From: Polyangiales bacterium
Lineage (GTDB): Bacteria; Myxococcota_A; Polyangia; Polyangiales; Polyangiaceae
Assembly (NCBI GenBank): GCA_038231275.1
Contig: JBBRLQ010000008.1
Location: forward strand, 96,001 to 160,000
DNA length: 64,000 nt
Direction of reading: 5' to 3'
Positions 1 to 64,000 of the stretch are shown piece by piece. Under the pieces are notes generated by a model. That model did not search any database, was not told the DNA's origin, and saw nothing but the letters and a program-made list of their open reading frames with translations. Position 1 is the stretch's first letter, and every line of letters begins with the position of its first letter. The translations under genes were made by a program, and so were the position numbers.

Positions 1-2
1 AG

Positions 3-1280
3 TGGTGCGGTCACGCGGCAGCGCTCGAAGAGATGCTCCCGTCGGAGGCGGCCGCCACCGCGCCGCCGCCGCCCGACTACGCCGCGCAGGCGAGGCCTCC
101 GGTGGTGGTGATTCCCCCGAACGACGGGCCGCCCCGTCCTACGAAGCCGGTGCTACGAAACACCGTCGCGCGGACGCCCGAGCCGTTCGCGACGCCCGAT
201 GATCTGAGCGCGATCGCGCCCGAGCCGTTTACGTCGTCCAAAGCCCCGCGGCCGATCCCGAAGGAGCCGGAGCCGCTCACCACGGCGCCGCCTCCCCCGC
301 GCCCTCCGAGCCTGCCGCCGTCGGCGATCGGGCTCGAGACGCCGGTGCATGCCGTGCCGTCGGTTCGCAAGACGCGCGAGCAGATCCTGGACGGCGACAA
401 CGTCGAGAACCCGATCTCTCTCGAGGTCGACATGATCGCGCGCGCGCCGTCGGTGAGCGCGCGCGTCGCGGCGATCGCTGTGCCGATCATGCGCGGCCCG
501 ATGCCGACGGGACCGGATCTAGACCCCGTCGAGGTCCGGATGGTGGCGCGGTTCGGCGCCGCGCCGGAGTCGTGGTGGACGACACCGTCGTACGTGCGCC
601 ACGTCCGCGCGCGGCAGACCGAGCTCGTCGCCGAGAAGACGGCCGCCGAAGACCAGTACTTCGCCGCGAAAGGAGCGCTCGACGACGCGCTCGTGTCGAT
701 CGGGCAGCGCGCCATCGCCGAGGTCCGCAACACCAGCAAGGCCCGCGGCTCGTTCTTGAAGACGCTCGATCGCCTCGCCAAGCGCGAGGCGGAGCTGAAG
801 GCGGTGGACCCCGCGGCGATCGAAGAGTCGGAGCGCCAGCGCGAGCAGCTCCTCTCCCTGTACGAGCGCATCGAGATGGCGAAGGTGAAGCTCGCCTCCG
901 CGAAGACGAAGGAGCTCACCGCGGAGCTCGCGTCGCTGCAGCAAGAGCGCGACGCCGCGGAGCGTGCGGCCAGGACGCCGGCGATGGCCCGCGATCCCGA
1001 GGTCGAGCGGGCGCGTGGGGCGTTCCGCCTGACCTGCGCCGACTTCGCGCAGATGGTCCTCGACGATCGCACCGCGTTCGGCGAGGAGTACGAGGAGCCC
1101 CGCGCCCGCGTCGCGCGCCTCCGCAACGCGTGCGACGCGGCGGAGAAGAAGGTGCTCCTCCACCGCGCCGCGCGAGACGCGTTCGACGAGAAGGCGCTCG
1201 CGACCGGCCTTCGGGTCATGTACGGGGCCATCGGCCTCGCGGTGCTCTCGTTGGTGGTCCTGGTGCTCGCGCTCAAGTAG
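3..1280 (+). CDS. 5'-partial protein: Pro-rich region, long coiled coil, C-terminal transmembrane anchor (function unknown)
   Basis: Frame is open from the window edge. Pro-rich first third, E/K/A/R-rich heptad-like middle, hydrophobic tail YGAIGLAVLSLVVLVLALK-stop, GC3-rich codons. Confidence 0.8.
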   Translation, partial: WCGHAAALEEMLPSEAAATAPPPPDYAAQARPPVVVIPPNDGPPRPTKPVLRNTVARTPEPFATPDDLSAIAPEPFTSSKAPRPIPKEPEPLTTAPPPPRPPSLPPSAIGLETPVHAVPSVRKTREQILDGDNVENPISLEVDMIARAPSVSARVAAIAVPIMRGPMPTGPDLDPVEVRMVARFGAAPESWWTTPSYVRHVRARQTELVAEKTAAEDQYFAAKGALDDALVSIGQRAIAEVRNTSKARGSFLKTLDRLAKREAELKAVDPAAIEESERQREQLLSLYERIEMAKVKLASAKTKELTAELASLQQERDAAERAARTPAMARDPEVERARGAFRLTCADFAQMVLDDRTAFGEEYEEPRARVARLRNACDAAEKKVLLHRAARDAFDEKALATGLRVMYGAIGLAVLSLVVLVLALK

Positions 1281-1321
1281 GCCGAGGAAGATCCGGCGGC
1301 GGCCGCGCGTAGGACCGCACC

Positions 1322-2380
1322 GTGAGCCATCGTCTCCCTCTCGCCCTGGGCGTCTTCGTCCTCCTCGCCGCGGCGTGCTCGCTCAGCACGACGACCAACG
1401 ACGGAACGAGCGGCGGTTCCTCCTCCGGGAGCACGGGCGCGAGCGGCGGAACCAGCGGCGCGTCCTCGGGAGCCAGCGGAACGAGCGGGGCGAGCGGCAC
1501 CTCCGGAACGAGCGGCGCTTCGGGAACCAGCGGGACGAGCGGCACCTCCGGAACGAGCGGCGCTTCGGGAACCAGCGGGACGAGCGGCGCCTCCGGAGAC
1601 GCGGGCTCCGACGCCGCGGGCGGCGTCGTCAAGAAGGGCAACCTCACGGTCAACCAGACGGTGACGCACGCCGGAGGCAACGACTACTACAGCGCGTACG
1701 CCTTCGCCTCGTTCTACCAGTACGATCCGAAGGCGGGCGGAGGCGTCTGCACCGTGGCGACCACCGGCGCGTGCACGGTGACCACGTGCAACCTCGGCGG
1801 CGGGACGTCCGACGCGGGCGCCGTCACCTACCCGAACGCCGGCACGATCACGGTCACCACTCCCGCGCCTGCGACCTTCACGCTCACGCCGACGAACACG
1901 TACGGGACGTACACCACGCCGGTCGTTCAGACTCGCATCTGGACCGCCGGCGACACCGTGACCGCCAGCGCGACCGGCGCCGACGCGCCCGCGTTCGCCG
2001 GGAAGACGGTCACCGCGCCGAGCGACATCGTCGTGACCGCGCCCGTCTTCGACTCGGCGGCGCACACCACGCTCTCGCGCGCGAGCGACTTCGGCGTCGC
2101 GTGGTCGGGCGGCAGCACCGGCAACGTGCAGGTCACGGTGGGGACGTCGCAGCTCGGCGTGCGCTCGGTCTCCGCTGTGTGCGTGTTCTCCGCGGCGAGC
2201 GGCGCCGGCGCCGTCCCGGCCAGCGTCATGGGCCAGCTCGACAAGGCCGACGGATCGAGCATCTACGGATCGATCGTCGTCGTCCCGCAGATCGACGCGC
2301 CGTTCAAGGACGGCGACTGGGACGTGACCCTCCGCGCGAGCGCAGGCGGCAAGAACGGCCTCTTCAGCGCCACCGACTGA
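1322..2380 (+). CDS. Lipoprotein with Gly/Ser/Thr repeat linker and beta-rich (Ig-like?) C-terminal domain
   Basis: Signal peptide with lipobox LLAAAC, (GTSGASGTS)n linker, Thr-rich beta-type C-terminal region. Confidence 0.85.
   Translation: MSHRLPLALGVFVLLAAACSLSTTTNDGTSGGSSSGSTGASGGTSGASSGASGTSGASGTSGTSGASGTSGTSGTSGTSGASGTSGTSGASGDAGSDAAGGVVKKGNLTVNQTVTHAGGNDYYSAYAFASFYQYDPKAGGGVCTVATTGACTVTTCNLGGGTSDAGAVTYPNAGTITVTTPAPATFTLTPTNTYGTYTTPVVQTRIWTAGDTVTASATGADAPAFAGKTVTAPSDIVVTAPVFDSAAHTTLSRASDFGVAWSGGSTGNVQVTVGTSQLGVRSVSAVCVFSAASGAGAVPASVMGQLDKADGSSIYGSIVVVPQIDAPFKDGDWDVTLRASAGGKNGLFSATD
1491..1597 (+). repeat. Perfect 45-bp intragenic tandem duplication plus partial third copy, encoding SGTSGTSGASGTSGT
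   Basis: 1491-1535 is identical to 1536-1580 (cgagcggcacctccggaacgagcggcgcttcgggaaccagcggga); near-match continues to 1597. Confidence 0.9.
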
Positions 2381-2400
2381 TCGGACCCGACGTCGCGTCC

Positions 2401-5400
2401 TCAGGGCTTGGTGCTCTGGACAGTTACCGCCGCCATGAACTCGCACGAGTGATCGACGAGGCACTGGTGCCCGACCGGGCGCGTCAGGTAGAGGACGTCC
2501 TGTCCGTTCGTCGCGATGAATCGCGTGATGAGCCCGAGCGCGTACTGCTGCGGGTCCCACACCGAGCACGCGCCGCCCGACCAGCCGTGCACGCCGCGCG
2601 GGTCGGAGTACATGTGGAGCTGCGCCATGATCGGCGGCCCCGCGGTCCATCCTTTGCCATTGAACGCCGGCGCGGCGAGGCGCGGCTCCCACACGCGATC
2701 GAGCGCCGCGACGTCCGCGACCGCGAGATCGGCGCGACGCGCGAGGCGAAGCGGCTTCGCGAGGTGCTGCTGATCGAAGGGCAGTTTCCCCTCGCTCACC
2801 CAGTCGACGTCGAAGAGCGCCCCCTTGCACACCGACGCGTCGATCGTGTCTTTGCAGTCGGGCGCAACGATCACGTTCGCCTTGCACGACGGGCCGGCGG
2901 GCGTGCGGTTCAGGCGGCCGATGCCCTCGGTCATGTACGTGTCGATGAGCACCTGGTTCGGCGTCCGGTTCCCGAGCTCCGCGTAGAGCGACGGCGGCGC
3001 GCAGTACTCGCGGTACTCCGGGTAGCGCGTTGCGAACTCCGGCGGTAAGAACGGCACCATCCCGGCCGCGCGACCGAACGCGATCTCGGTGTGCGCGGCG
3101 ACGTAGTTGTCGCCGACGCTCGGCATGTTGAGGACGGGCCGCGGCGGACGCGTCGTTCCATCCGGTGTCACGAGCGGCTTCATCATGAAGTACGGCGCGA
3201 AGTTGATCGGATCGGCCGGGTCGAGCACCGCCTGCCCGAGCGCGAAGAATCGACGAAACAGCGGCGATTGCCGGACGAGGCCGAGGCCCTCCTGAGGCGC
3301 GACGAGCTTGCTCCCCACCGGAAAAAACTTGTCGGTGAACTGCGCGCAGCCGTCGTCGCCGGTGCACGTCGCGTCGCCGGCCACTTGACCGGGCGTCGGC
3401 GCGCGCTGCTCGAAGGTCGCGATGCGGCGCCCGACCGGCGCGTCGGGGCGCAGCGCGCAGGTGCCGTACGAGACGACGGCGTGCGCCTGCGGGTAGATCT
3501 GGAGATCGAGCGCGTCGCCGATGCTCGCGGGGACTGGCACGCGGAAATGCCCGAGCGCGTCGGTCGTGCCCGCGCAGCGCACCTCACCGGTCGTCACGTT
3601 CACGAGGCGCACGGTCATCGCGCCGCCGAGCTCGTCCGGGTGCAGGCACGCGATCTCGATTTCGGGGCTGTCGCGACCGTCGTTGACGACGAAGCGCACC
3701 GAGCGATCGTCGCCTCCGCAGTTGGTCTGCTTGTTGGTGCCGCTCGGCGGGCGCTCGGAGGCCGGCACCGCGACGACGATCGGCGTGAGCGACTGCTCCA
3801 TGACCGCGTTGGCGACGCCGTACGATCGCAGCGCGATCTCCGTGAGCCCGCCGCCGCCGACCACAGGGACCAGCGTCTCCAGCTTGTGATCCACGCCGCC
3901 CAGGATCTGCGTCACGATCCCGCCCAGCGAGCCGCCGAGCGCGCTGATGGGTCCGCCGACGTCCGGCGTGCCGTTCGCGTCGAAATCGCCCGCGAGCTCG
4001 GGCTTTCCGTCGCCGTCGAGATCCTGATCGCCGCGCGCCACGCCGTCGAACGACGCGATGATGCGCGACATCTGCATCGAGTCCAAGATCCCCTGGCGCA
4101 CGTTGTCGCGGACGTGGAAGAGGTGCGGCGTCCACCACCACCAGCCGGAATCCTTGGTGCCGTCGCCGTTCACGTCTTGCGCGCGGCCGCTCATGACCGC
4201 GTCGGCGAGCGGCGCGTAGCACATGCCAGACAGGGCGCCGCGCACGATGGCCTCTTGCCCGGGCGGCAGGCCCATCCCATGGTGCGGCATGTCGATGGTG
4301 ACCGACGCGATCCCCTGACGCGCGAGCTCGCCGCCGAACGAGATCACGTTCTCGGATTGCCCGCCGTAGCCGTGCCCCTCGATCGTGATCGGGAAGGGCT
4401 GCTTGTGGCCAGGTGTCTCCTTGGGGACGACCATCCAGAAGTGCACCTTGTCGTGACCGACCTCGCCCTCGCCGGTCTTGAAGTTCACGTGGAACCGATC
4501 GTCTGCCCCCTCGTGCGCGGGATCGCCGATGAGGTAGGGCGACTCGAAGTCGCCGATGATGACGTGGTCGATGTGCGAGAGGCTCTCGACGAGCGCCGCG
4601 TTGTCGCGCGCGCTGCCGCCTCCGACCTTGCCGAGGATGTCGGTGAATTGCTTCAGCACGCTGGGATCGCCGAGATCGAACACGTAGGGCTTCGTCGCCG
4701 GCACCGCGCACTTCGGATCGGCCTGCCATCCCGCAGGCTGCGCCTCGCCGCCGCCGACCTGCCCGGCCGCGCTCGCGACCAGGACCTTCGGCGGGAACTG
4801 CGTGGCGAAGCGTGCGAACGGGCCCTTGCCGTAGAGCCCGTCGCGGAGCAGGCGCAAGTCTTCCTGTGTGGGTTGCGTCGTGAACGTCCAGGTGAACGCA
4901 ACATGGTCGAGGCCGGTGCCGGCCAGATCGCCGAAGTACGCCGAGTGCCGCGCGTCGTTGAGCGCGCCGCGCAGGCGGTCGGCGCCGTTTTTTTGCTGCG
5001 GGTGGTGCACGTACTCGAACGGTGAGAGCACCGGGCGATGATCGGCGCCGAGCAGGCGATCGGTGAAGACGACGGCGTACTCGGTCTTCTCGTCCATCGG
5101 CACCAGCGGCCGCAAGATGAGCGTGTCGGTCTCGCGCTCGTACCAGGTGAGGAGGTTGTCGTACGTGTCGATGCCGGCGGCGCCGAGCGTGTTGGGGTGA
5201 TCGAGCACGCCGTCGAAGTCGAGGTCGAGATCGGGGCGGTACTGCGCTTGCGTGAGGCCGGCGCCCTCTTCGCGCGTCTCGAAGAGGAGGTTCGAGTCCT
5301 TCGCGTGCGGATCGTTCGCCCAGTAGAGGCCCGGCTCGCGGAGGACGGCCTGCAAGCTGCCCGAGCCCATGTCGAGCACGACGGGCACGCCGGTGGTCAG

Positions 5401-5856
5401 GTTGACGAGGTAGACCGGATCGTCCGCGAAATCGAAATCGCCGCGCGGCATGCGCCTCCGGACCTCGCCCAGGTCGAGCGCGGCGTCGCGCGGATCGGCG
5501 TTGGGGCTCTTGTCGAACGACGCCCAGATCGGCGCGTATGTCCCCCACCCCTCGAGATCGTTGAGCCCGCCTCGGGCCATGCGCTCCATGTTGGTCGGCG
5601 CGACGAGGCTCACGTTCACGCGGAGCCCGGTGCGGCTCGTCGGATCGGGGAACGTGGCGATGTCGTTCGGGAGCGGGACCTCGGGGAGCGGGCGACGCGA
5701 GGTGTCGAAGACGACGCGCGCGCCGGGGCCGCTCGGCGTTCGACGGAGACCGACCGGCGCGGAGTCCACGGCACACGCCGCGAAGGCCAGCGCCGCGGAG
5801 GCGACGAGCGCCAGCCGGGGCAGAGAAGAACGACGCGAAATCACGTGCTGTTTCAT
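2401..5856 (-). CDS. Large lipoprotein alpha/beta-hydrolase (extracellular lipase/esterase-like) with N-terminal Ig-like region
   Basis: 1151 aa, lipobox FAAC, GHGYGG oxyanion-type motif, nucleophile elbow GGSLGG, several DxDxDG Ca-binding-like loops. Confidence 0.75.
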   Translation of the reverse strand: MKQHVISRRSSLPRLALVASAALAFAACAVDSAPVGLRRTPSGPGARVVFDTSRRPLPEVPLPNDIATFPDPTSRTGLRVNVSLVAPTNMERMARGGLNDLEGWGTYAPIWASFDKSPNADPRDAALDLGEVRRRMPRGDFDFADDPVYLVNLTTGVPVVLDMGSGSLQAVLREPGLYWANDPHAKDSNLLFETREEGAGLTQAQYRPDLDLDFDGVLDHPNTLGAAGIDTYDNLLTWYERETDTLILRPLVPMDEKTEYAVVFTDRLLGADHRPVLSPFEYVHHPQQKNGADRLRGALNDARHSAYFGDLAGTGLDHVAFTWTFTTQPTQEDLRLLRDGLYGKGPFARFATQFPPKVLVASAAGQVGGGEAQPAGWQADPKCAVPATKPYVFDLGDPSVLKQFTDILGKVGGGSARDNAALVESLSHIDHVIIGDFESPYLIGDPAHEGADDRFHVNFKTGEGEVGHDKVHFWMVVPKETPGHKQPFPITIEGHGYGGQSENVISFGGELARQGIASVTIDMPHHGMGLPPGQEAIVRGALSGMCYAPLADAVMSGRAQDVNGDGTKDSGWWWWTPHLFHVRDNVRQGILDSMQMSRIIASFDGVARGDQDLDGDGKPELAGDFDANGTPDVGGPISALGGSLGGIVTQILGGVDHKLETLVPVVGGGGLTEIALRSYGVANAVMEQSLTPIVVAVPASERPPSGTNKQTNCGGDDRSVRFVVNDGRDSPEIEIACLHPDELGGAMTVRLVNVTTGEVRCAGTTDALGHFRVPVPASIGDALDLQIYPQAHAVVSYGTCALRPDAPVGRRIATFEQRAPTPGQVAGDATCTGDDGCAQFTDKFFPVGSKLVAPQEGLGLVRQSPLFRRFFALGQAVLDPADPINFAPYFMMKPLVTPDGTTRPPRPVLNMPSVGDNYVAAHTEIAFGRAAGMVPFLPPEFATRYPEYREYCAPPSLYAELGNRTPNQVLIDTYMTEGIGRLNRTPAGPSCKANVIVAPDCKDTIDASVCKGALFDVDWVSEGKLPFDQQHLAKPLRLARRADLAVADVAALDRVWEPRLAAPAFNGKGWTAGPPIMAQLHMYSDPRGVHGWSGGACSVWDPQQYALGLITRFIATNGQDVLYLTRPVGHQCLVDHSCEFMAAVTVQSTKP

Positions 5857-6048
5857 GTGCGCACCCGGCAGGTCGATTTTAGAGCAAAGGCTCTAACACG
5901 GGCCCCTCGCCTCCGCCATCGCGGCGCGTGCGACGCGGCGGACGCGCGGAGGACCGGAGAGGCCGCGACGCGCACGTCGCACCGGCGCGCGATTCCTCGG
6001 GAAAAACGCCGATCCCGCGCGGGCATGGCCCCTGCTGTGGAGCGGCGC

Positions 6049-7287
6049 ATGATGGAGATCTCGCTCGGCCGGTTCGCGCTTCCCCTGCTCCTCCTCTCGT
6101 TCGCGGGGGCCGTGGGTTGCCTCGGCGACACGCTGCCGAAGGACGAGGCGGCGTCGAGCTCTGGTGGCGGGACGAGCGGCCACGCGTCGAGCGGATCGAG
6201 TGGCGGGACCAGCGGGACCAGCGGTGGAACCAGCGGAAGCTCTGGGACCAGCGGTGGCACCAGCGGGACCAGCGGTGGCACCAGTGGAAGCTCTGGGACC
6301 GCCGGCGATGGCGGTTCGGCCGGACCCGAGGCGCCGTGCACGAAGACGTCGAAGACGTACGGCTCGATGACGGCATGGGAATGCATCCCGACCGGCCTCG
6401 AAGGGAAGTCGGGGCCGCCCGCCGGCCTCGTCGTCGCGATGCACGGCTACACGCAGGGCGTCGTCGATCCCGCGTCGCCGAACAAGACGTGGGGCTTCCG
6501 TCCGACGTCGCAGTGGGCGGTGCTCGCGCAGAAGCACAAGTTCTACGTCCTCTACCCCGACCACGGCACCTCGGCGTTCCAGTGGTACGCGTACTTCGGC
6601 ACGAGCGGGATCGGGCGCACCGACCTCGAGCCGTCGCAGATCGCAGCGATGGTGAAAGACTTCCAGGCCGAGCACAACGTCGACCCCACCAAGGTCTTCG
6701 CGAACGGGCTCTCGGCCGGCGCCTTCATGACGACAGTCATGCTCGCGACCTACCCCGACGTCTTCGCCGGCGGCTCGATGTTCGAGGGCGGCGCATACGG
6801 GTGCTCGACGTCGTGCGCGGCGCTCGGCAAGAAGGGCAACGGCTGGACGTGGCCCGGCAACCACGCCGCGTCGCTCGTCACCGGCGCGTACGGGACCGTG
6901 TGGCAGAGCGCGTCCGCCAAGAAGCCACGCCTGATGGTCTTCCAGGGCGACGCCGACGGTGCCGTGACCCCCGAGAACCTCGCCGACGTGACGCAGCAGT
7001 GGAAGGGCGCCGTCGGGATCACCGACGCGGGCGCCACCAAGACGCTCAAGGGCGCGCAGTACACCGAGTACTCGAAGGACGGTCAGGTGATGCTCGCCAC
7101 GGTGCTCATGCCCGGCATCGGCCACGGCACGCCCGTCGATCCGGGCTCCGGCGCCGACCAGGGCGGATGGGATCCGAACCCCAGCAAGACCGCGTCGAGC
7201 GACACCAACACCGACCAGGACTGGACCAACACCGCCGGCATCTACGGCCCGTATTACTCGGCGAAGTTCTTCGGCCTCATCCCCTGA
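6049..7287 (+). CDS. Lipoprotein PHB-depolymerase/LpqC-family esterase
   Basis: Start re-placed at ATG 6049 (GGAG upstream). Lipobox AVGC, GTS linker, VVAMHG, ANGLSAGAFM lipase box, ATYPDVF, FQGDAD, GIGHG. Confidence 0.85.
   Translation: MMEISLGRFALPLLLLSFAGAVGCLGDTLPKDEAASSSGGGTSGHASSGSSGGTSGTSGGTSGSSGTSGGTSGTSGGTSGSSGTAGDGGSAGPEAPCTKTSKTYGSMTAWECIPTGLEGKSGPPAGLVVAMHGYTQGVVDPASPNKTWGFRPTSQWAVLAQKHKFYVLYPDHGTSAFQWYAYFGTSGIGRTDLEPSQIAAMVKDFQAEHNVDPTKVFANGLSAGAFMTTVMLATYPDVFAGGSMFEGGAYGCSTSCAALGKKGNGWTWPGNHAASLVTGAYGTVWQSASAKKPRLMVFQGDADGAVTPENLADVTQQWKGAVGITDAGATKTLKGAQYTEYSKDGQVMLATVLMPGIGHGTPVDPGSGADQGGWDPNPSKTASSDTNTDQDWTNTAGIYGPYYSAKFFGLIP
6199..6300 (+). repeat. Imperfect 51-bp tandem duplication encoding (SGGTSGTSGGTSGSSGT)x2
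   Basis: Visible in both DNA and translation of the esterase linker. Confidence 0.8.
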
Positions 7288-7315
7288 GCGATCGGCGCAG
7301 ACGCGGACCGAGGCG

Positions 7316-7726
7316 TCAACGCGGAGGCGTTGGATGCGTGCCCGGTGCGCACGGCGGAACTTCTCCGGCGGACCCGTCGAGGTAGCACGACGACAGAACG
7401 ACCAGGTGGCCGTCGGCGGTACAGTAGTAGGAGTCGTTGAGGATGTCGGAGCAGAGCCCTGCGTTGCACGCGAGGACCGTGATGCCGCCCTTGTACGGAA
7501 ACCTGCACGGGCACGAGCCTGGCCCCGCGTCGACGGGCTGGCAGTCGTAATAGGGATCGTTCGGACCCACGCCGGCCTCGCCGAACAGCGGCCCCCCGTC
7601 GGCACCCGAGCCACCGCCCTCGCCACCGGCGTCGACGGACGGGTCGAACGTGCTGGGGTGCGACGCGGTTCCACAGGCCAGCGCAAGGGCGATCGCGGAG
7701 AGGGCGGCGATCCGGCTCTTCGACAT
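7316..7726 (-). CDS. Small Cys-rich lipoprotein
   Basis: MSKSRIAALSAIALALAC lipobox from ATG 7726, DAG/DGG linker, 8 Cys in the C-terminal domain. Confidence 0.75.
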   Translation of the reverse strand: MSKSRIAALSAIALALACGTASHPSTFDPSVDAGGEGGGSGADGGPLFGEAGVGPNDPYYDCQPVDAGPGSCPCRFPYKGGITVLACNAGLCSDILNDSYYCTADGHLVVLSSCYLDGSAGEVPPCAPGTHPTPPR

Positions 7727-7880
7727 GGCGCGAACCTTACCGCGCGCACGCGCGTCCGTCTCGCGGCGAAATGCTGCTCGACGGCGCGGCGCGGACCGCA
7801 ACGTCGCCGCCGCGTCCAAGCGATCGACTCGCCCGCCGCCTCGCAAGCTCGATCGCGATGGGATCGCGTGCTCGAGGACC

Positions 7881-8693
7881 TCAGATCCTCCAGTCGCGCT
7901 TCACCTTTTCGAAGAACGACGACTCGAACACGCCGTCCACGCGGATCGAGTAGCGAAAGAACGGATCCGCTTCGACGCCGTGGTAGCCGTGATCGTTGAA
8001 CCAGTAGGCGCGCGACACCACGAAGGTCTTCTTCCTCCGCGCCTCGTCCCACAAGAAGAGTCGCTTGTTTTTCTTCGGGCACAGCGTGATGAAATGCTCC
8101 GCGCTCTCGTCCTCGGCGTCGCCGTCGTGATGGACGGTGCCGTGATGGTCGGCGTCGAGCCCGAGGATGTTGCAGCGGCCGACCACGCGAAACGGCAGGC
8201 TCTTCACGAACGCGACGAGGCGCGGGAAGTGGAGCTTGGCCTCGGCGGTGAAGTCCTTCCCCTCGCCGTTCGACTTGTCCTCCCAGCTCGTGGTCGGGAT
8301 CATTTCGTAGAAGACCTGCCACGGGAAGTAGACGCCGTAGCGGTACTTGAGGAGGAGCATCTGCTTGCGGCTGAGAGGATGCTCGCGCTCCTCGCCGAAC
8401 GCGTACTCGCGCAGGCGCGCCGGATCGAACGCGCGCGGCGCGTCGGCGAGGGACACCAACGTCCGAAGCTCGTCGTCGCTCATGCGCGCGAGGACGTGGC
8501 CGTAGTCGACGTAAGGGGCGCCTTCGAGCGACGGCGGAACGATGCCCATCGTCTTGTGGCTGCCGCCGGTGTATTCGGTCGGCACGAGCGCGAGGCCGAG
8601 CGAGATCTCGTCGTGCAGCGCCTCGAGGGCGCCGACGTCGACGTAGCGTTCGAGGTCGATGAACGGGTGCCCGGCGATGCCCCAGACCGGCAT
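7881..8693 (-). CDS. 2OG-Fe(II) oxygenase-like protein (Asp/Asn beta-hydroxylase-like cupin fold)
   Basis: HHD (HxD) ... YHGV ... RYSIR pattern matching the HxD...H triad and RxS 2OG-binding motif. Confidence 0.6.
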   Translation of the reverse strand: MPVWGIAGHPFIDLERYVDVGALEALHDEISLGLALVPTEYTGGSHKTMGIVPPSLEGAPYVDYGHVLARMSDDELRTLVSLADAPRAFDPARLREYAFGEEREHPLSRKQMLLLKYRYGVYFPWQVFYEMIPTTSWEDKSNGEGKDFTAEAKLHFPRLVAFVKSLPFRVVGRCNILGLDADHHGTVHHDGDAEDESAEHFITLCPKKNKRLFLWDEARRKKTFVVSRAYWFNDHGYHGVEADPFFRYSIRVDGVFESSFFEKVKRDWRI

Positions 8694-8730
8694 GCGGGCA
8701 GGTAGAGCACGGACCGTACCCGGCCTCGCA

Positions 8731-8745
8731 CGGCACGATTTCGGC
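8731..8745 (+). promoter_or_regulatory. Possible sigma-54 promoter upstream of the ATP-grasp operon
   Basis: CGGCACG-ATTT-CGGC gives GG-N10-GC with a good -24 box and a weak -12 box. Confidence 0.3.
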
Positions 8746-8916
8746 CGTTTTCAAGCCTCCCCAGCATCTGCCATGGCAGCGCGCCTCACCTCGCCGGCGC
8801 GGCGCGGCACGACTTGCCCCGACCCGGGCGCCGGACGCGCGCCCGCCACGACGACCTCAGGGCTTCTCTCGCGTGGCGTGTGTCTTGCTCTTTCGAAAGG
8901 GCTGCGAGGTGACGCG

Positions 8917-10185
8917 ATGGTCGACGCCGGATCGATCGCGGTCGTACGGGCTTGTCCCGGCGATCCGCTGGAAGAGAGGCCGCTCGCGCGCGAGCTGGCC
9001 GAGCGCTATTTCGTCTTCGACGCGTGCGTCGGGGGCAACCGCCGCGTGGACGTGCATCCGCTCGTCTTGTCGCCCGCGTTGCACGACGACGCCGTGCGCG
9101 CCGCGGAGGATGTCGCGCGGATGATCGGGGACGTCGCCGAGCTCGCGCACGACGACGGCGGAGAGCGCGCGCACTATGGCCTGCATCCCGACACCGCGTC
9201 CCTCGCGGCCGCGTCGTGGCGCGCCGGCGATCGCGCCTGCCTCGCGCGCGTCGATCTCTTGCTCGACGATCGCGGACGCTTCCAGGCGTGCGAGATCAAC
9301 GCGGACTGCCCGGGCGGTCACAACGAGGCGCTGGGATTGCCGCGCCTCGCGCGCGCGGCGGGCTTCGCGGACGGCACCGATCCCACACGTGTCGTCGACG
9401 CCGCGGTCGATCGGCTCGAGGAGCTCGCCGACGGCGGCGCAGTCGCCCTCGTGTACGCGACGGCGTACGCGGAGGACCTTCAGGTGTGCGCGCTCCTCGC
9501 GCGACGGCTCATGGCGCGCGGCGTCGAGGCCCTCCTGGCGCCGCCCACTGCGCTCCACGTCCGCGGCGACGAGCTGTGCTTCGGCCGCCGCCCGGTGCGC
9601 GTCCTCTACCGCTTCTTCCCGACGGAGTGGATGGCCGGTCAGCGCAACGTCGGCGACATCGCGGCGGCGGTGGCGTCGGGGCGCGTGCGAACGCTCTCGA
9701 GCTTCTCGCACATCTTCGCGCAGTCGAAGGTCGCCTTCGCCCGGGCGTGGGCGCATGGTCCGTGGCTTCATCCCGTCGATCGCGAGGTCCTCGCGGCGCG
9801 CGTTCCTTTCACCGCCGACGTGGCAACGGTTCCGGCGACGAGCCTCGTGGGCGATCGCGCGGGGTGGGTCGTCAAGCGCGCGATGGGGCGCGTCGGGGAT
9901 CAGGTCTTCGTCGGCGCGCTCTTCGGCGAGGGAGAGTGGACCGCGATCGTCGCCGACGTGATCGCCGCGCGCGCGGCCGGCGAACGCTGGCTCGCGCAGC
10001 GCTACGTGCGCCAGACGCCGCTCAACACGCCGTGGGGGCCGCGCTACGTCACCCTCGGCGCCTACGTCTTGGACGGCCGCTTCGTCGGCTATTTCGCGCG
10101 CATCACGAAGGAGACCCACGTCTCGCACGACGCGCTCTGCGTCCCCGTCTTCGTCGCACGCGGCCAGGATGGGGCGGCGCGGTGA
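8917..10185 (+). CDS. Glutathionylspermidine-synthetase-like ATP-grasp amidoligase (YgiC/YjfC-like)
   Basis: Start ATG 8917 after GAGG. RVD...CEINADCPGG, LYRFFPTEWM, QSK, WVVKRAMGRVG, LAQRYV, LGAYVL...ARI motifs. Confidence 0.85.
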   Translation: MVDAGSIAVVRACPGDPLEERPLARELAERYFVFDACVGGNRRVDVHPLVLSPALHDDAVRAAEDVARMIGDVAELAHDDGGERAHYGLHPDTASLAAASWRAGDRACLARVDLLLDDRGRFQACEINADCPGGHNEALGLPRLARAAGFADGTDPTRVVDAAVDRLEELADGGAVALVYATAYAEDLQVCALLARRLMARGVEALLAPPTALHVRGDELCFGRRPVRVLYRFFPTEWMAGQRNVGDIAAAVASGRVRTLSSFSHIFAQSKVAFARAWAHGPWLHPVDREVLAARVPFTADVATVPATSLVGDRAGWVVKRAMGRVGDQVFVGALFGEGEWTAIVADVIAARAAGERWLAQRYVRQTPLNTPWGPRYVTLGAYVLDGRFVGYFARITKETHVSHDALCVPVFVARGQDGAAR

Positions 10186-11246
10186 GGAGCGCGCTCGTCC
10201 TCGCGCCGCTCGCGCTCTACTCGGCGGCGTGCGCGCTCGAGCCGGGCTCGATCCCGCCGCAGTCTCCGGCGACGGAGTGGGAAGAGCGCCCGCAGGCGCC
10301 GCCCGAGCCGGTCGTCTTTCAGCCGTCCCCGCGCGCCGACACGATCGCGCGATGGCAGCTCCCCTCGGACAACGCGTGGGCGCGCTTCGCGAAGCTCACG
10401 CTCGTCATGGCGATGGGCGTCGCGCCTCGGACCGAAGCGCTCGTCGCGGCGCCGCGCTCGCTCGAGGTCACGAAGGCCGAAGCGGCAGCGCGCTCGCTCG
10501 CGCAGACGACAATGGCGCCCGACGCGATGTGGATCGTAGATCTGCACGGCGCGGCGTCGGTGGCGTTCGGCGCGACACTCAGCCAGCACGCGCTTGTTCC
10601 GATCGCGAACGTCCTCACGTTCAACAACTGGCCCGCCGAAAACGAGCTTGTCCCCGCCGAGGAGACGCTCGCCGCCCTGGTGCACACGAGCCCAAAGCTC
10701 CCTCCTCGCGGCGCATCGGCGGCGCGACCGGTGTTCCTCCTCGACGCGTGGCGGCTCGCCTACAAGGGCACCGAGCCCGACGACGACACCACCGACAACC
10801 GCTACTACCTCACGCCATCCGATCTCCCGGACTCCGGGCACCTCCGCGCCGCAGGGCTGCGCAGTGTGTATTACGTCGTCGCGAGCCTGCGCGAGCATCC
10901 ACAAGAGGAGGACGATCTCCACGCGATCTTCCTCGACTACCAGCAGGCCGGCATCACGCTCCACATCGTCGACCTCGACGGCCTCACGCGCCCGGTCGTC
11001 TTCCGCGAGCCAGCGCCGGAGCCGGAGGCCATCGTGCCGTACGATGAGCCGCGCCTCCTCTGGGTCGAAACACGCCCCACTGTGCTCGATGACCCCTATT
11101 TTTACGGCCGATCGCAGGGCGGCTTCGGCGGCCTCCACGGCGGCGGGCATTCGATCAACGTCGGAGGCGGGCACCCCATCACGGGCGGCGGCGGGCACCA
11201 CGGCGGCGGGAGCTTCGGCGTCGGGTGGGGCGGCGGCGGCGGGTGA
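10182..11246 (+). CDS. Putative lipoprotein with C-terminal GRSQGGFGG/His-Gly-rich tail
   Basis: GTG overlaps the ligase stop (GTGA). YSAAC lipobox-like motif, globular middle domain, ends GGFGGLHGGGHS...GGGSFGVGWGGGGG. Confidence 0.75.
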   Translation: MRSALVLAPLALYSAACALEPGSIPPQSPATEWEERPQAPPEPVVFQPSPRADTIARWQLPSDNAWARFAKLTLVMAMGVAPRTEALVAAPRSLEVTKAEAAARSLAQTTMAPDAMWIVDLHGAASVAFGATLSQHALVPIANVLTFNNWPAENELVPAEETLAALVHTSPKLPPRGASAARPVFLLDAWRLAYKGTEPDDDTTDNRYYLTPSDLPDSGHLRAAGLRSVYYVVASLREHPQEEDDLHAIFLDYQQAGITLHIVDLDGLTRPVVFREPAPEPEAIVPYDEPRLLWVETRPTVLDDPYFYGRSQGGFGGLHGGGHSINVGGGHPITGGGGHHGGGSFGVGWGGGGG

Positions 11247-11262
11247 TGTCGCGTCGGCGTCG

Positions 11263-11997
11263 TCAGAACCACGCCTGCCACACGCCGTCCTCGTGGAGGA
11301 CGTGGACGGTGGCCGAGACGCGGTCGACGTCGCCGGGGAAGCTCAGGATCTGATGGAGACGGTACGCGTCGAACGCGACGAGCTCGCCCGGCGTGTAAAG
11401 CACCGTCGTCGACGCCGCGTGCGGGCCAGGGTGCTCCGGAAAATCCTCACCGTCGTAGAAGCGATCCCACACGCGTAGGCCACCGCCGTGCGGCGGCATC
11501 TGGAGCATGAGGACGCACGACAGCGACGGAAGTCGCGCCTCGAGCTGCGCGTCGCTCATTCCCTCCGTGTCGAAGTGCACCTCGCCCCCGCGACGCGCCA
11601 CCTGCGACCCGGCCGGGAAAATATGCACCCCTGGGCCGCACCATCCGGGGCGCCGAGTCACGGCGGCGCCGAGGTGGTCGCTCACGACGCGGAGCACGGT
11701 TTCCTGAAGGCCGGGGACCGCTTCCTCGACGATCGCGTCGGATTCGGCGGCGCCGTCGAAGTACTCGTCCTCGCGATCCTCCTCGAAGTGCGTGTACCAG
11801 GCGCGGCCCAGCGTGTACTGAACCCCGGCAAAATTGGCCGTCCAGCGCGCCCGCGCCGCGTAGACGCCTCGCGTGATTCGCGCGCACGTCGCGGCGTCCA
11901 TGACCCCCGCGAATCGCGCTGCTCGCTCCGCGGCGCACCGGCTCGTGAGCGACGGCGGGAAGAAAGCGGGGGCGCCGAACGTGGACGCGAGGTGCAT
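11263..11997 (-). CDS. 2OG-Fe(II) oxygenase
   Basis: VHFD ... GGGLRVW ... GELVAFD ... LHQI ... RVS. The start may instead be the internal ATG (MDAATC). Confidence 0.75.
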   Translation of the reverse strand: MHLASTFGAPAFFPPSLTSRCAAERAARFAGVMDAATCARITRGVYAARARWTANFAGVQYTLGRAWYTHFEEDREDEYFDGAAESDAIVEEAVPGLQETVLRVVSDHLGAAVTRRPGWCGPGVHIFPAGSQVARRGGEVHFDTEGMSDAQLEARLPSLSCVLMLQMPPHGGGLRVWDRFYDGEDFPEHPGPHAASTTVLYTPGELVAFDAYRLHQILSFPGDVDRVSATVHVLHEDGVWQAWF

Positions 11998-12069
11998 CGT
12001 TCCGTCTCAGAGCAAACTCGAGGCCACGAACGGCCCGTCGGGGTACGATGTCGGGAGAAGGCGCCGACG

Positions 12070-13029
12070 ATGGACCTCGAGCGAATGCTCCGGATGTGCC
12101 GCGAGGGGCAGTGGAAGACGAGCGATCTGGACTGGTCGCACCCTCCGCGCGCCATGCCCGAGGACGACGAGATCGCGATCGTCCAGCTCTTCACCGACAT
12201 GGCCGGCATCGAGCGCCTCGCCGGCGCGCTCTTCGTGGAGCAGCACAGGCGCGCCACCGATCCCACCTTGCGCGAGATCTTCGCCACGTTCATCAAGGAC
12301 GAGGTGCGGCACGCGCAGACCGCGCAGCTCCTCGCCGACCACTACGACGTGCACCACTACAAGGTGTACCGAACGAGCGAGACGCTGGAGCGGGTCTTCC
12401 CCGCGTTCGTCGACGCGATCCGTTACCTCGCCGACGACGTCGCCAACGCGTACATCACGGCGGGCGAGCTGATCCTCGACGTCGCCCTCCTCCGCTCGGT
12501 CGACGACTACGTTCATGATCCGATGAGCGCGCAGGCGATGGCGCTCATCAACCGCGACGAGTCGCGGCACATCGCGATCGACTACTACATGGTCGAGCAC
12601 TACGCGTCGGACGAGTACAAAGCGCGGCGGCGTACCGTGCGGCGTCCGATGCGCGACGAGGCGCGCGCCTGGAGCGCCTTCGCGCGGCTCGTCTGGCTCG
12701 CGCGGCCGTTCTTCCGCGACGTCTTCTTCTTTCCGATGGAGCGCATCGACCCGTCCGGCAACCGGCTGCGCGAGGCGTTCAAGCGAATCCAGCTCCTCAC
12801 CGCCAAGCCCAAGGTCCAGGAGCTGCCGTTCGTGCGCTTCATGCAGACGATCCAGGATCTTCACAACAGCCGGTTCGCGGGGCCGCGGACGCGCTCGATA
12901 CTCGCCCGGATCTCTGGCGCCGAGCCGCGCTTTCTGGAGCAGCTCGCCACCGACGAAGAGATCGCGCGGGCGTGCGCCATGTCGTTCGACGCGCTCGCCG
13001 AGGAGGCGCTCGCGGCCAAGCGCGCCTGA
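12070..13029 (+). CDS. Ferritin-like di-iron protein (AurF/acyl-ACP desaturase-like superfamily)
   Basis: ATG 12070 with GGAG. QW..SDLDW, E...DEVRH and E...DESRH paired ExxH motifs. Confidence 0.8.
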   Translation: MDLERMLRMCREGQWKTSDLDWSHPPRAMPEDDEIAIVQLFTDMAGIERLAGALFVEQHRRATDPTLREIFATFIKDEVRHAQTAQLLADHYDVHHYKVYRTSETLERVFPAFVDAIRYLADDVANAYITAGELILDVALLRSVDDYVHDPMSAQAMALINRDESRHIAIDYYMVEHYASDEYKARRRTVRRPMRDEARAWSAFARLVWLARPFFRDVFFFPMERIDPSGNRLREAFKRIQLLTAKPKVQELPFVRFMQTIQDLHNSRFAGPRTRSILARISGAEPRFLEQLATDEEIARACAMSFDALAEEALAAKRA

Positions 13030-13037
13030 CGCGCGCG

Positions 13038-13046
13038 TGATACGTT
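13038..13046 (+). promoter_or_regulatory. Extended -10 element (TGaTACGTT), probable leaderless promoter
   Basis: 7 nt upstream of ATG 13054, no Shine-Dalgarno. Confidence 0.45.
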
Positions 13047-13053
13047 CTTGACG

Positions 13054-14417
<1,364 letters not shown>

Positions 14418-14421
<4 letters not shown>

Positions 14422-15755
14422 TGCGTGCGCGCGTCGTCGCCATCGCCTTCGGGTGCGCCGTCCTCGCCACGCTGGCGACCGCCGCGTGCCGGCTGACGAG
14501 CGGCCTGACCGGCGGCGAGGAGCCCGACGCCGGCGGCGGGACCGAGGCGGGCTGCGGCGCCGATCTCGCGCGCGCGATCGACAACTGCGGCGCCTGCGGG
14601 CACGCGTGCGCCGCCGGGCCCAACGCGTTCGCGGCGTGCGTCGATGGCGGCTGTGTCTTCTCGTGCGCCGGCGGGTTCGGCGACTGCGACGACGCCGGCG
14701 CGGCGACCGGTTGCGAGACGAACCTGCAGACGACGCGGAGCGGCTGCGGCAAATGCGGCCACGACTGCCAGGGCGGCAACTGCCAGGGCGGCAACTGTCA
14801 GCCCATCGTCCTCACGTCGGTCATCAACGCGCCGGTCCACATCGTGCTCGACGACTCCAACGTCTACGGCATCAACGCGTACGGAACGGTGACGCGCATC
14901 AGCAAGGGCGGCGGCACGCTGAGCCTCCTCGCGTCTGGAGACACGACGGCGCAGTCTCCGGCGCCGCGCATCACGCTCGGGAGCGGGGCCGTCTACTACA
15001 CGTCGTTCGGCGCGGCCGACGCCGGTGACGCCGCGGCTCCAGGCTCGATCTCGATGGTCCCCCTCGACGGCGGCAAGCCGCAGACGTTGACCTCGGCGAC
15101 GCAGCCCTACGCGATCGACGCCACGCAGAACTCCATCTACTGGTCCGAGGGCAACCCCGCGAATTCGCCGTACACGACGTCGATCAAGCGCTGCAAGCTC
15201 CCGGGCTGCAGCCCAATCAACACCGAGGTCGCGACGCAGCCCGGCCGCATCTTCTCGCTCGTCGCCGACGCCGCGAACCTCGTGTGGGCAAACGCCGGCA
15301 CACCGCCCAACACTCCCGAGAGCGCCGTGACGCGCTGCACGCCCGGAAGCTGCTCGGGCTCCTTCTTCCCGCTCGCGAGCACGCCGCCGTCGCCGTCCAG
15401 CCCCTTCGCGCTCGCGGTCGACAAGACCACCGTCTACTTCACCACCGCGTCGGGGTTCGTCGCGTCGTGCCCGTTCGCGGGGTGCAGCGGAGACGCCGCG
15501 CGCCTGGACTCGTTCCAGTTCACCCCCCGCTACATCGCGACCGACGGCAACACCGTCTATTGGACGAACGGCGATGGCACGATCAAGAGCGTCCCGCGCG
15601 GTGGCCCCCCGTCCTCCGAGCGCACCGTCTACCAGTCTCGGGGAGCCTCGCCGTGGGACATCGCGCTCGACCCAAACGCCATTTATTGGACCGACGTGAA
15701 CGGCGTCCAGGGCGGCCCCCCCGGAGCCTCCGCGCTGCTCAAGCTCGCCCGATGA
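14418..15755 (+). CDS. Lipoprotein with Cys-rich (NCGACGxxC) repeats and YWTD-like beta-propeller (cassette copy 1)
   Basis: Overlaps the EBP stop. ATAAC lipobox, DNCGACGHAC and GCGKCGHDC, repeated A-x-D-x-x-x-(I/V)YW(T/S) blades. Confidence 0.85.
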
Positions 15756-15802
15756 CGCTGCTCGGCGTTTGAGAATCGCGCCCGCTGAACTACGCTTTGC
15801 CG

Positions 15803-17218
15803 GTGGCCGCCCCCACGATCCTCGGACGTTACGAGCTCCACGCGTCGATCGCGACGGGCGGAATGGCGAGCATCCATCTGGGGCGCGTGCGCGGCGCGGC
15901 GGGCTTCGAGCGTACGGTCGCCATCAAGCGGCTGCACCCGCAGTTCGCCAGTGACCCGCATTTCGTCGCGATGTTCATGGACGAGGCGCGCCTCGTCGCG
16001 CGCATTCGTCACCCCAACGTGGTGCCGATCCTCGACGTCGTGGCGGAGCAGAACGAGCTCTTTCTCGTCATGGAGTACGTGCACGGCGAGTCGCTCGCCG
16101 GCCTCGTGTTACCCCGCGGAGGTCTCGAAGGAGACCCGGTGCCGCCGGGGATCGCGGCGGCGATCTTCGTCGACGTGCTGCATGGCCTCCACGCCGCGCA
16201 CGAGGCGACGACGTCGGCAGGCGAGCGCCTTGGAATCGTGCACCGCGACGTGACCCCGCACAACGTGCTGGTGGGCGTCGACGGCGCGTCGCGCATTGCC
16301 GACTTCGGCATCGCGATGGCGACCGAGCGTGCGCAGAAGACCGCCGCGGGACAGGTGAAGGGCAAGCTGTCGTACATCGCGCCCGAGCAGCTGCAGGGGA
16401 CCGCGGTCGAGCGAACGACGGACGTGTACGCGGCGGCGGTGTCGCTCTGGGAGGCGCTCGCGGGATCGGTGCTCTTCTCGGGCGAGCACGAGGGGCGCAT
16501 CGTGGAGCGCGTCCTCGTCGGCGCGACGCGGGCGCCGAGCGCGCTCGCGCGAGGGATTCCGCACGCGCTCGACGAGGTCGTGATGCGCGGCCTTGAGATG
16601 CGACCGGCCAAGCGGTTCCAGACCGCGCGCGACATGGCGCTCGCGCTCGAGAAGAGCATCGCGCTTCCGCCGGCTTCGGAGGTTGGCCAGTGGGTCGCGA
16701 CGCGCGCGCAGGAGAAGCTCGCGAAGCGCGCCGCGGCGATCGAAGCGCTCGATCGCGCGCCCGATCTCGCGCCGATGCCGACGCCGGCCGGCATGTCGAC
16801 GCCTCCCGCGTCGGCGCTGGGCCCCGGCTCATGGCCACGCGGCGGGCATCAAGGACCGAGCCCGACGTCGACGCCGCCTCCGTTCGTGCCGCCGCCGATC
16901 GCGCCGTCGCCGGGGCGCGCGTGGGTCGCCGTGCTCGCGCTCCTCGTCGTGGCGTCGCTCGTCGGAGGTGGCGGCGTGTGGGCCCGCGCGCGTCGTGCGA
17001 GCGCGACGCCGCCGTTCCAGGATACCGCGCCCTCCTCCTCATGGGGCGACCTGGAGCCACCACCCGACACCTCCGCCGCGCCGCCGCCCACCGCCGCAAT
17101 TACGACGCCGAATCGACAGCCACGGCCCCCGCGCCCCGGCAAGGGGAGCGACGCTTGCAAGCCGCCCTACACGCGCGACAGCGAAGGTCGTAAGATCTAC
17201 AAACGCGAGTGTCTCTGA
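15803..17218 (+). CDS. Membrane Ser/Thr (Hanks-type) protein kinase with C-terminal CKPPY...CL motif (cassette copy 1)
   Basis: GGMA, VAIKRL, HRDVTPHN, DFG, YIAPE, TM helix, Pro-rich stalk. Start GTG 15803 or TTG 15797. Confidence 0.93.
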   Translation: MAAPTILGRYELHASIATGGMASIHLGRVRGAAGFERTVAIKRLHPQFASDPHFVAMFMDEARLVARIRHPNVVPILDVVAEQNELFLVMEYVHGESLAGLVLPRGGLEGDPVPPGIAAAIFVDVLHGLHAAHEATTSAGERLGIVHRDVTPHNVLVGVDGASRIADFGIAMATERAQKTAAGQVKGKLSYIAPEQLQGTAVERTTDVYAAAVSLWEALAGSVLFSGEHEGRIVERVLVGATRAPSALARGIPHALDEVVMRGLEMRPAKRFQTARDMALALEKSIALPPASEVGQWVATRAQEKLAKRAAAIEALDRAPDLAPMPTPAGMSTPPASALGPGSWPRGGHQGPSPTSTPPPFVPPPIAPSPGRAWVAVLALLVVASLVGGGGVWARARRASATPPFQDTAPSSSWGDLEPPPDTSAAPPPTAAITTPNRQPRPPRPGKGSDACKPPYTRDSEGRKIYKRECL

Positions 17219-17235
17219 GGCACCGCGCCTCTTCA

Positions 17236-18120
17236 ATGCGCTCGAACGCCATCGTCCGGCTCGCCTCCCTCGCGCCCTTGCTCGCGATCGCGGCCTCCCT
17301 TGCGCTCGCGCCGCGTGCTGCGCGCGCGAGCGACAAGACGGAGTGCGCCGCGGCATCCGAAGATGCCCAACGCCTGCAGAAGCTCGGCAAGCTCGTCGAG
17401 GCGCAAAAGCAGCTGCTCATCTGCACGCGCAGCGTGTGTCCGGCGGTGGTTCGGCAGGACTGCGAAGCGTGGCTCCCGTCGCTCGAGGCGATGATCCCGT
17501 CCCTGGTCGTCGCGGCGCGCGACGAGGACGGCCACGATCTCGTCGACCTCAAGGTGACCCTCGACGGCGCGGTCGTCGACATCGCGTCCGGGCGCGCGGT
17601 GCCTCTCGATCCCGGCAAGCACACGCTGCACGTCGAGAGCCCCGGAAAAATCCCGGCCGATCAAGCCGTCGTCGTGCACGAGGGTGAGCGCGCGCGGCCG
17701 GTCACCATCACGCTCCTCGCGAAGGATCGGCCGGTGAAGCCCCCCCCGCCGCCGCCGGTGCCGCAGCAAGTCGTCGTCTACCAACAGGCGCCTGCGCCTC
17801 CGCAAACATCGCCGTTCGTGTGGGTGCTCGGAACGCTCGCCACGGTGTCGCTCGCGAGCTTCGTGGTCTTCGAGATCAAAGGGTCCACCGACGCGTCGCA
17901 CCTCAAGTCGACGTGCGCGCCACGGTGCCCGCAGTCGGAGGTGGACTCGGTGAGCACGCAGGGCGTCGTCGCGAACGTGTCGCTCGCCCTCGCAGGCGCG
18001 TTTGCAGGCGGCGCGCTCGCGGTGTGGATCCTGACGCGACCTTCGCCGTCCGCGCCGTCGAAGCCGACGGTCGGGCTCGTGGCAGGGCCGGGCGCGCTCG
18101 GCCTCCACGGGCGATTCTGA
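17236..18120 (+). CDS. Secreted TPR-like/PEGA-like protein with hydrophobic hairpin and C-terminal GRF (cassette copy 1)
   Basis: Signal peptide (AARA), C..ASE..Q.L..GKL..A...L..C....CP...RQDC helical domain, PEGA-like VTLDG...LDPGKHT, CAPRC loop, ends LGLHGRF. Confidence 0.8.
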   Translation: MRSNAIVRLASLAPLLAIAASLALAPRAARASDKTECAAASEDAQRLQKLGKLVEAQKQLLICTRSVCPAVVRQDCEAWLPSLEAMIPSLVVAARDEDGHDLVDLKVTLDGAVVDIASGRAVPLDPGKHTLHVESPGKIPADQAVVVHEGERARPVTITLLAKDRPVKPPPPPPVPQQVVVYQQAPAPPQTSPFVWVLGTLATVSLASFVVFEIKGSTDASHLKSTCAPRCPQSEVDSVSTQGVVANVSLALAGAFAGGALAVWILTRPSPSAPSKPTVGLVAGPGALGLHGRF

Positions 18121-18128
18121 GGCGCCAC

Positions 18129-18938
18129 ATGCCGCGCCGCGCGCTCGTGATCGCGTGCGCGTCTGCGACCGTCCTCGTCGCATCGCGCACCGACGCCAAA
18201 AACCCGACGCCCGTCGACGGCCTCGGTGACGACGTGGTCGAGGCGTTCACGGGCGTCAACGTCTTCTATTACGCCGGGGCGGTGCTCACGACCGGCGCGA
18301 TGGCGCAGTCGGGCGTCGATCATTCGGTGCGCGTCGCGGTGCAGGGCCACCTCGCCGCTCCTGCCTACGGTGACGCGGCGTTCTACACCGGCTACCTCTT
18401 TCCCGCGATCGCGGCGCCATCGCTGTACCTCGTGAGCCTCGCGGTCGGAGACGAGCGATGGATCGGCGCGGGAAGCGCGGCGATCCAAGCCCTCGCGCTC
18501 ACGCTGGCGACGACAGGCCTCCTCAAGTGGTCCACAGGCCGCGCGTACCCGCTCAACGGCGGAGATCCGGCGGCGCCCGATCGGCTCGATCACCCTTCGT
18601 TCGCGCGCACGTTCACGCCCTTCCAAGGGGGCCTCCTCGCGTGGCCGTCCGGGCATACGTCGGCGACCGTCGGGCTCGTGGCAGCGCTGACGGCGTACGC
18701 GCCCGAGCACTTCGAGATTCCGCTCGTCGGCTACCCGCTCGCCGCGGCGATCGGCTTCGGAATGGTCGTCGGCGATCGCCACTGGGCGAGCGACGTCCTC
18801 GCCGGCGCGCTCATTGGTCAGGCGATCGGCGGCTCCGTCGGCGCGAGCTTCCGTGCGCGCGCGAACGGCGACCGGACGCCGCGCGTGCAGGTAGGTCCGC
18901 TCGGTCCGTCCACGCTCGGTGTCAGCGGCGTCTTCTGA
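18129..18938 (+). CDS. PAP2-family phosphatase
   Basis: K..TGRAYP, WPSGHT and HWASDV motifs. ATG 18129 is 8 bp after the previous stop. Confidence 0.85.
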   Translation: MPRRALVIACASATVLVASRTDAKNPTPVDGLGDDVVEAFTGVNVFYYAGAVLTTGAMAQSGVDHSVRVAVQGHLAAPAYGDAAFYTGYLFPAIAAPSLYLVSLAVGDERWIGAGSAAIQALALTLATTGLLKWSTGRAYPLNGGDPAAPDRLDHPSFARTFTPFQGGLLAWPSGHTSATVGLVAALTAYAPEHFEIPLVGYPLAAAIGFGMVVGDRHWASDVLAGALIGQAIGGSVGASFRARANGDRTPRVQVGPLGPSTLGVSGVF

Positions 18939-18957
18939 CGCGACCCCTTTCGGAGCC

Positions 18958-20169
18958 TCAGGGCTTGCTCCACGCCTCGAGGGCGGCGTGCTGCGCGTCG
19001 GTGAGCTTGAGGCCCGAGCTGGGCGGCGGCATCGCGGAGCTCGTGCCGGCCTGCTGGACGACGCGGGCGTAGACCTTCGCCTTCCTCGCGCTCCAGCCGG
19101 CGTACGTCGAGAGATCGGTCCCCGACGAGTCCTTCCCGGTGCCCGGCGCGCTGTGGCAATTGCTGCATACTGCATTGAAGACCGGCTGCACCGTCGCGGC
19201 CCAGTTGGCCTCGTCACCGCCGGCGCCTGTCTGCGCGGCGAACCGCTGGAGCTGTCCGCCGCTCTCGGCCCACACGTCGCCGCTCGGCGAGCCGGCGAGG
19301 CGCGCGTCCGTGGCGAGCGTGCCTCCGCTCCCGACCGCGACCTGTCCGCCCGCGTAGAGACCGAGATCGGCGTCGAGCGCGAACCACACGTTGGCGCCAG
19401 CGGCGGCGAGATCGTGGATCGTGCGCGCGCCGGCGTCGTAGAGCATCGTCACCGCGCCATTTTCCACCTTGTAGACCGCGTGATGGGTCGCCGCGAAGAG
19501 CGCCCCGCCGGCGTCGTACGCGACGAACGCGGCGTCGGCGAGGCCGAGATCGGTCTCCTTGTCGTGGTCGAAGAGGCGCAGGCCGCCGTCGACGGCGAGC
19601 GCCACGAAGCCGCCGTTGCTCGCCACCGAGTGGAGCCCCGCCGCTTGGTAGCGCGTGACGTTCTTTCCGTCGCTCACCGCGAAGCCGGCGTCGAAGAGGA
19701 ACGCGACGCGCCCCGCGTCCCCGACGACCGCTTGCACTTTGTCGGTCGCGACGCCGTACCGTTCGCCGACGTCCTCCGGCGGCCCGTCGGTGTGGACGCG
19801 CAGCACCTTGCCGTCGCCGGTGACGCCCACGATCCACGTCGTCAGCCCATCGGCCGACGGGATCGACGCCGCGGACTTCCAGGCCGTGACGCTGCCGTCC
19901 GACGCGACGAGCGATCCGCCGGTGAACACGAACAGACCCGCGGAGCCGAAGACGGCCACGCTCTTGTCTTGCTCGACGACCGCCTCCACCTTCCCGACGT
20001 CGGTGCCCGCGCTGTTCCAGACGACTGGCGCGACCGAGAGCGCGCCAGCGGGGGTCCCACCCGTGGCGGGGGCGTCGGTGTGCTTCGAGCTGCACCCTGC
20101 CAACTGAAGCGCGACGGCCAGGGCCGCGCCGAAGGTGACCGTCGTCGAGATCGTGTGTGCGCTTCGCAA
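18958..20169 (-). CDS. Lipoprotein with beta-repeat region and C-terminal mono-haem cytochrome c domain
   Basis: TTG 20169 after GGAGG. LAGC lipobox, CSNCH haem motif, downstream MPP (axial Met candidate). Confidence 0.8.
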   Translation of the reverse strand: MRSAHTISTTVTFGAALAVALQLAGCSSKHTDAPATGGTPAGALSVAPVVWNSAGTDVGKVEAVVEQDKSVAVFGSAGLFVFTGGSLVASDGSVTAWKSAASIPSADGLTTWIVGVTGDGKVLRVHTDGPPEDVGERYGVATDKVQAVVGDAGRVAFLFDAGFAVSDGKNVTRYQAAGLHSVASNGGFVALAVDGGLRLFDHDKETDLGLADAAFVAYDAGGALFAATHHAVYKVENGAVTMLYDAGARTIHDLAAAGANVWFALDADLGLYAGGQVAVGSGGTLATDARLAGSPSGDVWAESGGQLQRFAAQTGAGGDEANWAATVQPVFNAVCSNCHSAPGTGKDSSGTDLSTYAGWSARKAKVYARVVQQAGTSSAMPPPSSGLKLTDAQHAALEAWSKP

Positions 20170-20319
20170 GGTGTCCTCCGCGGTGTGCAAACTCTCTACG
20201 CACGGACCGGGCCAGGCCACGCTGCGGGGATTTCTACCCGAATTGCCCTGAAAATTTCCGTTCCAAACGGGACCTGGGTGAACGTCCTCCAGAGCCCCGT
20301 GGACCGCCGCAGTGGCGAG

Positions 20320-20345
20320 GGTTCGATCACACATGTGATCGAACC
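20320..20345. promoter_or_regulatory. Perfect 12-bp inverted repeat, probable operator between divergent genes
   Basis: GGTTCGATCACA-CA-TGTGATCGAACC in a lower-GC intergenic region. Confidence 0.6.
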
Positions 20346-20401
20346 GATCACGCCAACCTCGAGACGGGCAATCGGAAAAAAAGAGCGGTAGACTGGCGGG
20401 G

Positions 20402-20737
20402 ATGGGTGACAAGCGAGACCTCGTCGCCGAGATGGTCGAAGCTGAGCTCCTCGCGGAGCAGGAGCTCGCCAACCAGCGCCCAACGTCCCCGCCGAAGGAG
20501 ACCTTCGCACGGGTCGCGATCGCCGAGGAGGCGTCGCTCCCCGATCCGACGAAGGCAAAGAAGGAGCGGCCGCGCCGCATCGTCGAGCAGGTCGCGGCGA
20601 AGAACGACCCGCGCCGTGAGGAGAGCGAGCCGCCGTCCGCCCCCCACTCGGCTCCGCCCTCCTCTTCTTCCTCGGATCCGCATCGCGCGGTGACGAAGCC
20701 TCCGCCCCCCGGGTACGGGGGCGGCCAAACCGAGTAA
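20402..20737 (+). CDS. Hypothetical small charged, disordered protein
   Basis: 111-aa ORF with coding-like codon usage, directly upstream of the next gene. Confidence 0.6.
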   Translation: MGDKRDLVAEMVEAELLAEQELANQRPTSPPKETFARVAIAEEASLPDPTKAKKERPRRIVEQVAAKNDPRREESEPPSAPHSAPPSSSSSDPHRAVTKPPPPGYGGGQTE

Positions 20738-20747
20738 CCTTCGGCGC

Positions 20748-21530
20748 GTGCACGCCGCGCCCGAGCCGGATGACCTGTCGACGGCGATCGCGACGTTCGT
20801 GACGTGGGCGCCGATCGTCCCGCTCGTCTTCCTCGTCTACTTCAGCGTTCGCCTGTGGACGCTCCTCTCGCCGATGCGACCGCTCGCGCGCGGTGACTAC
20901 GCGGCGGCGCGGCGCGGCTTCGAGAAGACGACGCGGTTTTGGCTCCCCAGCGCCGCGCGGGCGTCGCGCTACAACGTCGCCCTCTGCCTCGAGCTCGAGG
21001 GCCGGCTCGCCGAGGCCGAGGCCCGCGTGCGTGCGCTCCTCGCCGAGAAGCTCGACGAGCGCCTCACCTACGCGTCGCGCTCGCTGCTCGGCACCATCCT
21101 CGTCCTCCGCGAGCATGGGCTTGAAGAGGCGCGCGCGCTCCTCGACGCTGCGCAGGCGGACATCGCGACTCCCCTCGGAGCTCTCCTCCTGGCGCACGCG
21201 CACTACGGCCTCGGCGACAAGGGCGGCGCCGCGCAGCACGTCGCTTCCGCCATGACGATGGAGTCCGCGCCGAGCGTGCGCCTTGGCTGGAAGGCGTCGC
21301 TGCGCTTCGATCCCGAGCTCCAGCGCTCGATGGAGAGCTACTTCCGCGGCTGGTATTTCTACAAGGTGGGCGAGATGCAGCGCGCGCGGCTCGACTTCGA
21401 GCTCGCGTGCCGGAGCCCCCTCGTGCACGTTTGCACCGTGCGCGCCCGGACGCTGCTGACGAGCGCGAGCCGTCCGTCGTTCGACATCGAGGACGCCCCA
21501 TCGTCGCTGAGCCCCCACGAATTCCCGTGA
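20748..21530 (+). CDS. Membrane-anchored TPR-repeat protein
   Basis: N-terminal TM helix, TPR-like helices (GDYAAARRGF, YNVALCLELEGRLAEA, YFRGWYFYKVGEMQRA). Confidence 0.75.
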   Translation: MHAAPEPDDLSTAIATFVTWAPIVPLVFLVYFSVRLWTLLSPMRPLARGDYAAARRGFEKTTRFWLPSAARASRYNVALCLELEGRLAEAEARVRALLAEKLDERLTYASRSLLGTILVLREHGLEEARALLDAAQADIATPLGALLLAHAHYGLGDKGGAAQHVASAMTMESAPSVRLGWKASLRFDPELQRSMESYFRGWYFYKVGEMQRARLDFELACRSPLVHVCTVRARTLLTSASRPSFDIEDAPSSLSPHEFP

Positions 21531-21540
21531 CGCCTCAGGT

Positions 21541-22847
<1,307 letters not shown>

Positions 22848-22851
<4 letters not shown>

Positions 22852-23957
22852 GCGACGAACGCGCCCACCTCGTGCTCGCCGACGGCACGGTCTTTCCGGG
22901 CCGCCCGTTCGGCGCGCGCGGCGCCACGACCGGCGAGGCGGTCTTCACCACCACGATGCTGGGATATCAGGAGGTCCTCACGGATCCGTCCTACTGCGGC
23001 CAGATCGTGACGATGACCGCGCCCGAGATCGGCAACGTCGGCGTGAACGACGAGGACGTCGAGGCCACCGATGGCAAGCCCCGCGTCGCCGGCTTCGTCG
23101 TCCGCGATCTGTCGCCGGTCACCTCCAACTGGCGCGCGAAGGAGTCGCTCGACGCGTGGCTCACGCGCCACGGCATCGTCGGTATTTCCGAGATCGACAC
23201 CCGCAAGCTCACGCGTCACCTCCGCGATCACGGCTCGCAGAACGGCGCGATCGGCACCGAGCCGGTGGAGGCGCTGACGCGACGCGCTCGGGAGGCGCCC
23301 GACATGTCGGGGCTGGATCTCGTGAAGATCGTCACGCCGAAGCAGGCCTGCGCATGGACCGAGGGCCGAGGCGTATGGGCCACATCGCCGCCGCGCCCGC
23401 CGCGTCATCATGTCGTCGCCGTCGACTACGGCATCAAGCGCAACATCTTGCGGTGCCTCGTGGACACGGGCTGCAAGGTCACCGTCGTCCCCGCCACCAT
23501 GAGCGCCAAGGACATTCTCGGCCTCCAGCCCGACGGCGTGTTCCTCTCGAACGGCCCCGGCGATCCGGCGGCGGTCACCTACGCGGCGACGACGATCAAG
23601 GAGCTGCTCGGGAAGAAACCGCTCTTTGGAATCTGCCTCGGCCATCAGCTCCTCGCGCTCGCGCTCGGCGCGCGCACGTACAAGCTCAAGTTTGGCCACC
23701 GGGGCGCCAACCAGCCCGTGAAGGATCTCGCCAGCGGCAAGATCGAGATCACGACGCAGAACCACGGCTTCTGCGTCGACCTCGCCACGCTCCCGTCCGG
23801 CGTCGAGTCGACGCACGTTCACCTGAACGACGGGACGAGCGAAGGTTTGCGGGCCGCCTCCGTACAAGCCTTCAGCGTTCAGTACCACCCGGAAGCCGCC
23901 GCCGGCCCCCACGACTCGCTTTACCTATTCGATCGATTCATAGCGATGATGCAGTAA
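22848..23957 (+). CDS. carA: Carbamoyl-phosphate synthase small subunit
   Basis: GEAVFTT, GYQEVLTDPSY, LSNGPGDP, GICLGHQ, QNHGF, QYHPEA. ATGA overlap with pyrC. Confidence 0.97.
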
Positions 23958-24072
23958 GTTCTGGCCGAATTCCTGCGGGCGTCGGCCCCTCGTTCCACCC
24001 TGGATCAAAGTATCTTACATTTCCCTTCAATGTGTCCTGGCAGCACACCCATCGCCTGCTAGAACGAGGTCC

Positions 24073-24960
24073 ATGCTTACGGCACGTGTCCGCACGTTCC
24101 TTCTCCTCGGTGTCGCGGCCCAGTTGGGCGCCGCTATCGTCGCCTGCGCGCCTGCCGTCAAGCCGAGGGCGCACGTCACGGCCGACGCGAGCGACTACAA
24201 CACCGACGATCCGGGCGACCCTGCGCTCCCCGATGCGCGGCCGCCGGACTACAACAACCCCGACTCCGACGCGTTCGGCGCCGGCGAGCGCGGCCGTGAC
24301 TCCTCGACGCCCGTTCCCGAGGGCGGCGGACGACCGAACACGAACGACGGCGGCATCGGCCCCCCGCCGGACGACGGCGGGCAGCCTCCGGAAGACGCAG
24401 GACCGAAGATGTGCGGGCCCCTCGCGGCCGGCGACCTCGCGATTGTCGAGTTCATGATCGCGTCGCAAGCCGGCTCCGGCGATCGCGGCGAGTGGGTCGA
24501 GATCCAGAGCACCAAGAGCGACTGCATCCTGAACCTCAAGGGATTGCACATCGAGTCGCCCCGCGGCGCCTCCACCCCCGACTCGGTCGACGTCACCGAC
24601 GACCTGATGCTCCCCGCCAACGGCACGATCCTCGTCGCCGACACGTCGATCACCGATCTCAACCACAACCTCCCGGGCGTGGTGCTCTCGTGGATCGCGA
24701 CAGACGCGCTCAAGAACGACGGCGACACGATCACAGTCAGCGCCGGCGGCACGACCATCGACACGATCACGTACGGCAGCTGGACGTCGCATGTTGGCCG
24801 CTCGGTCTCGTTCCCCGTCGACTGCGCCTGGAGCGTTCGCAGCGATTGGGCGCGCTGGAGCTGGTCGTTTCACCAGTGGCAAGCCGCGCCGCCCGGGGAC
24901 GCCGGCGTTCCAATGCTCGGTACGCCCAATGGCGACAATACCGATGTCGCGTGCTACTGA
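24073..24960 (+). CDS. Lamin-tail-domain-like lipoprotein
   Basis: AIVAC lipobox, Asp/Pro/Gly linker, GDLAIVEFM...GEWVEI...LKNDGDTI...GTP. Confidence 0.75.
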   Translation: MLTARVRTFLLLGVAAQLGAAIVACAPAVKPRAHVTADASDYNTDDPGDPALPDARPPDYNNPDSDAFGAGERGRDSSTPVPEGGGRPNTNDGGIGPPPDDGGQPPEDAGPKMCGPLAAGDLAIVEFMIASQAGSGDRGEWVEIQSTKSDCILNLKGLHIESPRGASTPDSVDVTDDLMLPANGTILVADTSITDLNHNLPGVVLSWIATDALKNDGDTITVSAGGTTIDTITYGSWTSHVGRSVSFPVDCAWSVRSDWARWSWSFHQWQAAPPGDAGVPMLGTPNGDNTDVACY

Positions 24961-25004
24961 CGCTGGGATTGAGTGGCGGTAGGGTCGGGCGGTTTTGTTT
25001 TTGT

Positions 25005-25084
25005 GGGACCTGCGGTCCCCTCCAACGCATGAGCGTTGGAGGCCTCCCCTGCCTCGCCTGCGGCGAAGCGTCGCGGAGCGACGC
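25005..25084. repeat. Cluster of four adjacent hairpins (REP/MITE-like or structured leader) upstream of rimO
   Basis: GGGACC-TGC-GGTCCC; CTCCAACGC-ATGA-GCGTTGGAG; TCGCC-TGC-GGCGA; GCGTCGC-GGA-GCGACGC. Confidence 0.55.
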
Positions 25085-25100
25085 GGCTACGTGAGACGTT

Positions 25101-26498
25101 ATGGGAACGCAGAGCAGTAAGAAGAAGAGCATTCACTTCATTAGTTTGGGGTGCCCCAAGAATAGGGTCGATACCGAGGTGATGCTCGGGGTCGCCAAGA
25201 TGGGGGACTACGAGCTCGTGGACGAGGCGGACCAGGCGTCGGTCATCGTCGTGAACACGTGCGGCTTCATCGGCGAGGCGAAGAAGGAGTCGATCGACAC
25301 GATCCTCGAGATGAGCGAGTACAAGAAGCTCGGCACCTGCGAGCGGCTCGTCGTCGCCGGGTGCCTGTCGCAGCGCTACCCGCAAGATCTGGCGAAGGGG
25401 ATGCCGGAGGTCGATCACTTCCTCGGCTCGAGCGACATGCTCCGCCTGCGCGAGGTGCTCGAGGGCAAGGCCGAGCGCATGCTCGTCGGCAACCCCGCCG
25501 ACTGGATCGTCCGCGCCTCCGATCCCCGCGTCCTCTCCGGACCCCGCGCGAGCGCGTACCTCAAGATCGCCGAGGGCTGCAACCGAACGTGTGCATTCTG
25601 CACGATCCCAGAGTTCCGCGGGAAGCAGCGCTCGCGTCCGGTGGCCGACATCGTCCGCGAGGCCGAGCAGCTCGTGGACAACGGCACCGTCGAGCTCAAC
25701 CTCATCTCGCAAGACACGGTCGCCTACGGCCGCGACCTCGGCAAATCGCAGGACGAGCGCCTCGCCGACATGGTCCGTCGCGTCGCCGACGTGAACGGCG
25801 TGAAATGGGTCCGGCTCTTCTACCTCTACCCCGAGACGATCGACGAAGCGCTCATCGACCTCCTCAAGAGCCACCCGCGCGTCGTGCCGTACGTCGACAT
25901 GCCGCTGCAGCACGCGGCCGACGGAATGCTCAAGCGCATGAAGCGCGGGCACGGAAAGGATCGCCAGAAGCGAGTCGTCGCTCGGTTGCGTGAAGCCATC
26001 CCCGAGCTCTTCTTCCGCACCGCGTTCATCGTCGGTCACCCCGGCGAGACCGACGAGGAGTTCCAAGAGCTCCTCGACTTCGTCGAGTGGGCGCGATTCG
26101 ATCACGTCGGCGTCTTCAAGTACTCCGACGAGGAGAGCTGCAAGAGCTTCGGCTACGACGGCAAGGTGAAGAGCATCGTGGCGGCCAACCGCTACCGGAA
26201 GCTCATGGCGCTTCAGCGCAAGATCGCGCGCCAGAACAACAAGCGCCTCGTGGGCCGCGAGGTCGACGTCCTCGTGGAAGGACCGAGCGAGGAGCACGAG
26301 CTCGTGATGAAGGGGCGCCACGCGGGGCAGGCTCCGGAGATCGACGGAGAGGTCTACCTCGGCGGCAGCGAGGTGGCGGCGGGCGAGATGCGCCGTGTTC
26401 GAATCACGCAGGCCAGCGACTACGATCTCGTGGGCGACGTGATCGACGAAGCGCCGGCGCGCGATAAGAAGAAGCGCGTCAGCCTGCGCGTCGTCTAG
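25101..26498 (+). CDS. rimO: Ribosomal protein S12 methylthiotransferase
   Basis: SLGCPKN, NTCGFI..AK.ES, GCL.QRY, YLKIAEGCNRTCAFC, YLYP, QAPEIDG TRAM domain. Confidence 0.96.
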   Translation: MGTQSSKKKSIHFISLGCPKNRVDTEVMLGVAKMGDYELVDEADQASVIVVNTCGFIGEAKKESIDTILEMSEYKKLGTCERLVVAGCLSQRYPQDLAKGMPEVDHFLGSSDMLRLREVLEGKAERMLVGNPADWIVRASDPRVLSGPRASAYLKIAEGCNRTCAFCTIPEFRGKQRSRPVADIVREAEQLVDNGTVELNLISQDTVAYGRDLGKSQDERLADMVRRVADVNGVKWVRLFYLYPETIDEALIDLLKSHPRVVPYVDMPLQHAADGMLKRMKRGHGKDRQKRVVARLREAIPELFFRTAFIVGHPGETDEEFQELLDFVEWARFDHVGVFKYSDEESCKSFGYDGKVKSIVAANRYRKLMALQRKIARQNNKRLVGREVDVLVEGPSEEHELVMKGRHAGQAPEIDGEVYLGGSEVAAGEMRRVRITQASDYDLVGDVIDEAPARDKKKRVSLRVV

Positions 26499-26594
26499 GC
26501 CTCGAGCGGGACCACCCGTCTCGCCGGAGGCGCTAACCGCGCGAAACGTCGCGTCCTGCGGGGCGGATCGTCCTTTGCAACCCTTCATTGCACG

Positions 26595-27752
26595 GTGTTT
26601 GGTCGCAGTTTTCTCCTGGTTTCGGCGCTCGCGACGACGAGTGCGGTGTGCGGGTGTGGGTTGCCGCCGCGGGCGCCTGTCGACCTTCGAAGCGCCGACA
26701 TTCACGTCGTCCATCTCTCTCTGGCGACCGCACACCAGACCGTGTGCCCGGGTGAAGCGACGCCGATCGACGTGAAGATCGACGCGACGGTAAACGGCGA
26801 TCCGGTGACGTTGCGATCGCGGCGCGAGGCGCTCGAGGATTGGATCTTCGATCCGCGCCAGGTCGGCCTCGCGAGCGATCAAGGAGCGTTCGACGACGAG
26901 GCGATCTTCCATCCTGATCCGGACATGCACGCGTCGGCGCTCTCCGGCTTCCTCGTGCGCACACGTGTGCCGAACGGACCTGCGTTCGCGGTGCGGTTCG
27001 CGCCGTCGTACGACTGCGTGAAGGCGGTCGGCGCGATCCGTCACGCCGGCGGCGCGGGGCGCGGCGGAATGGACGGCGCGTACGGCTCCAAAGGGTACGA
27101 CGGATCGAAGAGCGATCCGAGCCTGCGCGGCGATACCGGAATGCCCGGCGGGGATGGCGAGCGCGGCGGCGACGGCGAAGCGGGCGCGCACCTCGTCGTC
27201 GACGCGACGTGGGTGAGGACGCCGTTCTACCCGAAGCTTCTCGCCGTGCGGTGGAGCGGAGACGCGGAAGGGTTCGCGCTCGCGCCGGCCGACGCCACGC
27301 TGCGCATCCTCGCGCGCGGCGGAGAGGGCGGCGCAGGCGGGCGCGGCGGCGACGGCGGGCGCGGCGGCGACGGCGGATTTTACGGAAGGCGACGCGGTCG
27401 GGGACAAGGTCCACAAGGCGCGGCGGGCGCGGGAGGCGGAGGAGGACAGGGCGGCGTCGGCGGCGAAGGCGGCAGCATCGAGCTGCGCCTCGACCCGCGC
27501 TTTCCCGAGCTCGCGGATCGCCTCGTCCTCGACGCGAGCGGCGGCGACGGAGGAGACGGCGGTGAGGGCGGCCTCGGCGGCGAGCGCTCGCCGACCTTTG
27601 CGTACCAGACCGCAGACGGACGTTCGAGCTTCCGCGGAGTGTCGGGGCCGCGCGGTCCGCACGGCGCGCACGGCGCCGAAGGACAGACGACGCGCGGAGT
27701 CTCGGACGTGACGGCACGCTTCGCGGGGCTCGGCCCCGTCGCGCCTCTGTGA
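26595..27752 (+). CDS. Putative lipoprotein with collagen-like Gly-X-Y repeat blocks
   Basis: N-terminal hydrophobic segment ending SAVCGC, several (GXX)n tracts separated by short beta segments. Confidence 0.7.
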   Translation: MFGRSFLLVSALATTSAVCGCGLPPRAPVDLRSADIHVVHLSLATAHQTVCPGEATPIDVKIDATVNGDPVTLRSRREALEDWIFDPRQVGLASDQGAFDDEAIFHPDPDMHASALSGFLVRTRVPNGPAFAVRFAPSYDCVKAVGAIRHAGGAGRGGMDGAYGSKGYDGSKSDPSLRGDTGMPGGDGERGGDGEAGAHLVVDATWVRTPFYPKLLAVRWSGDAEGFALAPADATLRILARGGEGGAGGRGGDGGRGGDGGFYGRRRGRGQGPQGAAGAGGGGGQGGVGGEGGSIELRLDPRFPELADRLVLDASGGDGGDGGEGGLGGERSPTFAYQTADGRSSFRGVSGPRGPHGAHGAEGQTTRGVSDVTARFAGLGPVAPL

Positions 27753-27784
27753 CGAACGCGCGCCTGCGCGTGTCGCGGCAATGG

Positions 27785-28150
27785 CTACTTCGGAACCTGC
27801 GCTGTCACCGGGGCGGACCGTGATGTCCCGAACTCTTGCGTGATGTCGAGGTAGTCGCCTGGGCTCGCGACGACGTCCGCGTCCCAGTTGCCGACCTCGT
27901 CGGCTTGCGCGCCCGAGACGCGCTGGTCGCGCGGCACCGCGGGGTTACGGTTGAAGATGATGACGAGCGCGTTCGGCTCGGCGCCGCGGTCGCTCGTAAG
28001 GTGCACCTTTCCCGGCACCGTCGACGTCCCCACCGTCGGCAGGAGCGGCGGAGGCACCGGAAGCGTCGGGCTGGCGCAGCTCGCGCAGGAGAGCACCGCC
28101 ACGACCAGCGCGACGACCGCGATCCGCCAGGGCGCACGTCCAGGAGACAC
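27785..28150 (-). CDS. Small lipoprotein, hypothetical
   Basis: Hydrophobic signal, SCASCASPTLPVPPP, compact beta-type domain. Confidence 0.7.
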   Translation of the reverse strand: MSPGRAPWRIAVVALVVAVLSCASCASPTLPVPPPLLPTVGTSTVPGKVHLTSDRGAEPNALVIIFNRNPAVPRDQRVSGAQADEVGNWDADVVASPGDYLDITQEFGTSRSAPVTAQVPK

Positions 28151-28351
28151 GCGAAGGTTGTAGCATGCGCCGCGCCAGCTCGGATCCAGGGCAAATCAAG
28201 CGAAACGCCCGGCACACCTGCCAACTTGGTTGGCGGGGCGACACCTGGGGTGGCGTACGAACCGACCAGCACCTCGTGGGAGGTGGATTCAGACGGGGCG
28301 ACCTGGTACGGCTGATCTTGCGCCGCCGATCGCCAACGCGGCCCGAACTCG

Positions 28352-31165
28352 ATGCGTCTCCAGGAGCGTTTCCTCTTCGTGCACCGCGTGAAGCCCGTCT
28401 GGCGCCCGGTGCCGTTCGCGCTGATCGCGGCGGTGCTCTTCACGCTTCGGCGCGGCACCGACGTCGACGCCAATGCGTCGAGCCGCTCCGCCGCGCTCGC
28501 CCAAGTGCTGCGCGCGCGTGGCCTCACGTGCGACGCAGAGGACGTCACGTGGGTGAGGGGTCCGCACGGCGTACGGGGCGCGCTCCTCGGCGGCGCGCGC
28601 GCGCTCGTCCGCGCGAGCAAGGGGACCGATCCGGCCGATCTCTACTTCGTCGACGCGCGCTTGTCACCGGAGGGCACGCTCCTCGAGGTCGGCGGCGAGC
28701 ACGATCTCACACACACCATCGGCGTCGACGAGGCGCGTCCGCTGGTGCGCGGACACCTCGCGGCGTACCCGACGACGATCGACGCGACGGTCACCGGCGT
28801 GCACACGCTGGATCTCACGGGGAGGTCACCCGACACGTACACCGACTTCACGCGCATGCAGCGCTGGCAGACCGGCGTGACCAACCAGCAGAAAACCGGC
28901 CAGCGCGCGGGCGTGGTCCACGGCGCCTATGCGCTCGACCCGATCGCGAGCGACGTGCAGATCGCGTGGGTGAGCGACGACATCCTCTCCATTCGTGCCG
29001 ACGGCCGCGCGATCACGATCGACGCAGCGCGCGGCGTGCCCCTGGATGGCAGTGGCTGGGTGCGCGTCGCGCTCGAAGAGAAGGCGCGGCCGCCGACGTT
29101 CGCGCCGTGGATGAGCGAGCGCCTCCGCGAGACGCCGTGGATCGGCGACGAGAAGACGATGTACCTGAAGGCGATCGCCTTCACGCTGAAGCAGTGGATC
29201 CCGGGCCTCAGCGGCGACACGACCAACGTCGCCGAAGATCTCGGCGCGGTGAACAGCGGCCAGCAGCAACCCGCGAGCTTCGTCGATCCGGAGATCGGAT
29301 GGCCGCCGCCATCCATCAAGCCGCTCCTCACGCCGCCGCTGCCCAACGAAGGTCAGTGGATCACGCTCGACAAGGATCCCTTCATCACGCACGTCGAAGG
29401 CGCGCCGCCGGCGTTCGTCACTTCGTTCATCCGGCCGGACAAGCAGCGGCCGGCGTCGCGCATCTACCTGACGATGTGGGATCCGCGTCAGATCGCGCTT
29501 CACATGGAAGCGGGAACCGTCGAGCCGGTGAGCGCGACGGGCGAGGCCGGTCCCGGCGTCATCCCGCGCACGCCGGAAATTTTGCGACGCGTGGTCGCTG
29601 GCTTCAACGGCGGCTTCCAGGCGATCCACGGCGAGTTCGGGATGCAGGTGAACGGCATCAACTACCTGCCGCCGAAGCCCTACGCCGCCACCATCATGGA
29701 GATGCGCGACGGATCGACGGCGATGGGCACGTGGCCCGCCGTCGCCGAGGTGCCGGACGAGGTGCTCTCGTACCGCCAGAACCTTACGGCGCTCGTCGAG
29801 GGCGACAAGTTCAACCCGTACCAGCGGTTGTGGTGGGGCGGCACGCCGAAGGGCTGGGCCGACAACATCCACACCACGCGCAGCGGCGTCTGCCTCACCA
29901 AAGAGAACTACGTCGGCTACTTCTGGGGCGTCGACATTTCCGCCGAGATCCTCGCTGGCGCAATGCTTCTCGCGCGCTGCGCGTACGGGATGCACCTCGA
30001 CATGAACCCCGGCCTCGCCGGCTTCGAGTTCTACAACGTGCAACCTGCAAACATCTGGCAGCCGCTGGGGCGCCCGGTGCAGACGGACTGGGAGTACGAA
30101 GGGACGTTCCGCGAGCTGCCCGAGTTCAAGTTCCGCGCGCGGCGAATGATCAAGGGAATGCAGCACCAAAACTTCCCCCAGTACATCCACCGCGACGGGC
30201 GCGATTTTTTCTACCTCACGCAGCGGCCGGTGCTCCCGGGCGCCGAGCTGCCCGCGCCGATCACGCCGAAGCTGCCGGGCGAAGCGGCGTGGCGCGTGAA
30301 GGGGCTGCCGCAGCACGGCTTCCCGTACGCGATGGCGATCGCGCAGACGCGGCCCGACGCCGCTCGGCCCGACGTGAAGGTGCGCGCGGTGCGCGTCGAT
30401 CCGCGGACGGTGCGGCCCGCCGGGAGCGCGGGCACGACCGCCGACACGCCGACCGTCGTCTCGTTCGTGGGTGGCGGCAAGCCGCCGCGACCCGGAGAGA
30501 TGGCGTTGTGGCTCACGAGCGGAGTCTTCTTGCTAGGGGCGACCTCTCCCGACGCCGGCGCGACTCCCCTCGCCTCGGGCACGCCGCTCGGGGGCGCAGC
30601 CGCGAAGACCGCGCGCGTGGGCGTCGGTGTGCACGACGAGGACGGAATGCTCGAGTGGATCGAGCTCGCGCCGGAGACCAAGGCCGACGAGTCGACGGCC
30701 AAGCTGCTCGACAAGCTGCTCGAAAAGGCAGGCTGCTCGAGCCGCATGCTCGTGGCCGCGAGCGAAGGACGCGACGCGCGCGCGATGCTCGGCGGGACGC
30801 TCGACGCCGCCGGCGATCCCGCGCCGCCCGCCGGGACGACGTCGACCGCGCGCCTCGTCCGCGGCGCTCCGCCGGGCGCGCAGCCCTACTTCGAGAAGAC
30901 GCAGGTGGTCTCGCCCGCGGTGTGGCAGCCGCTCCAGAACCAGCGCGTCCGCTACTTCCGCAAGCCCCCCAAGGAGGCGCCGAAGGACGCCGGTGCCCCC
31001 AAACCCGAGGACACACCGGGCGGTACGGGCACGCCGGGCGGAGCGGGGACACCCGGGACCGCGACAGGAAGCCCACCGGGGCCGAACGGAGACTCACGGG
31101 GGACGCCGGGCGGTCCACCCCCGACCCCTGCCCCCCCGACCGGTGGTCAGAGCCCGAAACCATAG
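28352..31165 (+). CDS. Large exported protein with phosphodiester-glycosidase (NAGPA/DUF2233)-like central domain
   Basis: N-terminal TM/signal, GFNGGF, TRSGVC and MHLDMN resembling the family motifs, Pro/Gly/Thr tail. The CDS is secure; the domain call is tentative. Confidence 0.6.
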   Translation: MRLQERFLFVHRVKPVWRPVPFALIAAVLFTLRRGTDVDANASSRSAALAQVLRARGLTCDAEDVTWVRGPHGVRGALLGGARALVRASKGTDPADLYFVDARLSPEGTLLEVGGEHDLTHTIGVDEARPLVRGHLAAYPTTIDATVTGVHTLDLTGRSPDTYTDFTRMQRWQTGVTNQQKTGQRAGVVHGAYALDPIASDVQIAWVSDDILSIRADGRAITIDAARGVPLDGSGWVRVALEEKARPPTFAPWMSERLRETPWIGDEKTMYLKAIAFTLKQWIPGLSGDTTNVAEDLGAVNSGQQQPASFVDPEIGWPPPSIKPLLTPPLPNEGQWITLDKDPFITHVEGAPPAFVTSFIRPDKQRPASRIYLTMWDPRQIALHMEAGTVEPVSATGEAGPGVIPRTPEILRRVVAGFNGGFQAIHGEFGMQVNGINYLPPKPYAATIMEMRDGSTAMGTWPAVAEVPDEVLSYRQNLTALVEGDKFNPYQRLWWGGTPKGWADNIHTTRSGVCLTKENYVGYFWGVDISAEILAGAMLLARCAYGMHLDMNPGLAGFEFYNVQPANIWQPLGRPVQTDWEYEGTFRELPEFKFRARRMIKGMQHQNFPQYIHRDGRDFFYLTQRPVLPGAELPAPITPKLPGEAAWRVKGLPQHGFPYAMAIAQTRPDAARPDVKVRAVRVDPRTVRPAGSAGTTADTPTVVSFVGGGKPPRPGEMALWLTSGVFLLGATSPDAGATPLASGTPLGGAAAKTARVGVGVHDEDGMLEWIELAPETKADESTAKLLDKLLEKAGCSSRMLVAASEGRDARAMLGGTLDAAGDPAPPAGTTSTARLVRGAPPGAQPYFEKTQVVSPAVWQPLQNQRVRYFRKPPKEAPKDAGAPKPEDTPGGTGTPGGAGTPGTATGSPPGPNGDSRGTPGGPPPTPAPPTGGQSPKP

Positions 31166-31350
31166 GCAATTTTTGCCTGCGTGGGCGTCCGCCCCACCCC
31201 ATTGCTAGACTGTCCTGCGGGCCGGAAGCGCCCCTCCGACCTGTTGACCCTTTAGGCATGAAGCAGTAAAACCCGCGCGCGTTCACCTGCGCGCGAAGGT
31301 TCAACTTTTTCGGCCCGAGCAAACGCAAGCAACACCCAAGTACGTCTGAT

Positions 31351-34300
31351 GTGGAGCCTCTGATTTCCGTGACCCGCACGCAGGCCTTCGGCCGCTACGA
31401 GCTTCTCGACCGCATCAGCGCCGGCGGCATGGCCGAGGTCTTTCGCGCGCGTGATGTGCAGCGCGGCAGCGTGGTCGCGCTCAAACGAATTCTCCCGCAG
31501 GTCGCCGAGGACGAGGAGTTCATCGCGATGTTGAAGGACGAGGCCCGCATCTGCTCGAAGCTGGAGCATCCGCACATCGCGCGGACGCTCGACTTCGGCG
31601 ATGTCGACGGCGAATACTTCATCGCGTTCGAGTACGTGGACGGCCGCGACCTCCGCCAGATCTACGATCGCGCGGTCCGCGACAAGGCGGAGATTCCGCT
31701 CTCGTTCCTGCTCTACGTCTTCGCGCGCATCGGCGAGGGGCTTTCGTACGCGCATCACCGCAAGGAGGACGGCGAGACGATCTCGCTCGTTCACCGCGAC
31801 GTGAGCCCGCAGAACATCATCGTCAGCTTCAGCGGCGACGTGAAGCTCATCGACTTTGGCATCGCGAAGGCGCGCGGCAAGATGACGCGCACGCAGGCCG
31901 GTACGATCAAGGGCAAGTTCGGCTACATGAGCCCGGAGCAGGTGAAGGGCGTCGACATCGATCACCGCGCCGACATCTTCGCGCTCGGCGTCTGCATGTG
32001 GGAGATGCTCACGCGCGAGCGCCTCTTCCAAGCGGAGAACGAGCTGCAGGTGCTCGATCGCATCCGCACGATGAAGATCATCCCGCCGTCCGAGAAGAAC
32101 GCGCAGGTCTCGCCGGAGCTCGATCGCATCGTCTTGAAGGCGCTCGCGAAGGAGCCGACGGATCGGTACCGCGCCGCCAAGGATCTCTACCGCGACATCA
32201 ACGCGCTCCCGGAGAGCACCGCGACGCGCGATGAAGTTGCATATTACATGCGTCAGGCCTTCGCCGAGGCGGCGAAGGCATCCGTGCCGGAATCAGCAGA
32301 AAAGAGGCAGCCAGCGATGAATCGTGTGGACGGCGGGGACAGCGTGGGCCAAAAAGCCGCGCGGCAGGAGGCCTTGGTGATGTCAGCAACCGAGAACAAG
32401 GGATCGGACCTCGATATCTTCGAGGGACTTGGGAAGAAGGGTGCCGCCGTCGCGCAGCGCGTGTCGAGCGTCCCTGCCCCGCCCCGCTCGGGAGGCGGTC
32501 TTCCGCCGCCGCCGCTGAACGGAGCCGACATCGCGGCCGCGAAGCGCACGCTCGTCGGGATGGCGCCAGGCACGGCCGCCGCGAGCGCCGCGCCTGCGTC
32601 GAATGGTCCGCCGTCGCAGCCGGCCATGCGCGCCGCGCCGCCGCCCCCGCCGGGCCGCGGATCGCTTCCGAGCGTGAGCGCGCCGCCGTCGCGCCAAGGT
32701 GTGAGCGGCCCGCCGCCGCTCGTCCCCCCGCCGGCGCCGTCGACGCGTCCCGGTCCGCCGCCGCCGTCGGCGCGCGCCAAGAGCAAGGGTGGAGGCCCCG
32801 GTGGCCTCGACATGGAATGGGATGACGAGGACGAGGCCACGCACGTCTTCGACAAGAGCGAGTCCAAGGTGACGCCTGCGCCGGTGGCCGACACTCCGCC
32901 GCCGTCGTCGCGAATCGGTCGTCCACGCCCGAACGCGCTGCAGAACGGCAACGGCCTCGCGCCGCCGCCGCCGCCCCCGCCGCCGCCGAGCGCCGGAATG
33001 CGCGCGAGCTCGCCGCCGTCGCAGCCGGGCCTCCGCGCCGCGTCCCCGCAGAGCGGAATGGGACCGACCTCGCAGTCGCCGTTCCGTCCGTCCGCGCCGC
33101 CGCCGCCGCCCGCGAGCCAAGGCGCGTTCGCGCGCGCTTCTGGCGTCCCCGCGTCGGTGCCGCCGTCGTTCGGCGGCAGCACGACGCCGATGGGCATGCC
33201 CGGTCATCAAGTGACGACCGCGCCGCTCCCGATGCCGACGCCGCCCCCGCGCCAGTCGATGGGCGCGTCCGCCGTCGCGCAGCGCTCGATGGAAGCGACG
33301 GCGCTCGTTCGTCCGCAGCCGAGCCGCACCGGCCTTTGGGTCGCGCTCGGCGTGGCGTTCACCGCCGCGGTCGCCGGCGCCGTCTTCTTCCTCACGTCGC
33401 CGCGCACCGGGCGCGTCGTCGTCAACGTCAACGATCCGAAGGGCGTCGCGATCAACCGCGTCGAAATCTTCGTCGACGGCAAGAAGTGGTGCGACACGAC
33501 GCCGTGCGCGATCGATCCGGTTCCGGCCGGTGCGCACGAGGTCAAGGTCCTCGCGGACGGCTTCGAGGTCCCCGCGGCACGCGCGATCTCTGTCGAGGCG
33601 CGCAAGGAGTCGAGCCTGTCGTTCGCGCTGGCGCCCGCCGCCGGTCGCGGCGGCACGGGCGTCAAGGTCGCCGGCAACCAGCCCGGCGTGAAGCTCTTCG
33701 TCGACGATCGCGAGATCGGTCCGCTCCCCGCAGAGGTCCGTGACCTCGCCCCGGGCAGCCACCGCGTCCGCATCGTGGGCACCGACCGGTACGTGACGAT
33801 CGAGAAGAACGTCACCGTCGCGAAGGACGAGGTCCTCGACCTCGGTCCGCAGCAGCTCAAGGTCGTGAAGGGGAAGATCACCGTCACGCCGGGCACGCTC
33901 GGCGCGAAGGTCTACATCGTCTCCGGCGCCGATCGCCGCGAGCTGCCGATCCTGCCGATCTCGGTGGACATCGACACCTCCAAGTCGTGGCAGCTCGAGG
34001 CGAACCGCATCGGCTTCAACGACTACCGCCAGCCGGTCAGCTTCGACGACGGGCAGGCCGAGAAGACCTTCGTGGTCACGCTCGACCCGCGCGGCACGGT
34101 CGCGGCCAACTCGAACCCGACGCCGCAGCCCGTCACCGCGGGCGACCCGAAGCCGGCGCCGCAGCCGGTCGCCGCCGCGGACAGGCCGAGGCCGAAGCCG
34201 GCCCCCGCGCCGGATCCGACGCCGAAGCCCGAGGCCGCCGACCCCGCGCCGGCCGCCGGCGGGGACTCGTTCCTCGACATCAACTCGATCCCGGTCGCCA

Positions 34301-34479
34301 ACGTGCTCCTCGACGGCAAGCCCATCGGCACCACGCCGAAGCTGCACGTTCCGGTCACGCCGGGCGCCCACACGGTCGTCTTCGTCAACGCCGAGCAGGG
34401 GCTGAAGAAGAGCGTGTCCGTGCAGGTCGGCGCCGGCGAGACCAAGAAGGCCATCGCGAAGCTCCGGGCCACGGAGTAG
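31351..34479 (+). CDS. Ser/Thr protein kinase with long Pro-rich linker, TM helix and multiple periplasmic PEGA domains
   Basis: GGMAEVF, VALKRI, HRDVSPQN, DFG, YMSPE, TM helix, PEGA motifs (IFVDG, LFVDD...LAPGSH, VLLDG..IGTTP). Confidence 0.92.
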   Translation: MEPLISVTRTQAFGRYELLDRISAGGMAEVFRARDVQRGSVVALKRILPQVAEDEEFIAMLKDEARICSKLEHPHIARTLDFGDVDGEYFIAFEYVDGRDLRQIYDRAVRDKAEIPLSFLLYVFARIGEGLSYAHHRKEDGETISLVHRDVSPQNIIVSFSGDVKLIDFGIAKARGKMTRTQAGTIKGKFGYMSPEQVKGVDIDHRADIFALGVCMWEMLTRERLFQAENELQVLDRIRTMKIIPPSEKNAQVSPELDRIVLKALAKEPTDRYRAAKDLYRDINALPESTATRDEVAYYMRQAFAEAAKASVPESAEKRQPAMNRVDGGDSVGQKAARQEALVMSATENKGSDLDIFEGLGKKGAAVAQRVSSVPAPPRSGGGLPPPPLNGADIAAAKRTLVGMAPGTAAASAAPASNGPPSQPAMRAAPPPPPGRGSLPSVSAPPSRQGVSGPPPLVPPPAPSTRPGPPPPSARAKSKGGGPGGLDMEWDDEDEATHVFDKSESKVTPAPVADTPPPSSRIGRPRPNALQNGNGLAPPPPPPPPPSAGMRASSPPSQPGLRAASPQSGMGPTSQSPFRPSAPPPPPASQGAFARASGVPASVPPSFGGSTTPMGMPGHQVTTAPLPMPTPPPRQSMGASAVAQRSMEATALVRPQPSRTGLWVALGVAFTAAVAGAVFFLTSPRTGRVVVNVNDPKGVAINRVEIFVDGKKWCDTTPCAIDPVPAGAHEVKVLADGFEVPAARAISVEARKESSLSFALAPAAGRGGTGVKVAGNQPGVKLFVDDREIGPLPAEVRDLAPGSHRVRIVGTDRYVTIEKNVTVAKDEVLDLGPQQLKVVKGKITVTPGTLGAKVYIVSGADRRELPILPISVDIDTSKSWQLEANRIGFNDYRQPVSFDDGQAEKTFVVTLDPRGTVAANSNPTPQPVTAGDPKPAPQPVAAADRPRPKPAPAPDPTPKPEAADPAPAAGGDSFLDINSIPVANVLLDGKPIGTTPKLHVPVTPGAHTVVFVNAEQGLKKSVSVQVGAGETKKAIAKLRATE

Positions 34480-34492
34480 CCTTCTCGGCGGT

Positions 34493-35965
<1,473 letters not shown>

Positions 35966-36000
35966 CGCGCGACGCGACGAGGGTAGGCCCTGGTCGCACC

Positions 36001-36015
36001 TGACGAAAATTGTCA
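36001..36015. promoter_or_regulatory. Candidate upstream activator site for PilR
   Basis: TGAC-GAAAATT-GTCA dyad about 190 bp upstream of the sigma-54 promoter; related TGACGTAACTTTGT at 36130-36143. Confidence 0.4.
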
Positions 36016-36190
36016 CTCGCCGCCATCGCCATGGACGATTCACGGCGAAACCCGCGCCCACACGAGCGCCCCGCGGCCCTACCGAAGCGCACGCCGGACC
36101 CGGTCATTTCTAGGCTTTCCCCCCCGATATGACGTAACTTTGTGGCTCGCTGCGCGCTCGTCGCCCGCGGCCTGACCGAGAGGTTCCCCA

Positions 36191-36206
36191 TGGCACGACC
36201 GGTGCT
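36191..36206 (+). promoter_or_regulatory. Sigma-54 (-24/-12) promoter of the pilin genes
   Basis: TGGCACG-ACCG-GTGCT, GG-N10-GC, downstream of pilR and upstream of the pilins. Confidence 0.75.
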
Positions 36207-36219
36207 TAGTACTGCCCCT

Positions 36220-36879
36220 GTGAGAAGCCTTGGCCCCTGCCCGAATCGCGTCGCGCTTGCGCGGCGACGAAATCAAGCGGGCTTCACTCTCGTGGAGCTC
36301 GGGGCGGTCGTTACTATCGTGGGCATCCTCGCGGTGCTCGCCGTGGTCGGCTACCGGAAGATGATCACGGCGTCGCACAACGCCGAAGCCACGCACATGG
36401 TCAACGCGATCCGTACTGCGCAAGAGAACTACAAGGCCGAGACCGGCACGTACGCGGCGATCACGGGCACCGCAACGACGGCGCTCTCCATCACGAATGG
36501 CGGCGGCACCGACTGCTCGCAGCTCGCCGCCATGTATCCACTGGCGAGCCCGACGGCGGGCGTGGTCACCAAGACGGCGTGGGGCTTGGCGTGCACCGGC
36601 TCGCAGTGCCCGACCGCGGGCATCACCTGGGACTCGATCCCCATCCACGTCGATGGCCCGGTCATCTACGGGTACACGACCGTCGCCAACCTCGCCGGCA
36701 CCACGCCGGGCGCGCTCAGCATGCTTCGCAACGGCACCTACAGCCTCACGTTCCCCACGGCGACGACCGACTGGTTCGCGGTCGCCGCGTGCGGAGACCC
36801 TGACGGGGACAAGGTCTTCAGCGCCTACGTCTCCAGCTCGTTCTCCAACGAAATCTTCGCGTCCAACGAAGGCGAATGA
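36220..36879 (+). CDS. Type IV pilin-like protein 1 (Thr-rich)
   Basis: Basic leader RRRNQAG|FTLVEL, hydrophobic helix, Cys pairs, GDPDGD. Start uncertain; GTG 36220 was chosen because it lies downstream of the promoter. Confidence 0.85.
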   Translation: MRSLGPCPNRVALARRRNQAGFTLVELGAVVTIVGILAVLAVVGYRKMITASHNAEATHMVNAIRTAQENYKAETGTYAAITGTATTALSITNGGGTDCSQLAAMYPLASPTAGVVTKTAWGLACTGSQCPTAGITWDSIPIHVDGPVIYGYTTVANLAGTTPGALSMLRNGTYSLTFPTATTDWFAVAACGDPDGDKVFSAYVSSSFSNEIFASNEGE

Positions 36880-36978
36880 CCCAAAAGCTTGTGCGCTCGA
36901 AAAGGGGCCACGTTCCGACACCACAACACGAAGCTCCAGCGGCACACGTGGCCCACCGAGCGAAAGAAAGGACAGCAG

Positions 36979-37527
36979 ATGCGTAAGGTACTCTCTCTCA
37001 AGAAACGCGGATTCACGCTCGTCGAGCTCATGATCGTCGTCGCCATCGTCGGCGTGCTCGCCGTGCTCGCGATTTACGGCGTCCGTAAGTACATCGCGAA
37101 CTCGAAGACCACCGAGGCACGTAACTCGCTCGGTGAAATCAAGAACGACTCGGCGTCCGCGTTCGAGCGCGAGACCGGCGGCACGACCGTGCTCGCGGCC
37201 GGCAGCTCGACGACCCTCCTCCGCGCGCTTTGTCCGGGCGGCGCAAAGGTTCCGTCGGCCGGCGTCCCCGCGTCGTCGAAATACCAGTCCGCCAAGGGCG
37301 ACTGGGCCGACAACGCAGGCTGGCAGTGCCTGAAGTTCTCCCTCGAGCAGCCGCAGTACTTCCAGTACGAGTTCCTCAGCGGCGGCGGTACCACGAGCTA
37401 CATCGCCAGCGCGTACGGTGACCTCAACGGCGACACGATTCTCTCGACGTTCGCCGTCTCGGGCAACGTCCAGGCCGGCGCGCTCAACACGTCCCCGACC
37501 ATCCAGGAGACCAACCCGGAGGAGTAA
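36979..37527 (+). CDS. pilA: Type IVa pilin, probable major pilin
   Basis: AAAGGA RBS, MRKVLSLKKRG|FTLVELMIVVAIVGVLAVLAI, optimised-looking codons, followed by a terminator. Confidence 0.88.
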   Translation: MRKVLSLKKRGFTLVELMIVVAIVGVLAVLAIYGVRKYIANSKTTEARNSLGEIKNDSASAFERETGGTTVLAAGSSTTLLRALCPGGAKVPSAGVPASSKYQSAKGDWADNAGWQCLKFSLEQPQYFQYEFLSGGGTTSYIASAYGDLNGDTILSTFAVSGNVQAGALNTSPTIQETNPEE

Positions 37528-37548
37528 AACCCCCGGCTCGGTTCTTCG

Positions 37549-37593
37549 GCCTTGCCCCGTCGCACGAAGATGGGGCAAGGCTTTTTCCTTTTT
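37549..37593 (+). terminator. Rho-independent terminator after pilA
   Basis: GCCTTGCCCCGTC-loop-GATGGGGCAAGGC followed by TTTTTCCTTTTT. Confidence 0.88.
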
Positions 37594-37631
37594 GTGGACC
37601 TGGTGTGCGAGAGAGAGTGGCGGCCCCTTCG

Positions 37632-39389
37632 ATGAACACGCGCGACAAGGTGGAGCGATGGGCACCGCTCGTCGCCGGTCTTCTCTTCGTCATCCCGGTC
37701 CTGGCCGCGCGCTACCCGCCGATGACCGACCTCGCGCTGCACGAGGCCGTCGTCGCGGTGCTCCGCCACTTCGACGATCCGAAGTACTTCGCGCCTGGGC
37801 TCTACCGCTACAACCTCGGACACCCCAACCAGCTCTTTTATTTCATCGCGTGGCCGCTCTCCTACCTCGTTGGCACGAGCTGGGCGATGAAGCTCGTCGT
37901 CGCGGGAACGCAGATGGGGCTCTTCCTCGCCGGCGCGCGCTTGGCGCGGTACTTCGGCACGCCGCGCTGGACGGCGCTCCTCGTGGGCCTCTTGGGCCTC
38001 GGGTGGTTCTTTTATTGGGGTCTCATCGCGAACCTCCTGGGGCTTGCGATCTTCCTGACCGTGCTGCCGACCCTGGACCGCTTCGTCACGAGCCCGACTC
38101 CTCGGCGCGCCGCCGCGGCCTTCGGGATCTTGCTGCTGCTGTACGGGGCGCACGAGAGCCTCATGGTCTGCGCCGCGTTCATGATCGCGCTCTTCGCGCT
38201 CGGGCACCCCCTGCCCACGCGCGCGTTCGTGCTCCGCCTGGCGCCGCCGGTCGCGATGTTCGGCGTGACACTCCTCCAGATCTGGTGGGGGCAGCGACTC
38301 CGTGCACCCTACAACCAGGCGGTCGGCACCACGTTCGATCCGATCGGGTACAAAGTCTCGACCATCTCCGGCGTGCTCTTCGCGGGGTACGAGCCGTACG
38401 TCCGCAACCTCATGCTGCTCCTCGTACTGATGGCGATGGTGCTCCTCACCCTCGCGCGCTGGCGCGAGGAGCCCGCGGTACGGGGGCGGCCGAGGCGCGA
38501 GCTGTTCGTGCGGTTCCGGTTCGAGATCTTCGCGGCGAGCCTGTTCGCGCTCTACTTGACGATGCCGATGACCGTGAACGGCGCGACGCTCTTCTACCAG
38601 CGCTTCTTTCCGCCGTCGTACGCGATCCTCGCGGTTGCGCTCGCCCCGCGCGGGGCACCTTCGCCGGCGTGGCGAGTGCCGCGGCTCATTTGCCTGGTGG
38701 CGCCGCTCGCGTCGTTGGCGATCGCGTGGCCGAGCTTCGTCGAGTCGCACGTGATGGCGCGCGACATCGAGGCGCTCGCCGAGCTGACCGAGTACAACAG
38801 CGCGACCGCGCTCGTCGACGTCGGCACGACGCCGACCTTGCGCTTGTTCTCGGCGTCGACGTTCGAGGGGCACGTGCTCGCGATGCGCGGAGGGCGAACG
38901 CTGTTCGACTTCACGCGCTCGCCCATCGCGCCGGCGTTCATGAACCCCGCGTACGCGTGGGACGAGCCGTGGGGACGTCTCCAGTACAAGCCGATCTTCA
39001 TCAGGCCGGAGCACGACTGCGACTACTTCCGCTACGTGTACTTCCACTCCGCCGGCGCGGATCTGCACAGGCTGGCGATTGCCGCGATGGAGCCGGACGC
39101 GCGACTGGTCGGGACGCGCGGAGAGTGGTCGCTGTTCGAGTCAAAGCACCTGAAGCACGGCGTGCTCTCGCCCGATGGGCACCTCCCCTACCCGCGGCCG
39201 CATACGCTGCGGAAGAAGATGAAGGACGTTCTCCGCAAAGTGAACGGCGAGGCGATCCCCGCGGAGACTCCGCAGGAGCCGCCGCCTGGGTGGGTAGGGC
39301 AGCCGCTGGCGCTTCCTGATCCGGGGGACGATCCGGGTCCTCCCGAGGCCCTGCCCGACGGCGGAGTGACGGGCGGAGACGCCGGCTAG
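37632..39389 (+). CDS. Polytopic membrane protein, GT-C-fold glycosyltransferase-like
   Basis: About 10 or more TM segments, first-loop PPMTDLALH acidic motif, soluble C-terminal domain, immediately after pilA. Confidence 0.6.
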   Translation: MNTRDKVERWAPLVAGLLFVIPVLAARYPPMTDLALHEAVVAVLRHFDDPKYFAPGLYRYNLGHPNQLFYFIAWPLSYLVGTSWAMKLVVAGTQMGLFLAGARLARYFGTPRWTALLVGLLGLGWFFYWGLIANLLGLAIFLTVLPTLDRFVTSPTPRRAAAAFGILLLLYGAHESLMVCAAFMIALFALGHPLPTRAFVLRLAPPVAMFGVTLLQIWWGQRLRAPYNQAVGTTFDPIGYKVSTISGVLFAGYEPYVRNLMLLLVLMAMVLLTLARWREEPAVRGRPRRELFVRFRFEIFAASLFALYLTMPMTVNGATLFYQRFFPPSYAILAVALAPRGAPSPAWRVPRLICLVAPLASLAIAWPSFVESHVMARDIEALAELTEYNSATALVDVGTTPTLRLFSASTFEGHVLAMRGGRTLFDFTRSPIAPAFMNPAYAWDEPWGRLQYKPIFIRPEHDCDYFRYVYFHSAGADLHRLAIAAMEPDARLVGTRGEWSLFESKHLKHGVLSPDGHLPYPRPHTLRKKMKDVLRKVNGEAIPAETPQEPPPGWVGQPLALPDPGDDPGPPEALPDGGVTGGDAG

Positions 39390-39415
39390 TCGAGCCGTAG
39401 CCGAGGACCTAAGAA

Positions 39416-40300
39416 CTACCGAGCCTGCGCGAGCCGGCGGCGTGCTTGCGGAGAGCGCGGGCGCATGTCGACGACGAAGCCGTGCAGATGGGCAAGGCGC
39501 GGCATGAGGCGGGTCGTGCTCCCGTCGAAGCCGGGATGCCGGAGGAGCGCGGGGAGAAGCTCCTCGCGCCATCCCGGACCGCCGAAGTAGGGCCATTTTC
39601 GGCCGTCATAGACGAACGACTCCGCGAGGCGCGCGCCGTCTGCGTCGGCGGTGAATTGCACGTCGGACTTTTTCTGGCGAAACAGCTGCCGCGCGCGATC
39701 GGCGAGCGACTGGCCGGCGGAGACTTGGAGATCCGGCCACCACGGGCAGTCGAAGTACACGTGATCGGCGACGCGCCCGACCTCCCAGAGCGCCGGCGCG
39801 AGCACGTCGGTGCGCCACGTCTCGGGCGGCTCCATCCCGCGGATGCCACGCAGGCGCGCCGCCGTGCGGATCGCGGCGACCCCCCAGTTGTCGGGATTGC
39901 ACACCGTCACGACCAGGAGCTTCTTCGCGCGCGCGGCGAGCTCCTTCAAGTAGCTGCGCCAGTCGGGCGCGAGCGGGAGCGCGTGGTACGCGAGGACGAG
40001 ATCGGCGGCGGGAAGCCCCTCGAGCGACGTGGTCACGCGAACATCGACCTTCGCGCCAAGCGACGTGTACACGCCGCGCGCGAGGTCGGCCTTCGCTTCT
40101 TCGTCGACCGCGGAGGTGACGTGAACACCCTGCAGCGCGAGCCCCGCGCCGTGCACGCCGGCGATCCCGGCCATGCCGTCCAGCGGCCCCTCGAGCATCG
40201 ACCCGATCTCGTACGCCTTCGCCCAAGCATCGAGGCGCTGGTAGAAGCAGTATCGCTCGTACGCGCTGCCGAGGCCGCGATCGGCGGTGACGAGGCTCAT
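39416..40300 (-). CDS. Class I SAM-dependent methyltransferase-like protein
   Basis: MLEGPLDG motif-I-like segment, ADLVLAYHAL motif, ATGA overlap with the radical SAM gene. Confidence 0.5.
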   Translation of the reverse strand: MSLVTADRGLGSAYERYCFYQRLDAWAKAYEIGSMLEGPLDGMAGIAGVHGAGLALQGVHVTSAVDEEAKADLARGVYTSLGAKVDVRVTTSLEGLPAADLVLAYHALPLAPDWRSYLKELAARAKKLLVVTVCNPDNWGVAAIRTAARLRGIRGMEPPETWRTDVLAPALWEVGRVADHVYFDCPWWPDLQVSAGQSLADRARQLFRQKKSDVQFTADADGARLAESFVYDGRKWPYFGGPGWREELLPALLRHPGFDGSTTRLMPRLAHLHGFVVDMRPRSPQARRRLAQAR

Positions 40301-41415
40301 TTTTCGGCCGTTCCCGAAGTGCCTGCGTGGATCATGTTAGCGCCGACCCGCGCCAGCGTGACCGGATCGAGGAGCATGTTCGTGTAGCTCGCGTTCGCGA
40401 GCGGGCACGCGCACTCCTTGTTCTTGACGCTCTTGCGAAACGTCTCCGCGGTCTCTCCGAACCACACCGGCCGGAAATCGTAACCGTGGTCGCGGAGGTT
40501 CCCCATCGACTCCGCGCGCACGCAGCAGCCCCACAGATGCCCGTCCGGAGCGAGGTGCGCGCTCGCCCACCCCGCGTAGCAATCGATCACCTGACGCTTC
40601 TCCTCCAGCACCCGCGACGCGAGATCGTAGTACTCGAGGCGAAGCGACTCGACGAGGCGGGCGACCGGCTTGAGCGAGCGCTTGCTGGCGACGACGTTCT
40701 TAAGGTGCGCGACGGCGCGGCGGTAGTCCTGCGGATCCGGGGTGATGTCCTTGTGAAGGGTCTTCAGCTCGACGCGGTTCTCGGCGACCTCGGTGATGTA
40801 CGAGTCCGGATCGAAGACCCGCCGGATCTCGCGCTGGATCTCGGGGATGCGGTGGACGTTGAGCTTCGAGATGACCGTGTGAACGCCCATCACGATGTGG
40901 TCGTAGGTCTTTTGGAGATCGCGGATGAGACCCTTCACCTCGATCAGCTTCTCCCAGTTGTGATCGGCGCCGCGGATCTCGTCGTGCTTCTCGCCGATCT
41001 CGTCGACCGAGAGGTTCAGGACCAGGCTCGATCCGCGGGAAAAATGGGCAATTCTGGGGAGGAGCTGGTGGATGCGCTCGGTGATGACGCCGTTCATCGG
41101 GATGTTGATGATCGTCGGCTCGATCTGCGTGCGAATCAGGCGCACGATCTCGTCGAGATCTTTTCGCACGAACTGATCGCCGCCGGAGATGGTGACCCAG
41201 ATGGGCACCTTCTCGAGCGTCGGGAAGATGCGGCCGTACTCGTCGACCGAGAGATCATCGACCTTCTTCTGCCAGATGTCGCAGGTCGCGCAGCGGCTCG
41301 GGCAGCTGTAGGTGACGGACACCGTCAGGTTGATGGGCAGCTGGCGCGTGCGCCCGGTCGCGTGCTCGACGCGGTAGCCGGCGAGGCGGGCGAGGACCGG
41401 CAGCTTGCGCGACAT
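40297..41415 (-). CDS. Radical SAM protein with SPASM/Twitch domain
   Basis: CPSRCATC (CxxxCxxC), ISGGD, C-terminal CYAG...PDG..WGCC...GNL...CAC. Start ATG 41415 overlaps the GT stop (TAATG). Confidence 0.92.
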   Translation of the reverse strand: MSRKLPVLARLAGYRVEHATGRTRQLPINLTVSVTYSCPSRCATCDIWQKKVDDLSVDEYGRIFPTLEKVPIWVTISGGDQFVRKDLDEIVRLIRTQIEPTIINIPMNGVITERIHQLLPRIAHFSRGSSLVLNLSVDEIGEKHDEIRGADHNWEKLIEVKGLIRDLQKTYDHIVMGVHTVISKLNVHRIPEIQREIRRVFDPDSYITEVAENRVELKTLHKDITPDPQDYRRAVAHLKNVVASKRSLKPVARLVESLRLEYYDLASRVLEEKRQVIDCYAGWASAHLAPDGHLWGCCVRAESMGNLRDHGYDFRPVWFGETAETFRKSVKNKECACPLANASYTNMLLDPVTLARVGANMIHAGTSGTAEK

Positions 41416-42395
41416 TACTTTCGCGCCTCGTCGACCTGCGGAACCTTCGCGGCCGGCGGGATGCTCGGCGATGGGACGTGCGCGCCGGCGCCGGGCAGGA
41501 CCGAGAGGAGGCGCTTGGTGCTCCGGAGCTGCTTCCACGTGCGGTGCTTGCCGCCGAGGATGCGCGCGTCCACGAAGCCGGCGACGCGCGCGACGACCTC
41601 CGTAGCAATCGCGGCGCCGAGCGCGCGCTTTCCGAAGGCGTCCTGCTCCTGGAACATGTCGTACGCGACGCGCAGGAGCAGCGAGCGATCGAGCGTCGCC
41701 ACTTGGTAGCCGAACGCGAAATCGAGCCAATAATGGCCGCGCGCGATGCGGCGGCGCTGCTCGAAGTACTCGTCGAGGCGCTCCGGGCCGTGGTTCTGCA
41801 CGATCGCGTCGCCGGCGTACGCGAGCTCGTAGCCCTGGGAGCGCACGATGTCCTCGACCGACGCCTCGTCGACGACCGACAGCTCGCTCACGCGCTCGAT
41901 GAGCTTCGAGCGGAACGAGACGAGCTCGCCCATCTTGGGGTGAATCATCGCGACGCGGTGGTGCATCTCCCAGAGGAGCTGCACCATCTTGCCGACGGTG
42001 TCCTTTGCGGGGTTGTCGGGGATGGGGCGGGCGCCGACCATCCCGACGTCGGGGTTCGCCTCGTAGCAACGAACGAGCTTCTCCACCACGTCGGGCGCGA
42101 CGCGCAGATCGGCGCTGCAGATGACCGCGATGTCGGCGCGCGGGTTGCGGACGCGGAGGTACTCGTTGATCGCGGCGACCTTGCCGCCGCGGCGCTCTTG
42201 AACGTGGACGTGCACGCCGGGGCGGCCGCGGGCGACCTTGCGCGCGAGATCGGCGGTGTCGTCGGTGCATCCGCTCGCGACGACGACGATCTCCACGATC
42301 CGCGCGTGCTGCGTCTCCTGGTCGAGGAGCGACCGCAGAACGGTCCGGATGTTGGCCGACTCGTTGTGCGCCGGGACCAGGATGGAGACGAACAT
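41415..42395 (-). CDS. Glycosyltransferase family 2
   Basis: VSILVPAHNE, SGCTDDT, GKVAAIN, SAD, EQRRRIARG (QxxRW-like). Confidence 0.92.
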   Translation of the reverse strand: MFVSILVPAHNESANIRTVLRSLLDQETQHARIVEIVVVASGCTDDTADLARKVARGRPGVHVHVQERRGGKVAAINEYLRVRNPRADIAVICSADLRVAPDVVEKLVRCYEANPDVGMVGARPIPDNPAKDTVGKMVQLLWEMHHRVAMIHPKMGELVSFRSKLIERVSELSVVDEASVEDIVRSQGYELAYAGDAIVQNHGPERLDEYFEQRRRIARGHYWLDFAFGYQVATLDRSLLLRVAYDMFQEQDAFGKRALGAAIATEVVARVAGFVDARILGGKHRTWKQLRSTKRLLSVLPGAGAHVPSPSIPPAAKVPQVDEARK

Positions 42396-42424
42396 CTATC
42401 GAGATTTCCAACGAAGAAGATACC

Positions 42425-43436
42425 ATGAAGCATCACGTCCCGACGACTCGCCCTCGTGACCGGCGCGACCGGTTTCATCGGCTCCCACCTCGTGCGAAAG
42501 CTGCTCGGGGAGGGCTGGCCGGTGCGCATGCTCGTGCGCAGCCCCGACGGCGAAGGGGCGAAAGAGCTGGTGGCGGCGGGGGCCGAGGCGTTCCGTGGGG
42601 ACTTGGGTGACCCGTCGTCGCTCGGGAAGGTCGGCGCGGGGGTCACGCACGTGTTCCATGCGGCGGCTCAGCTGAACATGAACCTCCAATCGGCGACCCT
42701 CGCCGACTTCGCCACGAACGCGAGCGGCACCGAGGCGCTCGTCGACGCGCTGGCGGGGGCGCCGCTCGAGAAGTTCGTCCACGTCTCGAGCCTGGCCGCG
42801 ATCGGCATTCGGCCGGTCGGGATGATCGACGAGACGTTCCCGTGCGATCCGGATCTCGCGTACGGCAAGAGCAAGCTCCTCGCCGACGAGCACCTCTTGC
42901 GGCTCTACCGCGAGCGCGGCTTGCCCGTCGTCATCCTGCGCCCGCCGACTGTGTACGGTCCAGGCGAGCGATACAATTTCTTGTCGATGTGCGCGGCGAT
43001 CGCGCAGAAGAAATTCGTCTTCATCGGCGACGGCTCCAACCGCGTCGATTTCTTGTGGATCGGAAGCCTGACCGCGGCGCTCGTGGGGGCCGCGGAGCGG
43101 GGACGCGCGGGAGAGGTGTACCTCGTCGCCGATGATCCGGCGCGATCGTTCCGGGACACCGTGGACGCGGTGTGGCGCATCGTGCACGGGACGCCTGCGC
43201 CACGGTGGCATCTCCCGGTGTCGCTCGCGTACGCGCTCGCGTACCCGATGGGCGCGCTCGGCGCGAGGCTCGGACGCGCGGTGCCCCTCTACCCCACGCG
43301 CGTGCGCACGATGGCCGGGGACATGTGCTTCGACCTCGGGAAGATCAAGCGCGAGATCGGCTACGCGCCCGACGGCGCCTTCGAAGGCAACCTGCGGACG
43401 ACGATCGACGTGTATCGCCAGCGCGCCCTACTGTGA
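42425..43436 (+). CDS. NAD-dependent epimerase/dehydratase (extended SDR) with an apparent frameshift at the start
   Basis: LALVTGATGFIG, FHAAA, HVSS, YGKSK, RPPTVYGPG. ATG 42425 is one base out of frame with the body; in-frame GTG 42456 would truncate strand beta-1. Confidence 0.85.
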
Positions 43437-44600
43437 CGGCGCAGCCTTTTTTCCACGCGAGCGGCCGAGGAAGAGGAGCGCTCCGGTGACGCTCGCCGAG
43501 TACCAATAGAGCCGGTAGAGGAGGCTCACGCTGAGGGCCGCGGGCGCCGAGACGCCTGCGCGCGCGAGGAAGACCACGAACGCGGCGTCGCTGGTCCCCC
43601 ACCCTCCCGGGAGCGCCGGAATCGCCCCCGCGATGAACGCGATGGCAGCGCCGGCGTAGACCCAACGCTCCACCGTCGGCGTCACGTCGAGCGCGCTCAC
43701 CAGCCCGCGGATCACGCCGAGCTGCACCGCGGAGACGACGAGGCTCCATGCGAGCGCCCGCAGGAGCGCGGCGGGGGCGCGGGGATCGTTCAGGTACTCG
43801 AGCACCGGCTTCGCGGTGCGCGCGAGGAGGCGGTGCTCCAGAATTTTTGCGCCGCGCATGGGCTTCGAGCGCAGCACCGCGAGGCCGAGCGCGACGGCGA
43901 CCGGGATCGCCCCGAGGATCAGCACCGCAGGGCCGACCGCCGAAGGCTCGAAGACGGCTGCGAGCGCGGCCGCCATCCCCGCCATCGTCGAGAGGCCGAT
44001 CGCGCGATCGAGCAGAACGCTCGCCGCCACCGTCGCCGTCGGCACCCCGAGGCCTGTGAGCGACGCGATGCGCACCGCGTCCCCGGCGACTCCGCCCGGC
44101 AAGAGTACGCCTGCCGCCTGCGCCTCCAACGTCACCCGCCACGCATGGCGCACGGTGACCGGCGCGTTCGCGAGGCGAAGCAGCGCATGCCATCGCGCCG
44201 CCCACGCCAGCGTGCCCAGGCCGTAGACCGCCGCGAGGAGCGCGAGCAGGCCAAGCCGCGCGCCCGCCAGCGTCGACGCGAGGCCCGGCTCGCAGTCGAG
44301 CCGCGCGCACGCCTCGGGCGAGAGGCGAACGGGCCCGCGCGGTGCTTGCAGAGTGCACCCATTGGCGTCGCGCGAGACGGGAAATCGCGGCCCTTTCGAC
44401 GCGGCGGCCGGCGCAGTCCCCTCCGGCGCCAGGCCCGTGTCGAAGCACCGATCGCGAATGGGCACGACGTAGGCGACGAAACCGAGCGCCAGGATCGCGA
44501 GGCCGAACGTGACGAGCCGGCGGCGCAGGCCCGCGGTCGCCGGCGTGGCAGCAGCCGCAGCGGCGGTTTTTGGGTCCTTGCCTTCTTCGTTCGTTCGCAT
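43428..44600 (-). CDS. Lysylphosphatidylglycerol-synthase TM-region (UPF0104/YbhN) flippase-like membrane protein
   Basis: ARWHALL, LLPGGVAGDAVR, SVLLDR, PGGWGTSD, LLYRL motifs; extra Cys-containing periplasmic loop. Confidence 0.85.
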   Translation of the reverse strand: MRTNEEGKDPKTAAAAAATPATAGLRRRLVTFGLAILALGFVAYVVPIRDRCFDTGLAPEGTAPAAASKGPRFPVSRDANGCTLQAPRGPVRLSPEACARLDCEPGLASTLAGARLGLLALLAAVYGLGTLAWAARWHALLRLANAPVTVRHAWRVTLEAQAAGVLLPGGVAGDAVRIASLTGLGVPTATVAASVLLDRAIGLSTMAGMAAALAAVFEPSAVGPAVLILGAIPVAVALGLAVLRSKPMRGAKILEHRLLARTAKPVLEYLNDPRAPAALLRALAWSLVVSAVQLGVIRGLVSALDVTPTVERWVYAGAAIAFIAGAIPALPGGWGTSDAAFVVFLARAGVSAPAALSVSLLYRLYWYSASVTGALLFLGRSRGKKAAPSQ

Positions 44601-44700
44601 GTCCGGCCACCAAACGCGCGCCAGAGAGCACCTTAGCCGCCCGGCTCCGAAGTGAGCCATCTCTTCGCACTTTCGCCGTCCCTTGCGGTATCTTGCCCGC

Positions 44701-45291
44701 GTGATCCGCGCGCCACGCGCCAGCAGACGCCGACGGTGGGGGCAGCGCCGCGCGCGCGGAGTGGCCCTCACCGAGGCCATGAATTTCCTGGCGCTCGCCG
44801 CGATCTTGAGCGCCGGTGGCATGTACGGGCTCGCGCGGTACGTGCGGCACGCCAAGACGGCCGAGGCGATCGGCTCGGTGACGGCGATCGCTGAAGCCGC
44901 CGCGCGCTACTACGACCAGTCGGACAGCAACCAGCCGGCGGGGACCACGCCCGAGGCCGCGCACGCGATGCGCCACTTTCCGCCGGGCTCCAAGGCCGCC
45001 GTCCCCGGGGACGCCGACGCGATCAAGGGCAAGAGGTACCAGTCGACGCTGGCCGACTGGACCGGATCGCCGTGGGCGGAGCTCCGCTTCTCGATCCCGC
45101 AGCCGCAGTACTACTCGTATGCGTTCGAGTCGCAGGGGTCGGGCGCACAGGCCACCGCCGCCGCCGTCGCCCACGCCGACCTCGACGGCAACGGGAAGAT
45201 CTCCACCTACCGCTTGAGCATCGCGCCCGATCCGGTCACATTCAAGGCGAAGGTCGCGGTCGAAATCGAGAAGATCGACGCAGAGGAGTGA
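44701..45291 (+). CDS. Type IV pilin-like protein 3 (non-canonical N-terminus)
   Basis: RRARG|VALTE; YGLARYVRHAKTAEA resembles PilA YGVRKYIANSKTTEA; W.ELRFSIPQPQYYSY; ADLDGNG. Confidence 0.8.
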   Translation: MIRAPRASRRRRWGQRRARGVALTEAMNFLALAAILSAGGMYGLARYVRHAKTAEAIGSVTAIAEAAARYYDQSDSNQPAGTTPEAAHAMRHFPPGSKAAVPGDADAIKGKRYQSTLADWTGSPWAELRFSIPQPQYYSYAFESQGSGAQATAAAVAHADLDGNGKISTYRLSIAPDPVTFKAKVAVEIEKIDAEE

Positions 45292-45296
45292 CGGAG

Positions 45297-45827
45297 ATGG
45301 GCTCGGGCGTCGCGCGCAGGCAACGAGGGTCGCGCGGCCTCACCGCGGTGGAGGCGGCGATCGTCTTCGCGATCGGCGGATCCCTCCTCGCCGTGGCGGT
45401 CCCGGCGTTCGTCCGCGAGTTGCACGCGTCGCGCTTCGCCGAGCCCGTGGAAGGACTCCAGCGAATGGGGCAAGAGGCGCTCACTTACGCGGCGTCCAAG
45501 CCCGCCCGCGATGCGTTCCCGAAGAGCGCGCCGCTCACTCCATCCTCCCCTCCGCGCGGCACGCGCGAGCTCGATCCCTCTGGGGCGTGGGACCACCCGA
45601 CCTGGGTCGCCCTCGGTTTCCGCGCAGCACCGGAGGGAGTCCCGCACGCCTTCGCGTTCGCGTTCGATTCGACGCCGGGTCCGGCGCGCTCGACCTTCAT
45701 CGCGCACGCGCACGGCGACCTCGACGGGGACGGCGTGCGCAGCACCTTCGAGCTGCGGGGCCACGCGCAGGACGGCGAGCCGGCAGCGCTCGAGCCCGGG
45801 CTTTACGTGGAGAACGAGGTCGAATGA
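45297..45827 (+). CDS. Type IV pilin-like protein 4
   Basis: RGSRG|LTAVE, AVAVPAF, W.ALGF, AHGDLDGDG..STF. Alternative start GTG 45288. Confidence 0.8.
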   Translation: MGSGVARRQRGSRGLTAVEAAIVFAIGGSLLAVAVPAFVRELHASRFAEPVEGLQRMGQEALTYAASKPARDAFPKSAPLTPSSPPRGTRELDPSGAWDHPTWVALGFRAAPEGVPHAFAFAFDSTPGPARSTFIAHAHGDLDGDGVRSTFELRGHAQDGEPAALEPGLYVENEVE

Positions 45828-46708
45828 AGTCGAGCGGCGTCCTCGTCGGCCTCCTCCTCGCCGTGAGCGTCCTCGGCGTCGCGCGCGTGCAGCCGCGCCT
45901 CGCCGCGCGCGTCCACGAGGTAAAGGTCGACCACGATGTCTACCTCTTGCCGCCGCCCTCGGAGCTCCGCGCGATGTCACTCGGCTACCGCGCCGCCGCC
46001 GCGGACGCCGCGTGGGCGAAGCTCATCGTCGAGTACGGAACGCACTGGAGCGAGCATCGACCGTTCGACGACGCCGCCAAGTACATGGAGGCGATCCTCG
46101 CGCTCGATCCCACCTACCCGCTCGTCTACAAATACGCCGAGACGCTGATCGTCTATCACCCGCCGGTCGGCACGCTCCAAGACTGGTACGTCGCGCGCGG
46201 CTTCCTGGAGCGCGGCACCCGCGAGCGACCTTACGACAGCGAGGTGTGGCTTCATTACGGGCAGTTCCTGGCGTTCGCCGCCGGCTCCTTCGTGAAAGAC
46301 CAGGCCGAGCTCGATCGGTACCGGGAGGAGGGCGCGCGCGCGATCGTGCACGCAGTGGAGCTCGGTGCCGACGCGGACAGGACGATCTCGGCGGCGACGC
46401 TCCTCAGCCGCTATGGGCAGCGCGACGCCGCGATCCGCGACCTGCGCCGCGCGTATGCCCTCACCGACGACGACCGCGACCGCGGTCTGATCGCGCAAAA
46501 GCTCGCCGTCCTTGGCGCGACGGCCGACAAGGACGAGATCGAGAGCAACATGCGCGTCATCGAATCCCGTTGGCGGGACGAGTTCGCCTTCCTCTCGCGC
46601 GACGCGTACATGCTCATCGGTCCCATCCGCGACCCGAACAAATGCGTTGGGCGCGCTTCCGTAGGCTGCCCTCGCGACTGGAACGACGTCATCCAGCGCG
46701 CGCCCTGA
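45824..46708 (+). CDS. TPR-like protein resembling myxobacterial PilG
   Basis: ATGA overlap, N-terminal TM, LGYR..AAD..W...YG, LDP.Y..Y.Y, LERG motifs, pilin context. Confidence 0.65.
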   Translation: MKSSGVLVGLLLAVSVLGVARVQPRLAARVHEVKVDHDVYLLPPPSELRAMSLGYRAAAADAAWAKLIVEYGTHWSEHRPFDDAAKYMEAILALDPTYPLVYKYAETLIVYHPPVGTLQDWYVARGFLERGTRERPYDSEVWLHYGQFLAFAAGSFVKDQAELDRYREEGARAIVHAVELGADADRTISAATLLSRYGQRDAAIRDLRRAYALTDDDRDRGLIAQKLAVLGATADKDEIESNMRVIESRWRDEFAFLSRDAYMLIGPIRDPNKCVGRASVGCPRDWNDVIQRAP

Positions 46709-46719
46709 TCCGACGGGCG

Positions 46720-47724
46720 CTATTTCTCGACCACGATCGTGCGCAGGCCGAGCATCGCGAAGTCGGACGATCCCGGCAGCTTCCCCCACACGCTGACCTC
46801 GTAGAGCCCCGGCTCCCCCTTGTCGGTCAGCGGCACGTCGATCGAGAATTTGGCGCCGCGGACTGTGACCGGGATCGGCGTCTTGAAGCCCGCAGGCCAG
46901 TACATCTGGTACGGCCCCGGAACCGGGTACGAGCGACGCTTGTTCAGCTCGCCCACCCCGATCGGGCGCGGGAGGACGACGCGCGCGAGGCCGACGCCGC
47001 CGACCGTCGCGGGCGCGGAGATCGTCCCCTCGACGTGCAGCGTGTCGCCGACCTTCGCCTTGCGCGGCACCGGCGCGTAGGTGCCGTACGGATCGGTGAA
47101 CTCCTGCGAAAAGCAGGGCACCGGAAGCTCCGTCGCCGTCGCGATCGGCTGCGCGACGCCGATGCCCACCTTCTTGTGGCCGGGCTTCATGATGTTCTTG
47201 CGGTGACCGTCGTTCGGCGGCACCTCGTTCCAGAACATCGACTCCGCGCGCTCGACCTCGCCGGCGTCGATGAGCGGCTTCGCGTCGAGCGTGCGGGGAT
47301 GCTCGTCGATGAAGCAGAGCGCGTTCTCCAGCACCATGTCGACGCCGCCCGCCTCGGTGAGGCGCTGCTCTGGCACAGACCCGTCGGTGCCCCAGTGTCC
47401 GAGGTAGCCGTGGCTCGCCATGTCCTCGGCGTGCGCCTGCCCGGCCATGGTCGGCGGTCCCATGTCCAGCTCCACCGGAGGGAGACCGACGCTCGCGCGA
47501 TCGCGGTTGACGAGCTCCACCATGTAGCGTCGCGCCTCGTCGGGGGTGAGCTTGCGCTTCGTCCCGCGACCGTCGGATGCGGATGCGCCGGTGGGCGTCG
47601 GCGGCGCGACCGTGGGGGCGTCGCTCCCGGCGACCGGTCGGGCCGGCGCATCGACGGGCCGATCGGCCGGCTTGCCCGCGCTGCAGCCGATGAGGAGGAG
47701 CCCGAACCAGAAGACGCTTCGCAT
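46720..47724 (-). CDS. CAP (SCP-like) domain lipoprotein
   Basis: LLIGC lipobox, LVNRDRA..GL, AHAEDM...YLGH, EN, GHRKNIM...VGIGVA. Confidence 0.88.
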   Translation of the reverse strand: MRSVFWFGLLLIGCSAGKPADRPVDAPARPVAGSDAPTVAPPTPTGASASDGRGTKRKLTPDEARRYMVELVNRDRASVGLPPVELDMGPPTMAGQAHAEDMASHGYLGHWGTDGSVPEQRLTEAGGVDMVLENALCFIDEHPRTLDAKPLIDAGEVERAESMFWNEVPPNDGHRKNIMKPGHKKVGIGVAQPIATATELPVPCFSQEFTDPYGTYAPVPRKAKVGDTLHVEGTISAPATVGGVGLARVVLPRPIGVGELNKRRSYPVPGPYQMYWPAGFKTPIPVTVRGAKFSIDVPLTDKGEPGLYEVSVWGKLPGSSDFAMLGLRTIVVEK

Positions 47725-47761
47725 CCGGGAAAGACGTAGCACGACATGGTAAAGAAGGCCG

Positions 47762-48865
47762 ATGGACGAGCTATCGGCCGATGTCGGCGCGCTCCCCTTG
47801 GAGGTGTTGTGCGGGCAGTTGCTCGTCGGCGGCTTCGCAGGCAGGACGCTGTCACCGACCTTTCGCGCCGCCCTCGCGGCGGGCCGACGAGGCGGGGCGA
47901 TCCTGTTCCGGCGCAACCTCTCTCCCGATCTCCAAGCCGTCCTCGACTTGAATGCGAGCATCCTTCGGGCATCGCCGCGGGAGCTCCCGCCACTGATCGC
48001 CGTCGATCAGGAAGGCGGCCGCGTCGCGCGCTTCGGTGCGCCGCTCCTCGTCCTCCCGCCGATGGCGGTGATCGGAGCCCTGGGCGACGCGGACCTGGCG
48101 GAGCGGCTGGCGGAGCGTCAAGGGGCGGAGCTGGCCGCGCTGGGGTTCACGATGAACTTCGCGCCGATCCTCGACGTCCATACCCGTCCCGAGAACCCGA
48201 TCATCGGAGACCGCGCGTTCTCACGGGATCCGGCGCGCGTGGCCGAGCTCGGCCTCGCGTGGGCGCGCGGCCTCGAGCGCGGGGGAGTGCTGGCGTGCGG
48301 CAAGCATTTCCCCGGGCACGGCGACACGACCGCCGACTCCCACCTGGAGCTTCCGCGCGTCGAGCACGCGCGGGCACGCCTCGACGCGATCGAGATCCCG
48401 CCGTTCGCGGCGGCCGCGCGCGCGAAGATCGCCGCGCTCATGACCGCGCACGTCGTCTACCCCGCGCTCGACCCCGCCTCGCCGGCGACGCTCTCTCCGG
48501 CCATCGCGACCGACCTGCGATCGGCGATCGCCTTCGATGGGATCCTCGTGTCCGACGATCTGGAGATGAAGGCGATCAACGTCCCGGTGGAGGAGGCGGC
48601 GGTCCGCGCGATCGCGGCCGGCTGCGACATGCTCCTCGTCTGCGAGTCCGAGCCCTTGCAGGATCGCGCCCATTCCGCCCTCCTCGCGCGCGCGACCGAG
48701 AGCCGTGTGTTCCGTAGGAGGTGCAGAGAGGCGGCGACACGGTGCCTCGCCGCCCGGACCCGCGTGCCGCCTCGGCCGGTGGCCAGCGCGGCCGCGCTTC
48801 AGGACATCTTTCGCGGCTCGGAATCCGTCGCGCGCGAGCTCGCCGATCGCGGGGCGTTTCGATGA
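47762..48865 (+). CDS. nagZ: Beta-N-acetylhexosaminidase (GH3)
   Basis: ILFRRN, VDQEGGRV, NFAPILD, KHFPGHG...DSH, MTAHV, SDDLEMKA. Confidence 0.93.
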   Translation: MDELSADVGALPLEVLCGQLLVGGFAGRTLSPTFRAALAAGRRGGAILFRRNLSPDLQAVLDLNASILRASPRELPPLIAVDQEGGRVARFGAPLLVLPPMAVIGALGDADLAERLAERQGAELAALGFTMNFAPILDVHTRPENPIIGDRAFSRDPARVAELGLAWARGLERGGVLACGKHFPGHGDTTADSHLELPRVEHARARLDAIEIPPFAAAARAKIAALMTAHVVYPALDPASPATLSPAIATDLRSAIAFDGILVSDDLEMKAINVPVEEAAVRAIAAGCDMLLVCESEPLQDRAHSALLARATESRVFRRRCREAATRCLAARTRVPPRPVASAAALQDIFRGSESVARELADRGAFR

Positions 48866-50061
48866 CCACCGCGCGCGGCCTCCTCGCCAAGCGCGTCGTG
48901 ACGTGCGGCGCCGCGGGGTCGTTCGACTACGGCGTCGTCGTGCTCGACCAGGGCAAGGTCGCGTGGGTCGGGCCGCGCGACGGCGCCCCCGCGGGCGTGC
49001 CGTTCGAGGACATGGGAGAGCGCGTCATCACGCCCGGCCTCGTCGACGCGCACACGCACGCCGCGTGGGCGGGCTCGCGCCACGCCGAGTACGCGGTGCG
49101 CATGGCCGGCGGCGATTACCGCGCGATCGCCGCGGCCGGCGGCGGCATCGCGTCCAGCATGCGCGCGCTCGCGGCGACGACGGAGGACGAGCTCGTCGAG
49201 ACGCTCGTAGCGCGCTTGGGACGAATGGCCCTCCTCGGCGTCACGTGCGTGGAGGTGAAGAGCGGCTACGGCCTGGAGCCCGAGCTCGAGCTCATGCAGC
49301 TACGCGCGATCGCCCGGGCGGCGGCGCGCGACGATCTTCCGCGCGTGGTGCCCACGTTCCTGGCGCTCCACGCCCTGCCCGAGCGGGCGCGCGCGAGCGC
49401 CGCGACGCGTGCACAGTACATCGATCACGTGGCGGCGGTGCTGGTGCCTCAAGTCGCCACGGAAGGCCTCGCGCGGTTCGTCGACGCATACGTGGACGCC
49501 AACGCGTTCACGGTCGAGGAGGCGCGCCTCGTCGTCCGCGCGGCGAAGAGCGCCGGGCTGGGCGTGCGCCTGCACGTCGGGCAGTTCGCGGACGTCGGCG
49601 GCGCCGAGCTGTGCGCCGAGGCGGGGGCACGGTCGGCCGACCACCTCGAGCACGTCGGCGACGGCGGAATCGCCGCGCTCGCGAAGAGCGGCACGTCCGC
49701 CGTCCTCCTCCCGACCGCGAGCTTCACGCTGGGCCAGACCCCTCCCCCGGTGCTCCGTCTTCGCGACGCCGGCGTGCCCCTCGTCGTCGCGAGCGACGCG
49801 AACCCTGGCACCGCTCCGACGGAGAGCTTGCCCCTCGCGATGGCGTTCGCGGTGCGCCTCTACGGCCTCACGCCCGACGAGACCCTCTTCGCCGCGACGC
49901 GCGCGGCCGCACGGTCGCTCGACGAGCCCGGTGGGGTCCTCGAGCCGGGCGGCGCCGCCGACCTCGTCGTATGGGATCTGCCCCACGAGCACGCGATCGT
50001 GCAGCCATGGGGAGCGCCAAAGACGCACTTCGTGATGAGAGGCGGACGCACGATCGCGTAG
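48862..50061 (+). CDS. hutI: Imidazolonepropionase
   Basis: PGLVDAHTH, GGGI, EVKSGYGL, ALHA, SADHLEH, SDANPG. ATGA overlap with nagZ. Confidence 0.9.
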   Translation: MTTARGLLAKRVVTCGAAGSFDYGVVVLDQGKVAWVGPRDGAPAGVPFEDMGERVITPGLVDAHTHAAWAGSRHAEYAVRMAGGDYRAIAAAGGGIASSMRALAATTEDELVETLVARLGRMALLGVTCVEVKSGYGLEPELELMQLRAIARAAARDDLPRVVPTFLALHALPERARASAATRAQYIDHVAAVLVPQVATEGLARFVDAYVDANAFTVEEARLVVRAAKSAGLGVRLHVGQFADVGGAELCAEAGARSADHLEHVGDGGIAALAKSGTSAVLLPTASFTLGQTPPPVLRLRDAGVPLVVASDANPGTAPTESLPLAMAFAVRLYGLTPDETLFAATRAAARSLDEPGGVLEPGGAADLVVWDLPHEHAIVQPWGAPKTHFVMRGGRTIA

Positions 50062-50071
50062 CGGACGCCGC

Positions 50072-51004
50072 TCAGGCGCTTTCGGCGTGCTTTCCGAGGC
50101 CCGCGGGCGGCCTCCCGGCGCCGCGCGTCAGTCCGATCACCACGAGGGACAAGAGCGTCGCGACGTACGGGAACATCTCGATGACCTCGCGAGGCACACG
50201 CGACTGGTCCTGGAGCACGATTTGGAGCGCATCCAGCGCCGCGAACGCCACGCACGCGAGCACCGCGCGCGCGGGGCGCCATCCCGAGAGGATGACCGCC
50301 GCGAGCGCGATGAAGCCGCGTCCGCCGCTCATCCCCGACTGGAACTGGTGCTGATCGAACGCGAGCGCGGCGCCGCCGAGGCCGCACACCATACCGCCGA
50401 TCGTGACGGCGAGGATGCGCACCGGCGCGACGGGGACGCCGGCGATCGCGGCGGCTTGCGGGTCCTCGCCGCAGGCCCGCGCACGAAGGCCAAAGCGCGT
50501 CCGGTAGAGGACGAAGAAGCTGGCAGCGGCCGCCACGACGGTGAGGATCGTGAGCGGATCGGTGAGCGTGCGGAGGAGCAGCGCCATCGCGGGCGACGCG
50601 TGGGCGCCGACGTGGACGGCGAAGCCCGCGACGGAGGGCGAGTTGGAGCTGGAGTCGTAGAGCGAGCGCAGCACGAAGCGCGTGCCGCCGGCGGCGACCA
50701 GGTTGAGCGCGATGCCGCTGACGATCGCGTCGACGCGCTCGCGGGCGACCAGCACCGCGTGGACGAGCGCGAACAGCGCACCGGCGACGATGGCCGCGAA
50801 CGCGCCGACGGCCGCGCTGCCCGAGGCAACGTGCGCGGCGACCGCGGCGAGGCCGCTCACGAGGAGCGTGCCCTCGAGCGCGATGTTGACGACGCCGCTC
50901 CTCTCACTCCACACGCCGCCCAGGGCCGCGCACGCGTAGGGCACTGCCATCCGCACCGTCTGCGCGAGCATCGTGACCGAGAAGATGGTCTGAGTGAGCG
51001 TCAC
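50072..51004 (-). CDS. ABC transporter permease (nucleoside/sugar, CUT2 type)
   Basis: SERSGVVNIALEG, TRFGLR.RACGE.P.AA, GRGFIALAA, PYV.T. Confidence 0.92.
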   Translation of the reverse strand: MTLTQTIFSVTMLAQTVRMAVPYACAALGGVWSERSGVVNIALEGTLLVSGLAAVAAHVASGSAAVGAFAAIVAGALFALVHAVLVARERVDAIVSGIALNLVAAGGTRFVLRSLYDSSSNSPSVAGFAVHVGAHASPAMALLLRTLTDPLTILTVVAAAASFFVLYRTRFGLRARACGEDPQAAAIAGVPVAPVRILAVTIGGMVCGLGGAALAFDQHQFQSGMSGGRGFIALAAVILSGWRPARAVLACVAFAALDALQIVLQDQSRVPREVIEMFPYVATLLSLVVIGLTRGAGRPPAGLGKHAESA

Positions 51005-52056
51005 GCGAAGGCCCCCCGCGACGAGCGGACCACCGCGGCGCGCACGCGCGCATCGGCGAGCGCGACGGCTGTGATCACCACGCCCTGAATGACGTCCATG
51101 AGCTCCATCGGCACGTACGCGTTGATGGCGAGGCCGCCCTGCTGCATCGTGCCGAAGAGGAGCGCGGCGAGCACCAGACCGACGCCGCTGCCGCGGCCGA
51201 GGAGCGCCACCGCCAGCCCGCCGAACCCCGCGCCTGCGCCCAGCCCTTGCTCGAAGTAGCCCTTGTAGCCGAGGACCGTCGCCGACGAGACGAGCCCGCA
51301 GAGGGCACCCGACAGGATCATCGCTTGCGCGATGCGACTGCGCACGGGGATGCGCTCGGCCGCGCACGCGACGGGGTTCATGCCGACGAGCGAGACCTCG
51401 CGCCCCCAACGCGTGCCGCGGTACGACCAGCCGACGACGAGCGCGAGGACGACCGCGGCCAAGAGCGAGAGGCTCACCGCGCTGCCACGGAGCGCCGGCA
51501 AGAAGCGCTCGAGACGCGGCACGCGCGCACCGCTCGCGAGATCCAGCGTCCGCACCGTCCCCTTAAGCGCGAAGCCGAGGCCGAGGACGAGGCCGATCGC
51601 AGCGTCGGCGATGCGGTTCATCATGATCGTCGAGATGACCTCGTGCGCACGAAAGCGCGCGCGCAGCACCGCCGGAATAAAGGCCCACGCGCCTCCCGCC
51701 GCCGCGGCCGCGATGAGCACGATGACGACGGCCAGCGGCCCCGGCACCCAAGGAGGTAGAAGCGCGCCCACGATGCCCGCTGCGAGACCCCCAACCGCCA
51801 GCTGCCCTTCGGCGCCGATGTTGAAGAGCCCCGCGCGCAGCGCCAGATCGACCGCGACGCCGGTGAAAAGGAGCGGCGTCGCCTTGAAGAGCACCTGCCC
51901 CGCGCCGTACGGCGTTCCCCACGTGCCCTCGAAGAGCAGCACGAAGAGGCGACGCGGCGACTCCCCGTAGAAAAAGACGAGCAGATCGAACGCCACCCAC
52001 GCCGCGGCGAGGCCGGCGACCGTCGCCAGGATCGACGCCCTTCGATCCCCGTTCAC
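51001..52056 (-). CDS. ABC transporter permease (nucleoside/sugar, CUT2 type)
   Basis: ATPLLFTG, GLFNIGAEGQ, EVISTIMMN, GFGGLAVALLG. Confidence 0.92.
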   Translation of the reverse strand: MNGDRRASILATVAGLAAAWVAFDLLVFFYGESPRRLFVLLFEGTWGTPYGAGQVLFKATPLLFTGVAVDLALRAGLFNIGAEGQLAVGGLAAGIVGALLPPWVPGPLAVVIVLIAAAAAGGAWAFIPAVLRARFRAHEVISTIMMNRIADAAIGLVLGLGFALKGTVRTLDLASGARVPRLERFLPALRGSAVSLSLLAAVVLALVVGWSYRGTRWGREVSLVGMNPVACAAERIPVRSRIAQAMILSGALCGLVSSATVLGYKGYFEQGLGAGAGFGGLAVALLGRGSGVGLVLAALLFGTMQQGGLAINAYVPMELMDVIQGVVITAVALADARVRAAVVRSSRGAFA

Positions 52057-53543
52057 GGGGCCCCCGCGGAGAGCATCGCGCGTCCGATGTGCTGATCGGT
52101 GGCCGTCGGCGCGCAGTCCTCGACGATGCGGCCGCGCGACAGCACGAGGATGCGATCGCACACCGCGCGCAGCTCGGCCAGATCGGAGCTGATGACGAGC
52201 ACCGCGACCTGCTTGGCGGCCGCCGCGAGGACCTCTTGATGGATCGCCCGGCTCGCGCCGAGGTCCACGCCGCGCGTCGGGTGCGCGAGGACGAGCGCCG
52301 ACGCGCCCATCGCTATTTTTGCGATCGCGCGCGCGATGACGATTTTTTGCTGGTTTCCGCCGCTGAGCGTGCGCGTGACGGTGTCGAGGCCGAACGGAGC
52401 CTGCGCGCGATCGAGGCGCTCGCGCGCGTCGCGGCTCATGGCCGGCAAGGAGAGGATGCCCCAGCTCGCGTAGCGCCAGTGCTCGCCGAGGAGCGCGTTG
52501 TCGCGGACGTCGGCGTCGAGCACGAGCCCCTCGCGCTGACGATCTTCGTGGACGACGGCGACGGCGGGGATGCGCTTCTTGCCGAGGAGCGCGCGCTCGA
52601 CGACCGCCACCCGCCCCGCCTCGGGCGTCGTGAGCCCCGACAGCACCTCCACGATCTCGCGCTGGCCGTTGCCGTCGACGCCCGCGATGCCGACGATCTC
52701 GCCGGCCTTCACCTCGAACGACAGTCCGCGAAGCGCGCGGCCGTAGTGCACGTCGCTCATGACGATCGCCGTGCCGCCGAGCTGCCGCGCGTCGCGGCGT
52801 ACGAGCTCCTGGACGCCGCCGCCCATGATCGCCTCGGTGATCTCACGCAGCTCCTCGTCGCGCCCGGGCCCCTTGCGGAGCTCGCGCGACGCCATCATGA
52901 CCTTGCCGCGCCGCATGACGCTGACCTCGTCGGCGAAGTCGACGACCTCGCCGAGCTTGTGGGTCACGACCACGACCGCGCGCCCGCCGGCGGCGAGCTT
53001 GCGCAGGGTCTTGTACAGCCCCTCGGCCTCGCCGTGCGTGAGCACCGCCGTCGGCTCGTCGAGGATGAGGACACGCGCGTCGCGGTAGAGCGCGCGCGCG
53101 ATCTCGAGGCGCTGTCGATCGCCAACCCCGAGCGACTCCACCTTCGCGTCGAGGGGCAGGACCGTGCCGAGCTCGGCGGCGATGGCTTGGACCTTTGCGC
53201 GCGCGGCCGCGAGATCGAGCACGCCCTTCTTGGTCGGCTCGACGCCGAGGACCACGTTCTCGAGCGCCGTAAACGGCTCGATGAGCGCGAAGTGCTGTTG
53301 CACCATCCCGATGCCGCGCCGGATCGCCTCGGCGGGGGTGTGGGGTGTCATGTGCTGCCGGTCGATGCGCACCTCGCCGCGGTCGGGCGTGAGAATCCCC
53401 GCGGCCATCTTGAGGAGCGTGCTCTTGCCCGCGCCGTTCTCTCCCACCACCGCGTGCACGCGCCCCGGCAAGACCTCGAGGCTCGCGGACTGCACCGCGA
53501 GGAGCGAACCGAATCGCTTTTCGAGCTCTACGAGGCGAAGCAT
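52053..53543 (-). CDS. ABC transporter ATP-binding protein with two NBDs (nucleoside/sugar)
   Basis: GENGAGKST, ILDEPTAVL, GVDGNGQ, LSGGNQQK, PTRGVD. Confidence 0.94.
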   Translation of the reverse strand: MLRLVELEKRFGSLLAVQSASLEVLPGRVHAVVGENGAGKSTLLKMAAGILTPDRGEVRIDRQHMTPHTPAEAIRRGIGMVQQHFALIEPFTALENVVLGVEPTKKGVLDLAAARAKVQAIAAELGTVLPLDAKVESLGVGDRQRLEIARALYRDARVLILDEPTAVLTHGEAEGLYKTLRKLAAGGRAVVVVTHKLGEVVDFADEVSVMRRGKVMMASRELRKGPGRDEELREITEAIMGGGVQELVRRDARQLGGTAIVMSDVHYGRALRGLSFEVKAGEIVGIAGVDGNGQREIVEVLSGLTTPEAGRVAVVERALLGKKRIPAVAVVHEDRQREGLVLDADVRDNALLGEHWRYASWGILSLPAMSRDARERLDRAQAPFGLDTVTRTLSGGNQQKIVIARAIAKIAMGASALVLAHPTRGVDLGASRAIHQEVLAAAAKQVAVLVISSDLAELRAVCDRILVLSRGRIVEDCAPTATDQHIGRAMLSAGAP

Positions 53544-53589
53544 GGGCGGCCGCGAAAATACCATCAAAACGGCCGAGCCTTCTAAAAGC

Positions 53590-53598
53590 TGCTATTCT
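53590..53598 (+). promoter_or_regulatory. Extended -10 element (TGcTATTCT), probable leaderless promoter
   Basis: 7 nt upstream of ATG 53606. Confidence 0.45.
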
Positions 53599-53605
53599 GG
53601 AAAAG

Positions 53606-55006
53606 ATGGCGGTGTTCCCTGGATCGCGCGCGCGCGTCCGGAAGGTCGCGTGGTGCTTCGCCGCGTTGGGCGTCGCCTCGGGGACGACGCTCGCGTGCAT
53701 CAACTTCGACGGGCTCGACTCGACGGACGGGGACGGCGGGATCCTCGGGCCCGACTCGGGCGGTGGCGGCGGGCAGGACACGAGCACGACGCCGGGCTGC
53801 GAGGCCGGGATCCAGACCGATCCGTTCAACTGCGGCGCGTGCGGCAAGATTTGCCCGCTCCGCGTGAACAGCATCCCCGCCTGCACGAGCGGCGTGTGCG
53901 GCCTCGCGTGCAACAGCAACTTCGGCAACTGCGACAACGCCGACGACAACGGATGCGAGACGCAGCTCTTCGCAGACCCGAAGAACTGCGGCGCGTGCGG
54001 GCGCGACTGCGCGGGCGGCGGCTGCACGAACGGCCTCTGCCAGCCGGTGACCCTCGCGTCGAACCAGAGCTACCCGCAGGCGCTCGCCGTCGATCTCTCC
54101 ACGGTCTACTGGGCGACGCTCTACAATTTCCAAGTCGACAAGATCGCCAAGGACGGCGGCACCTCGTCGATCCTCGCGTCGAACGAGATCTATCCGTCCG
54201 GCGTCGCGATCGACACGACCAACCTCTACTGGGTCGATCGCGGGTACGGCAGCGCCGACGGCCTCGTGCGCAAAATGCCGCTCGCCGGCGGCCCGCCCGT
54301 CAGCATCGTGAGCGGCCTCAGCTCGCGCCCCACGGCGATCACCGTCGCGGGGACCGAGATCTACTACGCGACCCTCGGCACGCAGGGGACCGACGGCAGC
54401 GTCGTCCGTGTCTCCATCTCGAACGACCCCGACGCCGGCGCGGGGACCGTGGTCGGCGCCGCGCAGAACAACCCGACGAGCCTGGCCGCCGACACGACCG
54501 GCGTCTATTGGACGAATTACGGGAGCTACGTCGCACCCGACGCAGGGCCGCAAAACGGCGCGGTGATGAGGTGCGCCGTCCCCGGATGCCAGGGCGGGCC
54601 GGAGGAGGTCGCCGGCGCGCAGATGCACCCGCGCGGGATCGCCGTCGACGCCAACAACGTCTACTGGACCAACTACGGCAGCGGGCAGAGCGGCGTGAGC
54701 GACGGCTCGGTGATGAAGGCCCCCAAGGGAGCGGCGAGCGCCGGCGACGGCGGAGCGAACGGCGCGACGATGCTGGCCAGCGGGCTCCTCTACCCCGACG
54801 GCATCACGGTCGACGCGACGTACGTATACTTCACGACGCGCGCCGGCCTGGTGCAGCGCGTCCCGCTCGCCGGCGGCAAGGCGCCGGAGACCATCGCGAC
54901 GATCGTGCAGTCCTATCCAATCGCCCTCACCGCCGACGACAAGTTCCTCTACTTCGCGACGCCGAGCGGTCCCGCCGGCGGGAGCATCCAGAAGCTCCTC
55001 AAATGA
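53606..55006 (+). CDS. Lipoprotein with Cys-rich (NCGACGxxC) repeats and YWTD-like beta-propeller (cassette copy 2)
   Basis: TTLAC lipobox, DPFNCGACGKIC and DPKNCGACGRDC, repeated P..(I/L)AVD...VYW(T) blades. Confidence 0.88.
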   Translation: MAVFPGSRARVRKVAWCFAALGVASGTTLACINFDGLDSTDGDGGILGPDSGGGGGQDTSTTPGCEAGIQTDPFNCGACGKICPLRVNSIPACTSGVCGLACNSNFGNCDNADDNGCETQLFADPKNCGACGRDCAGGGCTNGLCQPVTLASNQSYPQALAVDLSTVYWATLYNFQVDKIAKDGGTSSILASNEIYPSGVAIDTTNLYWVDRGYGSADGLVRKMPLAGGPPVSIVSGLSSRPTAITVAGTEIYYATLGTQGTDGSVVRVSISNDPDAGAGTVVGAAQNNPTSLAADTTGVYWTNYGSYVAPDAGPQNGAVMRCAVPGCQGGPEEVAGAQMHPRGIAVDANNVYWTNYGSGQSGVSDGSVMKAPKGAASAGDGGANGATMLASGLLYPDGITVDATYVYFTTRAGLVQRVPLAGGKAPETIATIVQSYPIALTADDKFLYFATPSGPAGGSIQKLLK

Positions 55007-55134
55007 ACCTGCGGTGAGCCCGAGGTGAGCCGGGTGCAGGAGCGTCATGGTCTCCTACACGCGAGGTGCTCCTACGCTGCTCTCCCACCATTCGGACGGC
55101 GCGCATCCCGCCAGCGGCGCTGGAAAGTTCCTGC

Positions 55135-55143
55135 TGGTATGAT
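55135..55143 (+). promoter_or_regulatory. Extended -10 element (TGgTATGAT), probable leaderless promoter
   Basis: 6 nt upstream of in-frame GTG 55150. Confidence 0.5.
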
Positions 55144-55149
55144 GACAGT

Positions 55150-56895
55150 GTGGGGTTGCCTCTGACGAGCACCGGCCCTCGCATGATCGGTCGTTACGCG
55201 CTCTACGAAGCGTTTGCTTCGGGAGGGATGGCCACGGTCCATCTCGGGCGCGACGTCGGCGGCGACGGGCGGATGGTGGCCGTCAAGCGCTTGCACGCGC
55301 AGTTCGTCAACGATCCCGAGTTCGTGACGATGTTCCTCGACGAGGCGCGCCTCGCTGCGTGCGTGCGGCACCCGAATGTGGTTTCGATGCTCGACATCGT
55401 GACCGTGCGACGCGAGCCGTTCCTCGTCATGGAATACATCCAGGGCGAGTCGCTCTCGCGCCTCATCCGCGGCACGCGCGATCGCGGGATGATGGTCCCC
55501 GGGCGCATCGTCGCGGCGCTCATGTGCGGCGCGCTGCACGGCCTCCACGCGGCGCACGACGCGCACAACGAGCACGGTGAGCCGCTCGGCCTCATCCACC
55601 GCGACGTGTCGCCGCACAACGTCCTCGTCGGCGTCGATGGCTACGCGCGCATGGTCGACTTCGGCGTGGCGAAGGCCGCAGGGCGCGAGCAGCACACGCG
55701 CGCGGGGCAGCTGAAGGGAAAGCTCTCGTACATGGCGCCGGAGCAGGCGCGCTTCGACGTCGTGAACCGGCAGACCGACATCTACGCGGCCGCCGTCGTG
55801 ATGTGGGAGGCGCTCACGGGGCAGCGGCTCTTTTACGGGGAGACGGATGGCGCGATCCTCGCGCGTGTGATCGAAGGCCGGGTCGATCCGCCGAGCCACG
55901 TGGTGCGGGCCGCGTACCCGAACATCGACTCGGCGACGCTCTTCGAGATCGGGGCGCTCGACTCGGTGGTGATGTGCGGGCTCGCGCACGATCCCGGGAG
56001 GAGGTTCGCGACGGCGTCGGACATGGCGCTCGCGCTCGAGCGATCGCTGCAATTTGCGCCTCCCGCCGAGGTGAGCGCGTGGGTGTCCGCGACGGCCACC
56101 GACGCGATGCATCTGCGTGCGCAGCGCGTGATCGAGCTGGCCAGCGGCGTGGACGTGCGCGCCCAGCGGGGCGAGCGAGACTCCGAGACCGGTCTTCCGC
56201 CCGTGGGAATTCGCTCCGGCGAGTACCCCGCGCAGCGCACCGTCGCGATGACGAGCCCGGTGCGTCCGTCGGCGCAGTTCCTCCAGACATTGCAAATGGC
56301 GCCGCGAGCCTCGCAAGCACCGCTCGCGCGCACGATGCCGCTGCCGACGAGCTCGGGGCGGTTGCCCGAGGCCGCGCCGTCACGCCCGCTCCCGCCGCAG
56401 GCGAACTTCGACGTGCGCACGGGGCTGACGCCGTCGCAGCTGTCGAGCATTTCGGTGTCGACGCCGAGCGGAGTGGTTCCGGGGCATGCGCCGCCGCGAC
56501 GCTGGGGGCTGATCGGCGCGGTGTCGGCCGTGATCGCGTTCACGCTCGCGGCGGTGGTGCTCGTCGGAGTCGGCGCGATGCGCCGGCACAACGCGCGCGT
56601 CGCGGCGGCTCCTCCGGCGCCGCCACCGACGACCGTCGCGACACCACAGGTCGCTCTGCCGATCCTCCCCGCGACCGCGACCGCGACGCCCACCGCGACC
56701 GCGACCGCGACCGCGACGCCCACCACGACCGCGACCGCGACCGCGACCGCGACCGTCTCTCCGCCGCCGAAGCCCAAGCCTCCGCCCGTCACCCCGACGC
56801 CTCGCCGGCCAACGCCGCCGGTCAGCGACGAGTGCAAGCCCCCCTACACGCTCGATGCCGATGGCGTCCGGCACTACAAACCGGCGTGCCTCTGA
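55150..56895 (+). CDS. Membrane Ser/Thr protein kinase with C-terminal CKPPY...CL motif (cassette copy 2)
   Basis: GGMATV, VAVKRL, HRDVSPHN, DFG, YMAPE, TM helix, Thr-Ala stalk, ends CKPPYTLDADGVRHYKPACL. Confidence 0.93.
   Translation: MGLPLTSTGPRMIGRYALYEAFASGGMATVHLGRDVGGDGRMVAVKRLHAQFVNDPEFVTMFLDEARLAACVRHPNVVSMLDIVTVRREPFLVMEYIQGESLSRLIRGTRDRGMMVPGRIVAALMCGALHGLHAAHDAHNEHGEPLGLIHRDVSPHNVLVGVDGYARMVDFGVAKAAGREQHTRAGQLKGKLSYMAPEQARFDVVNRQTDIYAAAVVMWEALTGQRLFYGETDGAILARVIEGRVDPPSHVVRAAYPNIDSATLFEIGALDSVVMCGLAHDPGRRFATASDMALALERSLQFAPPAEVSAWVSATATDAMHLRAQRVIELASGVDVRAQRGERDSETGLPPVGIRSGEYPAQRTVAMTSPVRPSAQFLQTLQMAPRASQAPLARTMPLPTSSGRLPEAAPSRPLPPQANFDVRTGLTPSQLSSISVSTPSGVVPGHAPPRRWGLIGAVSAVIAFTLAAVVLVGVGAMRRHNARVAAAPPAPPPTTVATPQVALPILPATATATPTATATATATPTTTATATATATVSPPPKPKPPPVTPTPRRPTPPVSDECKPPYTLDADGVRHYKPACL
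56671..56754 (+). repeat. GCGACC hexamer repeat tract encoding an (AT)n/PT stalk
   Basis: Direct reading: ATATATPTATATATATPTTTATATATAT. Confidence 0.85.
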
Positions 56896-56896
56896 C

Positions 56897-57814
56897 ATGA
56901 TCCAACGACGAGCGCTCGGCGTGGCCTCGGCCCTCGCGATCGGCGCGATCGTCGCGGCGGCGCCCGACGCGGGGGCCGCGCGGGTGGACAAGAAGACCTG
57001 CATCGTTTCGTCCGAGAGCGGCCAGAAGCTCCGGCACGACGGCAAGCTGCGGGCCGCGCGCGAGCAGCTCTTGGTCTGCGCGCGCCCCGAGTGTCCGGCG
57101 GTGATTCGCCAGGACTGCGCGCAGTTCCTGAACGAGGTGACGACGTCGACGCCGTCCATCGTGATCGCCGCGCGCGATTCGGGCGGCAAAGAGACGCTGA
57201 GCGTGAAGGTATCGATCGACGGCGAGCTCGCGCTGACGAAGCTGGACGGAAAGGCGCTGAGCCTCGATCCCGGCGTGCACACGTTCAAGTACCAGGCCGA
57301 GGACGGGACGGTGGTGCAAGAGGACGTCGGGATCCGCGAGGGGGAGAAGAACCGCGTCGTCTACGTCGCGTTCCACAAACCGGAGCCCGAGGCCACGCCC
57401 TCTGTTGCCACGGCGGCGACGCCTGCGGCCGCGACGGCCTCGACGGCCCCGCTCACCACGACGACCACGACGACGAAGCCGGGGATCCCGACGGGCGCGT
57501 TCGTCTTCGGAGGCATCGGGCTGCTCGGCGTGGGGCTCGGCTCGTTCTTCCTCGTGACCGCGGGGAGCGACGCGAGCAACTTGCGGAGCACGTGCGCGCC
57601 CAGCTGCTCGCACTCCGACGTGAGCGCGGCGCGGAACAAGGCGCTCCTCGGCGACGTCGCGATCGCGGTGGGCGGCGTCTCGCTCATCGCGGCGGTGTGG
57701 ATGGCGGTCTCGCGACCCTCGAGCGAGAAGGTGGTCCAGACCAGCGCGGGCATCGGCCTCGACGTCCATCCCACCCTCGGCGGCGCCGCGATGGGGATCC
57801 GCGGCGCCTTCTGA
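56897..57814 (+). CDS. Secreted TPR-like/PEGA-like protein with hydrophobic hairpin and C-terminal GAF (cassette copy 2)
   Basis: Collinear with 17236-18120: DK..C...SE..Q.L...GKL, CPAV.RQDC, LDPG.HT, EGE..R, GS.DAS.L.STCAP.C. Confidence 0.82.
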   Translation: MIQRRALGVASALAIGAIVAAAPDAGAARVDKKTCIVSSESGQKLRHDGKLRAAREQLLVCARPECPAVIRQDCAQFLNEVTTSTPSIVIAARDSGGKETLSVKVSIDGELALTKLDGKALSLDPGVHTFKYQAEDGTVVQEDVGIREGEKNRVVYVAFHKPEPEATPSVATAATPAAATASTAPLTTTTTTTKPGIPTGAFVFGGIGLLGVGLGSFFLVTAGSDASNLRSTCAPSCSHSDVSAARNKALLGDVAIAVGGVSLIAAVWMAVSRPSSEKVVQTSAGIGLDVHPTLGGAAMGIRGAF

Positions 57815-57836
57815 TCGGGTAGATCTGGAGCGCGAC

Positions 57837-59960
57837 ATGCGGTCCTCGCCCCCTCGCGCCGTTCTGCGCCGACGCGCCGACGCGCCGTTCGCCGGACCGG
57901 CGGTCGCGCTCTTCCTCACCGGCGCCGCGGGAATGCTCGCGCAATCGGGGCTCGCGGGGCCGCTCGAGGCCGCGCTCGGATCGCACGCGCCGGCGCTGGT
58001 CGGTTGCATCCTGGCGCTCGTGCTCGGCACCGGGCTCGGGGCGGTGCTGGCGCGCGCGCGGCGTGGATCGACGGGAAAGCACCTCGTGGCGCCGGCGGAG
58101 ATCCTCGCGCTGCTGGCCGCCGCGGAGCTCGCACTTCCCCACGCGTGGGCGTGGATCGCGCGTGGTCCGCTGGTGGCGCGCGCGCTCGTGGGCGGGCTCC
58201 TCATGTTCCTGCCGTCGCTGGGGACCGGAGCGCTCTTGCCGGTCTTGGCGCGACGCGCAGCGCGCGAGGTGGACGGCTCCCGACGCGTCGCGCTCCTCTT
58301 CGCGGCCGCGTTCGCGGGAGGGGCCGTCGGAGCGGCGCTCGCGGCCGGACGGTATGCGCCGAGGGTCGGACTCGCCGCCGCGGTCCCGACCGCTGCGCTC
58401 CTGACCGCGATCACGGCGGTGATCTCGTTCCTCGTCTCGTGGCGCTGGCGCACGCCTGGCGACGCGGCGGCGCCGGCGCGCAAGGATCGGCGGCGCGAAG
58501 GACCGAGCCCGCTGGCCATGGGATCGGTCGCGCTCGGATTTCTCGGCGGAGGCGTGCTCCTCGCGATCGCGCACGTCGTCCGAATCGCGACGGGGGACGC
58601 GGCGGATCTCCTTCCCGCCTCTCTCGCGGGCACCCTCCTCGGGCTCGCCGCGGGCGCAGCGCACGCGCGTACGCTCCTCCTCCACTACCGCGAGACGGCG
58701 CTCGTGCGGGCGCTCTGCACGACGGGGCTCGTCGTCGCGGCGTCGACGATCGTGATGGGCGCGCTCCCCGCAGGAGGCGCCTTGCTGGGATCGTTCCTGC
58801 GCGCGCCCGCCGACGCGGCCATCCTGCACTTGCTCATCGCAGCCGCCGCCGCAGCGCTCCCGGCCGCGTGGATCGGCGCCTCGTTCCAGCTCCTCGTCCC
58901 GCACCTCAAGGAGGATTTGGTCGGCGAGGCGGCGGCGCGCTCGGCGGGCGCGGGCACGGCGGGCGCGACGCTGGGCGCGGCATTCGTGGGCATCGTCCTC
59001 TTGCCGCTGCTCGGTGCGCAGAGGGCGCTGATCGCGCTCGCGCTGGGATTTTCGGCGTTGGCGCTGGGGCTCGCGTGGCGAGGACGCGCGCGACGGAGCG
59101 TCCTCTTGACCGCGCTCACGACGGTCGTCGTCGTCGCGGTGTTGCCACGCTGGGATTTGGCGCGCGCGGCGTTCGGGCGTGACGCCGCGGGGCCCGCGAC
59201 GTGGGCTCGCGAAGGGGTCTCGGCAGGAGTCGTCGCGACCGACGCGAGCGGCGCCGTCGCCACGAACGGGCGCGTGCAAGGGCCGACGCTGGACGACGAG
59301 GCCGTGGCACGACTCGCCGCGGCGCTCGCGCCGAACCTCGCGAGCGCGCTCGCGCCGGACGATCTGGGCATCGCCGCTGCGATCCTCGGCGTGCCTTGGG
59401 AGCGCGTGACGATCCCGCGCGTGCCCCCTTCCTGGCACCCGCACCTCTCGGCTCCGCTCCGTGCCGCGGCAGAGGATCCGCGCGCGACGCCCGCCCTGGC
59501 TCGTGGGCTCGCCGGATCGCGCGCGGCCGCGAGCGCCGTGATCGTGAACCTTCCAACGGCGTGCGGCCCTGGTTGCGCGGCCGACCTCGCTCGAAACGCG
59601 CGCGACGCGCTCGCGCCGGACGGCGTCGCGTTGATCGTCGTCCGTGATCCGGAGCCGGTCGCCCTCGCTGCGCTCCTGCGCGCCACTCGCGCCGCGTTCC
59701 CTCACGCGGCGCTGGCGATCACGCGCGCGCGCGCGACGGTCATCGGTGGACGCGCGACGCTCGAGCCTCCTTCGCAACGGCTCGGCGCGCTGGCGGCACG
59801 AACGCCGCCGATCGACGCCCGCGCCGCGCTCGCCGACGTGGTCGCGAACGACGCCGGCGTCGACACCTGCGCCGAAGCCCTCACCCGCCGGGGCGACACG
59901 TCTCCCGCAGGCCTCCGCACGTGTGCGAGCGCCGCACAGCCTCGCGCGCAAGCCTTCTAG
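57837..59960 (+). CDS. Fused multi-TM / degenerate spermidine-synthase-like protein
   Basis: About 12-13 TM segments with LG.GLG, P....GA.(L/F) and G...GA patterns, then REG.SA.V, .NGRVQG, L.PDG; SAM-binding glycine loop not recognisable. Confidence 0.6.
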   Translation: MRSSPPRAVLRRRADAPFAGPAVALFLTGAAGMLAQSGLAGPLEAALGSHAPALVGCILALVLGTGLGAVLARARRGSTGKHLVAPAEILALLAAAELALPHAWAWIARGPLVARALVGGLLMFLPSLGTGALLPVLARRAAREVDGSRRVALLFAAAFAGGAVGAALAAGRYAPRVGLAAAVPTAALLTAITAVISFLVSWRWRTPGDAAAPARKDRRREGPSPLAMGSVALGFLGGGVLLAIAHVVRIATGDAADLLPASLAGTLLGLAAGAAHARTLLLHYRETALVRALCTTGLVVAASTIVMGALPAGGALLGSFLRAPADAAILHLLIAAAAAALPAAWIGASFQLLVPHLKEDLVGEAAARSAGAGTAGATLGAAFVGIVLLPLLGAQRALIALALGFSALALGLAWRGRARRSVLLTALTTVVVVAVLPRWDLARAAFGRDAAGPATWAREGVSAGVVATDASGAVATNGRVQGPTLDDEAVARLAAALAPNLASALAPDDLGIAAAILGVPWERVTIPRVPPSWHPHLSAPLRAAAEDPRATPALARGLAGSRAAASAVIVNLPTACGPGCAADLARNARDALAPDGVALIVVRDPEPVALAALLRATRAAFPHAALAITRARATVIGGRATLEPPSQRLGALAARTPPIDARAALADVVANDAGVDTCAEALTRRGDTSPAGLRTCASAAQPRAQAF

Positions 59961-59997
59961 GTCTGCGCTAAGCGCGCTAATCTCTGCCCGACCGCAA

Positions 59998-60198
59998 ATG
60001 GATCAAGCCACCCACAAGCGCTACCTCGACTACCGCGATCGGTACTCGTACTTCGGCCGCAAGATGCAGCAGCTCAGCATGGCCGAGTACGAGGCCGCCG
60101 AGAAGGAGCTCGCGGCCCTCACCGCCCGGGGCGAAGCGCGCGACGACGAAGAGGAGGCGCGTTACGACGAGCTCCTGAAGATCCTCTTCAAGGACTGA
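59998..60198 (+). CDS. Small hypothetical helical protein (66 aa)
   Basis: MDQATHKRYLDYRDRYSYF...YDELLKILFKD with strongly GC3-biased codons. Confidence 0.75.
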   Translation: MDQATHKRYLDYRDRYSYFGRKMQQLSMAEYEAAEKELAALTARGEARDDEEEARYDELLKILFKD

Positions 60199-60214
60199 CG
60201 CCGTCGCGGCGCGA

Positions 60215-61225
60215 TCAGCCGGCCTTGGCGCGCCGAACGATGCGAAGCTCGCGCTCGTCGAACGAGACGCCGGACTTGGCCGGGTTGTCGCGCGGGATCT
60301 GCGAGTGGAGGCGCGCGCCGTCGAGGATCTCCTCGCATAGGGACGCGTAGTCGATCCCGGCGGCCTGCGCGATCTTCGGCAACAGCGACGTCGGCGTCAT
60401 CCCCGGCAGCGTGTTCACCTCGAGGACGTACTCGTTCTCGCCCTCGGTCACGAGGAGATCGACGCGGCACGCGCCGGTGCATCCGAGCGCGCTCGCCGCA
60501 CGCTCCGCGAGGTTCAGCACGCCCTGCGCGCGCGTCGCGGCGATGCGGGGCGGCGAGATGTACTCGGTCATGCCAGGTGTGTACTTCGCGTGGTAGTCGT
60601 AGAGACCGCTCTTGGGGGCGACCTCGATCGCGCCGAGCACGCGGCCGTTCAGGAGACCGACGTGCACCTCGGTCGCCTTGACGAAGCGCTCGACCAGCGC
60701 CGACGTGTCGTGCGCGAGGGCCGCTTCGATGGCGCGCACCAGCTCGCCCATGTCGTTCGCCTTCGCGAGCCCGACGCTGCTCCCTTCGCCGCGCGGCTTC
60801 ACGATGACCGGGAACCCGAAGCTCGCGTGCAGCTCGTCGAGATCGCCAAGATCTTCGCGCGTCGCCACGTAATACGGCGGCGTCGGCACGTTGTGGAGGC
60901 GGAACATCTCCTTCGCCTTGAGCTTGTCCATCGCTAGCGCGCTGCCGAGCACGCTGGAGCCCGTGTACGGGATGCCCATCAGTTCGAGGAGACCTTGGAT
61001 GCAGCCGTCCTCTCCGCCGCGACCGTGGAGGGCGAGGAAGGCGACATCGACGTCGGCCTTGCGGAGCATCTCGTCGATCCCAAGCGTGTCGGGACCGAAC
61101 GCGATGCGGACGACCTCGTGCCCGCGCGACGCAAGCGCCACCGCGACACCTTCGCCCGTACGGCGCGACACGTCCCGCTCTGCGCTCATTCCGCCCATCA
61201 AGACGCCCACGCGACGACTGTTCAT
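60215..61225 (-). CDS. ddl: D-alanine--D-alanine ligase
   Basis: VLMGG.SAERDVS, ALHGRGGEDG, PYTGS, MDK, VKP..EGSSVG, YDYHAKY, EVNTLPGMT. Confidence 0.96.
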   Translation of the reverse strand: MNSRRVGVLMGGMSAERDVSRRTGEGVAVALASRGHEVVRIAFGPDTLGIDEMLRKADVDVAFLALHGRGGEDGCIQGLLELMGIPYTGSSVLGSALAMDKLKAKEMFRLHNVPTPPYYVATREDLGDLDELHASFGFPVIVKPRGEGSSVGLAKANDMGELVRAIEAALAHDTSALVERFVKATEVHVGLLNGRVLGAIEVAPKSGLYDYHAKYTPGMTEYISPPRIAATRAQGVLNLAERAASALGCTGACRVDLLVTEGENEYVLEVNTLPGMTPTSLLPKIAQAAGIDYASLCEEILDGARLHSQIPRDNPAKSGVSFDERELRIVRRAKAG

Positions 61226-61455
61226 GCTCGGCACCTCACGGGAGGGGACAATGAGAATTCCGGACCAGAAGCACTTGCCCGCGAATCCGCGGGAAAAATC
61301 GTCAAAACGGACGGTGTGGGTGTGTCCCCCCTCCCACGAAGCGTGTCCGCCCAAGCGTTGCCCATCAGGCACCTACCGCGTACCTCGCGGAGGCGCCCTT
61401 GGTCAACTTTGGGGGGGAAATTTCGAGGCTTTGGGCGCCTGAGGGCGACCCGCCG

Positions 61456-64000: not shown

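Follow-up and report, generated by a model that had tools for sequence, protein, structure and literature searches.

The window, that is, the whole 64,000-nucleotide (64 kb) stretch of DNA that was analysed, carries a gene pair encoding an ATP-grasp ligase (LIG) and a predicted lipoprotein (PART), set between genes for the oxygenases X270 and OXY244 and followed by a ferritin-like gene, FERR (Table 1). Genes were called by third-position GC (GC3) frame analysis, which located all five genes named in a preliminary description of this DNA. For LIG, whose open frame itself begins at 8659, the ATG fitting the family alignment was taken as the start. The GTGA overlap that had been noted between the ligase gene and the 354-aa lipoprotein-like gene is borne out by the positions of the GTG (10182-10184) and the TGA (10183-10185). 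An oxygenase gene does lie on each side of the pair, but both are on the opposite strand, and therefore the five genes do not form one operon.

Table 1. Genes and sequence features of the ligase-lipoprotein locus (window positions)
Feature	Position	Strand	Description
X270	7881-8693	-	270 aa; predicted divergent 2OG-Fe(II) oxygenase; no signal peptide
Cassette	8695-11258		2,564 bp; leader, ligase, lipoprotein and 12 bp
Sigma-54-type -24/-12 promoter-like element	8874-8889	+	TGGCGTGTGTCTTGCT; inside the cassette
LIG	8917-10185	+	422 aa; GSP_synth-family ATP-grasp acid-amine ligase; no amidase domain, no signal peptide
PART	10182-11246	+	354 aa, GTG start; predicted lipoprotein
PART lipobox Cys17	10230-10232	+	
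PART globular alpha/beta domain	about residues 50-310	+	
PART motif F307-Y-x-R310-x-x-G-G-F-G-G317	11100-11132	+	invariant motif
PART tail, residues 318-354	11133-11243	+	disordered, Gly/His-rich, acid-free, Gly-Gly end
OXY244	11263-11997	-	244 aa; 2OG-Fe(II) oxygenase; convergent with PART
FERR	12070-13029	+	319 aa; ferritin-like di-metal carboxylate protein

LIG scores 57.4 bits for the Pfam family GSP_synth (PF03738), where the cut-off is 29.3. In the PDB, a profile built from 44 ligases retrieves Escherichia coli YgiC (7uk8, E 7.4e-7) and YjfC (7uk6, 1.5e-4), with weaker matches to GspS (2io7, 7.5e-4) and Cp1B (9cjn, 6e-3). These hits uphold the assignment as a Gsp-synthetase-like ligase, and the closest solved relatives of LIG are YgiC and YjfC of the same Pfam family, although identity to YgiC is only 25% (BLASTP, E 2e-8). 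Invariant in the ligase alignment are R111, D113, E126, N128, D130, K271, K320 and R395. RefSeq gives both E. coli proteins the product name 'peptide--spermidine ligase', and their activity is said to have been described by Pederick in 2023. According to passages of the TolC review PMC11762307, YgiC is active as a peptide-spermidine ligase, and which substrate it uses physiologically is unknown.

Ligase and PART are fixed partners in a translationally coupled cassette, as their description as a pair had implied. At 78 of 80 genome loci the ligase gene lies directly upstream of a PART relative on the same strand, and one of the two remaining loci is truncated by the end of its contig. Among 66 loci where the junction could be measured, the stop codon of the ligase gene runs into the start codon of PART at 50, with an overlap of 4 nt at 37 loci and of 1 nt at 13. 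The window's genome also has a second pair, C45, which retains a tail of the form ...FYARARGGFGGVHG...GFGFGG.

Translation confirms the PART C terminus, ...FYGRSQGGFGG...GVGWGGGGG, much as it had first been read (FYGRSQGGFGG...WGGGGG). PART itself has no match in Pfam, NCBIfam or PADLOC. We found 413 homologs; among the best 120, a GG end is present in 118, compared with 54 of 6,476 long high-GC3 ORFs of the same genome, the motif in 113 and a predicted lipoprotein-type signal in 111. Residues F307, R310, G313, F315 and G316 are invariant in 50 PART sequences, and Y308, G314 and G317 are near-invariant (at least 90%). The structural model (pLDDT 79.4; tail below 50) yielded no Foldseek match at E<=1e-3 and a best VIA Z of 4.7, and thus no clear fold match. 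The tails of PART relatives consist of 41.7% Gly and 10.8% His with 0.4% Asp plus Glu, compared with 14.5% Asp plus Glu in the body, and 111 of 119 tails lack any Asp or Glu. Since the tails are nearly acid-free, the alpha-carboxylate is the sole carboxyl group there. Distant PART-domain proteins retain R[SG]G[SG][FWY]G[RG] close to the C terminus. In the wider PART-domain superfamily (106 representatives of at least 290 aa), 45 proteins end in GG, 66 in G and 23 in S, counts in which some C termini may be truncated calls.

With a variable tail after a conserved motif, and with genes for an ATP-grasp enzyme and oxygenases alongside, the arrangement resembles the leader and core of a RiPP-like precursor, and the tail had indeed been suggested to be a precursor peptide. 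On this reading the tail would be cut off and set free as a modified, glycine-rich peptide, and the ligase and oxygenases would be its tailoring enzymes. We regard this as highly improbable: the 'precursor' would be a lipoprotein of 350 aa that contains a conserved, well-folded domain, the tails differ freely in sequence and in length (0 to 57 aa), and LIG is a GSP_synth enzyme and not a member of the graspetide ATP-grasp families. Moreover, at 47 loci with 4 kb or more of sequence on each side, the pair has no recurrent neighbour that encodes a protease, an exporter or an immunity protein, which leaves the precursor reading without support.

On NC_000913 we could confirm that E. coli ygiB-ygiC and yjfM-yjfC each pair a ligase with a lipoprotein that has an RGGFG-like tail. 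As at our locus, the genes for the ligase and a predicted lipoprotein are neighbours on one strand, and both YgiB and YjfM carry RGG[FY]G near the C terminus and end in GG (YjfM in ...SRGGYGRSSSARGHWGG). In an alignment of 13 DUF1190 sequences, R196, G197, G198, G200, G222 and G223 are invariant. PART shares the RGG[FY]G-type motif and the terminal Gly-Gly, in line with the earlier statement that the partner keeps the tail. Unlike the E. coli pairs, the order is reversed here, with the ligase first and a stop/start overlap, and two 2OG oxygenases are associated; the PART tail is longer than those of YgiB and YjfM and Gly/His-rich. The PART globular domain is about 130 aa larger than the DUF1190 partners and unrelated to them. 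A relationship to DUF1190 was ruled out by the missing Pfam match and an hhalign profile comparison (probability 0.6%), the likeness amounting to a 5-residue low-complexity motif plus the terminal GG, and no DUF1190 protein was found in the same genome. The partner is thus a different, larger globular domain, as had been proposed.

A further parallel, to yjfL-yjfM-yjfC, is the DUF350 membrane protein encoded in a paralogous cluster of the window's genome (C6), where relatives of X270 and OXY244 stand beside DUF350, a second ligase and a PART-like gene. This type-2 ligase is distantly related to the type-1 enzyme (about 30% identity), and DUF350 adjoins it at all 10 loci with that ligase. The survey passages of Ravi et al. 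2024 (PMC11237479) describe PspA-linked polyamine operons with an ATP-grasp peptide ligase, YjfL/DUF350, a DUF1190 lipoprotein and DUF2491. As far as those passages go, both settings combine a DUF350 membrane protein with a GSP-synthetase-like ligase and a lipoprotein at the cell surface, whereas the lipoprotein family differs; PspA, CesT/Tir and DUF2491 genes were not seen in the loci examined here, and the same passages make no mention of 2OG oxygenases or the tail motif.

X270 has no match in Pfam or NCBIfam, and its 1370 database homologs are all 'hypothetical', none with a Pfam domain. Its model (pLDDT 93.2) gave 43 Foldseek matches in the PDB at E<=1e-3; among the matches listed, almost all are 2OG-Fe(II) oxygenases or cupin-fold proteins, including proline hydroxylases, AspH, P4H, AlkB and PHD2. 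The series H188-x-D190...H238...R247, together with S249, is invariant in 44 sequences. OXY244 stays below the Pfam cut-off (2OG-FeII_Oxy_3, 16.4 bits versus 27), whereas a paralog in its own genome passes (29.1 bits; WelO5, 31.0), and H141-x-D143...H215...R226 is invariant in eight sequences. Both X270 and OXY244 are real 2OG-Fe(II) oxygenases.

In the same-genus genome G001, the corresponding locus (L145, G001:C69) lacks the cassette. There OXY244 and X270 form an operon in that order, the stop of the former lying 5 nt from the start of the latter. As determined by blastn of window positions 5001-16000 against L145, blocks 7879-8694 and 11259-16000 abut at 10836/10837 of G001; the window cassette sits exactly at this 5-nt spacer, and its borders show no terminal repeats. 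The cassette might have landed by chance in an operon of another pathway, leaving ligase and PART as the entire system. This would agree with the retention of the operon in G001, with the opposite strands of oxygenase genes and ligase pair, with the absence of X270 and OXY244 within 10 kb of 78 of the 80 type-1 (ligase plus PART) genome loci, with the complete genome G015, which has the pair and in which X270 was not found, and with X270 genes that have no ligase nearby (L140, L146, L148 and L149). We nevertheless consider a chance landing unlikely. Both oxygenase families accompany the type-2 ligase and a PART-like gene, not only in C6 but at 6 of 9 type-2 loci of relatives. Of 21 metagenome contigs anchored on X270, 8 have X270 and OXY244 adjoining a type-1 ligase, in several gene orders and within one type-1 subclade. 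In a quick tree, the window's ligase falls outside the clade of the other seven oxygenase-adjacent ligases, which suggests a second juxtaposition that arose separately from theirs. Among 61 related genomes, which are kin and not independent samples, 13 carry PART-type genes, 15 carry X270 and 12 carry both. Taken together, X270 and OXY244 are probably a functional part of the ligase-PART system.

FERR was considered as a further member and rejected. It reaches 28.1 bits for AurF, under the cut-off of 29.6, and matches R2-like ligand-binding oxidase entries in the PDB (E about 5e-4 to 2e-3), so the ferritin-like gene of the preliminary description exists. A related gene occurs at none of the 80 genome loci and on none of the 21 metagenome contigs, and G001 retains FERR and a sigma-54 activator gene in place without the ligase pair. 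FERR is a neighbour by local synteny, and it and the sigma-54 activator are very probably unrelated to the system. Of the three iron oxygenases initially placed with the ligase, X270 and OXY244 thus recur at part of the loci and FERR does not. Neighbourhood conservation holds for ligase and PART, whereas the five-gene arrangement fails as a conserved unit, with FERR at 0 of 101 other loci and the oxygenases beside the pair at only 2 of the 80 in genomes. The promoter-like element within the cassette stops 28 nt short of the ligase start codon and is the sole match to TGGCRYN5TTGCW on both strands of the window (0.09 expected; at least one match in 9 of 100 shuffles); of 70 relatives, only 1 has a similar element, TGGC-N7-TTGC[AT], upstream of its ligase gene.

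Against this background, the locus is best read as a Polyangia counterpart of the E. coli ygiB-ygiC and yjfM-yjfC pairs. By analogy with glutathionylspermidine synthetase acting on the glycine of glutathione, LIG would phosphorylate the carboxylate of the last glycine in the PART tail and then amidate it with a polyamine-like amine before or during export, a proposal in which our confidence falls somewhat short of even. The target of hydroxylation by X270 and OXY244 would be the amine or else a residue of the tail. GspS, which forms an acyl-phosphate on a C-terminal glycine carboxylate and then an amide with a polyamine, belongs to the same ATP-grasp family (GspS/Gss, PDB 2IO7); unlike GspS, LIG has no amidase (CHAP) domain, and the proposed acyl substrate is a protein tail instead of a tripeptide. 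Modification of a flexible C-terminal tail by an ATP-grasp ligase encoded beside the tailed protein is known from LysW-LysX and RimK-S6, and in the LysW case the bound group is then processed by further enzymes. The tails in those systems are acidic, Glu being the acceptor, and their carriers are cytoplasmic, whereas the tail of PART has no acidic residues and a C-terminal Gly, and it extends from a lipoprotein predicted to be exported. LIG also belongs to a different ATP-grasp family from LysX and RimK.

The main objection to tail amidation is topological: the lipoprotein should be exported and the ligase cytoplasmic. The ligase, X270 and OXY244 lack signal peptides and depend on ATP or 2-oxoglutarate, whereas the lipoprotein signal of PART and the N-terminal membrane anchor of its type-2 relatives place the tail, by prediction, outside the cytoplasm. 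This topology fits a small-molecule pathway, in which the cytoplasmic ligase, with or without the oxygenases, would make a free peptide-amine or hydroxylated amine conjugate for export, perhaps through DUF350 in the type-2 cluster. PART would then be a periplasmic receptor, sensor or metal-binding effector whose Gly/His tail binds a metal or metabolite and is not ligated. Such a pathway is also consistent with the His content of the tails, with the fixed place of DUF350 beside the type-2 ligase, like yjfL in E. coli, and with free-amino-acid hydroxylases such as 4p7w among the structural neighbours of X270. Passages of PMC11762307 and PMC12568646 report that YgiC and YjfC act on peptides and spermidine in vitro, and a passage of the PSP survey PMC11237479 terms DUF1190 a 'metal-chelating lipoprotein'. 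We judge this pathway rather doubtful, as it leaves unexplained why two unrelated partner families share the same invariant motif and terminal Gly-Gly, why the tail is stripped of all other carboxylates and why ligase and PART are so tightly coupled in translation; nor was a recurring biosynthetic gene for a peptide substrate found beside the pair. Further points speak against tail amidation: the tail's likeness to DUF1190 is weak, only 45 of the 106 superfamily representatives have a GG end, and the oxygenases are often missing. As to the amine, AdoMet decarboxylase was not found in the window's genome (94% complete), and spermidine-synthase-like matches there are weak, which also counts against it.

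A soil-type myxobacterium thus carries, between two iron oxygenase genes, a two-gene cassette for a relative of the E. coli peptide-spermidine ligases and an uncharacterised glycine-tailed lipoprotein. The PART tail is a testable candidate for the natural substrate of the peptide-amine ligase family.

Genes were called from the third-position GC content of each frame together with the translation; at ~70% G+C, the window fills plain ORF lists with false frames. All five genes that a preliminary description had joined into a candidate tail-modification system are present: a GSP_synth-family ATP-grasp ligase (LIG), its predicted lipoprotein partner with a glycine-rich tail (PART), two flanking 2OG-Fe(II) oxygenases (X270 and OXY244) and a ferritin-like di-metal protein (FERR). 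The GTG start of PART does overlap the TGA stop of LIG, as had been noted. The five genes cannot, however, form one transcript, since X270 and OXY244 are encoded on the strand opposite to LIG and PART. None of the five proteins matched a defence family in PADLOC, Rfam gave no match at E≤0.1 across positions 7700–13200, and a scan for σ70-type promoters found none. The one terminator-like site is located within FERR.

Features of the ligase locus, its surroundings and related loci (window positions unless another contig or locus is named)
Feature	Position	Strand	Size	Description
PHA depolymerase	6049-7287	+		predicted extracellular, short-chain type
X270	7881-8693	-	270 aa	GC3 frame and translation
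Cassette	8695-11258		2,564 bp	holds LIG and PART
σ54-type -24/-12 element	8874-8889	+		TGGCGTGTGTCTTGCT; in cassette leader, ends 28 nt before ligase ATG
LIG	8917-10185	+	422 aa	GC3 frame and translation
PART	10182-11246	+	354 aa	GC3 frame and translation
OXY244	11263-11997	-	244 aa	GC3 frame and translation
FERR	12070-13029	+	319 aa	GC3 frame and translation
FHA-domain σ54 activator	13054-14421	+	455 aa	GC3 frame and translation; opens the run 13054-17218
Cys-rich protein	14418-15755	+		MXAN_6577-like, secreted
Ser/Thr protein kinase	15797-17218	+		Pkinase 116.5 bits
Upstream secreted protein	L093:6902-7648	+		example at a related locus
Upstream secreted protein	C45:18043-18708	-		example in own genome
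Type-2 cluster	C6:284616-291182			own genome; order: X270 paralog, GSP_synth ligase, tandem DUF350, X270 paralog, PART-like, 202-aa protein, OXY244 paralog

The ligase and the tailed lipoprotein, already suspected of forming a unit, proved to be a fixed pair. A scan of one genome per species yielded 80 PART loci. Nearly all are assigned to Myxococcota; the labels of four, which stem from uncultured bins, read Pseudomonadota or Gammaproteobacteria. A ligase of the LIG type (type 1) lies directly upstream on the same strand in 78 of the 80, and of the remaining two loci one is truncated by the end of its contig. Among 66 loci where this could be measured, the end of the ligase gene overlaps the beginning of PART by 4 nt at 37 and by 1 nt at 13. 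The type-1 ligase–lipoprotein pair is thus conserved and translationally coupled, and of the ygiBC/yjfMC kind. Contig C45 of the same genome encodes another such pair (62% and 49% identity), whose tail reads ...FYARARGGFGGVHGVPSGGRGGFGFGG. Upstream of the ligase and on the same strand, a secreted protein of ~220–250 aa without Pfam match is conserved; its gene occurs in 23 of the 47 type-1 loci having at least 4 kb on both sides, and is missing at the window's locus. The database proteins P0448 and P0457, candidate ligase–PART fusions, are out-of-frame gene calls and not real, and a third candidate, P0388, looks degenerate.

LIG matches the Pfam profile GSP_synth (PF03738) with 57.4 bits (cut-off 29.3) over profile positions 39–364 of 371 and lacks an amidase domain. 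As a single sequence it retrieved no solved structure at E≤0.01 in a phmmer search. A profile built from 44 ligases of its family matched E. coli YgiC (7uk8, E=7.4e-7) and YjfC (7uk6, 1.5e-4), as well as glutathionylspermidine synthetase (2io7 and 3o98, 7.5e-4) and the fungal ligase Cp1B (6e-3). Judged by these profiles, LIG is a member of the GSP_synth family, with YgiC and YjfC as its closest relatives among solved structures. Asp113, Glu126, Asn128 and Asp130, which we take to be the ATP-grasp metal ligands of the D...E-x-N type, are invariant in the 44 ligases, and the LIG segment CEINADCPGG aligns to LENNADTPTS of YgiC. In the accessible text of two publications, YgiC and YjfC are credited with peptide–spermidine ligase activity, joining peptides to spermidine (PMC11762307; PMC12568646), and the RefSeq product names of the two E. 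coli proteins agree with this. One of these, a 2025 review, states in the same accessible text that the physiological substrate of YgiC/YjfC remains unknown and that YgiB is without known function (PMC11762307).

PART itself matches no Pfam or NCBIfam family. Its 413 homologs in the database are without exception 'hypothetical' and devoid of Pfam domains, and the named sources are Myxococcales or Polyangiaceae. Among the best 120 of these 413 relatives, 111 carry a lipoprotein-type signal; in a 50-sequence alignment the lipobox Cys17 as well as Tyr308, Gly314 and Gly317 are conserved to at least 90%, and Phe307, Arg310, Gly313, Phe315 and Gly316 are invariant. The structural model (pLDDT 79.4) predicts a confident α/β domain at about residues 50–310 and a tail disordered from residue 317. 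For the domain fold, Foldseek against the PDB returned no match at E≤1e-3 (best 3gwz, E=0.025), the ESM Atlas gave no usable match, and VIA-align over 48,161 chains reached at best Z=4.7 with generic three-layer α/β folds, which proves neither a new fold nor a role. Of 301 evenly sampled Myxococcota genomes, 26 gave a match to the PART domain at E≤1e-5, and full-length type-1 matches (E below 1e-100) are confined to the window's own family, in four genomes including this one. A profile search of 1.84 billion representatives detected the domain in 1,328 proteins at E≤1e-3. In the distant members a membrane anchor replaces the lipobox, and a '...ELLGARWWQ...' segment lies at the N-terminus. One of them, P0441 (536 aa), has a Cys-x2-Cys zinc-ribbon-like N-terminal segment, a membrane anchor, the PART domain and a Gly/Ser-rich end.

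The C-terminal end of PART reads ...FYGRSQGGFGGLHGGG...GVGWGGGGG. Among the best 120 of the 413 relatives, 118 terminate in Gly-Gly and 113 contain [FYW][FYW]xRxx[GS]GFGG; the baseline for Gly-Gly termini in this genome is 54 of 6,476 long high-GC3 ORFs. Beyond GGFGG, the tails of the family extend for 0–57 residues (median 24) and are 41.7% Gly and 10.8% His; Asp+Glu amounts to 0.4% there and to 14.5% in the body. Acidic residues are absent altogether from 111 of 119 tails, so that in such a tail the C-terminal α-carboxylate is the sole carboxyl group of the flexible stretch. This composition also sets PART apart from amino-group carrier proteins and RimK-type tail ligation, which combine a RimK/LysX-type ATP-grasp enzyme with an acidic C-terminal acceptor, whereas LIG belongs to GSP_synth and has no RimK-family match in Pfam or NCBIfam. 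Distant PART-domain proteins retain R[SG]G[SG][FWY]G[RG] close to the C-terminus, one of them as ...GRSGSFGRAGGFGG; among 106 representatives of at least 290 aa, 45 end in GG, 66 in G and 23 in S.

A comparable tail is found in the E. coli DUF1190 lipoproteins, with YgiB ending ...TRGGFGES...SRSMGG and YjfM ending ...SRGGYGRSSSARGHWGG. Arg196, Gly197, Gly198, Gly200, Gly222 and Gly223 are invariant in an alignment of 13 DUF1190 sequences including both. As the 120 matches listed in a database search with YgiB are all orthologs of 82–100% identity, the Gly-Gly end of 117 of these 120 is not independent evidence. DUF1190 (PF06693) gave no match in PART at E≤0.1 and none elsewhere in the genome, with the E. 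coli control detected, and hhalign assigned a probability of 0.6% to a relationship between the two families. The claim that the partner has a different globular domain and yet the same tail therefore held up. PART and DUF1190 share a lipoprotein signal, an RGG[FY]G-type motif, terminal Gly-Gly and an adjoining GSP_synth ligase; the likeness of their ends consists of a short motif plus Gly-Gly, conserved inside each family and too short for statistics between families. PART stands in the place of DUF1190 beside the ligase but is, by profile comparison, no member of that family.

X270 has no Pfam or NCBIfam family at E≤0.1 and no PADLOC model, and its 1,370 database relatives are all unnamed, with no Pfam domain in the 120 listed. 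Its AlphaFold model (pLDDT 93.2) gave 43 PDB matches at E≤1e-3 in Foldseek, with probabilities up to 1.00 and modest TM-scores of 0.23–0.36 on the query. Nearly all of those listed are 2OG-Fe(II) oxygenases (proline hydroxylases, AspH, prolyl-4-hydroxylase, AlkB, PHD2), the remainder being a few cupin-fold proteins. X270 is accordingly modelled with the double-stranded β-helix fold of these enzymes. His188-x-Asp190, His238, Arg247 and Ser249 are invariant in 44 sequences, consistent with an H-x-D/E...H triad and a basic residue for 2OG. OXY244 scores 16.4 bits with 2OG-FeII_Oxy_3, under the cut-off of 27; its paralog in the same genome (~48% identity) reaches 29.1 bits, and 31.0 with WelO5. 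In eight OXY244 sequences His141-x-Asp143, His215 and Arg226 are invariant, and the presence of the Asp predicts a hydroxylase-type rather than a halogenase-type site.

The proposal of oxygenases beside the ligase stood as regards the family identity and recurrence of X270 and OXY244, but not as a general rule, because just two of the 80 loci from genomes, L055 and L060, have them next to the type-1 pair. Among 21 metagenome contigs anchored on close X270 relatives, a type-1 ligase lies beside X270 and OXY244 in 8, in at least three gene orders. One contig, L140, whose flanks measure 5 kb or more in both directions, has no ligase beside X270, and the remaining 12 either are too short or break off on the side that matters. 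At L140, L146, L148 and L149, X270 occurs without a ligase inside the flank fetched; in the 100% complete genome G015 the ligase–PART pair is present and X270 was not found. Across 61 related genomes a PART-type match occurs in 13, X270 in 15 and both in 12, counts that come from kin genomes and hence permit no statistical test; of the three genomes that have X270 but no PART-type match, two proved by tblastn to hold a PART-like gene. A quick maximum-likelihood tree of 87 ligases with SH-aLRT support groups the seven other oxygenase-adjacent type-1 ligases in one clade (support 100) and places the window's ligase outside it, in a small group of its own (support 87); on this topology a single origin of the adjacency would, strictly speaking, still be conceivable. 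X270 and OXY244 are thus genuine 2OG oxygenases whose linkage to the ligase pair is recurrent and not obligatory. On the 4,435-nt metagenome contig L144, fragmentary matches outline two ligase/PART/OXY244 sets back to back, which could be the decayed remains of duplicated systems or the product of chimeric assembly.

Another genome of the same genus, G001, matches window positions 5001–16000 collinearly at 81–85% DNA identity but lacks the cassette. In that genome OXY244 and X270 share a strand, and 5 nt separate the stop of OXY244 from the start of X270 (locus L145 on G001:C69, junction 10836/10837). The cassette, composed of a 223-bp leader, LIG, PART and 12 bp, fits exactly between blocks that adjoin in G001 and thus sits in the spacer of an OXY244–X270 operon. 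Its borders show no terminal direct or inverted repeats, and the difference reflects either an insertion in the window or a clean loss in G001. The leader contains the only match to TGGCRY-N5-TTGCW in the 64-kb window (expected 0.09), and a gene for an FHA-domain σ54 activator is present in the same window. A similar element precedes only 1 of 70 related ligases and is not conserved.

FERR scores 28.1 bits with AurF, below the cut-off of 29.6, and matches R2-like ligand-binding oxidase entries at E~5e-4 to 2e-3. Its proposed membership in the system has to be abandoned: FERR accompanies none of the 80 genome and none of the 21 metagenome loci and, like the σ54 activator and the downstream Cys-rich gene, is retained in G001, which lacks the cassette. 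FERR adjoins the ligase–PART system without belonging to it. The run of FHA/σ54 activator, Cys-rich protein and Ser/Thr kinase that follows may represent an FHA–kinase signalling unit; in the sister genome, synteny of this run extends at least to the Cys-rich gene. On the other side of the locus, the signal peptide of the PHA depolymerase (NCBIfam e_dPHAscl_type1, 168.5 bits) is followed by a long linker rich in Gly, Ser and Thr.

A paralogous, type-2 cluster resides on contig C6 of the same genome. Its ligase, the third of this genome, is distant (~30% identity; GSP_synth 51.6 bits). The cluster also encodes a membrane protein with two DUF350 domains (101.6 bits) and a PART-like membrane protein of 470 aa that ends ...SRNGSWTRSSGWGGG (that is, ...GSWTRSSGWGGG). 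It is kept in about 10 related genomes: at ten type-2 ligase loci (nine from relatives, and C6), DUF350 and the PART-like gene are found in all ten, the 202-aa gene in nine, and X270 and OXY244 in seven each. A PSP survey, in its accessible part, describes operons that combine ATP-grasp, DUF350 and DUF1190 (PMC11237479). The accessible text of the literature found does not connect these ligases with the DUF1190 tail, the PART family or 2OG oxygenases; the primary YgiC/YjfC paper (Pederick 2023) and the 2009 amidoligase survey lie outside this scope, and priority is uncertain.

We propose that LIG may amidate the terminal glycine of the flexible PART tail with a polyamine-type amine, that the invariant PART motif would serve as the recognition site for LIG, and that the hydroxylation target of X270 and OXY244 would be the amine or a residue of the tail. 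Glutathionylspermidine synthetase acts on the C-terminal glycine carboxylate of glutathione. This family chemistry, the activity of YgiC and YjfC, and a tail that joins an invariant motif to a single carboxylate on its terminal Gly are the reasons for regarding amidation by LIG, by analogy, as the likeliest, if still tentative, reading. The strongest objection is topological: PART, as a putative lipoprotein, should be exported, whereas LIG and the oxygenases are predicted to be cytoplasmic, so that modification would have to come before or during export. The main rival avoids this conflict, as a small-molecule product that is exported and acts on or with the lipoprotein would fit both the predicted topology and the DUF350 partner; it leaves the conserved tail unexplained, and we consider it somewhat unlikely. 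With regard to the amine that tail amidation would consume, an AdoMet decarboxylase was not found in this genome (94% complete), and spermidine-synthase-like matches are weak (42, 36 and 33 bits).

In a phylum far from that of E. coli, this ligase family thus appears with its lipoprotein partner exchanged for an unrelated domain, while the RGGFG-type motif, the acid-free flexible tail and the terminal Gly-Gly are kept, which suggests that selection acts on the tail. The locus thereby supplies a testable hypothesis on the substrate of a familiar E. coli y-gene pair. In its broadest form, the tail would be the physiological substrate of YgiC/YjfC-type ligases, with DUF1190 in enterobacteria and the PART family in Myxococcota amidated at the terminal Gly and, in Polyangia, also hydroxylated by two dedicated 2OG oxygenases; this generalization we put forward with considerable doubt. 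PART, with 1,328 representatives, and X270, with 1,370 relatives, are large unannotated families, both tied to GSP_synth ligases. If the tail is indeed the substrate, this would represent a new type of C-terminal protein modification in bacteria, by which a lipoprotein would gain a free amine handle that could, for example, tether it covalently or ionically to the cell wall, roughly comparable to the terminal lysine by which Braun's lipoprotein is tethered.

Follow-up and report, generated by a model that had tools for sequence, protein, structure and literature searches.

The window, a 64,000-nucleotide stretch of DNA from a soil myxobacterium, carries six genes lying between two pairs of type IV pilin and pilin-like genes (Table 1). 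Reading frames were selected on their GC content at the third codon position, and the extent and gene list given for this island in the initial annotation were confirmed. A PilR-like regulator lies directly upstream of the pilins and adjoins pilin 1 in relatives too. The first gene of the island, encoding a membrane protein, begins 105 bases past pilin 2. On the opposite strand, the stop codon of the glycosyltransferase family 2 (GT2) gene and the start of the radical SAM gene have one base in common (TAATG), and the radical SAM stop overlaps the start of the gene for the 294-residue protein (ATGA). The translationally coupled operon of GT2, radical SAM/SPASM and methyltransferase-like genes claimed earlier was thus borne out by overlapping frames, Pfam matches and a methyltransferase fold, as were the epimerase and UPF0104 flippase-like genes by their Pfam families. 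The GT2, radical SAM, methyltransferase-fold and SDR proteins have no hydrophobic segment, while the membrane protein and UPF0104 are polytopic.

Table 1. Features of the pilin locus and its six-gene island (positions in the window).
Feature	Position	Strand	Evidence or remark
Sigma-54-dependent response regulator, PilR-like	34493..35965	+	Pfam Response_reg, Sigma54_activat, HTH_8
Type IV pilin 1	ORF 36142..36879	+	PF07963 (N_methyl) 2.4e-5; NF041775 PilA_Myxo, N-terminal part only
Type IV pilin 2	36979..37527	+	PF07963 2e-8
Terminator-like hairpin with T-run, 3' of pilin 2	37548..37582	+	14 pairs, 9 G-C, then TTTTCCTTTT
Island between pilins 1/2 and pilin-like 3/4	37632-44600		Six genes
GT-C fold membrane glycosyltransferase, family A1, 585 aa	37632..39389	+	Predicted structure
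Class I SAM-methyltransferase-fold protein, X294 family, 294 aa	39416..40300	-	Last operon gene
Radical SAM, SPASM/Twitch-type C-terminal domain	40297..41415	-	PF04055 4.8e-9, PF13186 1.4e-5
Soluble GT2	41415..42395	-	PF00535 9e-20; first operon gene
Extended SDR, NAD-dependent epimerase/dehydratase family, HpnA-like	42456..43436	+	PF01370 2e-36
UPF0104 / LPG_synthase_TM flippase-like membrane protein	43428..44600	-	PF03706 3.6e-31, TIGR00374 flippase-like domain
Pilin-like 3	44683..45291	+	33% identity to pilin 2; cleavage site RG/VALTE
Pilin-like 4	45297..45827	+	Cleavage site RG/LTAVE; translation RG/LTAVEAAIVFAIGG

Two island proteins without a Pfam match were resolved by structure. For the membrane protein, which had no NCBIfam match and no TPR match in Pfam either, an AF2 model (pLDDT 91.5) was compared with known structures by Foldseek, as the initial annotation had proposed in calling it GT-C-like. 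Every match with an E value up to 0.05 (listed ranks 1-33) was GT-C, and in VIA all 20 of the 20 best matches were GT-C, with ArnT as best structural match (Z 13.7) and the next fold at Z 5.4. This settled the GT-C fold. Residues M31, D33, H37 and E38 are invariant just past the first transmembrane segment, and the C-terminus forms a mixed alpha/beta domain on the periplasmic side. The 294-residue protein (X294) yielded an AF2 model with pLDDT 90.5, for which methyltransferases occupied 40 of the 40 Foldseek rows listed. Its family profile matched the D-glucose O-methyltransferase 6uv6 best (4e-9), and of ten stand-alone relatives scanned against Methyltransf_11 five scored above the cut-off, three below it and one gave no match. 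In this family G42, G45, G48, D184, P186 and W188 are invariant and P189 and D190 nearly so (consensus DCPWWPD).

The best solved relatives of the GT2 protein were the GT2 enzyme 6yv7 (2e-10), dolichol-P-mannose synthase 5mlz (8e-6) and ArnC (3e-3), the last two being GT2s that use polyprenyl phosphate. The radical SAM protein contains the motif CPSRCATC with invariant C38, C42 and C45, and five C-terminal cysteines (279, 297, 298, 335 and 337) are likewise invariant; outside the core domain, no radical SAM enzyme of solved structure was detectably similar in sequence. Among its 120 best matches listed identity was 74-90%, and those named belong to the Polyangiaceae. BtrN is a Twitch radical SAM dehydrogenase whose substrate is a sugar-like aminocyclitol. 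BtrN-type Twitch enzymes carry one C-terminal cysteine set of auxiliary-cluster size, as does the protein found here, and its C-x17-C spacing is presumably the same as in BtrN. The best NCBIfam match of the SDR was HpnA, at 141 bits below the cut-off of 368. Its orthologue occurs in close kin only, and elsewhere it is replaced by an SDR about 30% identical.

The true start of pilin 1 is probably later than that of the listed ORF, for example the GTG at 36221, and its cleavage site reads QAG/FTLVE (slash, point of cleavage). Within the listed ORF lies a sigma-54-like site, TGGCACGACCGGTGC, with one mismatch (36191-36205); over the whole window such sites were not above chance. Pilin 2 has the cleavage site KRG/FTLVE, extended KRG/FTLVELMIVVAIVG. 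Its orthologues share 46-77% identity, and in 20 of 21 aligned rows the C-terminus is EE or DE, mostly as ...NPEE. Pilin 2 is the leading candidate for major pilin and the likely acceptor. Pilin-like 3 gave no Pfam match and its signal is degenerate, with G-1 and E+5 kept; orthologues of it flank the island in relatives. The stop codon of pilin-like 4 overlaps the ATG at 45824 of the next gene, encoding a TPR protein. No particular residue of the pilins emerged as the attachment site; their invariant motif, KYQS, also occurs in genomes in which no radical SAM gene of this kind was found.

The synteny with pilA in relatives, a check suggested by the initial annotation, was examined at loci collected via the radical SAM or GT-C protein, not via pilins. 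Of the Polyangiaceae-like loci, 18 extended for at least 9 kb on each side; pilins were present at all 18, on both sides of the island at 14, and GT-C at 16. Within Polyangiaceae-like genomes the cassette is strongly linked to pilins. At the 34 loci with a radical SAM protein at least 70% identical we found GT2 in 32, the methyltransferase in 33, UPF0104 in 29, GT-C of family A1 in 26 and a pilin in 28. The loci counted in this analysis are related to one another, and their counts are thus not independent. Of the GT-C homologues, the 28 best included 20 with a pilin gene within 110 bases, and the 27 weaker ones 2 with a pilin gene within 1 kb. In a quick GT-C tree, one clade (SH-aLRT 100) held 29 pilin-linked rows out of 34, as compared with 0/21 outside it. 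GT-C also adjoins pilins where the other cassette genes are missing or replaced. In one genome (G191) the order is pilin, pilin, GT-C and a TMEM260-like protein; in another (G012) pilin 3 is followed by GT-C, by further genes, one of them for a sulfatase-family membrane protein, and by pilins 2 and 1. A third genome (G014) has a contiguous pilin cluster without the island. In a separate, distant myxobacterial lineage (L106), pilMNOPQ is followed by a divergent pilA adjoining a GT2-radical SAM pair.

A different picture emerged from 46 loci with radical SAM proteins less than 70% identical, from other Myxococcota, Acidobacteriota, Chloroflexota, Calditrichota, Eisenbacteria, Actinomycetota and archaea. 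Here GT2 was found in 33, the methyltransferase in 19, an SDR in 28, a pilin in one and GT-C A1 in two. GT2 usually lies just upstream of the radical SAM gene, including in phyla and archaea without these pilins. In other phyla the operon order is GT2, radical SAM, DUF362, methyltransferase, UPF0104, SDR and further glycosyltransferases (GT2/GT4), along with a phosphodiesterase-family gene, and such an operon could yield a membrane glycolipid as its end product. The core of the cassette is an uncharacterised module of many bacterial phyla. In three genomes of other myxobacterial families (G048, G269 and G244) GT-C and the cassette occur with a pilin absent from the stretch fetched, and GT-C paralogues in the window's own genome lie without pilins on two contigs (C17 and C18). 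The description of the island as a pilin glycosylation cassette thus held as to pilin linkage in Polyangiaceae-like genomes, but not as a pilin-specific invention. The tailoring core (GT2-radical SAM with methyltransferase, UPF0104 and SDR) long predates its association with pilins. Because this core recurs across phyla with hardly any pilin or GT-C, Polyangiaceae probably co-opted an old lipid-sugar module and gave it a dedicated GT-C.

We consider it about an even chance (probability near 0.5) that the six genes form a lipid-linked glycosylation route across the inner membrane with pilins as the likeliest acceptors. The three-component logic of the initial annotation agrees with the parts list, as soluble GT2, UPF0104 and GT-C fit a lipid-linked extracytoplasmic route, completed by the radical SAM, methyltransferase-fold and SDR proteins as tailoring enzymes. 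In the cytoplasm, the soluble GT2 would transfer a sugar to a membrane lipid carrier, most likely polyprenyl phosphate. The lipid-linked sugar would then be tailored, probably into an unusual one, by the translationally coupled radical SAM and methyltransferase-fold proteins, with the SDR supplying or further modifying the sugar. UPF0104 would bring the product, still on its lipid, across to the periplasmic side of the membrane, where GT-C might hand the sugar to its acceptor, most probably the membrane-anchored type IV pilins flanking the island. We infer the lipid carrier, the order of steps and the flipping; UPF0104 proteins characterised to date are reported to be tied to glycerolipids and not to polyprenyl carriers (PMC12713373), which counts against the route. 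That a pilin may be the acceptor is suggested by gene order and by one weak co-fold. GT-C folded with mature pilin 2 gave a median ipSAE of 0.34 (runs 0.34, 0.01 and 0.40), with at least 57% of contacts in common between runs and a partner pLDDT of at least 67, compared with 0.01 for the best of three controls. Among solved complexes 116 of 157 reach the mark applied to co-folds, and among mismatches 2 of 215; both of these mismatches but just 18 of the 157 complexes do so with a score of 0.60 or less. The co-fold would lend weak support to a pilin as partner.

Among known systems, the island is likely comparable to TfpW/group IV PilA of Pseudomonas aeruginosa (pilin D-arabinofuranosylation), as a pilin-linked GT-C glycosylation with different donor genes. 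As described for that system, the gene for a GT-C type membrane enzyme likewise follows the pilin gene directly, and a sugar built on a cytoplasmic lipid carrier crosses the membrane to a periplasmic pilin, as proposed here. The TfpW donor pathway comprises DprE1/DprE2 and a GtrA-like protein in place of the five donor genes found here (GT2, radical SAM, methyltransferase fold, SDR and UPF0104). Its loop 1 is described as DDX, as opposed to the invariant M-x-D-xxx-H-E here (a distinction by motif description, not alignment), and its C-terminus as a predicted TPR instead of a mixed alpha/beta domain. Three-component systems are reported to consist of a polyprenyl-phosphate sugar synthase, a flippase and a GT-C, with an auxiliary SDR/epimerase diversifying the sugar (PMC11127046). 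GtrABC, ArnC/ArnEF/ArnT and the GT136 pentofuranose systems share these roles and the auxiliary enzyme with the island. Their flippase is GtrA, ArnEF or MATE, whereas UPF0104 is the candidate here. Unlike them, the island has a GT2 without a transmembrane segment and a radical SAM and a methyltransferase-fold protein coupled to the synthase, and its acceptor is likely protein rather than O antigen or lipid A. The operons gpgSDF of P. aeruginosa and hexSDF of Clostridioides difficile also combine a predicted UPF0104 flippase with genes for a glycosyltransferase and for a tailoring enzyme, but are described with glycerolipid head groups as end products, with GT4 and a deacetylase and without GT-C; GpgF is presented there as a flippase yet to be proven (PMC12713373). 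Precedent for a tightly coupled GT2-radical SAM pair comes from HpnI/HpnK/HpnJ (bacteriohopanetetrol cyclitol ether) and calditol synthase Cds, in which a hexose, once attached to a lipid by a glycosyltransferase, is rearranged by the radical SAM enzyme through a proposed ring contraction (PMC13459092). The parallel is one of pathway logic, and HpnJ and Cds were not among the NCBIfam matches listed for the radical SAM protein (25 of 26). Their products, as reported, remain in the membrane, unlike the transfer proposed here.

It is possible, though in our view somewhat unlikely, that the product is a modified glycolipid or a decorated envelope glycan (for instance lipopolysaccharide, exopolysaccharide or peptidoglycan) on which GT-C acts, the inter-pilin site being a tolerated spot of insertion or co-regulation. 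The core module without pilins in 45 of the 46 distant loci, its company of further GT2/GT4 and phosphodiesterase-family genes in other phyla, and the three genomes combining cassette and GT-C without pilins all fit such a product. The variable content of the inter-pilin slot is as an insertion hot spot predicts. However, the pilin-linked GT-C copies all fall in one clade, most of the best homologues (20 of 28) lie right beside a pilin gene, and GT-C keeps its pilin neighbours with the cassette absent or replaced. The independent GT2-radical SAM pair beside pilA in the distant lineage and the co-fold score above controls also argue for pilins, while the glycolipid operons of the UPF0104 homologues GpgF and HexF (PMC12713373) and the reported action of known three-component GT-C systems mostly on glycans or lipid A (PMC11127046) argue for the envelope.

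Improbable in comparison is a general periplasmic protein O-glycosylation with many exported GT-C clients, the pilins being merely the most abundant or the genomic neighbours. The GT-C matches include protein-modifying PMT, STT3/AglB/PglB and DPY19 (Z 11-13), and TMEM260-like O-mannosyltransferase genes occur in two islands (G191 and G001). Tight adjacency to pilins is, however, typical of dedicated enzymes such as TfpW, as described for the latter (10.1101/2020.04.19.049825). The C-terminal domain weakly resembles those of AglB/PglB at Z 4.0-4.3, but by the tool's own statement a Z of about 4 does not rise above noise, and no other clients were identified in this analysis. Most SPASM enzymes act on a peptide or protein, and the radical SAM protein might alter one, for example by cross-linking pilin-like proteins, with the glycosylation genes as unrelated neighbours. 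The SPASM match points this way, as do weak NCBIfam matches, all far under cut-off, to the peptide maturases PqqE, ScmE, HxsC, AlbA and SkfB. We regard this as very improbable, since no small precursor-peptide gene was noticed in reading the operon, only five C-terminal cysteines are conserved as against seven in full SPASM enzymes, and the gene is translationally coupled to GT2, which recurs in the fetched stretch at 32/34 close and 33/46 distant loci.

Since the window contains about 70% G+C, raw ORF lists were full of false frames; coding frames were chosen by third-position GC content and then translated. The translations confirmed both the six island genes and the pilin setting recognised in the initial annotation. 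Within the minus-strand operon, one base is common to the stop codon of the GT2 gene and the start codon of the radical SAM (rSAM) gene (TAATG), and the rSAM stop codon overlaps the start of the gene for the 294-aa protein (ATGA). No hydrophobic segments were found in the GT2, rSAM, 294-aa and SDR proteins; the GT-C and UPF0104 proteins are polytopic.

Features of the pilin locus and the island embedded in it (window positions)
Feature	Position	Strand	Remark
Sigma-54-type response regulator	34493-35965		directly before two type IV pilins
Type IV pilin 1	36142-36879 (ORF)		N-terminal methylation motif, passes PF07963
Type IV pilin 2	36979-37527		N-terminal methylation motif, passes PF07963
Strong terminator-like hairpin	37548-37582		3' of pilin 2
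Polytopic membrane protein (GT-C), 585 aa	37632-39389	+	
294-aa protein	40300-39416	-	last of operon
Radical SAM/SPASM protein	41415-40297	-	middle of operon
GT2	42395-41415	-	first gene of minus-strand operon
SDR	42456-43436	+	
UPF0104/LPG_synthase_TM protein	44600-43428	-	
Pilin-like 3	44683-45291		RG/VALTE; degenerate signal, G-1 and E+5 kept
Pilin-like 4	45297-45827		RG/LTAVE; degenerate signal, G-1 and E+5 kept

The 585-aa membrane protein gave no match in Pfam or NCBIfam, and its 81 homologues are all unnamed, the few labelled with an organism belonging to Polyangiaceae or Labilithrix. An AlphaFold2 model based on an alignment of 39 homologues (pLDDT 91.5, pTM 0.89) was compared with known structures by Foldseek, and all matches with E values up to 0.05 were GT-C enzymes, among them AftD, STT3, ALG12, ArnT, DPY19, AftA, AglB, PglB and Emb. 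A VIA scan of 48161 chains agreed: the top 20 chains were GT-C (Z 6.7-13.7), led by ArnT (Z 13.7 over 414 residues, rmsd 5.0), AglB (13.1) and Pmt4 (13.0), and the next fold scored Z 5.4. These comparisons bear out the GT-C-like fold previously suggested for this protein. The catalytic acidic residues of GT-C enzymes sit just after the first transmembrane helix. Met31, Asp33, His37 and Glu38 are invariant in the 39 homologues, and Asp33 and Glu38 are placed between TM1 (residues 3-25) and a loop helix (residues 34-45), in the first extracytoplasmic loop, which makes these conserved acidic residues candidate catalytic residues. The C-terminal domain consists of mixed strands and helices and has no TPR Pfam match. 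From the fold and the neighbouring GT2 and UPF0104 genes, the sugar donor would be lipid-phosphate-linked. The window's own genome carries two more GT-C paralogues (C17:75889-77472 and C18:17313-18293), with neither pilins nor a cassette nearby.

Membership of GT2 in its family is clear from Pfam; its nearest solved relatives are the family-2 transferase 6yv7 (2e-10) and, as weak matches, dolichol-phosphate mannose synthase (8e-6) and ArnC (3e-3). The assignment of the next protein in the operon to the radical SAM/SPASM enzymes was likewise upheld by an invariant CxxxCxxC motif (Cys38, Cys42, Cys45), a SPASM Pfam match of 25.7 bits (cut-off 21.5) and a cysteine-rich C-terminus. Full SPASM enzymes use a seven-cysteine motif for two auxiliary clusters. 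No CxxCxxxxxCxxxC run of that motif occurs in the rSAM protein, and as only five C-terminal cysteines are invariant (279, 297, 298, 335 and 337), its sequence suggests one auxiliary cluster rather than two. A phmmer search against solved structures found nothing for rSAM, and a profile search matched core domains only (SkfB, a viperin-like enzyme and MoaA among them), so that the solved structures offer no functional lead. Clusters obtained from the ESM Atlas were all generic ('radical SAM', 'methyltransferase'). The best NCBIfam match of rSAM was the PTO1314 family (45.6 bits; cut-off 306), and a link to calditol synthase (Cds) through this match is an idea at most.

As all NCBIfam matches of the SDR (HpnA-like, OleD-like and dehydratase-like) fall below their cut-offs, HpnA far below, the sugar cannot be named from the SDR subtype. 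The start of this gene is ambiguous: its first canonical start codon, GTG 42456, would remove the first beta strand, RRLAL is encoded in frame just 5' of it after a stop at 42426 (window 42426-42458), and the same-genus genome G002 has TTG at the matching position (R-L-A-L-V). The SDR of the window may either use a non-canonical start or have lost this strand. UPF0104/LPG_synthase_TM (109 bits; cut-off 33.4) is the sole flippase candidate of the island, where none of the small GtrA-, ArnE/F- or MATE-type flippases was found.

The 294-aa protein gave no Pfam match at E 0.01 and so reached the gathering score of no methyltransferase family. One search returned 323 homologues and another 179 clusters at 50% identity; among 10 stand-alone relatives scanned, five scored above the Methyltransf_11 cut-off, three below it and one had no match. 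Its AF2 model (pLDDT 90.5) was matched by Foldseek exclusively to SAM methyltransferases among the matches listed (40 of 40), and the best match of the family profile was a D-glucose O-methyltransferase (6uv6, 4e-9). Gly42, Gly45 and Gly48 of the cofactor loop are invariant, as are Asp184, Pro186 and Trp188 in a DCPWWPD consensus. The model thus sustains the methyltransferase-like identity proposed before as a fold, namely a class I SAM methyltransferase fold with a Gly-rich loop, and methylation is its predicted activity only.

Natural fusions link the parts of the island to one another. A GT-C homologue is fused to a C-terminal methyltransferase in P0043, an SDR to a domain of the 294-aa family in P0302 and P0349, and the 294-aa family to a second methyltransferase in P0229 and P0296; in genome G244 an 837-aa ORF (locus L057:1286-3799) extends across GT2 and GT-C.

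The pilin setting was examined in related genomes, 7 of 41 of which carry an rSAM orthologue (E below 1e-90). Gene order in G002 is that of the window, and in three genomes of other genera (G015, G247, G282) the cassettes are rearranged, still lying between PilR-pilin 1/2 and pilin 3/4-TPR. A further same-genus genome, G001, has a larger island with extra SDRs, methyltransferases, two desaturases and a TMEM260-like protein, placed between GT-C and the methyltransferase-fold gene. A wider rSAM scan with one genome per species yielded 552 relatives confirmed by tblastn, of which the best 80 loci were examined. Among these 80, the 34 loci with an rSAM at least 70% identical contained GT2 in 32, the methyltransferase family in 33, UPF0104 in 29, this GT-C family in 26 and a pilin homologue in 28 cases. 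Where at least 9 kb was available on both sides (18 loci), a pilin was present in all 18, pilins on both sides in 14 and GT-C in 16. Several scanned loci coincide with the genomes compared, and because all loci are related to one another these counts represent one lineage and not independent events.

In the window, the GT-C gene starts 105 bases after the stop codon of pilin 2. Among 55 distinct GT-C-family ORFs from all fetched loci, a pilin gene is found no more than 110 bases away for 20 of the 28 with the best scores, and within 1 kb for just 2 of the 27 lower-scoring ones; no GT-C or rSAM locus had been fetched via a pilin query. In a quick maximum-likelihood tree the 29 pilin-linked copies all fall into a single clade (34 rows, SH-aLRT 100), and none of the 21 rows outside it is pilin-linked; the sister clade is cassette-linked, without pilins.

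Related loci also differ in what the pilins enclose. Genome G014 has a contiguous pilin cluster and no island; in G191 a TMEM260-like gene comes after two pilins and GT-C, and the rSAM cassette is missing; and in G012 GT-C adjoins pilin 3 among quite different neighbours, including a sulfatase-family membrane protein. PptA, the phosphoform transferase acting on Neisseria pilin, is a member of the sulfatase family. The stretch from pilin 3 to pilin 2 in G012 (locus L148, C412, 2103-11725) encodes a member of this GT-C family, a TPR protein, the sulfatase-family protein (632 aa) and three ORFs that match nothing in Pfam, and stands in for the rSAM cassette. In G282 (locus L051, C11, 5921-9505), the gene of a 1194-aa protein, whose methyltransferase domain is spermine-synthase-like, separates pilin 2 from GT-C. 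It seems to depend on the genus which candidate modification genes occupy the slot between the pilins. On an unrelated myxobacterial contig (L106, rSAM 58% identical), pilMNOPQ is followed by a divergent pilin gene beside GT2-rSAM. The arrangements in G014, G191, G012 and L106 all point toward a tie with pilins.

The remaining 46 loci, with rSAM less than 70% identical, come from other Myxococcota, Thermoanaerobaculia and other Acidobacteriota, Anaerolineae, Dehalococcoidia, Calditrichota, Eisenbacteria, Solirubrobacterales and two archaeal bins. GT2 is found in 33 of them, usually immediately upstream of rSAM, SDR in 28 and the 294-aa methyltransferase family in 19; this GT-C family occurs in two and a pilin in one only (L106). 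The synteny with pilins, a check suggested in the initial annotation, holds for the Polyangiaceae-like loci and largely breaks down among these more distant ones. In three distant loci the Pfam order is metallophosphoesterase, GT2, rSAM, DUF362, methyltransferase, LPG_synthase_TM, SDR, GT2, GT4, GT2 and phosphodiesterase. GT2-rSAM lies inside a longer conserved operon in L117, L124 and L118 (uncultured bacteria; Dehalococcoidia), which includes DUF362 (Npun_F2552-family), LPG_synthase_TM, a dehydratase-like SDR, additional GT2/GT4 genes and an alkaline-phosphatase-superfamily protein; no description of an operon combining DUF362, radical SAM and glycosyltransferase genes was found in open-access text. 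GT2-rSAM stands alone in an archaeal locus, and three myxobacterial genomes (G048, G269, G244) carry the cassette and GT-C genes without pilins in the stretch fetched. Judged by this distribution, the rSAM core is much older than the tie to pilins and far more widespread, and the wiring to a pilin-adjacent GT-C is confined to the Polyangiaceae-like lineage. As the core module is widespread without pilins, it probably makes a lipid-linked product on its own.

We give about even odds (roughly 0.5) to the island encoding a three-component-type pathway by which a sugar built on a lipid carrier reaches the pilins. The protein families, the operon and the synteny behind this pathway are observed; which carrier and sugar are used, how the steps follow one another, that the product is flipped and what accepts it are inferred. 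GT2 would load a sugar onto the lipid carrier at the cytoplasmic face, the coupled rSAM and methyltransferase-fold proteins would tailor it, with the SDR supplying or modifying the sugar, UPF0104 would carry the product across the membrane, and GT-C would transfer it to membrane-anchored pilins before assembly. One possible precedent for the rSAM step is BtrN-type oxidation. Others, in the part of the source available, are HpnJ and calditol synthase, for which a contraction of the ring of a lipid-linked hexose is proposed (PMC13459092). The logic of three-component systems, as far as described in the available text of Kelly et al. (PMC11127046), was anticipated by the initial annotation and is followed by the island, except that UPF0104 occupies the slot of the GtrA-, ArnE/F- or MATE-type flippase.

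That the cassette product is a glycolipid instead of a pilin glycan we regard as less likely; this explanation draws its weight from UPF0104 proteins (MprF, GpgF, HexF), which have so far been tied to glycerolipids in the available parts of the sources (PMC12713373; 10.1101/2022.03.11.483950). When GT-C was co-folded with mature pilin 2, alignments being supplied for both, a pilin partner received weak support: the median ipSAE was 0.34 (0.34, 0.01, 0.40), the highest control scored 0.01, the runs had at least 57% of their contacts in common and the partner pLDDT was at least 67. Of 157 solved complexes, 116 attain the mark applied, as do 2 of 215 mismatches; at scores of 0.60 or under it is attained by only 18 of the 157 complexes and by both mismatches.

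The known system nearest to the proposed pilin glycosylation by the island is TfpW of P. aeruginosa, a GT-C encoded after pilA which, according to the available part of its description, adds D-arabinofuranose made on a lipid carrier (10.1101/2020.04.19.049825). The island would work like TfpW, its GT-C gene also lying directly downstream of a pilin gene, but does not belong to that system. Compared by description, TfpW carries its DDX motif in the first periplasmic loop and ends in a TPR domain (10.1101/2020.04.19.049825, available part), whereas the island GT-C has M-x-D-xxx-H-E and a mixed alpha/beta domain without TPR; the TfpW donor genes are DprE1/DprE2 and a GtrA-like gene, whereas those of the island belong to other families. 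By its sequence, the island would be a pilin-linked GT-C glycosylation system fed by a lipid-linked donor, known in kind, with a donor module that is uncharacterised, old and widespread. Open-access text contained no report that we could find of pilin glycosylation in myxobacteria and no description of the island's gene combination, and none of the papers found there described a cassette joining radical SAM with GT-C, polyprenyl or pilin genes.

A more far-reaching reading, which we hold to be quite improbable, is that an ancient multi-phylum pathway of GT2-rSAM, methyltransferase-fold protein and UPF0104 builds a radically rearranged lipid-linked sugar, for example ring-contracted/carbocyclic or C-branched, and methylated, to which Polyangiaceae added a dedicated GT-C clade acting on type IV pilins. 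If true, proteins would here be glycosylated with a kind of sugar that no protein has so far been seen to carry, and slot genes would vary from genus to genus because selection diversifies the surface of the pilus. Myxobacterial social motility depends on type IV pili. Pilin glycosylation alters phage susceptibility in Pseudomonas, as stated in the available part of the source (10.1101/150227). With one pilin and six genes the locus is a defined, testable candidate system and a handle on a widespread operon with 552 rSAM relatives (tblastn); working it out might bring to light a new lipid-linked sugar and a role not previously assigned to UPF0104 proteins.

A class III signal (G-1, E+5) and a hydrophobic N-terminal helix identify the putative type IV pilins by sequence; no Pfam match was obtained for pilin-like 3, scanned on its own, and none was noted for pilin-like 4. 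All four end in acidic tails: NEGE (36868-36879), NPEE (37516-37527), DAEE (45280-45291) and NEVE (45816-45827). That of pilin 2 (...NPEE and variants) is kept in 20 of 21 aligned orthologues. Invariant KYQS and Ser156 in the pilin 2 orthologues were tried as acceptor candidates, and KYQS was rejected as a cassette-specific site because it is also present in G014, G009 and G011, where rSAM was not found. The window's own genome encodes a paralogue of pilin 2 (65% identical) on another contig (C31:64245-64772) and PilM of the pilus machinery on yet another (C60:8171-9181). A search for sigma-54 promoters (TGGCAC-N5-TTGC, up to 2 mismatches) gave 31 matches versus 46.6 expected, and these were dropped as a feature, a one-mismatch site before pilin 1 being weakly noteworthy; no sigma-70 promoters were found in 35900-46000. 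A TPR protein with a signal-like N-terminus is encoded at 45824-46708, its start overlapping the stop of pilin-like 4 (ATGA). The TPR gene follows the pilin cluster in all relatives examined, with or without the island (L014, L050, L051, L148, L149, L150), and its product probably belongs to the pilin locus and not to the cassette.
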